This document shows positions 1-64,000 of a DNA stretch of 64,000 bases, piece by piece (the stretch's first letter is position 1; every line of letters starts with the position of its first letter). The position numbers were made by a program, and so were the translations under genes. Source of the stretch: Gekko japonicus (Eukaryota); the NCBI RefSeq assembly GCF_001447785.1, contig NW_015169184.1, forward strand, positions 767,453 to 831,452. Direction: 5' to 3'. The notes under the pieces were generated by a model. The model searched no databases. It worked only from the letters and a program-made list of their open reading frames with translations, and had not been told where the DNA came from.

Positions 1-264
1 TCTCTTTCTTTCCTCCTTCTGTGGCCCAACTCTAGTGAGAAGGGGTTTAAACTTTAAACCCATTCTCTCTTCACTCCCCCCCCCCAGGCCTGCTGGGGAA
101 GGGAAGGGGAGGCTTTTGAAGATGCCTCTCCCCCTTTTGCTTCCCCTTCTGACATCACTTCCGGTGATGTCAGGGGGCATGGTATATGCTAATAGCCTAG
201 TCTCTCATCAGCATACCTTATGTTAATGAGCTCCTGCAGCTTTTTTTCTACGAAAAGACCCCTG
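1..264. mobile_element. Right end of hAT-type MITE (same family as 51446-51652)
   Basis: Shares ...GCATATGCTAATGAG...TTTTTCTACGAAA(T/A)GACCCCTG end. Confidence 0.7.
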
Positions 265-613
265 CATACCAGTATTGGTATTTGGGAATATCAGGAAATA
301 CCAATATTTTTTGGGTTCAATATACCTGAACCCGAAAAATACCATGTTGTTTTTTGCACACCCTCTAGTTAAGGCTAAATGGTTGAATAAAGAACAGAAT
401 TTCTAAGAAATTCTGGTTATCTTTTTCTTTCTTTCTTTTTTAACTTATAAGCAATTGTAATGCAAGTTTTGATTTCCTGGAAAATGTACTTTGGAACCAA
501 AGCTCTGTACCCACTCCTACTCTTGGCAAACAGTTCAGGCACCAATCAATGTATGCAACGAAAAAGAAAGAGCTTCAGAGTGTCAGGTAAGAGAGTTTCC
601 CAACCATGCTTAC

Positions 614-771
614 TTCAAAATTGTAGCTTAGGCAGAGTTCCAGAGACTGAGAGCAGAGTTTGAAGTTGTTTTGCAACAAATAAACCTGAGCCATAAGAAG
701 GTGAGCCTCGGCGTCAGCAGGGTTCTTTTCAAGACAATGCTGTAGGATACTTCGGGATGCTTCCGAATTCC
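614..771 (-). CDS. TTC21B: TTC21B coding exon 13 (gene continues beyond window start)
   Basis: 158 nt, AG...GT boundaries; G|[52 protein letters not shown] resembles TTC21B TPR region; in frame with exon 12. Confidence 0.93.
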
Positions 772-1114
772 CTGCGCAAGTTCAAGAGAACCAAAAAAGA
801 GAAAGAGAAACAAGATCACATCTTCACAAGCAGTTTTAAAACTACAGATGTGAGACAATCGATTGTCGCCATCATAGTATACACCCCCTCTCCCCACAAC
901 CACCCGCAATAGAGAGTGGATGATCGAGACCTGATATTTTTGATATTTAGAAGATACAAAAAACGAAAGCAGAAACCAATTCTATGCAATAGGATACAGA
1001 TCATTTAAGTCACGGCTAAACATCATCACTTGGCTGACATGTGGGTGCTCTCCTAAGCAGAGCTGCACCATTCTAAGCTCACTGACTTTTAAGGGTATTA
1101 CTCTGCTTAGGACA

Positions 1115-1756
1115 TGTCATGGGTCAGCCAGGACGCATCAACAGCGAGGACTCGAGCAGAAGAGGACTCCTCAGGAGAAGAAGAGCCTCAGGAAATCAGC
1201 TCTGAGCCAGCAGAAACCGGCAAGCAAGAAGATGAGCTGCAGGCTTGACAGATTTCACAGGTGACGAGTGATGCAAAGCCACCAGCACCTTCCAGCCCAG
1301 GTCCAACAGAGGAAACCCAGGTGGTCGTTACCAGTCCTCCAGTTTCACCCACACCTCTTGAGTGCCAGAGATGAAGGCTTAGAATAGACCTTCAGGAGAG
1401 AAGACAAGGCACATGTCTCCTGGCCTGATGCCAGCTGCTTTCTGATGATGAGTTGCAGGGTTACTCCCAAGCAGCTGGCTGCAAGTAAGACTTTTCAACA
1501 GAGGCCTATAAAAGCCAGTGAAGGGAGACTGCTGGATGCAGAAGCTACAAGTCACCAACCTCTTGACTCAGTGACCACAGCTCTGAACTCTGCTGCTTTT
1601 CCTGCGACCCTCTTGACTCTGGAATCTTCCTCCCTACACTATAGCGCTCTGAACTAGACTCTGCTCTCTCAGTAACTGACCTTTGGACTGAACTTTGACT
1701 CTGACCCTGGAATTTGGCTTGGACTGACCCTGGATTCTGACAGGATGGCCTTGACA
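1115..1756 (+). mobile_element. Probable solo LTR (TGTCA...TGACA)
   Basis: 5-bp inverted termini, TATA-like CTATAAAAG ~1506, internal GGACTG repeats; no clear TSD. Confidence 0.5.
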
Positions 1757-1837
1757 GTGCTTTATGAATCACACACTAAAGACCAAGTTATGCTTTCCCA
1801 CTATCTTATTTGCACGGTTCAGACAGTGAGGCATTAC

Positions 1838-1967
1838 CTGTCAAGTATTTCACCTTCGCAGCCAAATAAGCAGCTTGCAGGAGACCTGGAACAGTTTTCA
1901 CCACTGTTTCAAGGACTGAAGCACACGGTTTGAGAAGGGGAGAAGGCGGCTGCCCTGGACCTGCAGG
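1838..1967 (-). CDS. TTC21B: TTC21B coding exon 12
   Basis: 130 nt, TTTAG|...|GTAAT; [43 protein letters not shown](G). Confidence 0.95.
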
Positions 1968-2590
1968 CTAAAGATGAACACACTTATTGAGAAATTGGTT
2001 TTAAGGTATCTTGATTTATTATGCTGCCACAGGGCAGGCAGAAAGCTTTTTTAAAAAGTCTTGATGAAACATCTGACCTGAGAAGAGAAATTCTTCTGTG
2101 CTTTCATCAAATGTGACAGTCCCATCCTTGAGTCAGGACTGGCTTCCAGCCATGCACAGTGCTGAGACATTTGTGTAAATGCGGATATACTCCCTACCTC
2201 CTGACTGTGGCACGGATCACCTTTTTTCAAGCTGAAAGCACCTTGAGGGCTGATGATGGAAGTAAAAGCAATTCTACCCAAATAAATTTTTAGTTTCCTG
2301 TTTCATTAAAAAACACACACACACACACAGTTGGTTAGAATGAGCATTCTACCAATATTTTGCAAAGCGCTTGGGAGTTCACACAACACAACTCCCCCAT
2401 ATATTTGGTGGTCCTAACCCAGAACATCAATAAATATTTGATTCCTGAAAATTTCAAAAGCAAGATTCAAGTCTAGTAGCTCCATAAAGACCAACAAGAT
2501 TTCTAAAGATAATCTTTCTGTCATGCCTGCCCCTGCTGATGTCATGCCTGCCTTTGCTGATGCAAAACTTATACCCAGGAAGTATTGTTG

Positions 2591-3291
2591 GTCTTTAAAG
2601 CGGCACTGAACTTTAATCTTGCCCTTCTATGGCAGACCAGTATGGTCACCAACCTGAATATCTGAATTGTTCAGGCTGAATTCTGCTCCAGTTCACCACA
2701 TGAATAAACAGTGCATCTAACAAGCAAGGATATCAAACATAGCATGTGTGTGCAGAACACTGTTTGGTCTTCATTACTATACATTTGGTTTTGCCAAAAC
2801 CAGACACAATATGGTTCCACCTCCACCCTCTCCCCGCCTCTTCTCTTGCATGGCACCATAGCAAAACGAGGAGCAGGAAGCATCACCCCATTCCAATTTG
2901 GCTTTACACAGTAGGGATCCCAAGTCCCCCCGGGGGGCGGGGAAACCCCTGCCCCAGAGGCCTGTTCCCAGTCTTTAAAGCGGCACTGTACTTTACTCTT
3001 GCCCTTCTATGGCAGACCAGTACGGTCACCAACCTGAATATCTGAATTTTTCAGGCTGAATTCTGCTCCGGTTCACCACATGAATAAACAGTGTATCTAA
3101 CAAGCAAGGATATTAAACATAGCCTGTGTGTGCAGAACACTGTTTGGTCTTCATTACTATACATTTGGTTTTGCGAAAACCAGACACAATATGATTCCAC
3201 CTCCATCCTCTCCCCGCCTCTTCTCTTGCATGGCACCATAGCAAAATGAGGAGCGGGAAGCATCACCCCATTCCAATTTGGCTTTACACAG
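2591..3291. repeat. 321-bp direct duplication (2591-2911, 2971-3291) around a 59-bp spacer
   Basis: Ungapped, 13 substitutions counted by eye (~96% identity). Confidence 0.95.
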
Positions 3292-3310
3292 CCACATGTA
3301 AAGGTCAATG

Positions 3311-3750
3311 TCAGGGGTCCCAAATCTTTTGGGGCTGGAGGGCACCTTTGGAATTCTGAGACAGGGTGGTGGGCACAACTACAAAATGGCTGCCACAGGA
3401 GGTGGAGCCAACCACAAAATGTCATAACTCTTAATGGCATCTCTTCAAAATTTCAGGAAAAGCTCTGCTTAACAGGATGCCTTTTAGAATGAACATATTG
3501 TTTAAAAATATTTTCTTGCTTATGCACTGCTTACTGTCAGTGAACATCCTTGTCTTGTGGTGGCAGCTGAAGCCAAAGCAACTTTTAAAAAAATATCTCC
3601 TCAGGCCATCAGATCTCTAATGGCCAATCAGAAGCCTACTGGGCCAAAGCTTTACTTGGTCCTGCCCACTTTCTACAAACATTTGGCAGGCATCAGGAAA
3701 GGTGTTGGCAGGCACCGTGTGCCCACAGGCTCAACACTGGGGACCCTTGA
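3311..3750. mobile_element. Old hAT-like DNA transposon remnant
   Basis: Termini TCAGGGGTCCC...GGGACCCTTGA. Confidence 0.45.
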
Positions 3751-4532
3751 TGTTATATCGTGGCAAGTTGTGAATTTGGTGGTGTTCCCTTATTGCACTG
3801 TTTAGTTATTTTCCCCTGGTCCCTTAGGGCCCAAAAGCATGCGCTATAGTTTAGATTCACTTTCCTCTGTTGGTTGTTGGCTGTTAGTTTTTGTTCAAGC
3901 AGAGGCCAGGAAAGGCCCTGCTTTCGTTCCAATAAAACTTTCAACCCATCTGTCACAACGTGCTTGTGGAATTATTACACTGGCGATGAGGATGCTTTGC
4001 AATACCTGGATTACGAGATATTAACCTGAAACCGAATCAGAGCAGTGGCTGTTACTAAGCAGTACTGGCAAGTGTAGTCACCACCACGAAGGCTGCCTCT
4101 GCATGGAGGTTTGGCTCTAAACTGCCTCCCAAACCGTAGTGCTTCCCCCCACCCAAGCTTCTATACAACACCATAATGATGTTTTCCAACTTCTGGCTCT
4201 TCCCTTGTTCTCAGTGCATACTGCAGTTTCCTCCCAAGCTGCTTATGGTGCCATCTTTCTGGGATGGTGTAAAGGCTTTTCCCACCTTCGCTAAGGCTTC
4301 CAAAACAAAAATTCAAAAGTGAGAGGGAAAATGGTTCTCTCTCTCGCTCTCAGGAAGAGGGCAAACAGAACAAAAGTTAAAAAACACAACCCCAAGAGTA
4401 GTCTGCCACCAGGTCCCTTTAAGGTAGTTCCCAACAGCCAGGAGACAAGGGACCCAGGACTCCTGTCTGGTTGCTGGAATTCACAAAGCAAAACAAAGCT
4501 GCAGGTTATAGGGCTGCAGGACAAAAGTCAAA

Positions 4533-4990
4533 NNNNNNNNNNNNNNNNNNNNNNNNNNNNNNNNNNNNNNNNNNNNNNNNNNNNNNNNNNNNNNNNNNNN
4601 NNNNNNNNNNNNNNNNNNNNNNNNNNNNNNNNNNNNNNNNNNNNNNNNNNNNNNNNNNNNNNNNNNNNNNNNNNNNNNNNNNNNNNNNNNNNNNNNNNNN
4701 NNNNNNNNNNNNNNNNNNNNNNNNNNNNNNNNNNNNNNNNNNNNNNNNNNNNNNNNNNNNNNNNNNNNNNNNNNNNNNNNNNNNNNNNNNNNNNNNNNNN
4801 NNNNNNNNNNNNNNNNNNNNNNNNNNNNNNNNNNNNNNNNNNNNNNNNNNNNNNNNNNNNNNNNNNNNNNNNNNNNNNNNNNNNNNNNNNNNNNNNNNNN
4901 NNNNNNNNNNNNNNNNNNNNNNNNNNNNNNNNNNNNNNNNNNNNNNNNNNNNNNNNNNNNNNNNNNNNNNNNNNNNNNNNNNNNNNNNNN
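4533..4990. other. Assembly gap
   Basis: Run of N. Confidence 1.
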
Positions 4991-5450
4991 GGTGGGCTCT
5001 GTATCCTTATATGCTGCTGAGGTGGCCCCCGTATGACAGCCAATGTGACGTAGCAGTCAGGGCTTCAGAGCACAGGAGAGGCTGCAGGTGTGTGGGGGGT
5101 GGAAAGCTGAAGAGTGAGGGGGAAATAAAGGTAGGTTGATAAGTGGCTGGGAAGGAGATGGGTTTGCCAACTCCAGGTGGGAAATTCCTGCAGATGTGAG
5201 GGATGGAGCCTGGAGAGGGTGAGGTTTCAGGAGGCGTGGGATCTCGGACAGGTACAAAGCCATAGACTCTACCCTCCAAAATAACTATTCCCTTCTGAGG
5301 AACCATCGCTGCCAATCTCCAGGTGAGGGCTGGAGATCACTCAAAATTACAACTGTTCTTTAGGGTAGCAGAGATCAGTTCCTCTGGAGAAAATGGTGGA
5401 CTCAGTGTCATTATACCCTGCTGAGGTCGCCACAGCACACTGACACTGAG

Positions 5451-6459
5451 TGTCCAAGGCCGGGGCATTCACCCAGAGCCTCTTTCTAGAGATTGTTGTA
5501 TTTATTTCCACAACGGGCCTTTTCCCTAGTAAAATATATTTTAGTTTATTAGGTGCACATAACACATAAGAACAAGACAAGGCTAGTGAAGAATTACAAA
5601 ATAAGAAACTCTAAGCTTATCCAGCCTAACTGAACTCTGAAGCAAGCATATTACCTCTCCACAGATATTCATGGTGCAGTTGGTCAGCAAGCATAGCAAA
5701 ACAAAGTCCATCAGGTTCCAAAAGTCAGAAGCATAATTGCTGGGTTCTTGCTACTGGACCAAGTTAGGCTCAGTAACACAGACCAGCTAGCCATTATTGA
5801 AATACAGCTATTCTTATAGGAAACTGACCCCGTCCTTGGGTTAAGACAATACCCAATCATAAGTCAGAGCAGTGATGTCAACTTATTGGTTGCCATGCCA
5901 ATTACATCCCATCATATGCAATCTATCCCAGCAGCCTTTAGGCCTCTTTCCCAGAATGCTTAGAGCATGGAAAAATACTTTGCTCCAACCTCCCACATCC
6001 AGGTGGTACCAAATTAATTGGAAGGAATGTGTTTGATGGTCAACACCAGAACACTCTTATCATTCCCAGCTGAAAGCAATTCTGCAAGATCACTAAGAGC
6101 TTGCAGAGTTATCTCTGTATCCGGGCAGAAGATTCACTCATTTGTCAATGAGGGCAGTTTTATTGCAGGCCCTAAATCCAGACCTGAACTCCTAGGTCAT
6201 GAAAACACTTACACTTAGGCAAACATGACCTGAGAGGTTNNNNNNNNNNNNNNNNNNNNNNNNNNNNNNNNNNNNNNNACGCTTAGGCAAATATGACCTG
6301 AGAGGTTAAAGCAATACTTACAATTTAAGAGAACCTAAAAAGGTAAAGAACCTAAACTATGGATTAAACAGACAGTTGGCAATTAAGAAAGCATATTCTT
6401 TACAGATGGTTGTACTCTAAGCAGGTTTGGTCACTGTGTGGATGTGAAATTCCGGGACA
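5451..6459 (-). mobile_element. LTR (~1 kb; contains a 39-N gap at 6240-6278)
   Basis: TGTCC...GGACA termini; minus-strand order CCAAT (~5885), TATAAG (~5815), AATAAA (~5501); G-run directly upstream resembles a polypurine tract; no TSD. Confidence 0.55.
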
Positions 6460-6537
6460 CCCCCCCCCCCCAATATAGGGGCCATTTCCCCTTCCTATCT
6501 CATTGTAGCTACCATGTAGCTACCATGAGTATGACAA

Positions 6538-6790
6538 CCAGTTTGGTGTAGTGGTTAAGAGCATGGACTCTAATCTGGAAGAACCGGCTTTGATTCCCCT
6601 CTCCTTCGTATGCAGCTGCTGGGTGACCTTGGGCAAGCCACAGTTCTCTCAAGAGCAGTTCTCTCAGAGCTCTCTCAGGCCCATCTATCCCACACGGTGT
6701 CTGTTATGGGGAAAGGAAGGGAAGGAGATTGTAAACTGCTCTGAGACTCCGAGTGAAGGGCAGGATATAAATCCAATCTCTTCTTCTCTT
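6538..6790 (+). mobile_element. Squam3-type tRNA-derived SINE
   Basis: tRNA head TGGTGTAGTGGTTAAG...GGTTTGATTCC, (TTC)n tail; multiple copies in window. Confidence 0.85.
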
Positions 6791-7000
6791 TTTCATTTCA
6801 TACCCCCCAACACTGGCAGGGTTTTTTAATTAGTAGCTGTGAAAAACTGGTAGTGTTAATACAATGACAGCATAGCTACTACTACTGTTGAAAAATGAAA
6901 TCATAATAAAGGGTTCTATTTTAGAAGGAGAAGAAGAACCACTCTACCACCTTACACTACATACTGCCACAAGGACTGTAACCTAACTTTCACTCAACCG

Positions 7001-7147
7001 CACTGGCAATCCATTTGGCTTACTACTCTTGTCAAATCTAAAAGTGCTAATGAGTTATGCTAATGAGTTCCCCTAGCTCTTTTTCTACGAAATGACCCCT
7101 GCACACTGGCAATCCATTTGGCTTACTACTCTTGTCAAATCTAAAAG
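7001..7147. repeat. 44-bp direct repeat flanking a 57-bp hAT-MITE right end
   Basis: 7001-7044 = 7104-7147; insert 7045-7101 matches the end of MITE 51446-51652. Confidence 0.9.
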
Positions 7148-7878
7148 AGTGGTTATCAAAACACAATTCTTAAGTTATTAACTCAGTGGTATCTCACACC
7201 ACAAAAGCTATACCATATGCAATCATCAGCCTCACCTCTTTGCTGGAGGGGTTGTGGGGAAACAGGTTCGTACTGGCACTGTTGGTAGAGCAGCAAGCAT
7301 GTCCAATCATTTTGGTGAATAATTACTCAACAAATCTATAAAATCAGAGCTTTCCAACTACCTTTTGAAGCAACAATACTATTACTAAATACATGGCAAG
7401 TTGGCCCCTCACACCCACCTCACAAAGTATTAATCAACCTCCTATGTGTGGCAGCTAGATTTTTGTTAGCAAAATCCTGGAAGAGCAACACAAAACTAGC
7501 CACCTCAGACTGGCTAAATAGGGTGTGTGAATTCTGTTTAATGGATAAACTTTCTGACTCTATTTTGTCTCAGAAAACAGACTCATTTAATTTGTAATTG
7601 TCATCAATCTGGTTCCCTTTCTTGGAATATTTATCTACCAAAGAGGATTATATTTCAATATTAGGTATGATAAATACGATCTATTGATATGTTCACTGTG
7701 ATGTTTAATACACAAGTTTACTCTCTAAAAATGTCATTGTCATCGTATTCACACTGTCTACCGTGCAGTTGTTACCTCGTGCAACAGTTCTGTACATATT
7801 TCGATTGTGTATGTTTTTGCATGTTATCAATAAAGTGTGTTTAAACAAAAAAGAAGAAGAAGAATCCCGGCTGCTTAC

Positions 7879-8079
7879 CTGTGTTGGGCAAAAATTAAGG
7901 TATTCTTTAATAATTTCAAGCAAAAAGTCAGGATTTAATTTCTCAAAGTATTCTACGCCAAGAGGTAAGCCTTGCAAAGATGAAAAATGAGCATCAAGTA
8001 CATCATTCAACAGGCTAATAACTTCTTCTTGTCTTTTGTGTCTCTTCATAGCCAAAACTGCTCGCAAGTATGATAGTTC
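7879..8079 (-). CDS. TTC21B: TTC21B coding exon 11
   Basis: 201 nt, AG/GTAAG; [67 protein letters not shown]. Confidence 0.96.
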
Positions 8080-8544
8080 CTATGAAGAAAAAAAAATTGC
8101 ATAAAACATTCATCAGTTACAATTGGGCTTGTCTGGTAGCAACTAAAAACTGTTCAGGACATCAAGTGAGGACCCAGTGTCTCTCTTACCCACAGCATTT
8201 TTCTCAGAATGGTTTTAATCTGGACAGGCACAGTTCAAAATTGTCTGAATTCTCATCGGTTGTAATGGCAGTACATCTGTGCCAGAAGCTTCCAGCTTTG
8301 TTCCACAAGCAGTTCTGCTGCTTGGGTCCTCATCGCAACCATCAAAGGTCTAGAAATCAGTTCAAAGGACTGCCTATCTGTGTGGCCTTCAGAAGGATCT
8401 CTTTTTATTTAATTCTTCCTTGCCCTGAAGTTGTCATAGGAAATGGAAGGAAGCTGCAGTTGCCTTAAGAGAAAATAGGCTTGAAAATAAATGCTGATGT
8501 ATAGAATTTACTTTGAAAGCTGTGCTAGATTGCTTATGCATATT

Positions 8545-8823
8545 AGAAGAACAGAAGAAGAAGAAGAAGAAACTGGATTCATACCCTGCCCTTCACTACC
8601 CAAAGTCTCAGAGTGGCTTACAATCTCTTTTCCCTTCCCCTCCCCACAACAGACACCCTGTCAGGTAGATGGTGCTGAGAGAGCTCTTTCCAGAACTGCC
8701 CTTGAAAGAACTTGTGACTGACTCAAGGTCACACCAGCAGCTGCATGTGGAGGAATGGAGAATCAAACCCGGTTCACCCAGAGTAGAGTCCGTACTCCTA
8801 ACCACTACACCAAACTGGCTCTC
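8545..8823 (-). mobile_element. Squam3-type SINE
   Basis: Reverse complement of the 9795 copy family; (GAA)n on plus strand. Confidence 0.85.
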
Positions 8824-9794
8824 TTTATTAGTAAACTCCCTCTTTATCCACTTGATGAAAGAAGGGGCACTTTACTAATGCCCAAATGCCATCCTTCCTT
8901 CAAATGTTCTGGGGATGAGCTTTGACAGTACGGAAGTTCTAGATCAAGTTCTAGCAAGCTGTGTTTCAAAAAGGGGGTTGGGAAGAGGAGGATAATATGG
9001 ATGCTTACTTGCAAAGCCCTGCACAGTTTTCTATCTATAGACTGCCTTTTTATTCTGCCCTTCCTCCATGGGGCTCAAAGTGTTGTACGTGGTTCTCCCT
9101 CCCTCTCTCTTGTCCCTACAACAACCCCAGGAGGTAGGTGAGGGTGAGAGAAAGGGACTACTCCCAGGTCAGCCAATGAGCTTCATGACTTTGAACCCAA
9201 GGCTCCTAGGTTCCGGTGCATTCCCTGAGCCACTATATCTCAATGGCTCTTCTTGTACTAACAATACAAACTTCAGCAAAGATACACCCTTCTGAGCCCA
9301 TTGAAGTCAATGGGCTTAGAAGGATGCAACTCTGCATAGGACTGTATTGTAAATGCCATTCTGTGGGGGAAAGATTGCCATGTTGTCTTTGGCCTGCTGG
9401 CATCTGTGAAAGGGAATTAGCCATGGAACTATAGTTATACCTCTGCTATATACTCCCTTCGGTGGGGTTTTATCAAATTATTTTTAAATCCCCCAACATT
9501 TTCCTCTTCTGGATTTTTTAAAACTTTTTTCGTTGTTTTTAATATTTCATAGTCCCAGAATATCTGGGTTTTAAAGATCTGTGGTTTCCAAGAGCTAAAT
9601 TCAGACACTCCCCGTATTACCTGCCCCAGGTAGTTTTAGGTTGAACTCTGTGTCAAGTGAACCGGTTACTAAATTTTTTGTCAACTAGGAAGGTTGTCTT
9701 AAATGAGTTTTAAAACAAAATAAAATAGTTTTCAAATTTAAAATAACACCTCAAAACATTTTGATTTGAAGAGATGAATTACAAAAATGTTTCT

Positions 9795-10071
9795 GAGAGC
9801 CAGTTTGGTGTAGTGGTTAAGTGCGCGGACTCTAATCTGGGAGAACCAGGTTTGATTCCCCACTCCTCCACTTGCACCTGCTGATGTGACCTTGGATCAG
9901 TCACAAGCTCTGGCACAGCTGTCCTTGAAAAAGAGCAGTTTGTGTCAGAGTTCTCTCAGCCCCACCCACCTCACAGGGTGTCTGTTGTGGGGAGGGGAAG
10001 GGAAAGGAGTTTGTAAGCCGCTCTGAGACTCCAAGTGAAGGGTGGGATATAAATCCAATCTCTTCTTCTTC
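9795..10071 (+). mobile_element. Squam3-type SINE (young)
   Basis: Full length; ~6 differences from the copy at 19448-19720. Confidence 0.88.
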
Positions 10072-10706
10072 TGTTCTTTGGGAACAGTATCATCTGATTT
10101 TCAAATATAAAATTCTATGGCTGATAGGTAAAGGTGTTTATTGACAGTTATCAAATCTCTAGTTCACTGGATCCAGTTATATTCTATTGCACTGTCATAC
10201 CAATACATGTAAGCTGCCTAGGCCAAGAAGATTTCCCACTGAGCAGAAACGATGCATGCATTTAAATGTGAGAAAGCAGGCATTCCTTGCCTGAAAATCC
10301 AAAACTGAACACTACCCGGCCAAAAATAGCAAAAGAAGAGTAGATCCCCTTGATTACGATCACAGCCACTGTAGTGCATTGTTTACAGCACTGGATTAGG
10401 ATTGGAGAGACCAGAGTTCAAAACCCTGCTCAGCCACAAAGTTTAGTGGGTGACCTTGGGCCAGTCACTCTTGTCTTAGCCTAATCTATTTCATAGGGTT
10501 GTTGCAGGGATAAGATGGGGGACAGAGAGCCATGAACAACACTGTGAACTCCTTAGTGGAAGGGCAGGATAAAAATGAGAGACGGATGGATTAGACTGGA
10601 TGACATCCTCTGCCAACTAAATATTGCAACACAGCAAATATCATTAGAGCCGCATCTTCGGTGAGACGAAAATCAAAAGCACTTCTGGAAAGGATTGTTC
10701 TCTTAC

Positions 10707-10804
10707 TGCCGATTTTCCAATAGACTGCTGGATCTCACTCAGGAACTCCAATTGCTGTTCTACGTCGTCTAACTTCCCTTCCATTAGCTGGCATCGGATA
10801 ATCC
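10707..10804 (-). CDS. TTC21B: TTC21B coding exon 10
   Basis: 98 nt, ACAG|...|GTAAG; (G)[32 protein letters not shown]. Confidence 0.95.
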
Positions 10805-11093
10805 CTGTAATGCAAAATCATCTCGTTCCAGTTTTACTTTTACAGAGCAACATTCAGAGTTTCATATTCCTTTGTCATTGATCGGGCTTCTCAGAATACA
10901 GGAACACCATAAACTCAAAAAAGAGAGAGAGAGAGAGTCGGGGGGGAATCAACAAATAACAAAGCATGATTTTTTTTGGTATTTTTTTAAAAAAGAAAGA
11001 AATCACATACATTCAGTTTGGTAAGTAATTTGTGGAAAAACTGAATGAAATTTTACACGCACTTTGAAATCACATGCATACTTTGAACCATAC

Positions 11094-11286
11094 CAGTTAG
11101 TGCAGGAACGCTCGACTCATCAAGAGCCATAGCAGTCTGGTACCATTTTTCAGCCTCTTTTATTTTCCCTTGTAAGATAACCTGATAACCAAGTTCTGTA
11201 GCAATATCTGCATTATTAGCAGCCATGCTGAAAGCTCTCTCCACCAAAGCTTGAGTCTGCTGAAGGATGAGCTGGTTGCGGCCACA
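11094..11286 (-). CDS. TTC21B: TTC21B coding exon 9
   Basis: 193 nt; CGRNQLILQQTQALVERAFSMAANNADIATELGYQVILQGKIKEAEKWYQTAMALDESSVPALT(G); AG/GT ends. Confidence 0.96.
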
Positions 11287-12334
11287 CTGTAGTTTAAAAC
11301 AAAAACAAAAAAGTTTTTCAAACATGCTTAAATTCTCTCTCTGGTTTAAATTAATCAAAAAGGATCACTCCAGGGCACACTATCCGTCCAAGATTACCTG
11401 TTAACAAAATTCATACAGCCTTTACATCTGTTTGTTTCCAAACAATGCAAACTGCCGTGCTTGTAACTGCATTTTGTCAATCTGTGCTTGTCAATCTGCA
11501 TCTATGCATTTGCAGAGTCCCAGAAGAAGATTTATGTCACTATTTGTTGGCCTGTCCACTTTGTTCAGCTCCTGGGCAAAAATTCTTAGACACAGTTCTG
11601 ACTAGCTTAGGCCCAGGAGAAAGTTTGCCTTAGCTGCCAAGAAAATTCGATCCAAAGTTAGTGCCTAAAAGCTAGGCCAGCAAAATGTTACTCTTTTCTA
11701 AATCCAGCCAGATGAATATTCGAATTACTACTTCTATTTAATGTATTTTAATTGGTATGAAAATCTAACTTTTAATAGTGTATGGTAACAATCCAGTTGT
11801 ATTGTTCCGTTCACTCATTGTTACTTTTGTTCTTGCTTGTTCTTGTTCGTAACAGGCTTTGGCTCAATACAATAAAACCTAACTGAACAGAAATGAGGAC
11901 TAAACAAAAGTGTGCAATGACAACAAAAATTCTTTACAGACCACAACTGAAACAATCGTCTGACTAACCTTCCTTGTGTTATTAGGTGTGACTGAATGCA
12001 CAGACTGAAGTTCTGATTTTTCCACCTAGATAGCTTTATGGCAAAACTGTAGAAGCCCAAGTACCTACTGTGCCTCCAGCAGCTTTTAACAAACTCCAGT
12101 TAGGATGTCAGAGGGACCGTTTCGTGGAAAGGAAAGGTCTTGCCATGATAATCTAGGCTGTGGTCATGTCTAGGTTAGATACTACAATGTGCTCTAAGTC
12201 TAACTGCCTCTGAAGATTCCCTGAAAATTTCAGCAGGTTCAAAAAATGTGGTAGCAAGTTTGTTGGCAGGGATAGGCTGCTGCAAAATGTGTTGCAAGTA
12301 TTATTTTGCCTTCCAGCTTGTTTTGTACATACAT

Positions 12335-12540
12335 ATGCAGCTGCCTTATACTGACTCAGTCCACTGGTCCATTAGGATCAGTATTGTCTTCTCACACTGA
12401 CAGCAGCTGTCCAGGGTTTCAGCAGAAGCCTTTCACATTGCCTCCTACCTGATTCTTTTAAGAGGGAATGCTGGGAACTGAACCGAGGGGACCTTCTGCA
12501 TGCCAAGCAGATGCTCTACCACACAGCCACAGTCCCCTCC
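12335..12540 (-). mobile_element. Squam2-type tRNA/CR1-tail SINE
   Basis: GGTAGAGCATCTGCTTGGCATGCAGAAGGTCC head; CAGTATAAGGCAGC tail. Confidence 0.7.
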
Positions 12541-13677
12541 CCATGCACACAAGTGCAGGATTTGACATTTCAAGTCCTAAACAATTTGTGCCCAAGGCAC
12601 ACGAAGGAGTGTCTGATCTTGTACAAACTTGCCCATTTATTGAAATCTTTCCTTGTGGCCGTTTTCTGACATCCCCAGCCAAACGGTGGGCAGTGAACGG
12701 GACCAGGGACTTCTCTGATGAGGCCCCACACCCTTGAAATACTCATCTCAATTAATTCCCAACACTTTCATTATAGTTCTTTCATTTGGTCTCTCTGTTG
12801 ATCATCTTTGTGCAGTGGAATTTTTCTGCTGCTTGTATACTATGATATACTTTTTGTTATCATTTTGTAGTATTTAAATGGTTCCACTGTAATTTTAGTT
12901 TTATTATTGGTTGTTTTTATTAATAGTTCTGGTAGCCATTCTGAGCCAACTGATCTTTGGAACAGCAGGATAAAAATAATTTTAAGTCTGTCAATTAGAG
13001 CTGTGCAGTGCCACATTCGTAAACAAGGCCAATGCACGTGACTCTCCAAATACTGAGCACCACTGACCTTCCCACCTTCTCCACCCCCCAACCCCACTTT
13101 GCAGCCAATTCATGACAAGCAGTTCATTTCACTCATTTGCCATGAGCACAGCCCACAGTTATATACCACTCTTCATCTCAAGTTTCTGCTCTGGTCAAAT
13201 GAGTCTGGTGACCCATTCTTCATGAGCAATCCCGTCACCTCAGGCAGAGGAAGAAAAGCTGCCACAATCAGCAAGATGCTCTTAGTAGAAAAAAACCCCA
13301 TAAAGAAATGCTTTGTTTTAAAAAACCACAGTTACCACCAAAGCTCTAAGAAGTTAAATCACCACTTAAAACAAAATAAACCAAAACCCAGCTGAGTATC
13401 AATGAGGGCAATTTGACTCATCATTCAGCCCACCTTGATTCCAACACAAAAATAATTTATCAGCTTATATATGTAGAGGAGTGCACGCAGTGGGAACAAT
13501 AAACGAGCTAACAAACACGGCAGCTTTGCATTCAGTGAAAGGAAATGCTACCACAGTGTACATAGAATGTTTAGCTCCTCACACCATTGATAAGCCCATG
13601 AAGGTCCCCTGACAAGAACCAATGGACTATGATCATTACCATCTGGTGTTTTTTTTGGTTAAAAAATTCCCACTTAC

Positions 13678-13776
13678 CGTTCTGCTGAAAACTAATGCCG
13701 TTTTGCAAAACAGCTGGGGATTACGTGGTTCAAGTTTTTCTAGTGCGCTAATTAAATCAGCCAACTTCGATGAGGC
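13678..13776 (-). CDS. TTC21B: TTC21B coding exon 8
   Basis: 99 nt, CTAG|...|GTAAGT; ASSKLADLISALEKLEPRNPQLFCKTALVFSRT. Confidence 0.93.
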
Positions 13777-14197
13777 CTAGAGAAGAAATCAAGTACTTAT
13801 TTATAAAATTGTGGGAAAGAAGCCTTTGGGGACATTGACAGTTTTTATCATCAGTAACTGTAGTCTTACATAGACACTGTCTGAAACAACTATAATAATA
13901 TATACCAACATATGTTTTATAATATTCTGCTAGAAATTCCTAAAAGAGCAACAGTATAAAATATCCTTGTTAAATAATATTGACTGAGCTATGTAATGCA
14001 TCTGCCATCTTTTTTTTTTTGCAAAGCACTTTCCTATGGATTTCTAAGCGCCTCAGTTACTGACTCACAGAAATTATTTTAGGAAATTACATCAGGGGAA
14101 AAAAATCCTTCTCATTTATGCAGAGCACGCTTTCATAACACACATTTAAGAACAAGATGCTAAAAATAAAGTTTCAATGTAAAAAAGAAACACTCAC

Positions 14198-14282
14198 CTC
14201 AGGTATATTTCCTTCTCTGCATAAACAGTGTACGGCCTCCATTTTTATAGCTTCCAAGTTAAGAGCATCTTTCTGCAACAAC
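14198..14282 (-). CDS. TTC21B: TTC21B coding exon 7
   Basis: 85 nt, TTCAG|...|GTGAGT; (R)LLQKDALNLEAIKMEAVHCLCREGNIPE. Confidence 0.93.
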
Positions 14283-15778
14283 CTGAAGCAAAACGTTTTA
14301 ATGGGGCAGTCTGCTTTACAACAGCGTGTTTTCTTCCGGAACACAATTTTGTTTCTTTTAACAGGACTGATATCTTCTTCACGATTAATGACCCCTAGAA
14401 AGCAAACCTGAGCAAACTTGTTTACTGACCATAGTAGGCAGAAACTACACACACTCAAATCTCCCCTCCCCCCAAAAAAAGTCTTTAAAGTCTCTTTTAA
14501 GCTATCAAATGATGAAGCCATGCTAAAAGTGGGGATTTTAAAGAATTCTCCTTTAGCAAATACAATGTCACATTTCAGTCTGAATTCATAGAAAAGTTCT
14601 GAGTGTTTACAGTTATACAGTTAATACATTGCACTTCCCTCGCTAACTTCTCTTCAGTCAAGACACAGATAAGCCATGCTACTACGTAGGGGGGGAAATC
14701 CATTGAACATGACTCAGTCTTAACAAGCAGTGCCACAGTTATTTTAAAAAAGTGGAAAGATCTTGTGATACCTTAAGATATTTTTGTGGCACAAGGGATC
14801 AGATGCATGAAATCTTGTCTTCAGTTGACTGTAACCCATGTACACACACAAACGTGAACACGGGGGGGGGGGTAAACAGTGGGATGAAGTGCCAGTGAAA
14901 TACAAGAGGTACAGACTGCGGCATTTCTGTGAGAAGGTTAAACGTACACAAGGTAAGTGCAGTGACCATTCACAACAGCAGTAAGAAGTGATACCGCAAT
15001 CTTGCTGGACTTTGCCAGCTAATTTAATAATGGTGGGGCAAAGGGAAGAGAATCCCTCTTAAGCCTTAACTGGACAGTATCACATTTCCCAATAAATTCT
15101 AGTTTGGAAGCTTCGTGCTGCATTGCCCCCCGAAGGCCTTTTATAGAAAGGCGGTGACTTTTCAACCAGCACCAGGGTGTCCCTTCTGTTCTGAGCCAGT
15201 TTGCCAGGATGGGGCAGCTGTACAGAAGATGGTTTGATTTTCACAAATAATTCAGAACTCAAGAACTCACTGAAAAAGATGGGAAGGTGTTCAGAAGCCA
15301 CTGCAATGAAAGAAGGGAGTGAGAATTCTGTTTCCTGCTCTGTAAGCAAACACAGCTTCACCCTACCGACTTACGTCGAAATTCTCTGCCTTATTGAATG
15401 CGTCCAGGGATCATTCATTCAGCAGTGTTTGAGCTGCTCATGCTCTCTACTAGAAAGAATTATGATCTACTTGCAGACCTGAACTGAACAGCGATATGTT
15501 TCACCTTGCCTTGTCTAGTTATGAGATGAATTCTGAAGCAACCCTGGAAAAATTAAAAGCTCTGTTTCCTCAGTAAGAGACTGACAGTGCAATCCTAAAA
15601 AGAGCTACACCCTTTTAAGCCATCAAAGTCGACCTGGTCAGAAAGGTGCAACTCTGCTTTGGAGGCTATTGCAAACATGTGTGGGAACTTTGTACGCTTC
15701 TCTGCCACATGGGCCCCACAGCTCAGACATTACAACGTGTTTATGGGCATTCAACGAGATCAGTTGAGCAGTGTTCAC

Positions 15779-15936
15779 CTGTGTGCCATCTCTGTGGCTT
15801 GTTCCCAGTCTTGCAGAGCTAGCTGCAGCTTCATTTTCTTTACAAAAGCAGGGAGGAAGTGAGGGAAGTTCGCTATTATTTGATTCACGGTATCCAAAGC
15901 TCCCAAGTAATTCTGGCGTGCTTCAAAATACTGTGC
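15779..15936 (-). CDS. TTC21B: TTC21B coding exon 6
   Basis: 158 nt; [52 protein letters not shown](R); TTAG/GTGAA ends. Confidence 0.95.
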
Positions 15937-16516
15937 CTAAGGGAAGACAAAGTAACCAGTTACTCTCTTTCCTTGTCAGCGGGCAAGCACATTTTCACAC
16001 AAAAAGGGGGAGGGGACGGGAGGCTTCCTGTGGAATACAGCTGTTATTTGGGTTTCAAACATATCAACAACCATTATCCAGAGACATTAAATTAACAGCA
16101 GACATTGAGAACCAATGTGTTTAACCAATGTGGCTGAAGAACTGATGTTATAAGTAACTGACTGGGAAGAAAGAAAGCCAGTATGAGGTAATGCTTAAAG
16201 TGCTGGACTAGGACGTGGGAAAGGTCAAATCCCCATTCAGCCATGAAGGACACTGGGTGATGTTCATTCAGTCACTCTCCCTCAGTTTACCCTTCCTCAC
16301 AGGGTAGTTCTGAACCCTCCTTTAAAAAAAACCAAACACCTCTCAGGAAAATGAGAGATTTTTTACTGTTAAATGCTTTCAAATTCTGGGATTTCCCCAT
16401 TACTGTGTTTTCTCTCATCTTCCTCAATGAGATTAACTCATTCAGCCTAATTTTACTGAGAGTCCATTAAGGCAAGGGGTAGGCAGAAGGTCACTCAGGA
16501 GTGACCAGTCACTCTC

Positions 16517-16796
16517 GGAGGAAGAGGAGGAGGAAGAAGAGGAGATTGGATTTATACCCTGCCCTTCACTACCCAAAGGAGTCTCAGAGCAGCTTACAAT
16601 CGCCTTTTCCTTCCCCTCCCCAACACAGACACCCTGTGAGGTAGGTGGGGCTGCGCGAGCTCTTTCGAGAACAGCGCTGAGAGAACTTGTGACTGACCCA
16701 AGGTCACACCAACAGCTGCATGTAGAGGAGTGGGGAATCAAACCTGGTTCTCCCAGATTAGAGTCTGTGCTCCTAACCACTGCACCACACTGGCTC
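16517..16796 (-). mobile_element. Squam3-type SINE
   Basis: Same family in reverse orientation. Confidence 0.85.
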
Positions 16797-16811
16797 ACTT
16801 CTCTGCTCCAG

Positions 16812-17160
16812 TGAACATAAGAACATAAGAGATGCCAATGTTGGATCAGGCCAAAGGCCCATCCAGTCCAACACTCTGTATCCCACAGTGGCCAGAAATA
16901 CCAGTGCCATCAGGAGGTCCAGCAGTGGGGCCAGGACATTAGAAGCCATCCCTCTGTTGACCCCCCCCCCCAACCCCCAAGATGACAGAGCATCCCTTGC
17001 CCCAGACAGAGACTTCCTACCTCTACCTTCTGGCTAATAGCCACTGGTGGACTTCTGCTCTTGACATAAGAGAAGCCAATGTTGGATCATGCCAGTGGCC
17101 CATCCAGTCACTTCCTGTGGCAGTGAATTCCAAGTGTTAATCACTCTTTGGGTGAAGAAG
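16812..17160 (-). mobile_element. CR1 LINE 3' fragments
   Basis: (AACATAAG)n tail twice on plus strand; FFTQRVINTWNSLPQEV peptide remnant. Confidence 0.75.
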
Positions 17161-17671
17161 TAAAGGCAAGGGGTAGGCAGTGCTGTTTGAATCACTTTCT
17201 TATGCTTTCCTTTAAAGCTACAGCAACTGTTTCTCCCCTCTTTCTCTTTTGTATGAAGGAAAAGGAGGCACACGTATGCAGCTTTGCTCTAAATGGGAAA
17301 ATGGCAGCACCAGCACCCTTTCCCATCTGCCTCTCCCTCCTCCAGGCACACTTGTGCTTGCTCTGAATGGGAAAGAAGCGTACCATGGATGCCTTCCTCC
17401 TGCATCAAAGCTGCTATTTTCCTCTTCCAGGGAAAACAATTGAGGTAACTGTATATTTTTCCCCAACAGATCAAGTTACAATGTGGGATGGTGGTGGTTT
17501 GCTTGGTGAAAACAGCAAAGTTTTCCCACCCCAGCAATGCAAACCTGCTCTGAACACTGTAATTTATGTACAAGCTACCATTTTGTGATGCGCTCCACCC
17601 ACTGGGCATCCATTTGGTAGCTCCCAAGCTCTTGAATATCTCCTAGAAACAAAGTCTCTGCCCTCCCCTGC

Positions 17672-18135
17672 TTTGTTGTTGTTCAGTCACACAGTCGAGT
17701 CCGATTCTTCGCGACCCCATGGACCACATCACGCCAGGCCCTCCTGTCTTCTGTCGTGCTTCGGAGTTTGCTTAATTTCATGTTCGTTGCATCGATAACA
17801 CTGCCTAACCATCTCATCCTTTGCCGTCCCCGTCTTCTTTGACCTTCAACCTTTCCCAGCATCAGGGTCTTCTCCAGTGAGTGCTCCCTTCTCATTTGGT
17901 GGCCAAAGTATTTGAGCTTCAGCTTCAGGATCTGGCCTTCCAGGGAACAGTCAGGGTTGGTTTCTTTTAGGATTGACTGATTTGATCTCCTTGCAGTCCA
18001 AGGGACTCTCAAGAGTCCAGCACCATAATTCAAAAGCATCTATTCTTTGGTGCTCGACCTTCCTTATGGTCCAACTCTCGCAGCCATACATTACTACTGG
18101 GAATACCATTGCTTTGACCATACAGACTTTTGTCT
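17672..18135 (-). mobile_element. RTE/BovB LINE 3' fragment
   Basis: LRVPWTARRSNQSILKE...LKLKYFGH...LEKTLMLGKVEGQRRRGRQRMRW; (CAA)n tail. Confidence 0.92.
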
Positions 18136-18910
18136 CTACTTTTTATTATGCTTCTTTAAGGGACCCATATATAAACAAGTACGCTCCTGTTACCCACCAC
18201 ATTTTCAAGCCCTCAGGATACAGAGGGACAGAAATCAAAATTAAAAGTAAAATAAATGATGGCTTATTCGGTGGCAAAATGTCTTAGTTCCAGGAAACTA
18301 AGGATGCAAATCAACTTTCTGTAACAGATTCCTCTGTGTACCCCCCAAAAGAAAATGAGGGTAGAGATGGTGAGCAGCGTTTTTGAACCATTTCTGAAAG
18401 CCAGCATTCCCATCCCACACAATTCCTTCTGAATTCCATGACTAACTTCCAAACATGACTGTTGGGAAACTTTAGCTTTTCAGCATATAGAAATTCTAGG
18501 CATTGAATTTCAGTCCTCCCCCCACCCCTACGTCACCCAATCCCACAAGACCAATGCATCCGTGGAGCCAGGTTCCTTGAGTGCAAATCAAGGATCCAAC
18601 AAAAACACACACACTCCAAGCACACTGACCTACATGTCCTAGATCGGTCAGCATATACCTGCTGTATATGAACTCAACAGGCTATCATGCAAGGAGTTGG
18701 ACCACTGGTCTATCGGTATTATCTATTCTGACTGGCAGTAGCTCTTCAGGATCTCAAGAAGATAAAGGGAGGCCTTTCCCAAAGCCTGCTACCTGATACC
18801 CTTTCAAGTGGATATGCCAGGCATTGAACCTCGGAACCTCTGTATGTACAGCCTATGCTCTACTATTTGTTATATAATTATGCAGGATTAAAAACTTAAC
18901 ACTGTCTTAC

Positions 18911-19033
18911 CTTCCCCATCAGGGCAAAAATATCATTCCCATCTTGCAACCCTTCATCGAAGTATTTCACAGCTTTTTTAATGCTCGTTTCTTTCCCACA
19001 GGTAACTTCAATCCATGCTTTCAAAATGAGTCC
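18911..19033 (-). CDS. TTC21B: TTC21B coding exon 5
   Basis: 123 nt; [41 protein letters not shown]; ACAG/GTAAG. Confidence 0.95.
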
Positions 19034-19129
19034 CTGTAGAAGAAAAGCAGAATTAAAATTCATCAGAGAGAAATGCTGAGTCTTGCATATATAGAACATG
19101 TAGATTCCTGCCTTTCTGCAAAATGATAT

Positions 19130-19985
19130 TTATTTATTTATTTTTCCATATTTGTATCCCGCCCTCCCCAATGGGCTCAAGGCGGCTAACAAGGGCAAGG
19201 TCATTTGCCATGCCATAGGTAAAAACATATAAAACATAGTAAAACATCCAACACTAAAACCACAGTACTCAATCCATTACTAATATCCTAAATCCAAGAT
19301 GGTAACACCGCAGTTCCAGATGGTCCTCCCATAGTATACATGTCCAATGGCGACGGCTTGTCAGATCTTCAATAGTTTCCAGGTTCTTCCTCGGGCCTCG
19401 TCGATGCATCCTTTAAGATACCTTGATGGTGGTGGTATAGTGGTTTTTTGGTGTAGTGGTTAAGTGTGCGGACTCTAATCTGGGAGAACCGGGTTTGATT
19501 CCCCACTCCTCCACTTGCACCTGCTGGTGTGACCTTGGATCAGTCACAAGCTCTGGCACAGCTGTCCTTGAAAAAGAGCAGTTTGTGTCAGAGTTCTCTC
19601 AGCCCCACCCACCTCATAGGGTGTCTGTTGTGGGGAGGGGAAGGGAAAGGAGTTTGTAAGCCGCTCTGAGACTCCAAGTGAAGGGCGGGGTATAAATCCA
19701 ATCTCTTCTTCTTCTTCTTCTATAATGAGGCGGCGGCTCCTACTCAAAGGCCTGGTGGAAGAGCTCCGTCTTACAGGCCCGGTGGAACTGCTCAAGGTCC
19801 CGCAGGGCCCAGATCTCCCCTGGGAGCTCATTCCACCAGGTAGGAGCCGCCACCGAAAAAGCCCTGGCCCTGGTCACAGCTAGTTTCACATCCTTGGGAT
19901 CCGGGATGACCAACAAATTTTGGGTCCCTGACCGTAGTGCTCTTGGGGGAACATGTGGGGCAAGGCGGTCCCTCAGGCTCTCAAG
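19130..19985 (-). mobile_element. L2-like LINE 3' fragment interrupted by a Squam3 SINE
   Basis: TAAA-repeat tail and ...GTTAGCCGCCTTGAG...GGCGGGAT end on minus strand; boundaries approximate. Confidence 0.5.
19448..19720 (+). mobile_element. Squam3-type SINE (young)
   Basis: ~98% identical to 9795-10071; (TTC)n tail. Confidence 0.88.
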
Positions 19986-21084
19986 GTAGCAAGCAGACAG
20001 ATAGCTCTCAAGGTAGCAGAGAAATAGAACTTTTAAAACAAATAATACAAAAAAGCTAAAACTCTTACCGGCAAATAAACAGACAACTCTGGCATAACAA
20101 TCCGCTAATCACAAAAATTGCAATAAATAGCAACATAGTGATAAAAACAGTAAAACTAGCCATGGGTCATAAAAATAAGTTGCAGTCAGCAGGAGAAAAA
20201 GTCAAACCAGTATTGCATAAAGGGAATTATTCAATTCATATACTTTAAAATACATTCCGGCATACAATATTTTTAACAGAATTCTCAAAAGCCAAAAGAT
20301 AGAGGGGCAAGATGAGGTTCCCAGGTAAGGAGTACCAGTTTAGGAGCCACAGCCCCGCCAAGCCCTGTCCTACATGTCCACCAATATCACATCATTTAAT
20401 AATGGCATGATAGATCAAGGTGGGTACACAAAAGCTCACATCTTGAATAAAGGTTTGTTGACCTTAAAGGTGCCATGGGACTCTAACTTTATTCTAATGG
20501 CATCTAAAACAGGGAAGCAGCAAGTGATCTTAGGTAATGGGCAGTCTTGTGTGAGTCAAAGTGATCCTTTAGGTATCCTGGTTCAAACATGTTAAGGGTA
20601 CTCAAGATCTACATCAGCACTTTGAATTGAACTGCTCAGAAACAAATCAGCAACCAGTGCAATTAGTATGAGTTCTAGTGAAATTTATTTTATTTATTTA
20701 AAACATTTATTAGCCACCTTTGTCCCTTGGATGGCTTACAGTATAAATCCCTGTAGTGGTCTCCACTTGCATTTTTGTCTCCACACGAAGTTACTGATCT
20801 TTCTTCAAAAGTAGCCCCTAGTATACCAAGTTGCAGGACCCCAATCTGGATGTTCTATTATAAAGGCAGGTGTAACTACAGCCTGACCTACTTTCTCCAA
20901 GGAGAGCTGAAACTAGCAAACAAATCTTTTGGTAGAGACAAGCACTCCAGACCACCTCCACCACCTACTTCTAACTTTTTAAACTTTATTCTAAAATTTT
21001 ATGAAATAATTTTCAAATCCTTTTTGTACTCATTCTTTTTTTAAAAAAAACCAGCAAGATCATGGCTAAGAAAAACAAACTTAT

Positions 21085-21640
21085 TTGGTGGGGCCACCAT
21101 TCAGCAGTGGAACACCTACTCAGCATGCAGAAGGTTCAGTCCCCAGCAGTTCCAGCTAAAGGGATCAGGTAGTAGAACCACTCCCAATCAGAGCAGACAA
21201 CACCTGCCTTGAGAGACCAAAGATCTGACTCAGTACAAGGTGAGTGGCTCAGTCTCAGTGGTAGAGCATCTGCTTTGTATGCAAAAGGTCTCATGTTCAG
21301 TCTCCAGTTAAAAGGATCAGGTAGTAGGTGAAAGACTCTTACTTTTGAGATCTTGGACAGCCACCGCCAGTCAGGGTAGACAACACTGATCTTGACAGAC
21401 CAATAGTTTAGCTCAATATAAGGCAACTGTGTTTTCTGCTATAGGCAGGGCCTGTGGCTCAGTCGTATATCACCTCCTTTGCATGAAGAAGGTCCCCAGG
21501 GTCAATCCTCAGCATCACACATCCAGTATGCAATGTGAAGAACCTCCACTTGAGAGCCTGAACTGCTGTTGCCAGTCAGAGTGGACAACTACGACCTTGA
21601 CCAACCTGTGGTCCAAGTCAGCGTAAGGCAGCTTCATGCA
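21085..21640 (+). mobile_element. Three head-to-tail Squam2-type SINEs
   Basis: Three successive tRNA heads (~21090, ~21245, ~21450), each ending in a (C/T)AAGG(CA)-type tail. Confidence 0.65.
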
Positions 21641-22158
21641 CGTTCATACTCGCTCAAAAGCCAACAAGCGGTTCAACCGGAGCCTTCCAGATGCCAGTTT
21701 AGCCATTCCTCCAGTGACTCCCAGAATACTTTACAATTCTTCATGCCAACTGTTGATTGCTAAGGTCTGTGGATTTAGGATTCTCCACAGTTAACGGAAA
21801 CTATTCTGGACTGGCCTAACATTTGCACAGGAAATGTGGCGTTTAAATGTAAACATGACTGGAAGCATCTGTGACAAAAGACCCATGAACTTTGCTGAAC
21901 TGCCTCAAGTGACACTGCTGGCCAGTGACTCATGGCAGTTACCAAGCCACATGTGCTCAACGGCTAACTGAAGAGAAAACCATCAGGCTGGCTTCCAGCA
22001 CTGCTGGTTCTGCCAAAATGTTTCTCGAGAGTTAAATGAAGCAGTTATAACCAGCTATGATCTAAAGAATGACTCAACATAGCTGAGGGGCTAACAGGCC
22101 GTGTTTTATAGCAAGCAGATTCGGATGGACAGGCCACAAAGACAGGAAGGGAGCATAC

Positions 22159-22325
22159 CTCTCTGCTGCCACTGGAGATCTTGATCATTCTGTCAACGTA
22201 TTCGCGGGCTTTCTCGTGGCGGCCAAGATGCCACAAGAACGAAGCAGCATAATATAACGCCTGCTGTCCCGCGACCTTACGATGCTCTTTTAGTTTCCCA
22301 TCAAGTTCCACAATCACCTCTCGAT
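22159..22325 (-). CDS. TTC21B: TTC21B coding exon 4
   Basis: 167 nt; (D)[55 protein letters not shown]; TTCAG/GTATG. Confidence 0.96.
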
Positions 22326-23422
22326 CTGAAACAAAAACCAGTGCAGCTGCAATGGGTGAAATTTTTCAGCTCCTGTGCCCATCTTTTGCTGAATACGGCT
22401 GTTATCTTACTACAGTTTTCTTTCCTACATTTATCTCTCATCTCTCCTCGAATATATTTATTTACTTCGATACTGACACCCCACTGTTCTCCATAATCAG
22501 GGACCCAAAGAGGCTTTCAACATCATTGTCCCCTCCTCCATTTTGTCCTCAAAACAATCATCCTCGGCTGAGAGTATGTGACGGGCCCAAGGTTATCCAG
22601 TGAGCTTCCACAACAGAGTCGCTGATCCAACTACTACAGCACACTGCAAGGACAAGGCAGGAAATCAGGTAAAATTGCCTGTTTCTCCCTCTTTCACTCC
22701 CAGCTTTCATCAGCAGAGGAGGGAGGAAGAGGTGATTTTAGCCAGTTCCCTCTGGTTGCTGCAGAGCCCCACATATTGCTTGCAAAGAATTCCCTACCCC
22801 CAGAGGGGAGTTTTGGGGCAAACAGACAGCGGATTGGGGAAGGAAGGGAAAGACCTGCATTGACAGCTCCTTTTGGGACCTCTTTCTCTAGATCCAGCCC
22901 ATTGGGTTTCATCTTTCGCTAAGCGACTTTTCACTTTCCCCACTGAAGTTACATCAAAGCAGCCCAAAAATGGATGTGTGTGCATGTGTCAGATATAACA
23001 GCTAGTTATCAGTGCTGTGGCGGGGATTAGATGATTTAATAACAACAGCAGCAACAACAACAAAAATAATAATAATGTGATAGCCACAAGCAGGGAACCC
23101 ACAAGGACTCTCGGGAGGAAGGCCCTCATTGGCCCCAGCTGATCTTACTCCTCAACCTACCTGTTTTCCTTTCTCTCCCCCCCAACCCTGCAAACAGTCC
23201 CCACAAGTCACCTCCTTTTCTTGGTTCCTTCCCTCCCTCCCTCCACGATTCATTCCCCCATCTACCACTTTGACTGCTGCTCTGTCCACTACAGCTCTTC
23301 TGTGGTTCCTGCTCTCATGTTTCCCTCCAGGGTCCCATCACTCCTATTACCCTATTTTCTTGCCTTCCTTCTACACACCACATCTTCGTTCTTGCTTCAC
23401 GCTGTCCTGCCTACCTTCTTAT

Positions 23423-23783
23423 CAGGGGTATAGCCAGGATTTTTTATTTGGGGGGGCATTTAAATAAGTCGGGGGCATCCCCCCACCCCTTGGGTAGCCC
23501 TTGGCCCACTAGCACTTATAGCAAGGCAAATAAATAAATAAATAAACTTCTTAGGTGAGGCATTCATAAGTCTTCAGGACTGGCGTGGGGGTGTATGGAA
23601 AAAATCCAGCAACTTCTGGCTACTCTCGCACATGCTCAGAGCACTCTCCTTGTACTTCTTCGTGCCACGCCATGAAGAATAAAAAATAGGAAGTCGGGGA
23701 GCCTGGGCTGGATCGGAAGTTGGGGCCCTTGGTCGTAAGTTGGGGGGCTGGGCCACGAGGGGCCCCATGTAGCTATGGGCCTG
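23423..23783. mobile_element. hAT-type MITE
   Basis: Imperfect TIR CAGGGGTATAGCCA / TAGCTATGGGCCTG; 8-bp TSD CTTCTTAT / CTTCTTAC. Confidence 0.65.
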
Positions 23784-25722
23784 CTTCTTACTCTTTCTTC
23801 TGTGGTGGAAAGTGCCGGCTTGAAGATCTCAAAATTTTGACATCTCAAAATTTTAAAACTCTTTATTTCCCTGCATTGTTTTACAGTTTAAGATTTTTTT
23901 CTGCAAAAGTGGTGGATTCCCCAGGTCTGCAGAAACATCTCCACCGTCTGTACATGACTTCATTGTTTGGATTTTTTGATCTGTATTCTGGTGGCACTAT
24001 TCAGAGATATATTTATAACAGCAAAATGTGGACTAAATTCCTTTGGTAGACTCTGGAACACACAGTCTTTTTAAAAAACTGTACAAATGTTTCATTTTTA
24101 TTCGGACAACATTTTAAGAGGATGTTTTTTCTGAACTCCTATTTAAATGCTAACTACAGAAGTGGCATTTTTTCTTCCCTTTTCAAGGAACAAGTATTAC
24201 TATGGTCAATACACTTAGAAACACAAACTACAGCAGTGTTAACTGGTGAACTTTAGTATGACCAAATAATGCCTCAAGCTTATATTTAACATTTATCAAA
24301 ATCCACAGAAATGTTACTCTTAAGCTAAGCAAGAAAAACAGTTTCCTGCAAAGACTCCAGGAACAAACCAGTGACCTCAACTAATGGTCTGCAGAAATGT
24401 TTATTCTTTGTTTAATCTGAAACGATTTCCAATACCTTGTACAGACTTGGAATTACTAAAAGCCTTACCATAAATATAAATAAATCAAACTACAAAGAAG
24501 TGGAGCAAGGCAAATCCAAGAAGCTGCCTTAAACTGAATCAGATCCTTTTTTTTTTTTTTGCAAATAATTATATATATATATTTGGGTAGCCCTTGGCCC
24601 ACTAGCACTTATAGCAAGGCAAATAAATAAATAAACTTCTTAGGTAAGGCATTCATAACTCTTCAGGACTGGCGTGGGAGTGTATGGAAAAATCCAGCAA
24701 CTTCTGGCTGCTCTCGCACATGCTCAGAGCACTCTCCTTGTACTTCTTTGTGCCGGCTCACGGTGCCGTCCGAGCGAGCAAACCTGCCACGCCATGAAGA
24801 ATAAAAAATAGGAAGTCGGGGAACCTGGGCTGGATCGGAAGTTGGGGCCCTTGGCGGTAAGTTGGGGGGCTGGGCCACGAGGGGCCCCAATGTAGCTATG
24901 GGCTACATTGTGGAAAGTGAGATCTCAAAATTTTTAAACTCTTTATTCCCCTGCATTGTTTTACAGTTTAAGATTTTTTTCTGCAAAAGTGGTGGATTCC
25001 CCAGGTTTGCAGAAACATCTCCACTGTCTGTACATGACTTCATTGTGTGGATTTTTTGATCTGTATTCTGGTGGCACTATTCAGAGATATATTTATAACA
25101 GCAAAATGTGGACTAAATTCCTTTGGTAGACTCTGGAACACACAGTCTTTTTAAAAAACTGTACAAATGTTTCATTTTTATTTGGACAACATTTTAAGAG
25201 GAGTTTTTTTCTGAACTGTACAAATGTTTCATTTTTATTAGGACAATGTTTTAAGAGAATGTTTTTTCTGAACTCCTATTTAAATGCTAACTACAGAAGT
25301 GGCATTTTTTTCTTCCCTTTTCAAGGAACAAGTATTACTATAGTCAATACGCTTAGAAACACAAACTACAGCAGTGATAACTGGTGAACTTTAGTATGAC
25401 CAAATAATGCCTCAAGCTTATATTTAACATTTATTAAAATCCACAGAAATGTTGCTCTTAAGCTAAGCAAGAAAAACAGTTTCCTGCAAAGACTCCAGGA
25501 ACAAACCAGTGACCTCAACTAATGGTCTGCAGAAATGTTTATTCTTTGTTTAATCTGAAACGATTTCCAATACCTTGTACAGACTTGGAATTACTAAAAG
25601 CCTTACCATAAATATAAATAAATCAAACTACAAAGAAGTGGAGCAAGGCAAATCCAAGAAGCTGCCTTAAACTGAATCAGATCCTTTTTTTTTTTTTTGC
25701 AAATAATTATATATATATATTT
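23490..25722. repeat. ~1.1-kb tandem duplication (23490-24582, 24583-25722)
   Basis: Head-to-tail copies with substitutions and reciprocal indels. Confidence 0.93.
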
Positions 25723-25983
25723 AAAAAGATACATAAACACCAAGAACACTCCCCGTATAGAAAAGCAACCTACAGTATACACATAACAACAAAGGGGGGA
25801 AAAAAGAGAAGTAAAAAACAAGCAAATTAAGGCATTGGTAGACAGCTCAACACACAGCATAGATACAAAGAGAAGGAATTCTTTCCCCTTCTTTTTTCTT
25901 TTCCTATAAATATGCATAATTAATGTATAGTTACAACGTGATTAAAGTATAGCGAGAGGCTTATTTAACTTTATCCCATAATC

Positions 25984-26437
25984 TGAGGAAGAGCTTAAAC
26001 ATACTTTGAGTATTGTTCTGAGTTGTGTATGAAATAAAATCGTGCCACGTTTCAAAAAAAGTGCTGTGGGAATATGAACAACTCCCGTGAGGCATGCCCA
26101 GGACGAGTTCCAGTTCTCACCGGGGGATTGGCAAGCAGTGCACAGAGTGTGCTGAGTCTGCATGAGTTTGCTGAGAAAATGAACTTGGCTACATTTGGGC
26201 AAGATAGGAGCGCTTCAGCGTAAAGAACATTCTGTTAAGAACATACTGTGATATTAGAGCGAGCCTTCTATTGTAACATTTTCACTGTCCCGTGTGTGAG
26301 CCTACTTGATTCTAATAAAGCGCTGCTGACAGGCAGTTCAGGAGGACACACAGAACAGCTGGGACAGAGAGAGAGCTGAGCTTGATCAGAGAGCTTGTAC
26401 AGACCTCTGTGTGTTGTGTCATTTATTTGAACCCTCA
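25984..26437 (+). mobile_element. Solo LTR inserted in an L1-like 3' end
   Basis: TGAGG...CCTCA termini, AATAAA ~26314, near-TSD AATC/AAAC. Confidence 0.55.
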
Positions 26438-26735
26438 AAACCTACAGTCTGCAGCTTTGGCTTTGGATTTGATTATTCTAATCTGATTTGTTAATTTTTC
26501 AGCCATCGCAATCTGCCATAACTCAGAATATCATGAGTGTAATGTTAATAATTCTGCGGCTTTCCAACTTCTAGCAACTATCTTGCGTGCCGCCATTAAC
26601 ATAAACACCATTAGTCCTTTAGAAGTCACCTTTTCATTTTGTTTCTCCCATATTGTTAATAGGGCCAAAACTGGTGTAACACAGATGGTTTGACGTGTGA
26701 TTTTTGCAATTTCTGCAAATAAATTTCTCCCAGAA
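26438..26735 (-). mobile_element. L1-like ORF2 C-terminal fragment
   Basis: LMAARKIVARSWK motif; sequence continues left of the LTR toward an A-rich tail. Confidence 0.55.
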
Positions 26736-27151
26736 CTCAAGACTGTCTATTCAAATGGGCAGTGGCTCTACAGGGTCTTAAGGAAAGGTCTTTCAGATCC
26801 CCTGCTACCTGACCCTTACAACTGGAGGAGTTGGGGACTGAACCTGGCATGCCAGAGACTGAATCACAACTCCTCCCCCCAAAGGCAGCAAAAGCCCTTG
26901 GGACCCTGGACTCATGTCATTTTTCACAGCCCAGCTTCTGGAAGGCCCCTCTTTCAAATCTGCCTCTGGCTGATGGCTTCCCATCAGAAGGACTACTTTG
27001 ATCTCCTCACTCAAACCACCTGTAAAGCTCTCAAGACAGATAATAACACTTTCATGCTAGACTGGAAACAGGAAAAAAGTAAGCCACAAACTTTCATTAC
27101 AGAGTTACGCCTGCACAGGTTTACCAGCTGTAAAGATTACTGAAACCATAC

Positions 27152-27262
27152 CTGGATTTGGGCTCTTTTTCTCAGCGTAGATCAGTGCCATCATTGTGCA
27201 AAGGGATACATCTTGCTTGTTTTTAATAGATTCAAGCTCCAAAAGAGCCTCTTGAGTGAACC
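27152..27262 (-). CDS. TTC21B: TTC21B coding exon 3
   Basis: 111 nt; (G)FTQEALLELESIKNKQDVSLCTMMALIYAEKKSPNP(D); TTAG/GTATG. Confidence 0.95.
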
Positions 27263-27469
27263 CTAAGGAAACAAATCCAACCAGGTAACTTGTACTGAGT
27301 GCAATGGGATCTCTGTTTACCCAATAAAATTACCTTGTGCTTCAAATAATAAAAATGATATGCATTTCATTTGAGAGAGTTACTCTAGAATGGCCTCTGT
27401 AAACCTTACTCTTCATTATTTAAGACCGTAAGTAGTAAAATTCAGGAAGAACTTTTAAAGAATGTTCAC

Positions 27470-27943
27470 TTTAAAAAGGATGTGGACAGAATGGAGCAGG
27501 TGCAGAGCAGAGTGACAAGGATGATCGGGGGCCTGGAGACCAAGCCCTATGAGGAAAGGCTGGGGGACTTGGGAATGTTCAGTCTGCAGAAGAGGAGGTT
27601 GAGGGGGGATATGATTGCTGTCTTCAAGTATCTGAAGGGCTGTCACTTAGAGGAGGGCAGGGAGCTGTTCCTGTTGGCAGCAGAGGATAGGACTCACGAT
27701 AATGGGTTTAAATTAAGGACCGGAAGGTTCTGGCTGGATATTAGGAAAAACTTCTTTTACAGTAAGAGTTGTGCAACACTGGAATCAGCTGCCTAGGGAG
27801 GTGGTGAGCTCCTCCTCACTGGCAGTCTTTAAGCAGAGTCTGGACATTCACTTGTCAGGGATATACTGTAGGCTTATCCTGCATTGAGCAGGGGGTTGGA
27901 CTAGATGGCTTGTATGGCCCCTTCCCAACTCTGTGATTCTATG
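27470..27943 (+). mobile_element. CR1 LINE 3' fragment
   Basis: MEQVQSRVTRMIGGLETKPYEERL...LRGDMIAVFKYLKG; GTGATTCTATGA tail. Confidence 0.93.
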
Positions 27944-27995
27944 AGTACAATGCTAGAAAAATGCACAGGAACCCCCTCCCCTCTAATTCACTAAA

Positions 27996-28370
27996 GCAGT
28001 GTTTACCAAACTGTGGGTCAGGATCCGAAAGTGTCATGAGACCTCTGAAAGCGGGTCGTAAGACAGCCCTCCCTAATGGCTGCCTCTGCCCTTTCCACTG
28101 TTCTCTTTTGTATTTTGAAAACTAAGATCTGACCCTGAAAAAAGTATCTTGGGGTTCATCGTGGAGGCAGCTGCACCACTTGTGCGAGGTTTGTTGATTT
28201 CTCAAACACATCTAGTTAGCCACTGTACAAAATGGAATGCTGAAATAGATGGGTACCAAGGTCACTAAGGCACCAAAAAAACCCTTGGCCTAGACTTGGA
28301 TGGGTCACCATACCAAGTAAATTTGGACACTTGAGTCACCATACAAAAAAGGCTGGGAACCACTACGCTG
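27996..28370. mobile_element. hAT/Charlie-like remnant
   Basis: CAGTGTTTACCAAAC...GGCTGGGAACCACT termini. Confidence 0.45.
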
Positions 28371-28622
28371 GAGGAAATGGGACTACAAAAGGAAGAAAAG
28401 AAACACTGCGGGCAAAAAAGCCAAGCAAAGCCTTTGTAGCACCTGCCACTCAGTTGAGCTGCACATGCCAAAGATGGTAGAAATCACTTCAAAGGGTGTT
28501 GATGATTTAGGACCCAACTAGAAGAGCCATGAAAGACTCACGATGAGAAACTTCTGTGCTTGCGTGTTTTCAGCAAAGACACAATGTTTAAAATGTTCCA
28601 AAGAGATTCACTCAGTCATTAC

Positions 28623-28752
28623 CTTCCATCAGCATGCCATAAGCTCGGTAGAAAATGAACACTGGGTCATTGCTGAACATCTTGAGTCCCTCATTTGCAA
28701 CAGTTTGGACATGATGAAAGTAGCCTTCCTGGCAATAGTAATTAATTAAGGC
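28623..28752 (-). CDS. TTC21B: TTC21B coding exon 2
   Basis: 130 nt; [43 protein letters not shown](G); TTTCAG/GTAAT. Confidence 0.96.
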
Positions 28753-28834
28753 CTGAAAGGAAATGATTGAACATAAACAGAGGAGTATATTAATAACATC
28801 AGAATGGGGGGCAGGGGTGGACAGAGGCATGCCC

Positions 28835-30420
28835 AATATTTTCAGCTGCCTGGGAAAGAAAATAGCTTTATCTTCCTTTTCAACTAGTTCTGTAGAATCT
28901 TATGGTCTCTGTCAGCGCTTGGTCCCAAAAACTATAAAAGTATACTTTTATAATAAGTATAATTACAAAATTATAAGCTCATTTAACCGTCTTGGATATA
29001 CCACTTATTTTTAAAAGCAGTCTTTTTTTCTAGAATTGTGAAATCCCTTAAAATGACCCTTTATTTACTTCAGAGTAGGCAGTCTTTCCCTGCCAACCTA
29101 GCAGTTCGAAAGCAAGAAATTGCAAGTAGATAAATAGGGACCACTTTGGTGGGAAGGTAACAGCGTTCTGTGCGCCTTGGTGTTTAGTCATGCCAGCCAC
29201 ATGACCACGGAAACGTCTTTGGACAGCGCTGGCTCTTCAGCTTAGAAACGGAGATGAGCACCGCAACCCTAGAGTCGGATTGGACTGGCTTTCGAGCAAG
29301 GGAACCTTTACCTTTAGGCAGTCTTTATATTCAACTATCCCTCTTTGCTTCTTCCCAGTTCAACTACCTGACATGTTGGTATGCTGAGCTAGTATTTATT
29401 TTTCTTCCAGCTCCAACTCCCCATAATCAATTTGGCTGGCCCTGAATGGATACCAAAATTACATATACTGCTTCAGCCTCAGTTATTAGAGGGTAAAGGT
29501 ATAATTCTCAAACTTTCAGGGAATAGTTTCCAGGATGACTGGGGAGCCTTGAACAGAATGTTTCAGAGGATTCTGAAGAATGACCTGGGGTACACATTCA
29601 GTTCACGTGATGCACATTCAGACAGGCCTCACTGTCACCCGGTGTGAACTGAAAGTGCCACCTAGCTTGAACATACTCCTTCAGCTGCACATCACAGAGA
29701 AAATGCAAGCTGTGTTGTCCATCGATAAGCGATGTTTTCACTGAGAAACTCGAGGAACTCCAGAATTCTCTGGAATACAATGAAAGCCACAATAATAGTT
29801 TATTTTAACTTTTATTATGTATGTTTTCATCTGTTAGCTGCCTCAACGGCCCTTGTAAGGGTATAAAAGGCAGGGTATAAATTCTGTAAATAAATAAGCA
29901 CATTATGATGCTGAACAAATTTGCCCCTCCTGCTGACCTCCTTTTCTCCCAAATGTCCACTTCCTCAAGCCCACCTCACGAATTCAGATCTCATCATCTA
30001 ATAGGAAAGCTGTAATCTGAATTACTTTGTGAAGGAAAAAAATGGAACTAGCTAGCTACTGAGTGCTGTGTGAGATGGCGATTTCATGAGCCTCATAAAC
30101 ACAGTCTTTGTGACCTAATTTACATGGAATTAGTACTCATCCTCTGAACATTTTACAGCATGCTGTAATTTTTCATGGTTTTACTGCTTGCTTACTATAC
30201 AAGAACAGGAATGCTCATGTAAAATATTTTCAGCTGCCTGGGAAAGAAAATAGCTTTATCTTCCTTTTCAACTAGTTCTGTAGAATCTTATGGTCTCTGT
30301 CAGCGCTTGGTCCCAAAAACTATAAAAGTATAATTTTATAATAAGTATAATTACAAAATTATAAGCTCATTTAACCGTCTTGGATATACCACTTATTTTT
30401 AAAAGCAGTCTTTTTTTCTA
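28835..30420. repeat. 198-bp dispersed direct repeat (28835-29032, 30223-30420)
   Basis: 197/198 identical, offset 1388 bp. Confidence 0.95.
29086..29316 (+). mobile_element. Sauria (Squam1) SINE, 5'-truncated
   Basis: CCTAGCAGTTCGAAAGC...CACATGACCACGG...GAGATGAGCACCGC; (ACCTTT)n tail. Confidence 0.85.
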
Positions 30421-30842
30421 ACATTTTTTTTCAAAAAAGGAGCATCAGCAAAGATACACTCTCTCCAACACATCTGTTTTTAAAAAATATATACTTAAGT
30501 TACAGATGCTTGGTCCAGATTCTTCAACTGGTTCAAAATATAGCAGCCAGACTACTGTCAGGGTTTGGATACAGGGATCGTATTGCTCCAGTGCTGAAAG
30601 ATTTATACTGACTGCCCATCTGTTTCTGGGCTCAATAAAGCTAGAAATGGCTTAGGGCTGGGGTAGCTGAAGAACCTCCCACTCCCACACTGTCCAGTTT
30701 ACCAGTTAAGATTTGCTTCACAAGCCCTCCTCTCTGTGCCCCCACCTGCAGAGGTGAGACAGGTGGCAACTAAAGGATTACTGGGTTAGCAGAGTGCTCA
30801 AGGCATGTATTGCAGCAGAGTCTAACTGGTTTGTGTGTGCTG

Positions 30843-31140
30843 TAAAGGTAAAGGTTTCCCTTGCTTGAAAGCCAGTTGAATTCGACTCTAGGGGGCGGTG
30901 CTCATGTCTGTTTCCAAGCTGAAGAGCCAGCGCTGTCCGAAGACTTCTCCGTGGTCATGTGGCCGGCATGACTAAATGCTGAGGCGCACGGAATGCTGTT
31001 ACCTTCCCACCAAAGCGGCACCTATTTATCTACTTGCAATTTCTTGCTTTCAAACTCCTAGGTTGGCAGGAGCTGGGGCCAGAGACAGGAGCTCACTCCG
31101 GCACTAGGGTCTCAAACTGCCAAGCAACAGACCTCCCAGT
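30843..31140 (-). mobile_element. Sauria SINE
   Basis: Reverse complement of same family; AAAGGTAAAGGT tail on plus strand. Confidence 0.85.
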
Positions 31141-31822
31141 CTGCAACTGGCCCCTGTGTGTGCTCACAAGAAACAAAGTTACAGATGGAGCCTCTTTATC
31201 TTTGCAAGAGTTAATCTGAGTCCTTTATTGTAAGGAACTCCATTCTAGACAAGATAGAAGCAGGATTCTAATCTAGTCTAACTAACTAGGATGGATAGAG
31301 ATGCAAGAAGCATGCCCTGCCCTCATGGTGCCAAGATGGAAAAGTACAGCATAGTGTGAAAAGAAGGTGTCAGGCCGGAAGGAAGATTCACTGAGAGTAG
31401 CAGCCTACACATCAAAGGGATAGCATCAGAGCAGTAGAAGGGAAGGATGATCAGGGTTCTGGCTTACCTATCTCTCTGACTCTCAACAGCCCCCTCTGAA
31501 GTCAGAAGTCGAGACAGCACAAAGTCCTTTACTTCCAACAGCAACCACAGACAGGGCTTTTTCAGTAGTGTTACCCTTCCTCTTGAAGCTTGCCTGGCAC
31601 CTATGTTGCTCTCCTTTAGCAAAAACGTTTGTTTTCCCAGGCTTTTAAATAAGGGATTGATGTTTGACCACCATTTTAATAGCATATTTTAGTTTGAAAA
31701 CTAGTCATTTTAAGCTGCATAATTATGTTTTTATGTTGGGTTTTGTTTTTAATTATGTTTTATTTTGTAAGCTGTCTTGGGTAGGTTCCCTGTAGAGGCA
31801 GCATAAAAATAAAGTTATCTGT

Positions 31823-32365
31823 GGCCCCGGGCACACGGGCCGGAAAATTGGGGGGGGGGAGGCGAGGCTAATTGCCCCGGAGGAAAATAACGCACGGCAA
31901 CCCGATCAGAAGTCCTTTCGAGGTCCCGTGGGTAGGCGTCAGGTGCAGATCAGATGGCTAGTCCGCAACGCGGCAAAGAAGCAGCATGGCATGTTCAAAC
32001 CGGCACTCGCGCCGCGCTGCTCCTGTGGCAAACGCCGCTTCCTGTTTGTGCGCATGCGCCATTGGGCGCTTTTCTGCATCCTGCGGAGACTTGGGGGGGG
32101 ATCTCCTTGGTTGCGATGGAACATCGACAGCCGCCAGATGCCACGACAGTCCACTGGAAACGCGGTCAGACGCCCACCCTTGCCCCGCAGTTTCCGGAAA
32201 CTAGTACCTCGTAGGTACTAGTTTTTAACTCCGCACCTTCAGCGGGGAGCCACAGGTTCGCCACGGGAGCACTGCGCTTCCCAGATGTTGGGGTGTGATC
32301 GTGCCCAGAAAATCTGCGGGACTCCCGTGCCTCTCCCGCGGCAACTTTGCCGTGTGACCGGGGCC
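31823..32365. mobile_element. PIF/Harbinger-like MITE
   Basis: TIR GGCCCCGG(G/T)CACACGG; 3-bp TSD TGT; CpG-rich. Confidence 0.85.
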
Positions 32366-32538
32366 TGTGTGTACTCCACTGTGTACACTTCCTCCCCCCT
32401 TTCAAGTAGCAAAGCTTATTCAGTCTTAGAAGGATTATCCCTGCTTCTTCCCTCCATCATTACATAGGAAAGGATACTGAGTATAGACACATCAGACTGG
32501 GACTAATATGACTTTAGCACAAACATTTCATCACTAAT

Positions 32539-32907
32539 GGCCCCGGTCACACAGGCCGGATATCGCGGGGGGGGGGAGGCGTGGCTAATTGCCCCGGCGC
32601 AGTTTGATCTGCGATTACGCGATCAGACGCACCAGCGGCACATCACGGGTCCTTCCCTCGGCGCCGGCGGGTAAACGAGGGACCGGAGGGGAATGCCGTG
32701 CGCCAGCGCGATCACACCACAGGAGTCTGGAGGCAGCCTGTGGCAAACGTTTACTAGTACCTTGGAGGTACTAGTTTTTTAACTCGCATTGTCGGCAGTA
32801 AGCCACGGGTGCGCTCCACTTCCCAGATGTTGGGGTGTGATCGTGCCCGGATAATCCGCCCACCATCCGTGCCTCTCCCGTGGCAACTTTGCCGTGTGAC
32901 CGGGGCC
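32539..32907. mobile_element. PIF/Harbinger-like MITE
   Basis: TIR GGCCCCGGTCACAC; 3-bp TSD AAT. Confidence 0.85.
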
Positions 32908-34229
32908 AATGTTTAACTTTTTTTGACTGATTCACACATGGAGCAAAAGTGCATACACTGGAATTTGGATTCGTAAACAAATGCTGCTTTACCAGTTGCA
33001 GGCTCTGATCTAGCAGAGTACCTGCTCAAGAGCATTAGTGTGCATAGCATACAGATGAAGGGACTAGATGGGGATGTGAGAGGGGTTTCTTAACCTCTCC
33101 CCCCATTCCCCACAATGCCGTCTTGCATAAGGTTGAGTGCTCCACTTGGAAAGAAAAGTAGAGCTCCGCAGTGCAACTTCTCCCTGCCAAGGCTGAGCTC
33201 TGCGTTTTAAGCATACACTTAAGAGGCTTTAGACATGCATTTAAAAATGTCGTGTGTCACAGTGAGATGCTTGTGATTGCCGATGCATGTTTGTAAAACC
33301 ATAATGGAACTGGGATTGATTGATGTTTCCAGATTTGTTGCCATGTAATGCCAACTCTTCCTAAAGTATGAAGGTGAGACTAACACATGTACACAATGCA
33401 ATGGACATGTGTGTCAAGAAGCCCCTGTTGTTCTGTAACATGGAACTTGTGTTTCTGTAAGCACAGTTTTCTTACAATGTATGGTTTGATTGTACTGGCA
33501 CATAGGCGGCAAATGTAACATGTGTGAAGCTTGTTTGCTGTAGGACACACACACACACCCCATGCACACACAGGTAAAATGCAGGGGTAAGATACAGATG
33601 TAAACAAATTATCAGGTTTCTGAAATGCATGTGCTTAAAGATGTATGCACGAATAAGTTGTACTTCCACATTTTAAGCCCTCTGCTACAGAAACCTAATG
33701 TTCCCTGCAGTTCTTCAGATGGTTGAAAAATGCAAACACACATGTATGACGTTACATGTTTGCTGCAAGAAACGCTGACATTTCTCGGAGTCTTCCTAAA
33801 GGCATGACAGCTTGCCAGGTGACCTTGTGCCACTCACACACTCAGCCTAACCTATCTCACATGGTTGTAAAGCGGAGGAGAGGAGATCTATGTAAGCTGC
33901 TTTGGGTTCCCACTGGGGAGACAGGCGGGGTATAAATGATCTAAAAACACAAATACTTGAAGCCCTCCTGAATCGACTGGGGGAAGGAGGCCAAGCATAT
34001 TCTGTGCTAAATACATTTCGAATTGGGACTAGAAAAGGAAAAGATTGGAGGAGGGGGGGGAGCGCCCTGGCCAGCTGGCGAAAACTATACAAAACACACT
34101 GGCTGAGAAGCCGCGTTTCCAGTACCAGCTTTAAAAAAAAAAAAACCGGGGTCGAACATACAAAGAGCATTTCTGCCTCCTAGCAAACAGTGTGTGTGTG
34201 TGGGGAGGGGGGGCTGAGATCTGCTTCCT

Positions 34230-34880
34230 TCCCTAAGGCGGAGGAACAGAAGCAAGCAAGCCGCAAGACGAGGAGGAGGCGCGATGCCGAAGTGAAGAAG
34301 AAAGGGAAGGCGCAATGCAACAGGGAGACCTCGATCGCTGGAAACGGGGAGGAGGCGAGAAGAGGCCGTGACCAACCTGCAGCTGGGAGGAATCCATGGC
34401 CGCCGGAAACAGCAGTAGTAGCAACCCCCGTTGCCAATACACAAGAACAACATCAGCACCATCGGCGTCAGGAGGCACAGCCTATAGGGAAGGCGGAGAG
34501 ATCGGCCCGGGGCCGGAACGCCTTCTCCTGGACCGCAGGGCAAGCGCCGGGAGAAAAGGGAAGGTTCCCATTGGCTCAACTAGAAAAGTAGGGCGGGGGA
34601 ATGAGGATTGCTTCCTCTTTGCAAGGAGCGTGCGTAACGAAGTGCGGGATTGCTGCCGACAAATGAAAGTCCAGGCTTCCCTTTCAGGGCGCATCCTCTT
34701 TGCCTGTCAGAACAGTGGGGAAAAGAAGCTGCGGCGAATGCGTGCAGTCTGTTGCAGTGCGGAGTACGCGTTGGTCTAGTTAGCTACGCTCCATAAGAAA
34801 CGAGCGTATTATAGTAATGTTAAATTCGAATTCGATTAACAGCAGATGAGAACATGCGTTGTGTATTTTTACGCGTGCTG
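34230..34880 (-). promoter_or_regulatory. TTC21B CpG-island-like promoter
   Basis: Local CpG enrichment; CCAAT (ATTGG 34570-34574), GC box GGGCGGGG 34591-34598, CCGGAA ETS-like sites, RFX half-sites TAGCAAC 34419-34425 and GTTGCCA 34430-34436. Confidence 0.75.
34377..34397 (-). CDS. TTC21B: TTC21B coding part of exon 1 (start codon)
   Basis: GCGGCC ATG GAT TCC TCC CAG CTG CAG|GTTGG = MDSSQLQ, 21 nt, strong Kozak context, inside CpG-rich region; phase 0 joins exon 2; recalled human exon 1 encodes MDSQELK. Confidence 0.88.
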
Positions 34881-35196
34881 TGTTTTTGCATTTCACATTG
34901 CCATTATCATTGGTTACCATATCCAGATACCTGTAGGCAGAAGTTCATTTATCAAGACCTGTTCACATTTTATTTATTTATTTATGAGATTTTCTTTTTT
35001 TAAATAATCCCGGCCTCTTCCACAAACGGGCTCAGGACTGGGTACAAAGTTCCACAAACACATAAAAGCATAATAATTAATTTCATTGGTGCGCTGCCCC
35101 TCGAAAAAATTCCTGGCTACTAGGCTGAACTTAGCCAGCCTACCCCCTGATTTGAACGCAGGCACATTGAGCTCTTGCCCCAGGTATAGCTCTTCC

Positions 35197-35510
35197 CAGG
35201 GCTCTTTTTGTAGAAAAAGCCCAGCAGGAACTCATTAGCATAATAGGCCACACCCAACAGTAGAAACTCATTAGCCTATTAGGCCACACCCCTGACAGCA
35301 CAGCTCATTAGCACATTAGGCCGCACCCCCGTGTTACCAGAAGTGTGGTCATCCAGCCACACCCACCTTTTGCTTCTTATTCTGTTTACCTTGTTTGTTG
35401 TCAAAATTCAGGGCTCTTTTTGTAGCAAGAACTCCTTTGCATGTTAGGCCACACACCCCTAATGTAGCCAATCCTAATGAGTTCCTGCTGGGCGTGGCCA
35501 ACTGGGGAGC
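35197..35510. mobile_element. Two fragments of the hAT MITE family with GCCACACCC repeats
   Basis: CAGGGCTCTTTTTGTAG starts at ~35197 and ~35409; repeated CTCATTAGCA...GGCCACACCC. Confidence 0.6.
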
Positions 35511-36103
35511 CAGCCAGAGTTCCTGTGCGTTCCTGCCCAAAAATAGCCCTGGCTCTTCCCTTCCCCCTTCAGTCAAGAGGTGACCACATGGCGGGGGACT
35601 TTCTTCTCAGTCTAGCTTTTCTATTGGCTGAGCAGAAGACAGTCAGGGAGAGGTGTGAGCCCGACGTCTGCGGATCCCCAGATTGTTTGATTTCACACAT
35701 ATAATGAATTTCTGGAATAGAGATTCATTGTGGACATGGCAAACTTCTGTTATACTGTGATTTCCAATTCTTAAATTGTCTTTCATAGTGTATATGGCCC
35801 ATGGGCTGTTAAACGGAACTGTGGGTCTCTAAGGCGCTACTGGAGTCTACCACAGACCAAGACAGTTACTTTCTGAAAGAAGTAGATCGATTGTGCATAA
35901 CTTCTTGAGATGGATGATGTGAGGGCCTTCCTTGCAGAAAGGGTTTTCCATCATGTAGAGGGCCATAACTGGAAAACCTTAGAACTGCTGTTCGCCGTCC
36001 TGCAGCAAGGAATCTCTAATAAGCCTTGTCTGCAGAGCAGAGCTGTTGCATCTGTTTGCCAGGTGCAATGGGCTCTGGTCCACAAAGAGGTAAGCAATAA
36101 ATG

Positions 36104-36384
36104 TGTTAAGTCGCTCGCTTAACAAAGCAGTCGGAGAGTGATTCAGCAAGAGCACCACTTTATTCTTCCACTCGAACACAACTCCAACACGGATCAACAT
36201 CAGATAGCCAGAACAGCCTTTACATTGCAGCTGTCCTGCTTTTAAACATTCCCGGCTAATGCAGCCACACCCACTGTACAAATACCAACCAATAAGGTTG
36301 TTCACATAAGGACCAATCGCGGATGTTCCCGTTCAGGGAGCTTGCTTGAAAGTGATTGGTTAGGTGCTTCCTGGGCTAGTAACA
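36104..36384 (-). mobile_element. Possible short solo LTR
   Basis: TGTTA...TAACA termini, CCAAT cluster, TTTAAAA, AATAAA in promoter-to-polyA order on minus strand; no TSD. Confidence 0.4.
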
Positions 36385-36703
36385 CGATTGGATGGATTTG
36401 GATCCTAGCCCAGGACGAAGCTTTACATTACATTTCAATTAGATGTTTCACAACATATCATGCATTCAAGGCAGCTTTGAATACACTACAAAATGTGTTG
36501 GTCTTTAAGGTGTCACAAGGCGCTTTGTTGTTTCTGCAGCAAGAAACAGGGCAGTGTGTGTTGGACTGGGGAGGCCTGCTACACTATGGAGCTCCTTGTG
36601 GGAACTTGAGTCTGTTGCACTCTCACAGCTTGACTTTCTTCACAGGGTTGTTGTGGGGATGAACTGCAGTGTCCTGAGCTTCATGGAGGAAGGGTGCGAT
36701 ATA

Positions 36704-37273
36704 AGGCCCCTTTCAAGCAGCCTTTGTAATCCATTTTGGTAGACAGTTGCTAACGGAGTTTTTGTCTCGTTTCAGACACAACCGTTTTCACAACCAGCTG
36801 CTAGCGGATTTTATTCACCTTTTCATACAAAGCCGTTTGCATTTGGTTAGCAAAGCATGGTTGAGCCCTTCTTGAGGTAAACTGCTTTCTTCCATTTTTA
36901 CCTCTTCTTCATGCTCCTGAATCGCTGTAGTGTTCTGTTTGAAATGTCTGCACGGCTTCCAATAGCGCCGCGCTCCCCCCCCCCCTTTTTTGCTGTGGGA
37001 TCTTCAGTGAACAGTAAGTTGAGTGCTATAGAATTAGACCAATGTAGCGCTTTAGTGCTATAGCTGCACTATTGAACAGTTCAAGGATGATTGCATGGGG
37101 GGGGGAAGGTGAGGGGGAGCACAGCACTGTTTGAAATGGCCAGATCGCTTCAAAGACGGCTCATTAACAGATTGAAAGTCCCTGAATGAAACCTCCATCC
37201 TTGTATCACTTTACTCAGAACCAGGCCAACAACAGATAACCTCCAGTTTAGCCTGGTAATGTGAAAGGGGTCT
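36704..37273. mobile_element. TIR element (MITE)
   Basis: AGGCCCCTTTCA...TGAAAGGGGTCT termini flanked by TA. Confidence 0.5.
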
Positions 37274-39169
37274 TAGAGTAATAAAATGGTAGGATCTAAA
37301 AGTAACGAACAAATTAATACTTTAGCAAGGAACCTGCTTGGTTAGGTAGTCTTCTTCCTTCAGGCAAACAGATGATGTTGATCCCTTTACACACATCCTC
37401 CAGGTTTTGCGAGGAGACTCAAAAGTGAATAGCTTGCTTGCCTCTTCAGGTTCCCCCCTGTTTGAATTTAAGGAAGAGGTTGGGGGAGAAAATAACAGTT
37501 ACTTCAGAAATTTGAAGGGGTGGAAGAAATGCCTTCAATTTAATGCTGGTAGCATATCAGAGTGGCAGGCCATAGGTCCTCTAGCTGTACAAAAATAAAA
37601 GTCCGGACATACAAAATGCACATACAGTTAATTCAACTATGGTGTACCTATATTCCACTCCACAGATTACTGTCTCGACTTTTATCAAGAAACACACAGG
37701 AACTGAAAAGCAGACAGAACTTGGCATTTTTGAAACATATCAAGCACTAGGAAGGCGGTTGAGTAGCAACAGAAGGGATCATTTTGTTTTTCTCTCTCTG
37801 GTGCTTTTTACTCAACACAGGACCTTATGTAAAGGGTTGCCAACCTCCAGGTGATGGCTGGAGATCTACAATCGCAGCTGATCTCCAGGCAACAGAGATC
37901 AGTTTACATGAAGAAAATGGCCACTTTGGAAGGTGGCCTCTATGGCATTGTCCCCCACTGAAGTCCCTCCCCTCCCCAAACCCCACTCTCCTCAGGCTCC
38001 ACCTCCAAAATCTTCAGGTGTTTCCCAAGCTGGAGCTCTGCTAATTTCAGCTCTGCTGATAATTTGTCAGTGCTGACCACTCAAGTAAGGCTGTGCAAAT
38101 AATCTGGCATTCTGGAAACCCAATGCGTAATCCATTGTCTTGTGTTTTCCCCAGTCCAGATATGGGAGCTGTATGAACAATCACTGTTTTGTTGTTTTCA
38201 CTGTAAGAATGGGCAGTTTTGTGAAGATCTTGGTTAACTCAAACTCCATTTCACGAGCTGCAGCAAGTCACATGAGCTTCAAGTGTTTGATCCCTGGATG
38301 GCTCATCAAGTACATCTCCAGGGAAGAACAAAAAGAGCCCATCAATGTTTGGATGAATGCAGAAAAATTTCTCCCGGTATGATACTTCTGGTACACAGTG
38401 CCCAGGAGATCTTTGCATAAAACCTTCGGTGCCATTAGCCCACTCCTAGTTCTGTAGATAGCCCTAGAAGTGCCAAGTGCAAACCCCATGTGATCCTGGG
38501 AAAACAGTTCATTGGTCTGTGTACCTTTATAGACAGAAAAATTGCATGCAGCCCTTCCCACTTTCTGATTGCTCCAAGACAAACTCAGTACTTCCTATGG
38601 AACCTCTAAAGCAAGGACTAGCAAAAAGGAAGCCTTTGCCAGCTTTCAGCTATGAGCCTTGGCCTATGGTTGGCCTACCTTGCAGGGAACGTATGAAGAC
38701 CAGAAATGCCTTTGGGTTAGCTAGAAACTGTAATTTTGTTTTCTAAGTTCTATGCTTTCCTTCCTCAGTTCCCCATATATGTTTGTCTCTGTGGAGTTAG
38801 AATAGATTTTATACACAAAAGAGTTGGGCGGGTTTTTAGGCTCGTCTTCTATGCTGTGCTCACACTACTTAAAAGTACAGGAAAGCATAAGGTGGGGGAG
38901 TCATTGTTGTACTAGAGACAAGGAGCATGCTCAGTTCTGCTTTCTTCCCTCCAGTAGAAGTTCCTTCTGTGCCATGTACACCCTCTAGCCATTGAGCCTC
39001 AGAACTATTCTAAGGCCATCGGTCAGAGCCACAAAGAGTTGAGCTCCCAGAGGGCAGTATTCAGAGGAACTGGGCTTCCTGCATAAATCATCATTAAATA
39101 TCAATCCTAATTGTTGTATCTCAAAAAGCATATTGCTGAGGTGGGGAAAACACAAAAGAGCACAACCCA

Positions 39170-39545
39170 AGGCTAGACAATTCAGAACTTTTCTCTCTGG
39201 AAAAAAGACAGCCTAAGGGGAGAAATGACAGAGGTTCCTGTTGGCTGGAGAAAGTGGATAGAGGCTGCTTTTTCTCTCTCTCCCATAATTCTAGAACTCA
39301 GGGGTACCCAATGAAATTGTTGGAAGATAGATTCAGGACAGACAAAAGGAAATACTTCTTTAGTAAGTAACTAAAGCTATGGAATTCACTGTCAGTAAAG
39401 CTAGTGATGGCCACAACCCCAGATAGCTTCAGAGGGTTATTAGGCAAATTCATGGAAGAGAGGTCCATCAGTGGCTACTGGCCAGGGTGACTGAAGGGAG
39501 CCTCCATCCACAGAGGCTGCAAACCTCAGAATACCAGTGACGAGA
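39170..39545 (+). mobile_element. Old CR1 fragment
   Basis: Degenerate CR1 ORF2 3' end (FSLEKRXLRG...GGACAGACAAAAGGAAATACTTCTT). Confidence 0.7.
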
Positions 39546-40164
39546 GGCTATGGTTGCTAGATGTGGCCTGGTGACTGGTAGGAAATGAGGGGATTGGGGA
39601 TTCGTGAACAGAGGTTTATCGGCATCCTTGGTGCAAAGACATCCTTTCTAGGACCACTTGTGACGTTGTCATGCTGGGAGTAATGCTCTAACATTTGCCT
39701 AAAATGCTATGGTTTAAACATTTGGGTGAATAGTACAGTATCAGTTGGCATGATAATGATGTCACTTCCGGATCATGCCACTGGAGACACTGATCGTGCC
39801 TCCCTCCCATTTTGCCAGGAAATTTACTCCCACTGTCCAGCTGAGCAGAAGGGGAGAGAGCAGTGGTTGAGAGGTTTCCTGCTGCAGGCGTGAAACCCTA
39901 CACAGGGCTGTGGCCCATCCTGTTCATTGACTCCCAAAAGCAGTTGGTGGGCCACTGTATGAAACAGTATGCTGGACTGGTCTGATCCAGCATGCTCTGC
40001 TTAAATATACCTCCACAATGGACTCTGTGCTCTTCTCTTGCTCAACTGGGTGATTTGCTTGATATTTAATATCGGTGGAAATTCTGTGTGGATGTGATGT
40101 GCCTATTTACAGCAGAGACTGAATTTGACATTACCCTAGATGTGAAAAATAGCCAAGAAATTAC

Positions 40165-42314
40165 CATAAAAAATTAACCTTTATTATTTTTGCACATTAG
40201 TAATGTTGTATAGCATTATTTAGAATATTAGTAGCATTTCCTGCATGCATTCACCAATACAGCGTAAGTTGATAATTTATGAAAAGAAAGAATCTATATT
40301 TAACATATCCCGTGTAAGAAACAGAAAATGTCCTGATGTGTTTGGTTATACCATTTTGCTATTTTTTTTCTGTGAAAAAATACTGTGGACCCAAGATACA
40401 TTATTAACAATTATAAAGAATGAGTTAAAAGAATAAACACAGTCGGCATAAATAAAACTGGGAAAAGAGCATAATTCTGCAAAAGAAAAATAAGGCTACG
40501 GTTGCTGATGCAGGCACTGCTAGAAATTTGAACAAAATATTACACCTTCCAACGGCAGAGAACAGCTGGAAGCAAGCAAACTGTGAATCTTTCCTTCACA
40601 AATCATTGAATTATTGCACCCTGAAAATGTTTTTGCAAGTACAATTTAAAAAGCAGGAAGCTACAATTACCCGTCTCTTCTTCATTTCTTATTTTCTGAA
40701 GTTCTTCCATGAAAAAGTGCTTATGGACAGAAAGGAACCAAACAAAGGCTGCAGCCTGAAGATAAAATTCATTTTCTTATGTACATAAAATGCTCAAAAA
40801 TAAAATAACATGATTTTTACAATATTTATATTGGCTTATAAAATTCTAACCACATTATTTTCAACAGGTGTAGCAGTTTGCAACATTTCTGTACAGTCTG
40901 ACTATACATCGGATTTATATTTACTTAAGATTAAAAAAAGAAGAGTCAAACCAAAATCTCTCAAGTAAGCTGCAAATATTGCTTAATGATATGAGGGAAT
41001 GAGGTCTTGTTGAACATTTTCTTCACTTTTACTCTTGACATATGGCTTCCCATATTTAAGATTCTGGACAGCAGAAGGAAGTGCAGCGTACGCAATATAA
41101 ACATGCATCGATAGGATCCAAACTATCTATAATGGCAGAGAATACATCTTTTTTTTTTTAATCTGTTGAAAGCTTGCACACTAAACCTATTTGTGGTACA
41201 TATTTGATGCAATAAATGTGCTCAGAATCATTATTCATTTGCTCAAACGTGCACCACAGGTAAAACTGCTATTTACACAACAGAGGGCTTGTCATGAAAA
41301 CACAGATATTGGCAACCTCGCAGGGAGCTGAAGATGGCTAAACAATACTGCAGGGGGAAGCAGAACAAATCTAGAAAGGGGTGGGTGGGTTGGTCAGTTC
41401 GGATTTTCAAGGGCCACTTAATCGAAATACACTGTACAGGGGGGGGAGGGAAAAAATGTAACATAAACCCATTGACTCCGGACTCCCACCTTTGTTGAGA
41501 TTTCATAGTCAGTGCAAAAGAATCCATCTGCTTTGCTCATTTGGATTATTGGGGGACTTTAGAGGCATTTACAGACTTGCCTGGATGGAACACAACATGA
41601 AGACATTTGTTAAAGCACCTCAAAACTGAGTATTCCCTCACGGTAACAGAGTTATTAAAAACCTGTTGCACTTTGTGACATAATGCTTTTTGTTTCTTTG
41701 TTTTTCTCCCCATGCATGATCTATAAGTGCAACATGCCTCCATGCAAATCATTTTTGGTGTGCATATCAGAGAGTCGTATAATAGAACATCTGGTCCTCA
41801 TACCGGTACCATTAGTACTGAATCCCATCCCCAACATAAACCCCATTTACAAAAATAGTCACAATGTGTGAATAAAAAGGAGGGGGAGGGGAGAGAGATG
41901 AATCCACTGACACAGATTTTTGTAAAAAGATGACAAATGTGGCAGTTGAAATGCAAACAGTGGATACACTGACTGTATTATAAGTGTTTTTATGGTTCAA
42001 CACACAAAAAAATATTGGTTTCAACCCCTTGGACTGGTCCCCACAGTCTGAGTAGCCATTTTTCCTCTCCTCTTCAGCAGTGTCAGCTGGTAATGAAGAC
42101 AGTAGCCTCCTGTCATTTCCCCCTCATTTTATAGTCCGATTTGGATGGCAAGGGGCTGCTGTCCTGTTATAGGCACTGACCTTAAGAATACAGTATATTT
42201 GTAAAAACTGTCAGTTTGGCATACACCTCCCTAGAGGAGTCCTGTAGACACAACTATGTTACTCACACAGGCTGTAAACAATTTGTCACCCAATCAGAAC
42301 TGTTAATGAAAACT
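40165..42314 (-). other. SCN1A 3'UTR (~2.1 kb, no recognisable TEs)
   Basis: Follows stop codon; AT-rich; contains blocks typical of SCN 3'UTRs (e.g. CCTGTGGTGCACGTTTGAGCAAA and TTTATTGCATCAAATATGTACCAC at ~41190-41260); end inferred from polyA signal. Confidence 0.7.
40180..40185 (-). terminator. Probable SCN1A polyadenylation signal AATAAA
   Basis: AATAAA on minus strand followed by T/GT-rich sequence, at the edge of the repeat-free 3' block. Confidence 0.65.
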
Positions 42315-43483
42315 TTACTTTTTCTTCTGTACATCTTTGTCTTCCTTCTCGTGCTTTTCTTCAATGGGCTTGGTTACACGGTCATAGGATGGGGGGCACA
42401 TCGCTGTCGACATGGTCAGGTCTGTTTTTTCTGTGTACGAGTTCTCTAACTTGTCGAGGAGGATTTCATCTTTGAGTCGTTGGCCAGTGCCTCCTTCAAT
42501 TTTATTTTTATATGCAAAGGAAGCTTGGGTTATTGTTCGTCTGAGACGATATCGTCTGTAGGCCCGCTGGATAATGATAGCAGATAACTCCTCCTGTTTT
42601 CGTTTTAACGTTGTGGTGATAGGCTCATAGGAGGCTTTGGAAGGATTGGACTGCATGAAGCGGTCTTCCATCTGTATGCGAAGAGCATCCATCTCTCCAC
42701 TCTCCCCCAGTACACGTTTTGTAAAAGCAAATAAGATGTCAAGGCAGTGAATTCGGTCACCACTTACCATGGGGAGATCCATTGCAATAAGCAGAACCTT
42801 ATTTGGTTTAGGTAAATTAAGAGGAGGCTCTAGAGCAGCTGCAAACTCAGAAAGTTTTTCAAATTCCATGAACTGAGTTGCATCAGGATCGAACTTTTCC
42901 CAGACTTCATAGAACATCTCAAAATCATCCTCGCTCAAAGGCTCGCTACTCTCTTCTGTCGCTACACCGAAGTTCTCCAGAATAACAGCAATGTACATGT
43001 TTACGACAACTAGAAAGGATATGATAATGTAGCTCACAAAGAAGAAAATCCCAACAGGGGGGTTGCCGCAGTTTCCTTTGACTGAGCTTCCCGGATGAGG
43101 CAAGTCGGGGTCACAGTCTGGAGGCCCACTGTTGAGCATGGGTGCTAGCAAACCATCCCAGCCAGCAGATGTGGTAATCATGAAGAGGCAGATCATGCTG
43201 TTTCCAAAAGTTTCAAAGTTGAACATGTCATCAACCCCAACCTCTCTCTTGACGTAGGCAAAGTTGGACATTCCAAATATAGCATAGATGAACATGACGA
43301 GGAAAAGCAAAAGGCCAATGTTAAACAAGGCAGGCAGAGACATCATCAAGGCAAAAAGGAGAGTGCGGATCCCTTTAGCGCCCTTGATAAGCCGCAGGAT
43401 TCGACCTATCCTGGCAAGCCGGATAACTCGGAACAAGGTGGGGGACACAAAGTATTTCTCAATAATCTCTGCCAGAAACATAC
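42315..43483 (-). CDS. SCN1A: SCN1A (Nav1.1) terminal coding exon 26: DIV S3-S6 and C-terminus
   Basis: S4 [16 protein letters not shown], pore [12 protein letters not shown] motif [10 protein letters not shown] motif PPSY; C-terminal [23 protein letters not shown] is SCN1A-type; adjacent to TTC21B on same strand; ACAG|GT ATG acceptor, TAA stop. Confidence 0.96.
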
Positions 43484-44221
43484 CTGTGGAAAAACAAATA
43501 AAACAACCATGTAAGGGATAACTATTTATAACAGGTTGGATCTAAAGCACCACAAACAGAATGAAACTGTGGAAGTGGAAATACACTGTGGAGTGGAAAT
43601 ACACTGTTTCCCCTCTGCCACTGCATCACACTATTCCACTTCTGGGGGTCAAGGGCCACACAGGAATAACACGTGGAGCGAAGTGCGAGGGAGTCTGCAG
43701 TGTGCAGGGGAATCGGAAAAAATCCCCCTTCCCATCTGGCAATGATAGTGTTTTAACATTTGTTGATGGGAACTTCACCCTATGATAGCTAGTAAAGAAC
43801 AGTGAGCTGTATCCAAAGGTTCGGTTCCATTAATGACACAGTCTTCTTCCAATAAATTATTATTCCAATTCCAATAAAGTATTAAGGCTTCTTGTACTAT
43901 CAGAAGACTCCTTATATCAGAGGAGGGTAGTGGGACCATACCTTTAGATCCAACCTAGTATAAATGTTTCTAAATATATACTACTTATTATATATTTAGA
44001 AACTGAGAAGACGTATGTCACTGATGTATGTTACTGAAGAATTAAAATGAAGTGAAGAGTTAAAATTGCCAGACTATGTAAGACTAACAAATGTATGTAG
44101 TTGACCCACTGTAGTGGAAATCTAGTATATAAGAGTTAGAGAGTGAAGGAAGATGGTGTGGTACAGCCCAATCTCATTGGATCTCAGGAGCTAAACAGGG
44201 TCGGAACTTGGAAGGGAGACC

Positions 44222-45444
44222 TGTTATGCCTGGACCCCTCCTTCTTCAGAAGGACTAGTCTGATACCTTGGAAAAGGTGACAGCAGGCAACCTTCTTTTT
44301 TAACATCTCAGAGGGTTACCCACTCTAAACTCCTCCCTGGTCTGCAAATAGGATCAAAATAGGTCCTGCAGTCACATGGAATGTGTGTCATCAAATACTG
44401 ACCAGAGGCTTGTCTGGAAAACATCCCAAAGGTGAATTGTGAAAGGGTCTGGTTTCTGGCAGCTCCCTTCCCTCTTTAAATCCATCAGTGTCAACCAGTG
44501 TTCCCTCTAAGCTGAGTTAGTGTGAGCGAGCTCACAGTTTTTTAGCCTCTGGCTCACACATTTTTCTCTTAGCTCAGGAAGGGTGGCTCCAGAGCAAACT
44601 GATCTATGCAGCAGCCAAATCGCTCACTCACAACTTTAATGCCAGTAGCTCACAGAGTAGAATTTTTGCTCACAAGAATCCATAGCTTAGAGGGAGCATT
44701 GGTGTCAACGATTGATTTCTCAGAAAGGGCAGTAAATCTAAGCAACTCCCCACCTTCCCTGACCTTTCCTTACCTGGTCATCCTAAGTGAACATCTAGCA
44801 AAATTCATTTTAATCCTATAACACCCCTTGAAATAGTTTTCTAGTCTTGGCAATTAGAGGTCACCAAGCACAACAGACATTTTCATATGAATGTTACATT
44901 GCATTTGCAGTTGCTGGGAAAGTTATGAAGCTTCCTTGCTCAGACACATTGTTCCATTCTAGGAGCAATCACGTCATATCCCAAAGGGTATATCAATCCA
45001 CACTCTGTTCAGTAGTGTATCTGAGAGAGAGAGAGAGAGTGTGTGTGTGTGTGTTTGGAGGTCCACTAATTTACACACTCAACACGAGATTTGGGTACCC
45101 CTGCTTCCTTGAGTGAGATGCTGGTTTGCCTTGCTCGCCCTTCTTCTTGTTCTCTGTTCCTTGGATAGGTAAATATAACCCCATAAAATAAGTACCCCTC
45201 TCTGTCTCTATAAGCTACCACCTTTATTTTCTGAACTTGTACGAGTGTTTATAGAGTGCTCTTCATTTAATAAGTTTTTTTTATTTTATTCTTTAATTCT
45301 CTTTAATAAAAACCATTTCATAAATCTCAGCCTAGTTCATTTTGAGAGTTCTACTGAGGGAAAAATCCCCGTATACATAGGTGGCGATCCTGCTTGATTA
45401 TCCCCAACAAACTCAGGAGACCCTCACAACATCTTAGGGTAACA
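44222..45444 (+). mobile_element. Solo LTR (~1.0 kb after removing the MITE)
   Basis: TGTTA...TAACA termini, perfect 4-bp TSD GACC (44218-21 / 45445-48), AATAAA ~45305. Confidence 0.8.
44496..44701. mobile_element. hAT MITE (206 bp)
   Basis: TIR CA(G/A)TG(T/C)TCCCTCTAAGCT; perfect 8-bp TSD GTGTCAAC. Confidence 0.92.
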
Positions 45445-45634
45445 GACCACCAAGGGAGACTCTGCAGAGGAAGGCAATGGCAAACCACCTCTGCTTCTCA
45501 CTTGCCTTGAAAACCCTTTGCTGGGGTAGCCATAAGTCGACTGTGACTTGACGGCACTTCACACACACACACATGAATGAGAGATGTTAGTTTAGTTTTA
45601 AAAGTTGACTCATTCAATTTAGAACAGTTCTTAC

Positions 45635-45905
45635 CTACAATGGAGAGGATGACAACCACGAAATCAAAAATGTTCCATCCAATGGTGAAATAATAGTAGC
45701 GCAAGGAAATCAGTTTTAAGACACATTCTCCAGTGAAAAGGATAATGAACACGAAGTTAATCCTATATAAAATGTTTTCCATTTCATCACTTTGGTCATC
45801 TGTTTCTACCATCATGGTGACCATATTAAGGCAGATAAGAATCATGATGCTTATGTCAAAAACTTGTTTTGTCACAAAATCAAAGACCATGCCTTGGAAT
45901 TTGTT
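45635..45905 (-). CDS. SCN1A: SCN1A coding exon 25 (DIV S1-S3)
   Basis: 271 nt; [38 protein letters not shown]...[11 protein letters not shown](G); CAG/GTAAG. Confidence 0.97.
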
Positions 45906-45916
45906 CTGGCAGATGG

Positions 45917-45942
45917 GAGAGAGAGAGAGAGAGAGAGAGAGA
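45917..45942 (-). repeat. (CT)13 microsatellite forming the polypyrimidine tract of SCN1A exon 25
   Basis: (GA)13 on plus strand, 11 nt from the exon start. Confidence 0.95.
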
Positions 45943-46098
45943 TATTTGTTCAATGAAGATGAAAAGGGTCATTTTATCAAGATAACAGTACAAATCTGAT
46001 TAAAATATTGTCCTTTTGCCAGCAAGCACTACACTTGGCCATCTTAAATGAGAAATCTGAAACAACACAAGGATATTGTATCTCAAATTTAAGTTTTA

Positions 46099-47998
<1,900 letters not shown>

Positions 47999-48264
47999 CT
48001 ACAAAGTAAGCAAAATAATGGTCAAATATGTTGCAAGATACCTTGCTCAATAAAAAAAGGCTAGAAGCACTGGTTTAAAATACATCTTTCTAGGGCTGAA
48101 TCTTCATTTGCATTCAGACATAAGGCCTCACACTCCTCATGGTATCAAATCGATTAGAATGTTTTTTTTTAATTGAACAGAATTTCTATTCACCTTTTTA
48201 TTAAGCTCAAGTGTATTTCATATGTAAATATAAAAGTAGAGGGTAAACACTAAAGTATACTTAC

Positions 48265-48318
48265 ATTTTTTGAATCAATTGCTGCATACATGATATCCAT
48301 CCATCCTTTAAATGTAGC
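48265..48318 (-). CDS. SCN1A: SCN1A coding exon 22 (DIII pore loop, K of DEKA)
   Basis: 54 nt; ATFKGWMDIMYAAIDSKN; TAG/GTAAGT. Confidence 0.96.
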
Positions 48319-51041
48319 CTATATTAGGAAAATATTTTGCATATAAAATTCTTAACTTATGGTAGAGCTCAATAATTTACATCAAGGTTTTTACTAGAAA
48401 CAGGATATGACATACAGAGAAACACATAAAAGTTTAATAAATGAGCTGTTCTAACTAAAAGCTTTTCTTTCAGTGTCATCAAGACAATTTGGTAGTGGGA
48501 TTGCAAAATCTTTGCTGTAACATGTAGCCTTCTCTGCCCCCTCCCCATATTACAAACAAGCTGCTGTTCACACCATGGAAAAAAGCAAACTTAGGAACAA
48601 CCCTGTGAAGGGCTAAACCTGCCCACCTTCTCTGAGATTGAGTGGCCCCCAATCCCCACCAACAGTGGTGCCAAGAGGCTGCTGTGTGTTTCCATGCACA
48701 CAAGAGAACCATTTTGCTGCCCTTCCACAATCACTGCAACATCTCGCAATCACTGCAACATCTTCCACTTGCACGTGAGCATCATAGTGATGGACATGTT
48801 GCTAGAGAGGTGAGCATAGTCCTTTTTATTTTCTGACTTTACAGATCTGCAGTTTCTGCACTAGGAATGGGACCTTTTGAAACACACATAAGAAGTGTCA
48901 ACTACAAAATGTGCATCCTAGCATTTATCAACTGTTCAGAAATTTGGGTGGGGGGACAAAAATCATTGGCCCAATCTTGGGCTGCGGTCAGAAATGCCAT
49001 TTGGCACGATTGGGAAGCACTCCTATTTCATCCATCGGTATTTGCAATGGAGTTGCTCGATCAGACATCCCAGTATAATCCGTTTTGCTGCGGGTTCAGC
49101 CCATCACTGCGCAATCAGATGGCATGGACAAGTGAGGGGTTTTTTGACATGTTTTTGTGCATGCACATAAACAATGGTGGAGTTTTTTGCACATGCTTCC
49201 AGGAGTCGAGTCTCCACTTTGACCGCTCTCCAATCCTTCCATGGAGCACTGTGATCCCTTTGGTTCTCAATGAGCCATGGTCACCTGACAAAGATCACTC
49301 TCTTTCCTGCTTGTTTTCAAAGCTGGCCTAGAGATGGCGACAATTGTGTGGTTATGCACATATCGCTAAGTGAGCAAAAAAAAGGGCGCCCAGTTGGGAT
49401 GGAATGAGCAAACCATCCCGATGGCCTGAGAGTGTGGTTGAGTGATCAGAGTATTCCATTTCAGGGACAGACCAGGACAGGGTGCTGATGACTGCGGAAT
49501 CTTTCACAGATGTTGCTGTCTGATTGTGCACTTTAGATCCATCAGGCATCAGCATCAAAGTTGGATCTAAAGGCACATCTGATCACAGCTTGAAAGCACA
49601 AACAGCCCTCTTCCTGCAACATGGTAGATCATCTACAACTTGGTTGCCCAGAATAGCACAGGGAAAGGCACTCTTGCCTATTGTATGGAGTACTGAGACT
49701 AGAAAAGATAGACAGTATCAACATATACCTTGGTCATCTACAGATCTGGAAAGATGGGTGGGTGGGAGAATAATTAAGAACCACATATATAGCATATATA
49801 GAACTGTGTGTGTGTAAATGCATCATTTCCAATTTTCTACTAATATTTTTTTCACTGTTGGTCTCATAGGAACTTCCTTTCTCCACTCATGAAGTACAGT
49901 TTCCTTATGCAAGGCCAACATCCATTAGGTCGGTCTATCCTCAGATGAGACTTACTCAGACTTCTCAGCTCAGTCCTTCATTTGGCCTAGATGGTCCAGT
50001 AGCCTCTAGCAAAAATCTATGGGACAAGACGAGTGTCTTCTTTTAAGGATGCTTCTGCAGAAAGTGATGGTACTTGAGCAAGCCCTTAACTACGCGCATG
50101 CATCCAATTTATTTAGGTGCACTTAACTTTCTTAGTGTTGTACCCCAAAGGTCTAAACCACAATTTAGGGGTGTGGTTATGTCAAAATCATTTCTTTGTC
50201 CTATTGAATTTCCAGCAGAAAGGTGGTAAAGAGGTAAGAAAAGGCAAAATAGAATATGTGGGAAAACAAGGAGTCTGATGGACCCAGGGCACAAGAAGCG
50301 CAAACATATAGTAGACATTGTACAGTAAACTATTTAAGCCCTAAACACACATGTGCCTACATCCTACTTGTATACACATCCATCTGTTGTAAAACAGTCT
50401 ATGTGCTTTCAGTTTTAAAGTAAAAGTGTGGACCAGTACCTGAATACATGTGGGGTTTAAATCATAGGTTCAGTCATACATACGTTGAATGTAATATAAG
50501 AATTACGTAATGCATGTAGAAAGAAAAATGTGGATAGAATATGTGCTCACTGTAACTACTGGTAAGATGGCTGCCAGGGATATATTTATGTATAAGCAGT
50601 AGGAATCCTTAGCTTCTATCAGTTGAGTAATTTAGATTGCTGGAAGGTCCATAGTATTGCTGCTAAAGAACTTTGACAGAATGTTTAAGAGTATGTCTCA
50701 GAAATTTTATCTTTAACAAAGCTGCTTTGATAAGCACACCATATAAATTAACTCAGGCTAAATTTCTGATGCTGCTCCAACTGCCAGTGAAAAGTGGAGA
50801 GGAAAGAGAATTACCCCCCCCCCCATTTTTAACACCTGAAGAAATAGGGAAGGGTAACTCTTTGTGCTTTGGTTTAATGGAGGTCTAAGAAAACAATCAT
50901 ATAGTTACTTGAATACATCCTGTCAAATTTAGTGAAACTTACTTCCCAGTAAACCAGCATAGGCTCAGAATGTAAGCAACAAAAATACTGAACTCATTTT
51001 TAACTATACACTCAATAAAGTAGTAAAAAGGATGCACTTAC

Positions 51042-51323
51042 TACTTGCAGTAAAGAAAGATACCCAAATCCTACATTATCAAAATTAACTTTCACATTTT
51101 TCCATCGGGCTGTTTCATTGTTTTCCATAAGGCTTTTACACTGACTGAAATTGTTGACTTGATCAACAGGGAACCTTTCTTCATTTGTGGTATTAACACA
51201 GTAGTAGAACTTGCCAGCAAACAGATTTACGCCCATGATGCTGAAAATTAGCCAGAATATAAGACAAACGAGAAGCACGTTCATGATGGATGGAATTGCT
51301 CCTAAAAGGGCATTCACAACCAC
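51042..51323 (-). CDS. SCN1A: SCN1A coding exon 21 (DIII S5 and extracellular loop)
   Basis: 282 nt; [39 protein letters not shown]...[19 protein letters not shown]; TAG/GTAAGT. No upstream coding exon 20 was found in the window. Confidence 0.97.
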
Positions 51324-51445
51324 CTAGTGCACAGATATAGGAGGAAAAGAAAACAGTGTAAGAATACAAAGAACAGTAACATTATTGCTCTATTGCACCA
51401 ATGCGTACTTATTCTAAATCTGTTAAACACAATTTTGATTGCAAC

Positions 51446-51652
51446 CAGGGGTCATTGGGGGGGGACGCAGGGGGACGCCATCCCCCTGGGTGAGGTGCGG
51501 GAGGGCGGGGCCTGGAGCTCCCTGCTGGTGCCCGCTGGAGGTCGCCGCCGGCTGTGGGGAGGACACACTTCTGGTGATGTCAGGGGGTGTGGCATATGCT
51601 AATGAGTTATGCTAATGAGTCCCCTAGCTCTTTTTCTACGAAATGACCCCTG
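51446..51652. mobile_element. hAT MITE (207 bp)
   Basis: TIR CAGGGGTCATT; perfect 8-bp TSD ATTGCAAC. Confidence 0.92.
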
Positions 51653-52512
51653 ATTGCAACAGAGTCACAGTGTTTTACATTTTAATACTATCACATACTC
51701 AAACAGGACAACAAAGATGGAGTAAAAACGTAAAAAAATCTAAAGAAAAACCAAAATACGAAAAAGAAGGAAAAACAAACCAAAACCTGATAACATGGAG
51801 GCAGTTGATCTCTGTAAGAAAAGAGACATGCATTAAATACTAGTATGGGAAATCAAAATTAAAAAGAAAATGAAATAAATTGTTGCTTATAAACTAAAAT
51901 GACTTGCATCTTTTCTTTAAAACTACCAACACAGATATCACATATTTCATTCAGGGAATGAGTTAAGAGTTAGTACTTTTCGAGTACTACATGTAATCAT
52001 GCATTATTATTACAAAGATTAATTTTTTTGCATAAGGAAGCCAGACAGTTTTGCAATATGTGCTTATCTGAATAATCACATAGTTTATTTCAAGCTCCAG
52101 TCATTCTTAAGTAAATTGATTTCCTTTCATTTAAACATTTTGTTGAAGAAAATAAAAAGAAGACAATCATAAGTCAATATAAGGAAGGGGGTTAGATAAA
52201 GCTTCAAAAACATTTAAACAAAAATATTACTGGATGATTTGAATAAATTAAGATGTCACCTTGATTCTTAAACTATGACAACTCTTTTTGGAAAGTTATT
52301 GAAGAAAATTTAGGGGAGAAGAAATGTTACATAGAAAAACAAAGTTTCTACTTTAGAGTCACTGCAGAGTTTAACAGTGTAAAAGCCTGGCAGGAATATT
52401 TCAGAATGGGATGTAATTCTGTATATTAAATCTTATCACAGTCTCTGATCCAAGACAGCATAAAGTATCCAAAACTGTATGGCGTGGAACCCTTTGAAAA
52501 AATAAATAAATT

Positions 52513-54100
52513 GGGACTTCCAGTTTATGGTGACCCACTAGCGGACGTGTTCCCGATAGCTCTCAGGGAGGTGATCCGTGCAGCAGTGGCTGGGGGGGGG
52601 GAATTGTCCACTACCCCCCGAAGCCTTTGTGATAGGCTCCTAGCCATGAGGCTTTTGAAGGGTGGCCTCTTCGCCAGTGCAATGCTGGGGAATTGAGGCG
52701 CTCTTCTGCCCCGATGGTCCAGCCGTTGTGTGTCCGAAATGGAACCTGAGCCGCCAACCGGGACAAGCGTTGGAGATCGGGCGTTTTACACGTACCTTTG
52801 GCAAGGTCTTTGGACCAACAATGAACAGTGAGTTGAGTTAAACAAAAACATTGGGATTATAAAAGAAAGCTCCACACGGGATTGGCAAGACCAGTGAGTG
52901 GGGGAGGGGGCCCTCCCACACGCATAAATGAAGTAGCGATCTTCTAAGGGGGAGCTGAAGTAAAAGCGTTAAAATCTGTTTTGAAAGATACACTAGAGCG
53001 CCAATAAGTGATTGGGCAAATTGCAGAGACTTCAGCAAGTTCTTTTTAAAAGTAAGCAATCCACTAACATGGCGCTATGAAAAACGGAGAAAGAAAAGCA
53101 AGCGAAACTGAAACCTCCTGGAAGTGTGAGCCCAGGACCGGAAGATACCACTGAGTTTTCTAAGCTGTTAGCAGACTCTTTGCGCCCTCTACTGGATCAG
53201 ATGATGAATATCAATCAACAGCTGACAGCATTAAACCAGAACTTTGTAACTCAGCAGCTCCAACTGAATGAAACTACAAAATTGTCNNNNNNNNNNNNNN
53301 NNNNNNNNNNNNNNNNNNNNNNNNNNNNNNNNNNNNNNNNNNNNNNNNNNNNNNNNNNNNNNNNNNNNNNNNNNNNNNNNNNNNNNNNNNNNNNNNNNNN
53401 NNNNNNNNNNNNNNNNNNNNNNNNNNNNNNNNNNNNNNNNNNNNNNNNNNNNNNNNNNNNNNNNNNNNNNNNNNNNNNNNNNNNNNNNNNNNNNNNNNNN
53501 NNNNNNNNNNNNNNNNNNNNNNNNNNNNNNNNNNNNNNNNNNNNNNNNNNNNNNNNNNNNNNNNNNNNNNNNNNNNNNNNNNNNNNNNNNNNNNNNNNNN
53601 NNNNNNNNNNNNNNNNNNNNNNNNNNNNNNNNNNNNNNNNNNNNNNNNNNNNNNNNNNNNNNNNNNNNNNNNNNNNNNNNNNNNNNNNNNNNNNNNNNNN
53701 NNNNNNNNNNNNNNNNNNNNNNNNNNNNNNNNNNNNNNNNNNNNNNNNNNNNNNNNNNNNNNNNNNNNNNNNNNNNNNNNNNNNNNNNNNNNNNNNNNNN
53801 NNNNNNNNNNNNNNNNNNNNNNNNNNNNNNNNNNNNNNNNNNNNNNNNNNNNNNNNNNNNNNNNNNNNNNNNNNCTCTTGTGTTTTTCTTTAAACAGTGA
53901 AATTACTGGTTAAAAAGTTAAATAATATAGCTTAAACGACCATGTTCAATGTAACTATAGCATTTTAGATTAACACTGATACAAGCTACTGGAATGATCT
54001 CCTATACTTGGGTTTTTAGTAGGTTACTTTTCTTTCTCCCTTAGTTGTAATTCCCCTCCCTTATTTTCGTTGTAGTTTATAGAAAATGCAATAAAAAAAT
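52513..54100 (+). mobile_element. L1-like LINE with 5'UTR, ORF1 start and polyA end; middle in assembly gap
   Basis: GC-rich GGGACTTCC 5' end; ATG 53069 MAL*KTEKEKQAKLK...LLDQMMNINQQLTALNQNF (coiled-coil-like, premature TGA); AATAAAAAAA at ~54090. Confidence 0.6.
53287..53874. other. Assembly gap
   Basis: Run of N. Confidence 1.
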
Positions 54101-55485
54101 CCCCTCCAGGTGGCAAAAAAATAAAAAATAAATCCAGCTGATTGACAGTTTGATGGGTTGAAAGACAAATTCCAGTGGGATAGCTGTGTTACAGTGAAAT
54201 CCTAAGATGCTTTTCTGCAGATGAGCTCTACTGTAGATTTGAGTAGGATTCTGAGAGCAGACCTGCTTAGGATTGGTCTCTATGGAGCAAACTAGATAGT
54301 ATCCCTGAGGTCACCTTGAGGAGGCACCTCCATTTTGTAAAGTGAGTTTCCTGGAGGGAACTCCTTAAAATAGTGCTACAAGATCCTGATTCAACACAGT
54401 TGTCCTTCCCACCGTCCAACTTGATCAATCTTCGTTTTTATTGGTACCCACTGAAGTGAGCTTTGACTCACAAAAGCCAATACCCTGGAACATTTTGTTA
54501 GTCTTGAGTGTACAGAGGTGTTACCATAGGCCAGCAAGGCCAAACAGAGTACTGTATTTAGAAATTATAAACCTGCAAGAAAAAGGATCTTTCCTTGGTC
54601 ATGTACTGTTTGAAGCCTAGCTTTTCACAGCTCCTGGTTAAATGTCATTATATTCTTTAGTCATGTGTTTTTTCTGAATAAACGTTCTTGGGCTGGTCAA
54701 TTTGCCTCAGACATCAATCCAGGCTTATGTGAGTTTATAGTTCCCAGGCCCAGATTCTAACTCCTCAAACCATTTGAACATTTCCAGTGGGACCCCTGGT
54801 TCTGTAGGGTAGGTGGAAAAAATGTGTGCTGGCGGGAAGGATCCTGAGGGCAGATGTCACACTCAATTTATGTTGTGCTTCATAAGTAATCTTTAGGGAG
54901 CCCTGGTTTCTTTACACCGTGATACCAGAACTCATAAAATTTGCCACTGTAGGTGTATTGGGGTAGAAAGCATAGTCCACAGGCATGCCACAGGAGAGCC
55001 AGTGTGATGTAGGGGTTTAAATCCCTATTCAGATATTGAGCTCAGTGAGTGACCTTGGACCAATTACTATTGCTCTCAGTCTAACTGATGTCACAGGATT
55101 GTTGTGTGGATAAAATGGAGGAGAGAGGAGAACTAAGTATGTTGCTCTGAGATCTCTGAAGGCAGAGCAGAATAAAAATATGATGGGTATATTGAGAAGG
55201 AGAAAAAATACATTTCTTCCTAAACCACCCCTTTCAGTCATGACTGAGTCAAAATAATCATGATAAAAGCAACAGCCACTTATTATTAATAATGGCAGGT
55301 AGCTTTGAGGTACCTAGAGGAACATGGCTATATTTATTTTGAAAATAACCTTAAATGCTGGACTAATCTTGAAAGAGACTTAATGAATTCTCAGCAGTAT
55401 GTATATAACTGTCAAGCTCAGGCTAACTTTCGATTTCTTTCAACTCTGTTTCTCATTGTTGCTGGAGTGCATGGGAGTAGACGCT

Positions 55486-55887
55486 GGCCCCTGCCACACG
55501 GCAGGGGGTAAGTCGCTCAAAGCGCGGCTTTTAAAAGCCGCGCCAAAGTTGAGACGCCGCGGCGGGATCCCATGGATCCCCTGGGCCGCGGCGCCTTTTC
55601 TCCCTGGCACGATCAGATGCCGGGGAGAAAACACAGTTCAGATGGGGAGCCTGCCAAACTGCGCATGTCGGAGCATGCGCAGTTCGGCTAGGAGCCGGGC
55701 TTGCGGCGCCTCGTCGAGATGAACCACCTAGGTAGGTGGTTCTAAGTTGATGCGCTGTTTCGGGCAGAAGGGCCGGTTCAGGGACGGAAGCACTACGCTT
55801 CCCAGATGTTGTGGTGGGATCGTGCCCTTTTGCTGCATCCCCGAATTGTCCTTCTACCGGCCCAAATTCATCCGTGTGGACGGGGCC
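55486..55887. mobile_element. PIF/Harbinger-like MITE
   Basis: TIR GGCCCC..CCACACGG; 3-bp TSD GCT; shares TTCCCAGATGTTG..GATCGTGCCC block with the 31823 and 32539 copies. Confidence 0.83.
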
Positions 55888-57546
55888 GCTGTAACTTTCC
55901 TGAAGAAGCACCCCAAGTCAGTTTCCCATGAGACTGACCTTGGAGTACCTTTCTCTGCCAGCCTAGCCTACATCTGTCTGTGTTGCCATAGTAACGTCAG
56001 CGGTAGAGGTGATGTGTATGGATGTGGAATTTTATGCTTTTACCTATATCTTGTAATTTCCCATGCATTTCTTCAGCCCTAACAAAAGCTCTTGAACCCA
56101 CAGCATCACATCTCCAATAAAGCAGTACACTGCCGACAGTGTGTGTGAATTGGCTGGGGACCTAACAATAACTTCAGTAGGGAAAAGAGACCATTGAGAT
56201 GGAATACATTGTTGCAGGATTGCCCTCTGATCACTGAGGCTCAGTCTATCCCGCTAACTTATCTCACAGGGTTGTTGGGAGGATAAAATGGAGGAGGAAA
56301 GAATGATGTTATAAATCCCGTTTGGGGGGGGAAAGCAGGGTATAAATATTTAGATAAGCAAGTGGGCAGTATTTTTGCCAAGCCACACACAGGGAGTGGT
56401 CAACAGTGAGATGAGTCAGAAAAGAGGCAACTGCCTCTGCCCCCCTTCCCGTGGGTCCCCAAGACCTGTAGCAGTGCACAGGCCACTGCTATGGAAGAAG
56501 TGAATGGGGAAGTGGTGGTTGCCCATCAGGTACAGCACTTCTGCCACAGTTAAGGCCAGCTGCCCTCACCTTCTTCCCTTCTTCAGGATGCACACCACCA
56601 CCACCACAGGTAGAGGTATTGTTTCCTATTTTTTCCCTTCTTTAGCAAACAGGCAGAGAGGCAGCAATGGCTGCTGAACACCACTGGCAACTTTTAATTC
56701 ACCTGACCATGCAAGCATTGATGGTTATTGGGAGGTGGGAGAAAGTAAGCAAGCGAACAGCAATGGCTGTTCACATACCCAAGAGGGTAAGTGAGAAACT
56801 CTGCTAAGTCCGGCCTCTGCCTTCACTTGCCTGTTCTCCATCTGCCTTGCAAGAGTGCCACAATTAGGAATGGGACTGCTGAAATACGTCTTGCCAATGG
56901 CTCTGGGGCCCTGGCTATCCTATTGCAAACTGAGCTTGAAAGACTCCTCTGACTCAAAAGTGTTTTGACAGGGAGCATGATAGGCCACTGTTTACAGAAA
57001 CAGAAGCCCTAAATTCCCTTGGGCATGCAGAATCACAAAGTGATCTGAAACAGAGTTGCACCCTTCTAAATCCATTGAGGTCAATGGGCTTAGAAAGAGC
57101 GTAACGGTTTAGGACTGCAATGCCTTCCATGCAGTCCTCTGAGGACTCAAACGAAACATCCTGCCATCAAGTATGAGAGATTCTGGTTGAAGAAATATTT
57201 GCCTGAGTCAGAAATCAGTGGGAACACATTATACCTTTTCTTTCAACATACACATGAAGGGAAATTTTATGGTGAATTTTTTACACACTAAGAACAATCC
57301 AATACAGGTGATAGCTTTTATTTATTTATTTTAAAAACCTGATAGACGCTAGGAGAGGCATGTATTTCACTAATTACTGCCCTCCATGTTCTTGCATGTG
57401 TGGGGCATGTGATATGTTCAAATTTCCATAAAACATCTCCTTTCCCCTAAGTCAGGTTAAGTAGCAGTTTTTTATTACTTTGCTTGGAGCCTGGCTAATC
57501 CCGGAGTTTCTTTGTTTGTAAAACTGATGATCACAGTGTCCCCTCC

Positions 57547-58036
57547 AGCCAGTTTGGTATAGCGGTTAAGAGCACAGACTCTGATCTGGGAAAACCAGGT
57601 TTGATTCCCCACTTCTCCACATTCAGCTGCTGGTGTGACCTTGGGTCAGTCACAAGTTCTCTCCAAGCTGTTCTCAAAAGAGCAGTCCTTGAAAGAGCTC
57701 TCTCAGCCCCACCTACCTCACAGGCAATGTTCCCTCTAAGCTGTGGAGTCTTGTGAGCAAAAATTCAACTTTGTGAGCTACTGGCATTAAAGTCGTGAGC
57801 GCAATTTGCCTACTGCATAAATTAGTTTGCTCTGGAGCCATCCTTTCTGAGCTAAGAGAAAAATGTGTGAGCCAGAGGGTAAAAAAACTGTGAGCTAGCT
57901 CACACTAACTCAGCTTAGAGGGAACACTGCTCACAGGGTGTATGTTGTAGGGAGGAGAAAGGAAAGGAGATTGTAAACCACTCTGAGACTCCACTGGGTA
58001 CTGAAGGGCGGGTTATAAATCCAGTCTCTTCTCTTC
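57547..58036 (+). mobile_element. Squam3-type SINE interrupted by a hAT MITE
   Basis: SINE sequence resumes exactly after the MITE TSD. Confidence 0.85.
57725..57929. mobile_element. hAT MITE (205 bp; same family as 44496, opposite orientation)
   Basis: 19-bp TIR with one mismatch; perfect 8-bp TSD CTCACAGG. Confidence 0.92.
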
Positions 58037-60573
58037 CCCGACAGCAAGACCTTGCGTTCTAGGAGAACCTTGAGGTCTAAGCACCAGGAGGACTACTATA
58101 CCTAGTAATCTCTCTTACTTCTTTTTCTCTTCATTTCATATGGCTCACTGGGAAATAAAATTTCTTCTGATGTAGCTGAAAATGAGAGGAGCCCTCACCA
58201 ATCTTCCCCAAAGAATCGCCTCTGTGCTTGACTAGTAGACCACTTATTTCAAACTGGTTACCATCTTGTGCTTAAGGGTTTTGCTTCACTTCAGGTTCAA
58301 AGGAACAGAGATATTTTAGGTTCGAGTTTAGCTCTGCTTGACAGAACAAGCCTCTCTGAACCAGTTCCGGGTTCCAGCCGAAAGCATGGCTGGTATTGAG
58401 ATTCCTCTGGTCCCCAGAGATACCTGGGCTGGGTAGCTTGATTAGGTTGAGGCTTCCACCCTCCCCCCAGGAGATAGTTGGCTTTAAAAAGGGTGTTTGA
58501 TAAAGGCAGGGAAGTCTGTCAGTGGTTAATGATGACCAAGTGCACTTCCTCATTCAGAGGCCAGTAACCCTCTCAGTTTCAGTGCTGGGGCCAACAACAG
58601 GAGAGGGCTTTGGCTTCCATGCACTGCTTGTAAGGCTTGGGGGGCATTTGGTTGGCCACTATATAAAACAGGATGTTTGACTAGATGGACCATTCATCTG
58701 AACCAGGATGGCTGCTCTTATGCACATGCTGAATAATGCACTTTCAATCCACTTTTAATGCTTAGTGATTTTTTGCAAGTGGATTTTGCCATGGAACACA
58801 GTAAAATCCAGTTGCAAAGTACACTGAAAGTAGATTAAAAGCACATTGTTCAGAGTGTGTGCTCAAACCATTAGAAACAAAGGTCCTTTCAGCATTTGCC
58901 TGCCTCTCTGGATTCTCTCAGTGTTCGAGTCGAGGCAATTTAAGTCCACGGCAAGGAATTCATTAAATCTTGAACAGTCTTGTACTTGAATTTTCCTTTG
59001 GTCTTAAAAGTAAGGTAGGTTTACCATTTCTCTGGTTGGGGAGGAGGTTCCCCCACTGCAAGCTCCCATTGCCCAGTGCCCCTCCAAGAGGCAAAGGGAA
59101 TTTAAAAAAATGGTGGCATCACGGAAACCCGGAAGTGACAGGAGTAAGTCTATGGCTTTACCATGAAGTTTCCAGTGATTCCTAGAGCTACTCACTGTCA
59201 CTTTCACGTTTTCCCCAGAAGTGATGTCATCATGCCTGCTCCATGGCTGTCCCACCATGTCCTCAGTCTGGCAACCCAGCCTGGGAACCCTAACGGCAGT
59301 ATTTGATTTATTCATTTAATTACTTAGAAATCTTTTGTATTATTAAAATATTCTTCTAATTAACTGAGCAGCAGGGGGTTGGGGTTTTGTTTTGTTTTTT
59401 GGGAATGCCATTAGTTATCTTGAATTAAAGTATTTACAAATCCATGGTGGGAACAGGCATCTTCTCTGAGAGGTGTCTCTAACTCTGTCACACGCAAAGA
59501 AGTAATGACTCTTCTGTGACAATGCTTACTGTGATGCATACATCATATAAGCAAAAAGAAAGACTGTTTTTGTCCTCAGAAACACCCTTTTACTCAAAAA
59601 TCAATTAACAGACTTAATTGATCAACCAATTAAATCTCATCTAATTAGTGAACTAAGTTTTCATTAATCAAGTGACAACCCTAATTAAAATGCTTGTAAC
59701 TTCAAATAAAAAGTGCCTTAAACAAAAAGAGCCCTAAAAAAACACAAGGGATATAACATTTGGTTGAAGACACATGACATGTCAAGATAGTTGTGTCAGG
59801 ATTTTAAAGTGATTTTGTTGTGTGAAAGGAACCTCTATTAATAGTTTACGTGCTGGTCATTCACATTTTTTCAAAAGCTTTTTTTTTTATAGGATAATTC
59901 CAAGAGAGAATTTGCCTCAGTGATGAGATAAGACATAAGAAAGCTGTGCTTAAAAACTTGCTCGAGAAACTTAAAACGCTCTTTCTGTCTCTCAAAGCAG
60001 GGTAATGGAACAGAAATGTTTCCTATAGGAACATCATGTCCAGGACTTTTCCACTACTCCCTTTCCATTGCAGTCCTTCAGGTTTGCAAAAAATTACCCT
60101 TGAAATGGCATGGGACACAGTGTGGGGGTCTGCAGTTCAAAGGGGAGAATTGGCAGACATTGCTTCCCCGGTGTTGCAAGCAGAAGTGCCCCTCCACTCA
60201 CCAAAGGAGGAATTTGGATTGAACATATTGGTTTGGATCCAAACTAGTATTTCCATGGGCACAAGGATTTTTACCAGTGGAAGGTAGTAACAAGCCCAGA
60301 AGCACCTTTAAAATTAAGAAACTTAATATTGTAGCATAAGCTTTCAAGAAACACAGCTTTCTTCATCAGATGCATGGAGGGACAAGTGGAAGGCGATCTT
60401 ATCATCTCCCCCCTCCTGCAGCAGCCTGAAATGTCCCCTCATTTGGAGTTACTGTTGGAGTGGGGAAGGCAGGAAATCATACTCCGCAGGTGAACTCTTT
60501 ACACCTGTGGAAGCACTAGTCTGGATGCAAACTATTTACTGTAAAATTCACATAATTCCCTTCCCTTCATTAC

Positions 60574-60702
60574 GCCCATCACATGTTCAGTTTTTGCAAA
60601 ATAGTCAAGGGAACCAAAGCAGAGAATTGCGACCACGCCAAAGGATGGTGGTCCCAACCCGTAAGAACAGATTATCGACATAAGAGAATGTATTCATTGG
60701 AG
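60574..60702 (-). other. Candidate SCN1A poison exon (20N-like region); 3' boundary uncertain
   Basis: Acceptor TTTCAATTTTTTACAG| then CTC CAA TGA (in-frame stop); contains GATAATCT...TGGTTCC motifs resembling recalled human exon 20N. Confidence 0.35.
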
Positions 60703-62779
60703 CTGTAAAAAATTGAAATAGTTTTCTGATGCCATCAATTGCAAATGGAGTCATTGCTGCTTCAGTAAAAGAGGCATTTTAAAAAATCTGCTAAAGAATG
60801 TTCAAGATACCAATTTCTTGTTAAAGCTGCCTCCTTGGAAACTGGACTGGAAATTTGAAATATGATAAAACTTGAAAGCAATCAGCCAGGAATGTGCAGA
60901 AGACATGCAAAACGGAAAGTGCAAGGTGGAGTCTTTTTTAAAAAAAATCCTCCTTTTTGGCTTTGCTGCTTTAATCGAAACATCAAGCACGGCGTGACAT
61001 GCTGTCTTCCAGTGAGTTTACACATAAACACATGCTTTATCTCTACAGAAATTAATTCTCTAAATTTAGCAAAGCAAATGGATAGTCATTTTTTTACATT
61101 TACAACAACATACATGTTTGGCACTACTGCAAGAGGCGTTGCATTACAGGGAATATTAAAAAGACAAATAGGAAGCAATAGCTATATTAAAATCTCATTT
61201 TGCAAGTAGGTATAGGCACATATCTACATGCACTAAGATTAGAATATAGCTCTCAGTCCATGATAGAGATCTAATTTTGAATGAAAGCAGGAGCTTACTT
61301 TGCCTTCCAGCACCTATGCGGAGTTAGAATCGTTCAAATTTTCCCCTTCAAGAGATTCAGTAAGTTCTCAGGATAACACAACAAACTTGTATCCTTTTTA
61401 GAAATACTCTCTTTTGATCATTTTTGTCCCTGTTCCTATGGGGCTATTGTGAGCAATAAAACAGTTGAATTATATTTCACAGACTTACATTGTCCTTAGG
61501 TCTTGTGGCTGTCTTCTGCATACGACTAACATTACCAGTTTTTGGAACAGAGAAATCATATGAAATTAATTTAAAGCTCCATATATTAAATAGAAGAACG
61601 CAAATATGTGAACACTGAAACGTTCTTGGGAATGACAGGTCAGAACCTAAACTGTAATTGCATGAAAATGTCCCATTGTAACTAAATGAAACCAGATATG
61701 TTTTAAAATAATGCTAAAACCAGATTGATGATGCTAGACCACAATTTCCTTTCAGCTTGAAGGGCACTCATTATTGCCAGCTCTGAATCTGTTGACTGAT
61801 GTTTTCAGGATAAATAACGGTCTTGTTTGCGAGGATTTAAGTGTTGGTCCTATTCTTAATTTATTAATAGCTTTCATTACCAAGAAGTATATTTCAATGA
61901 ATGAGACTTCTCAGTTAAAAAGCTGGAAACTAACTGACGCTCAGAGGTGGAAGCTTAAGGCAGCAAACATGATTTGTGGCATTACTACTGGCCCAATGAC
62001 TTCCAAACCTGCTGAGTTCTAGACTGCCAGGAAATCAGAATCCATAGACCAAACTCACTGCATGGTGAGAAAAGAAGATACTGTACTGGGAATGGAGAGC
62101 CCCAAAAGATCAGTAAACATTATTTAAGGGACTTTTAGGTCCCCAGCTTATTTCCCCAGAATAAAAAAAGTCATTAATGAACATCAGATAAAAATGGTTT
62201 CAAGTTACAAACTTCATGAAACATCCTAAAGGACATAGTCTGTGTTCTACTCACACTAGCTGAACTGTAGTTCTGTGGTGCCCATGGCACTGACCGACTG
62301 CTGCCCATAATGAAAGTAAGGGGGTAATTAATTGTCTGCAGTACTCATTTCCTCTGTAGCAACCCAATCCTGTCAATGGCATGTATTCAACCACCCAGTT
62401 CTTTCGATGGAATGGCATTTCCATTTATGGAAGAAGGGGTGGTAATTTCTGTTGATTCCCAGCTTCTACTGCAGACACTCACTTTGCACCCTGTGCTGTT
62501 CCTGAGGGTCCACTATGCCCTAGAAACAATATTTGGGGTAAGGGGGGTTCAGTGGGCTGCAGCAGGATGGGGAAGCAAGGAAGTCCTACTCAACTTGCCT
62601 TTGTCTTGTTCCCCACAGAATGTGGCTGCTGAAATATGAACTGTCTCATAGTGCAATCCTAAGCAGAGTGACACCCTCCTCAGTCCACTGAAATTAATGG
62701 ACTTAAAATGGTGTAACTTTATTTAGAATTGCAGAGTCCCAAGTGTTTTGTTATGAAGTTTCATAGAAGTTCTTTTTCC

Positions 62780-63373
62780 TGTTCACGAATCATTCATTAA
62801 CAGACACCGATTTCTGTGAAAGGTGCACAGTTTCTAAATTCTGGCCAAGTGCTTTGGCGAAAAAATTCTGTGTAAGTCATTTGCACACTTTATACACTTT
62901 GCCACTGGATTTGTGTTTTCAGATCACTAGATGTTATTTCTTTGGCTCCTTGGCTCAATGAGATAAACCTTTTAAGCAACGGCGGGGGGATGGATAGGAA
63001 ATGGCATAACAGATACAGTTGTTTACACATGACACCTTGGTTCCTTCTAAATAGCATTAACGAGAAAAGTTGCAATGGAAATTGCTTGCGAATGGGAATA
63101 AAATGAAACCCAGTCTAATCATTTTTCTTCTTATATGAACCTTTTTTTGCAGAATGGCATATTCTTGGTACTCATATTACATGAACATTAAGCATCATTG
63201 CTTTTCTTGAAGGTAATTTAGGAAGGAGTACAAAGAACAACAGTTCCCCAAACATTTGTGCCAACAAAAAACACATTTGCAAGAATGTTCATGAATAGTA
63301 AATAAAAAGAAGTATGGAGAAGTATGGAGAAACCAAACAGTCAGTCGAAAAACCGAATGAATGTTCGTGAACA
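62780..63373. mobile_element. Old TIR element
   Basis: TGTTCACGAATCATTCATT ... AATGAATGTTCGTGAACA inverted termini. Confidence 0.5.
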
Positions 63374-63397
63374 CTACAGCGATTGACCAGCTCTTAC

Positions 63398-63477
63398 CCT
63401 ATTCCACTGCTGACTTCTCAATTCATGAATTTCTCGTTTAAAGGGATTTGTTGAAATTAAGGGGTGGTTAGATGCAC
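63398..63477 (-). other. Candidate 80-nt poison/cryptic exon in SCN1A intron 20
   Basis: ACTGAC branch-like motif, ATTTCAG|GTG...AGG|GTAAGA; in-frame TAA at codon 7. Confidence 0.3.
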
Positions 63478-64000
63478 CTGAAATTCATGTACTGAGTCAG
63501 TTTCAATTTACAATATTTCTTCTTCCAAATTTTGAAGAAAAGATAATGCAACCTGATGGATACAATTCGAGGAACTGAGCTCTCATCGTCTGAATTTAAT
63601 TTCAGGGTACTGCTGATGGCTTTACATCTAAGCACTATTTTAGACAACAGGGCAGTAGGTTGCTCTCATTAGATAAGATTTTTAAAATATTCTTCAGAAG
63701 CTGTTTCCTCTTATGTTTCCATGAAGCGGCAAGAAAAGCATTCTCTCAGAATAACAGGTTTGAATAACATGCAATTTGGATCGATTTGTATACAGAGAGC
63801 AAACTAATTGTTCCAACTTTGGAGCTAATGGCTTCAAAGATGAACAGTCTTTGGAAGTTTTTCTTTCGTGACCAGTACTGTCACAAGCTAACCCATTATC
63901 TTTAAGGATGAGAAGAAAACAGGGATATAGCGTAAGCAACTTTTCTGAGATAGCAGTTAAGCAGTGATCTTGAGTTATTTCAGAAAGCAAACATATAATA

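What the first reader, a model, noticed from the sequence alone, without database searches (positions are those of the whole stretch)
60530..60800. Probable reptilian counterpart of SCN1A poison exon 20N with a relocated splice acceptor
Established: mammalian SCN1A intron 20 holds a conserved 64-nt NMD-inducing exon (20N), an antisense-therapy target in Dravet syndrome. Seen (minus strand): GATAATCTGTTCTTACGGGTTGGG...GCTTTGGTTCC at 60676->60610. This resembles my recollection of human 20N (GATAATCTTGCTCCAACTTGGATGGGG...GCTGGTTCC), but it is preceded by TC rather than AG. A strong acceptor TTTCAATTTTTTACAG| lies 26 nt upstream (exon start 60702) and reads CTC CAA TGA, an immediate stop in the phase-0 frame. 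A small hairpin (GACCAC/GTGGTC, 60631-60653) lies inside. Possible donors would end the exon at 60659, 60574 or 60540; none is strong. Inference: the poison-exon switch may be an ancient amniote feature with splice-site turnover, or this is the pre-exonised ancestral state.
Basis: partly seen in the sequence, partly recalled or inferred. Interest (0 to 1): 0.7.

Follow-up and report, generated by a model that had tools for sequence, protein, structure and literature searches.

The report
Decayed SCN1A poison-exon remnant in lizard
A reptile's Nav1.1 sodium-channel gene has a faint look-alike of the mammalian self-destruct exon targeted in Dravet-syndrome therapy, in the same intron, but the look-alike lacks both of that exon's splice signals and is likely a decaying remnant rather than a working switch.

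Summary
The stretch lies in intron 20, 31% of the way in; human 20N lies at 35%. The rest is weaker than claimed. The likeness to the published mouse 20N oligo is a few 7-8-base words, compared by eye only; the mouse guide 20-mer finds nothing within 3 mismatches. There is no AG before GATAAT and no GT 64 bases on. The upstream acceptor is moderate (rank 6 of 832 AGs; control introns hold about 13 as strong per 13.5 kb) and the three named donors are poor. The hairpin is chance-level. A low-depth contig from a related organism differs at 9% of the element, including the GATAAT motif, against 2-7% in the flanks. Splicing could not be tested. DNA conservation of 20N in alligator and duck is already published (PMC7790302), so "ancient amniote" is not new and "pre-exonised ancestor" is unlikely. 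Best reading: a decayed 20N remnant (0.5). Rivals: chance likeness (0.27) and a working exon with a moved acceptor (0.2).

The parts
51324..64000 (-). SCN1A intron 20, the part inside the window. The whole intron is 13,474 nt and begins 797 nt beyond the window, after the 123-nt exon 20 at G000:C9474:832372-832250.
51042..51323 (-). SCN1A exon 21 (282 nt, phase 0 at both ends)
60610..60676 (-). 20N-like core: begins GATAATCT, ends TGGTTCC; preceded by TC, with no GT 64 nt on
   Evidence: sequence; by-eye comparison with the mouse oligo printed in PMC7790302
60703..60722 (-). Candidate acceptor (first exon base 60702), 8.3 bits, rank 6 of 832 AGs in the intron
60694..60696 (-). TGA, third codon after the candidate acceptor in phase 0
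60788..60807 (-).
60477..60485 (-). Best donor within 250 nt of the acceptor (exon end 60483, 6.5 bits, rank 14 of 653); would give a 220-nt exon
60568..60576 (-). The donors after 60540 and 60659 rank 79 and 221.
60631..60653 (-). 6-bp GC-rich stem, chance-level
60813..61480 (-). Upstream intronic block that looks better conserved than the core; holds two TGCATG words (60909-60904, 61232-61227). The upper end is inferred from a contig's length.
   Evidence: X5: 674-nt contig, 3 differences in the 48 nt seen; X7: one listed substitution in 60828-60957. That TGCATG is the Rbfox motif is recalled.

Best explanation
The stretch lies in intron 20 of this reptile's SCN1A gene, lacks the AG and GT that bound mammalian poison exon 20N, and is likely the decayed remnant of that exon, predicted to be spliced out with the intron. 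Shown: gene identity, intron, phase, relative position, absence of splice dinucleotides at the positions matching the mouse exon ends, and moderate-to-weak strength of the substitute sites. Inferred: (1) descent from the amniote 20N element; (2) loss of the acceptor and donor in this lineage, after which the sequence drifted; (3) the AG at 60703 is an ordinary cryptic acceptor that is rarely or never used; (4) any developmental damping of Nav1.1 here would rest on something else, in-frame skipping of exon 21 being one candidate.
For: SCN1A identity: best solved-structure match Nav1.1 273.7 bits against Nav1.2 269.8, sharing a Nav1.1-type insertion. Most named top hits are SCN1A, with squamates leading at 89-90%. 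Gene order on the contig is a plus-strand paralog, TTC21B-like exons, this gene, then a minus-strand paralog (the match to the human order is recalled). Position +4122 of 13,474 nt, 30.6%, against +2426 of 6,965 nt, 34.8%, worked out from coordinates in PMC9882217 (PMC7790302 says about 8 kb). Only 2 GATAAT words exist in the intron's sense strand. By eye, 19 of the first 27 columns match the mouse exon, with 2 gaps (oligo). Decay: TC in place of AG, and no GT at +65. No match to the mouse guide 20-mer within 3 mismatches in 64,000 + 10,000 nt. The X7 contig over 60558-60711 has 14 differences and 1 gap in 154 nt, against 147 in 4,198 nt over five flanking contigs (Fisher p 0.0015), with changes at 60678, 60677 and 60675, at and inside the motif. 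X1 has 5 differences packed into 60527-60552.
Against: Homology was judged by eye only. The shared words are not collinear (GCTCCAA lies before GATAATCT here and after it in mouse), and by a hand estimate the best of about 80 windows in this intron could share as many words by chance. The X7 contig has depth 3.3, where the tool warns that differences may be errors; short contigs are enriched for differences; and against the most diverged flank (47 of 654) the excess vanishes (p 0.40). The mouse 20N donor is itself far from consensus (by eye), so weak donors do not exclude use. The acceptor is still in the top 1% of the intron's AGs, and X7's depth-10.9 contig shows at most one difference across 60696-60728. 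The splice model rests on about 40 sites and is not MaxEntScan or SpliceAI.
Confidence: 0.5

Rival explanations
1. The likeness is chance: this is ordinary intron DNA beside a conserved block, and the true 20N ortholog is deleted, unrecognisable or elsewhere in the intron.
For: The 8-mer anchor is at chance frequency. The guide 20-mer is absent. By eye, five words of 7-8 nt are shared with the 131-nt mouse oligo, against about 2 expected by hand estimate, and they are not in one order. The other GATAAT (63900) sits on the intron's top-scoring acceptor (first base 63899, 10.4 bits). X7 differs by only about 2% over 62500-64900.
Against: The longer anchor matches exactly the first 8 bases of the mouse exon, lies at a similar relative position, and lies just downstream of a block kept in a more distant organism, as human 20N lies within a conserved segment reaching at least 269 nt upstream (10.1101/2023.05.04.538282). 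The 63900 site shares only six bases and lies at 7% of the intron.
Confidence: 0.27
2. A working poison exon with turned-over splice sites: exon 20 is spliced to 60702, the TGA at codon 3 triggers nonsense-mediated decay, and the exon ends at 60574, 60503 or 60483. The new acceptor may have come from a short local duplication of the old acceptor region, one copy keeping AG and CTCCAA, the other GATAATCT.
For: The acceptor ranks 6 of 832 and lies 26 nt from the motif; the 60702-60483 pair ranks 7 of 399 pairs. The stop is immediate. GCTCCAA at 60703-60697 also occurs at positions 10-16 of the mouse exon (by eye). There is little change across the acceptor in X7's main contig. Two TGCATG words lie 200-530 nt upstream.
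Against: Control introns hold 25 acceptors this strong in 26,650 nt, 9 of them with an equally good donor in range (4.6 per 13.5 kb). The exon body shows no constraint in X7 or X1. X5 differs at 13-15 of about 100 nt around the acceptor, including 60715 and 60714. The duplication idea rests on by-eye matches of about 50-55%.
Confidence: 0.2

Closest known systems
Mammalian SCN1A poison exon 20N (20x; 21x in mouse; human chr2:166007230-166007293). PMC7790302, PMC7347940, PMC11981616, PMC6889285 (passages read).
   Same: Same gene, same phase-0 intron, similar relative position; first 8 bases identical to the mouse exon; inclusion from 60702 would also truncate the channel in domain III.
   Different: No AG or GT at the matching ends; no 64-nt exon can be cut; by-eye identity about 70% over 27 columns and patchy beyond, against 96% human-mouse (PMC7347940); the stop would lie inside the exon rather than in exon 21; no constraint seen; use not shown.
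SCN8A poison exon 18N (as described in passages of PMC7790302 and PMC9882217)
   Same: Unproductive splicing in the domain III region of a sodium-channel gene, high in fetal brain.
   Different: Another paralog. None of 10 paralog loci from this genome aligns to 60400-61250 above background.
SCN1A poison exons 1N and 22N (PMC11981616, passages)
   Same: They show that SCN1A poison exons can be lineage-restricted and poorly conserved, so lack of conservation does not by itself exclude low-level use.
   Different: Other introns; they are shown by long reads in human cells, whereas nothing here is shown to be spliced.

Membership tests
SCN1A poison exon 20N | Lies in the SCN1A ortholog | tested here: met
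SCN1A poison exon 20N | In the phase-0 intron between the 123-nt exon 20 and the 282-nt exon 21, about a third of the way in | tested here: met
   30.6% against 34.8% (coordinates)
SCN1A poison exon 20N | AG acceptor directly before GATAAT | tested here: not met
   TC precedes it; the mouse boundary is fixed by the junction primers
SCN1A poison exon 20N | GT donor giving a 64-nt exon | tested here: not met
   64 nt from 60676 ends at 60613 and is followed by TC; from 60702 the donors give 44, 129, 163, 200 or 220 nt
SCN1A poison exon 20N | Clear sequence homology to the mammalian exon | tested here: inconclusive
   Guide 20-mer absent at 3 mismatches; by-eye 19 of 27 columns; no computed alignment
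SCN1A poison exon 20N | Strong purifying selection on the exon and its flanks | tested here: not met
   9% divergence in X7 against 2-7% in flanks, motif itself changed; one low-depth contig only
SCN1A poison exon 20N | Inclusion creates a premature stop far upstream of the last junction | tested here: met
   Only if 60702 is used (TGA at codon 3); 13.6% of the intron's AGs do the same
SCN1A poison exon 20N | Spliced to exons 20 and 21 in transcripts | tested here: inconclusive
   No joint in 6 of 18 listed runs laid, but no RNA-type run laid over exon 20 had any depth there
SCN1A poison exon 20N | NMD-sensitive, high in embryonic brain and falling after birth | not testable with these tools
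   Needs staged brain RNA with and without NMD inhibition

The most novel reading that the evidence does not exclude
This lizard lineage rewired the developmental off-switch of Nav1.1. The ancestral 64-nt 20N lost both splice sites, and either a new acceptor born by local duplication now feeds an exon with an immediate stop, or in-frame skipping of exon 21 (seen in 43 of 114 informative bird and squamate protein models) does the job instead. Either would be a natural experiment on what 20N is for.
Probability: 0.22. Interest if true: 0.55.

Novelty: new variant of a known kind. Interest (0 to 1): 0.24.

Why it matters
20N is the target of an antisense therapy that forces its skipping (PMC13191285, passages). 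A vertebrate lineage that lost or rebuilt the exon would show whether the switch is dispensable and which flanking elements outlast it; the upstream block, where human disease variants lie 262-269 nt before the exon, seems to. As it stands the finding is one degenerate copy of a known element whose DNA conservation in reptiles and birds is already in print, so its weight is modest until lizard brain RNA and a squamate alignment are in hand.

Tried and rejected
RNA evidence: no RNA holder listed for L002:1400-6000, which is no evidence either way. Six of the 18 listed runs were laid (X1, X2, X7, X8; X1, X7, X5, X9). No joint entered or left the element. X1, X2 and X8 had zero depth on exon 20 and X9 had no read on the short stretch, so this is no test of splicing. 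X1's 330-nt contig runs unspliced across 60413-60742, but its RNA status is a guess. The lack of X5 contigs below 60681 and of a high-depth X7 contig below 60696 is a hole that proves nothing.

Outgroup DNA: a pattern from the upstream block gave 7 metagenome and 2 genome loci. The 7 align no further than the pattern and the 2 are bacterial records; all were rejected as chance. A search of the own genome found only the locus itself, and 10 paralog loci scored 33-44 against nulls of 28.5-43. No computed alignment to a mammal, bird or crocodilian intron was made, because no such DNA was held; homology stays open.

Coding remnant or duplicated exon: tblastn of a lizard Nav1.1 against 60400-61500 gave best E 0.17; rejected. 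None of 114 informative proteins carries an insert after exon 20, but NMD isoforms are rarely annotated as proteins. Hairpin as a functional element: rejected. The pseudo-exon control (43 acceptors) counted weak acceptors sharing one donor and included a locus with unmapped exons; it was replaced. Pre-exonised ancestral state: rejected on parsimony, with the caveat that the published alignment figure could not be viewed.

Literature: no paper with SCN1A + poison exon + lizard, poison exon + squamate + conserved, SCN1A + exon 21 + skipping + snake, or SCN1A + skipping of exon 21 + in-frame. One review came up for chicken and three papers; none was read. Carvill 2018 is not held. Earlier findings: none near or by sequence; eight unrelated notes by words.

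Full report
Observation. Every coordinate in the finding is correct. The question is what the letters mean.

Gene and intron. The window holds the 3' exons of a sodium-channel gene on the minus strand. Exon 20 lies just beyond the window in the own genome. The domain II-III linker exon matches human Nav1.1 best among solved structures (273.7 bits against 269.8 for Nav1.2). Among the 120 listed of 806 proteins, most named hits are SCN1A, with squamates leading at 89-90% and birds at 87-89%, so the animal is likely a lizard. The contig carries a plus-strand paralog below and a minus-strand paralog above, and TTC21B-like exons lie downstream in the window (that label and the human gene order are recalled). 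Intron 20 is 13,474 nt and phase 0; the motif lies at +4122, or 30.6%. Human 20N starts at +2426 of 6,965 nt, or 34.8%, worked out from variant coordinates in PMC9882217.

Likeness to 20N. By eye, the first 8 bases are identical and 19 of the first 27 columns match with two gaps; beyond that the match is patchy. Five words of 7-8 nt are shared between the 131-nt oligo and 60730-60560. By a hand estimate about two are expected, the words are not in one order, and the intron offers about 80 such windows, so this is suggestive, not significant. The guide 20-mer finds nothing within three mismatches in the window or the next 10 kb, and the 8-mer is at chance frequency. What lifts homology to about 0.7 in my estimate is that the exact match is at the exon's very start, at a similar relative position, next to a block that a more distant organism has kept. 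No computed alignment was possible: scans for outgroup DNA gave only chance hits, and paralog introns do not align.

Splice signals. There is no AG before the motif and no GT 64 nt on. A weight matrix from 39 acceptors and 37 donors of this genome's own channel genes gives the 60702 acceptor 8.3 bits: rank 6 of 832, above a third of true sites, tied with one at 60787. Six control introns (26,650 nt) hold 25 acceptors as strong, 9 with as good a donor in range. An early stop follows 108 of 795 AGs, and the hairpin is unremarkable. Against my reading, the mouse donor is also weak by eye, and the model is small.

Constraint. Run X7 (organism C) has contigs 2-7% diverged across the intron, but its 157-nt contig over the element has 14 differences and a gap in 154 nt, three of them at or in the motif. 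The excess over the pooled flanks has p 0.0015; over the most diverged flank, p 0.40. The contig has depth 3.3, so this is one weak line. It shows no excess conservation where a 20N-like exon should have it. X1 differs at five places within 60527-60552. X5 (organism B) differs at 13-15 of about 100 nt around the acceptor but at only 3 of the 48 nt seen of a 674-nt contig running upstream from 60813. In favour of the rival, X7's main contig has at most one difference across the acceptor.

Splicing. Untested in effect: no joint was seen, but no RNA-type run laid over exon 20 had any depth there.

Mechanism. Most likely the amniote 20N lost its acceptor and donor in this lineage and has drifted since, while the upstream intronic block persisted; transcripts would splice exon 20 to exon 21 (0.5). 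Chance likeness takes 0.27, and a working exon with turned-over sites 0.2. For the last, GCTCCAA at the new acceptor also occurs early in the mouse exon, which would fit a short local duplication; this is by eye only. A side result offers another off-switch: of 114 listed proteins that carry the end of exon 20, 70 continue into exon 21, 43 jump in frame to exon 22 (39 bird, 4 squamate models) and 1 reads into the intron.

What is known. 20N is a 64-nt, NMD-sensitive, developmentally falling exon in mammals (PMC7790302, PMC11981616). Its DNA is aligned for opossum, alligator and duck and across 77 vertebrates, and PMC6889285 states conservation across vertebrates. An ancient origin is therefore not new, and the lizard state is more simply derived than ancestral. 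Two defining features (both splice sites) were tested and not met, so this is not filed as a 20N member. My searches found no paper on a lizard or squamate 20N.

Papers seen: PMC7790302, passages, one methods section and the supplement list (figures not seen); 10.1101/2023.05.04.538282, passages (supplements not seen); PMC11981616, passages; PMC7347940, passages and supplement rows; PMC13191285, passages; PMC9882217, passages and a table; PMC6889285, passages; 10.1101/2025.06.26.661736, one passage. Carvill 2018 was not held and is known here only through the others.

Verdict. Observation partly confirmed; interpretation partly supported; likely a decayed remnant of a known element. Interest 0.24.

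Noticed in passing
Two TGCATG words lie 509 and 680 nt upstream of exon 21 (51832, 52003). Two paper searches found nothing on it.
   Followed up: partly
window 46291-47860: The intron between exons 23 and 24 begins AT and ends AC; three paralog loci show the same AT start or AC end. AT-AC introns in sodium-channel genes are known (recalled).
   Followed up: partly
L007:3737-7588: Intron 2 also runs AT...AC, with a minor-spliceosome-like donor and branch site (the motifs are recalled). A near copy of the first 69 nt of exon 3 with its acceptor lies inside it at L007:4281-4213.
   Followed up: no
L007:468-355 and L007:278-180: Two tandem versions of exon 5, as in the known 5N/5A pair of SCN1A (PMC6889285 feature 9).
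   Followed up: no
window 63880-63920 and 63390-63400: The intron's top-scoring acceptor (first base 63899) overlaps the only other GATAAT, and its top-scoring donor follows 63398; the best-scoring pseudo-exon is 63552-63398.
   Followed up: partly
window 60813-61480: Block kept in the more distant organism B, with depth 16-22 in a small contig set; donors after 61489 and 61299 (ranks 3 and 11) flank or lie in it. It may be the functional part of this region.
   Followed up: partly
L018 (G000:C6764:44789-46273) and G000:C9579:3044-3118: One paralog has two exon-20-like copies 1.4 kb apart (88% and 63% identical to the query); another contig has a partial copy.
   Followed up: no
window about 1800-27400, minus strand: Exons that read like TTC21B lie downstream of the channel gene (label recalled, not searched).
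   Followed up: no
window about 53290-53880 and 4530-4990: Runs of N (1,085 N in the window); the first lies inside intron 20, so a feature there cannot be seen.
   Followed up: no
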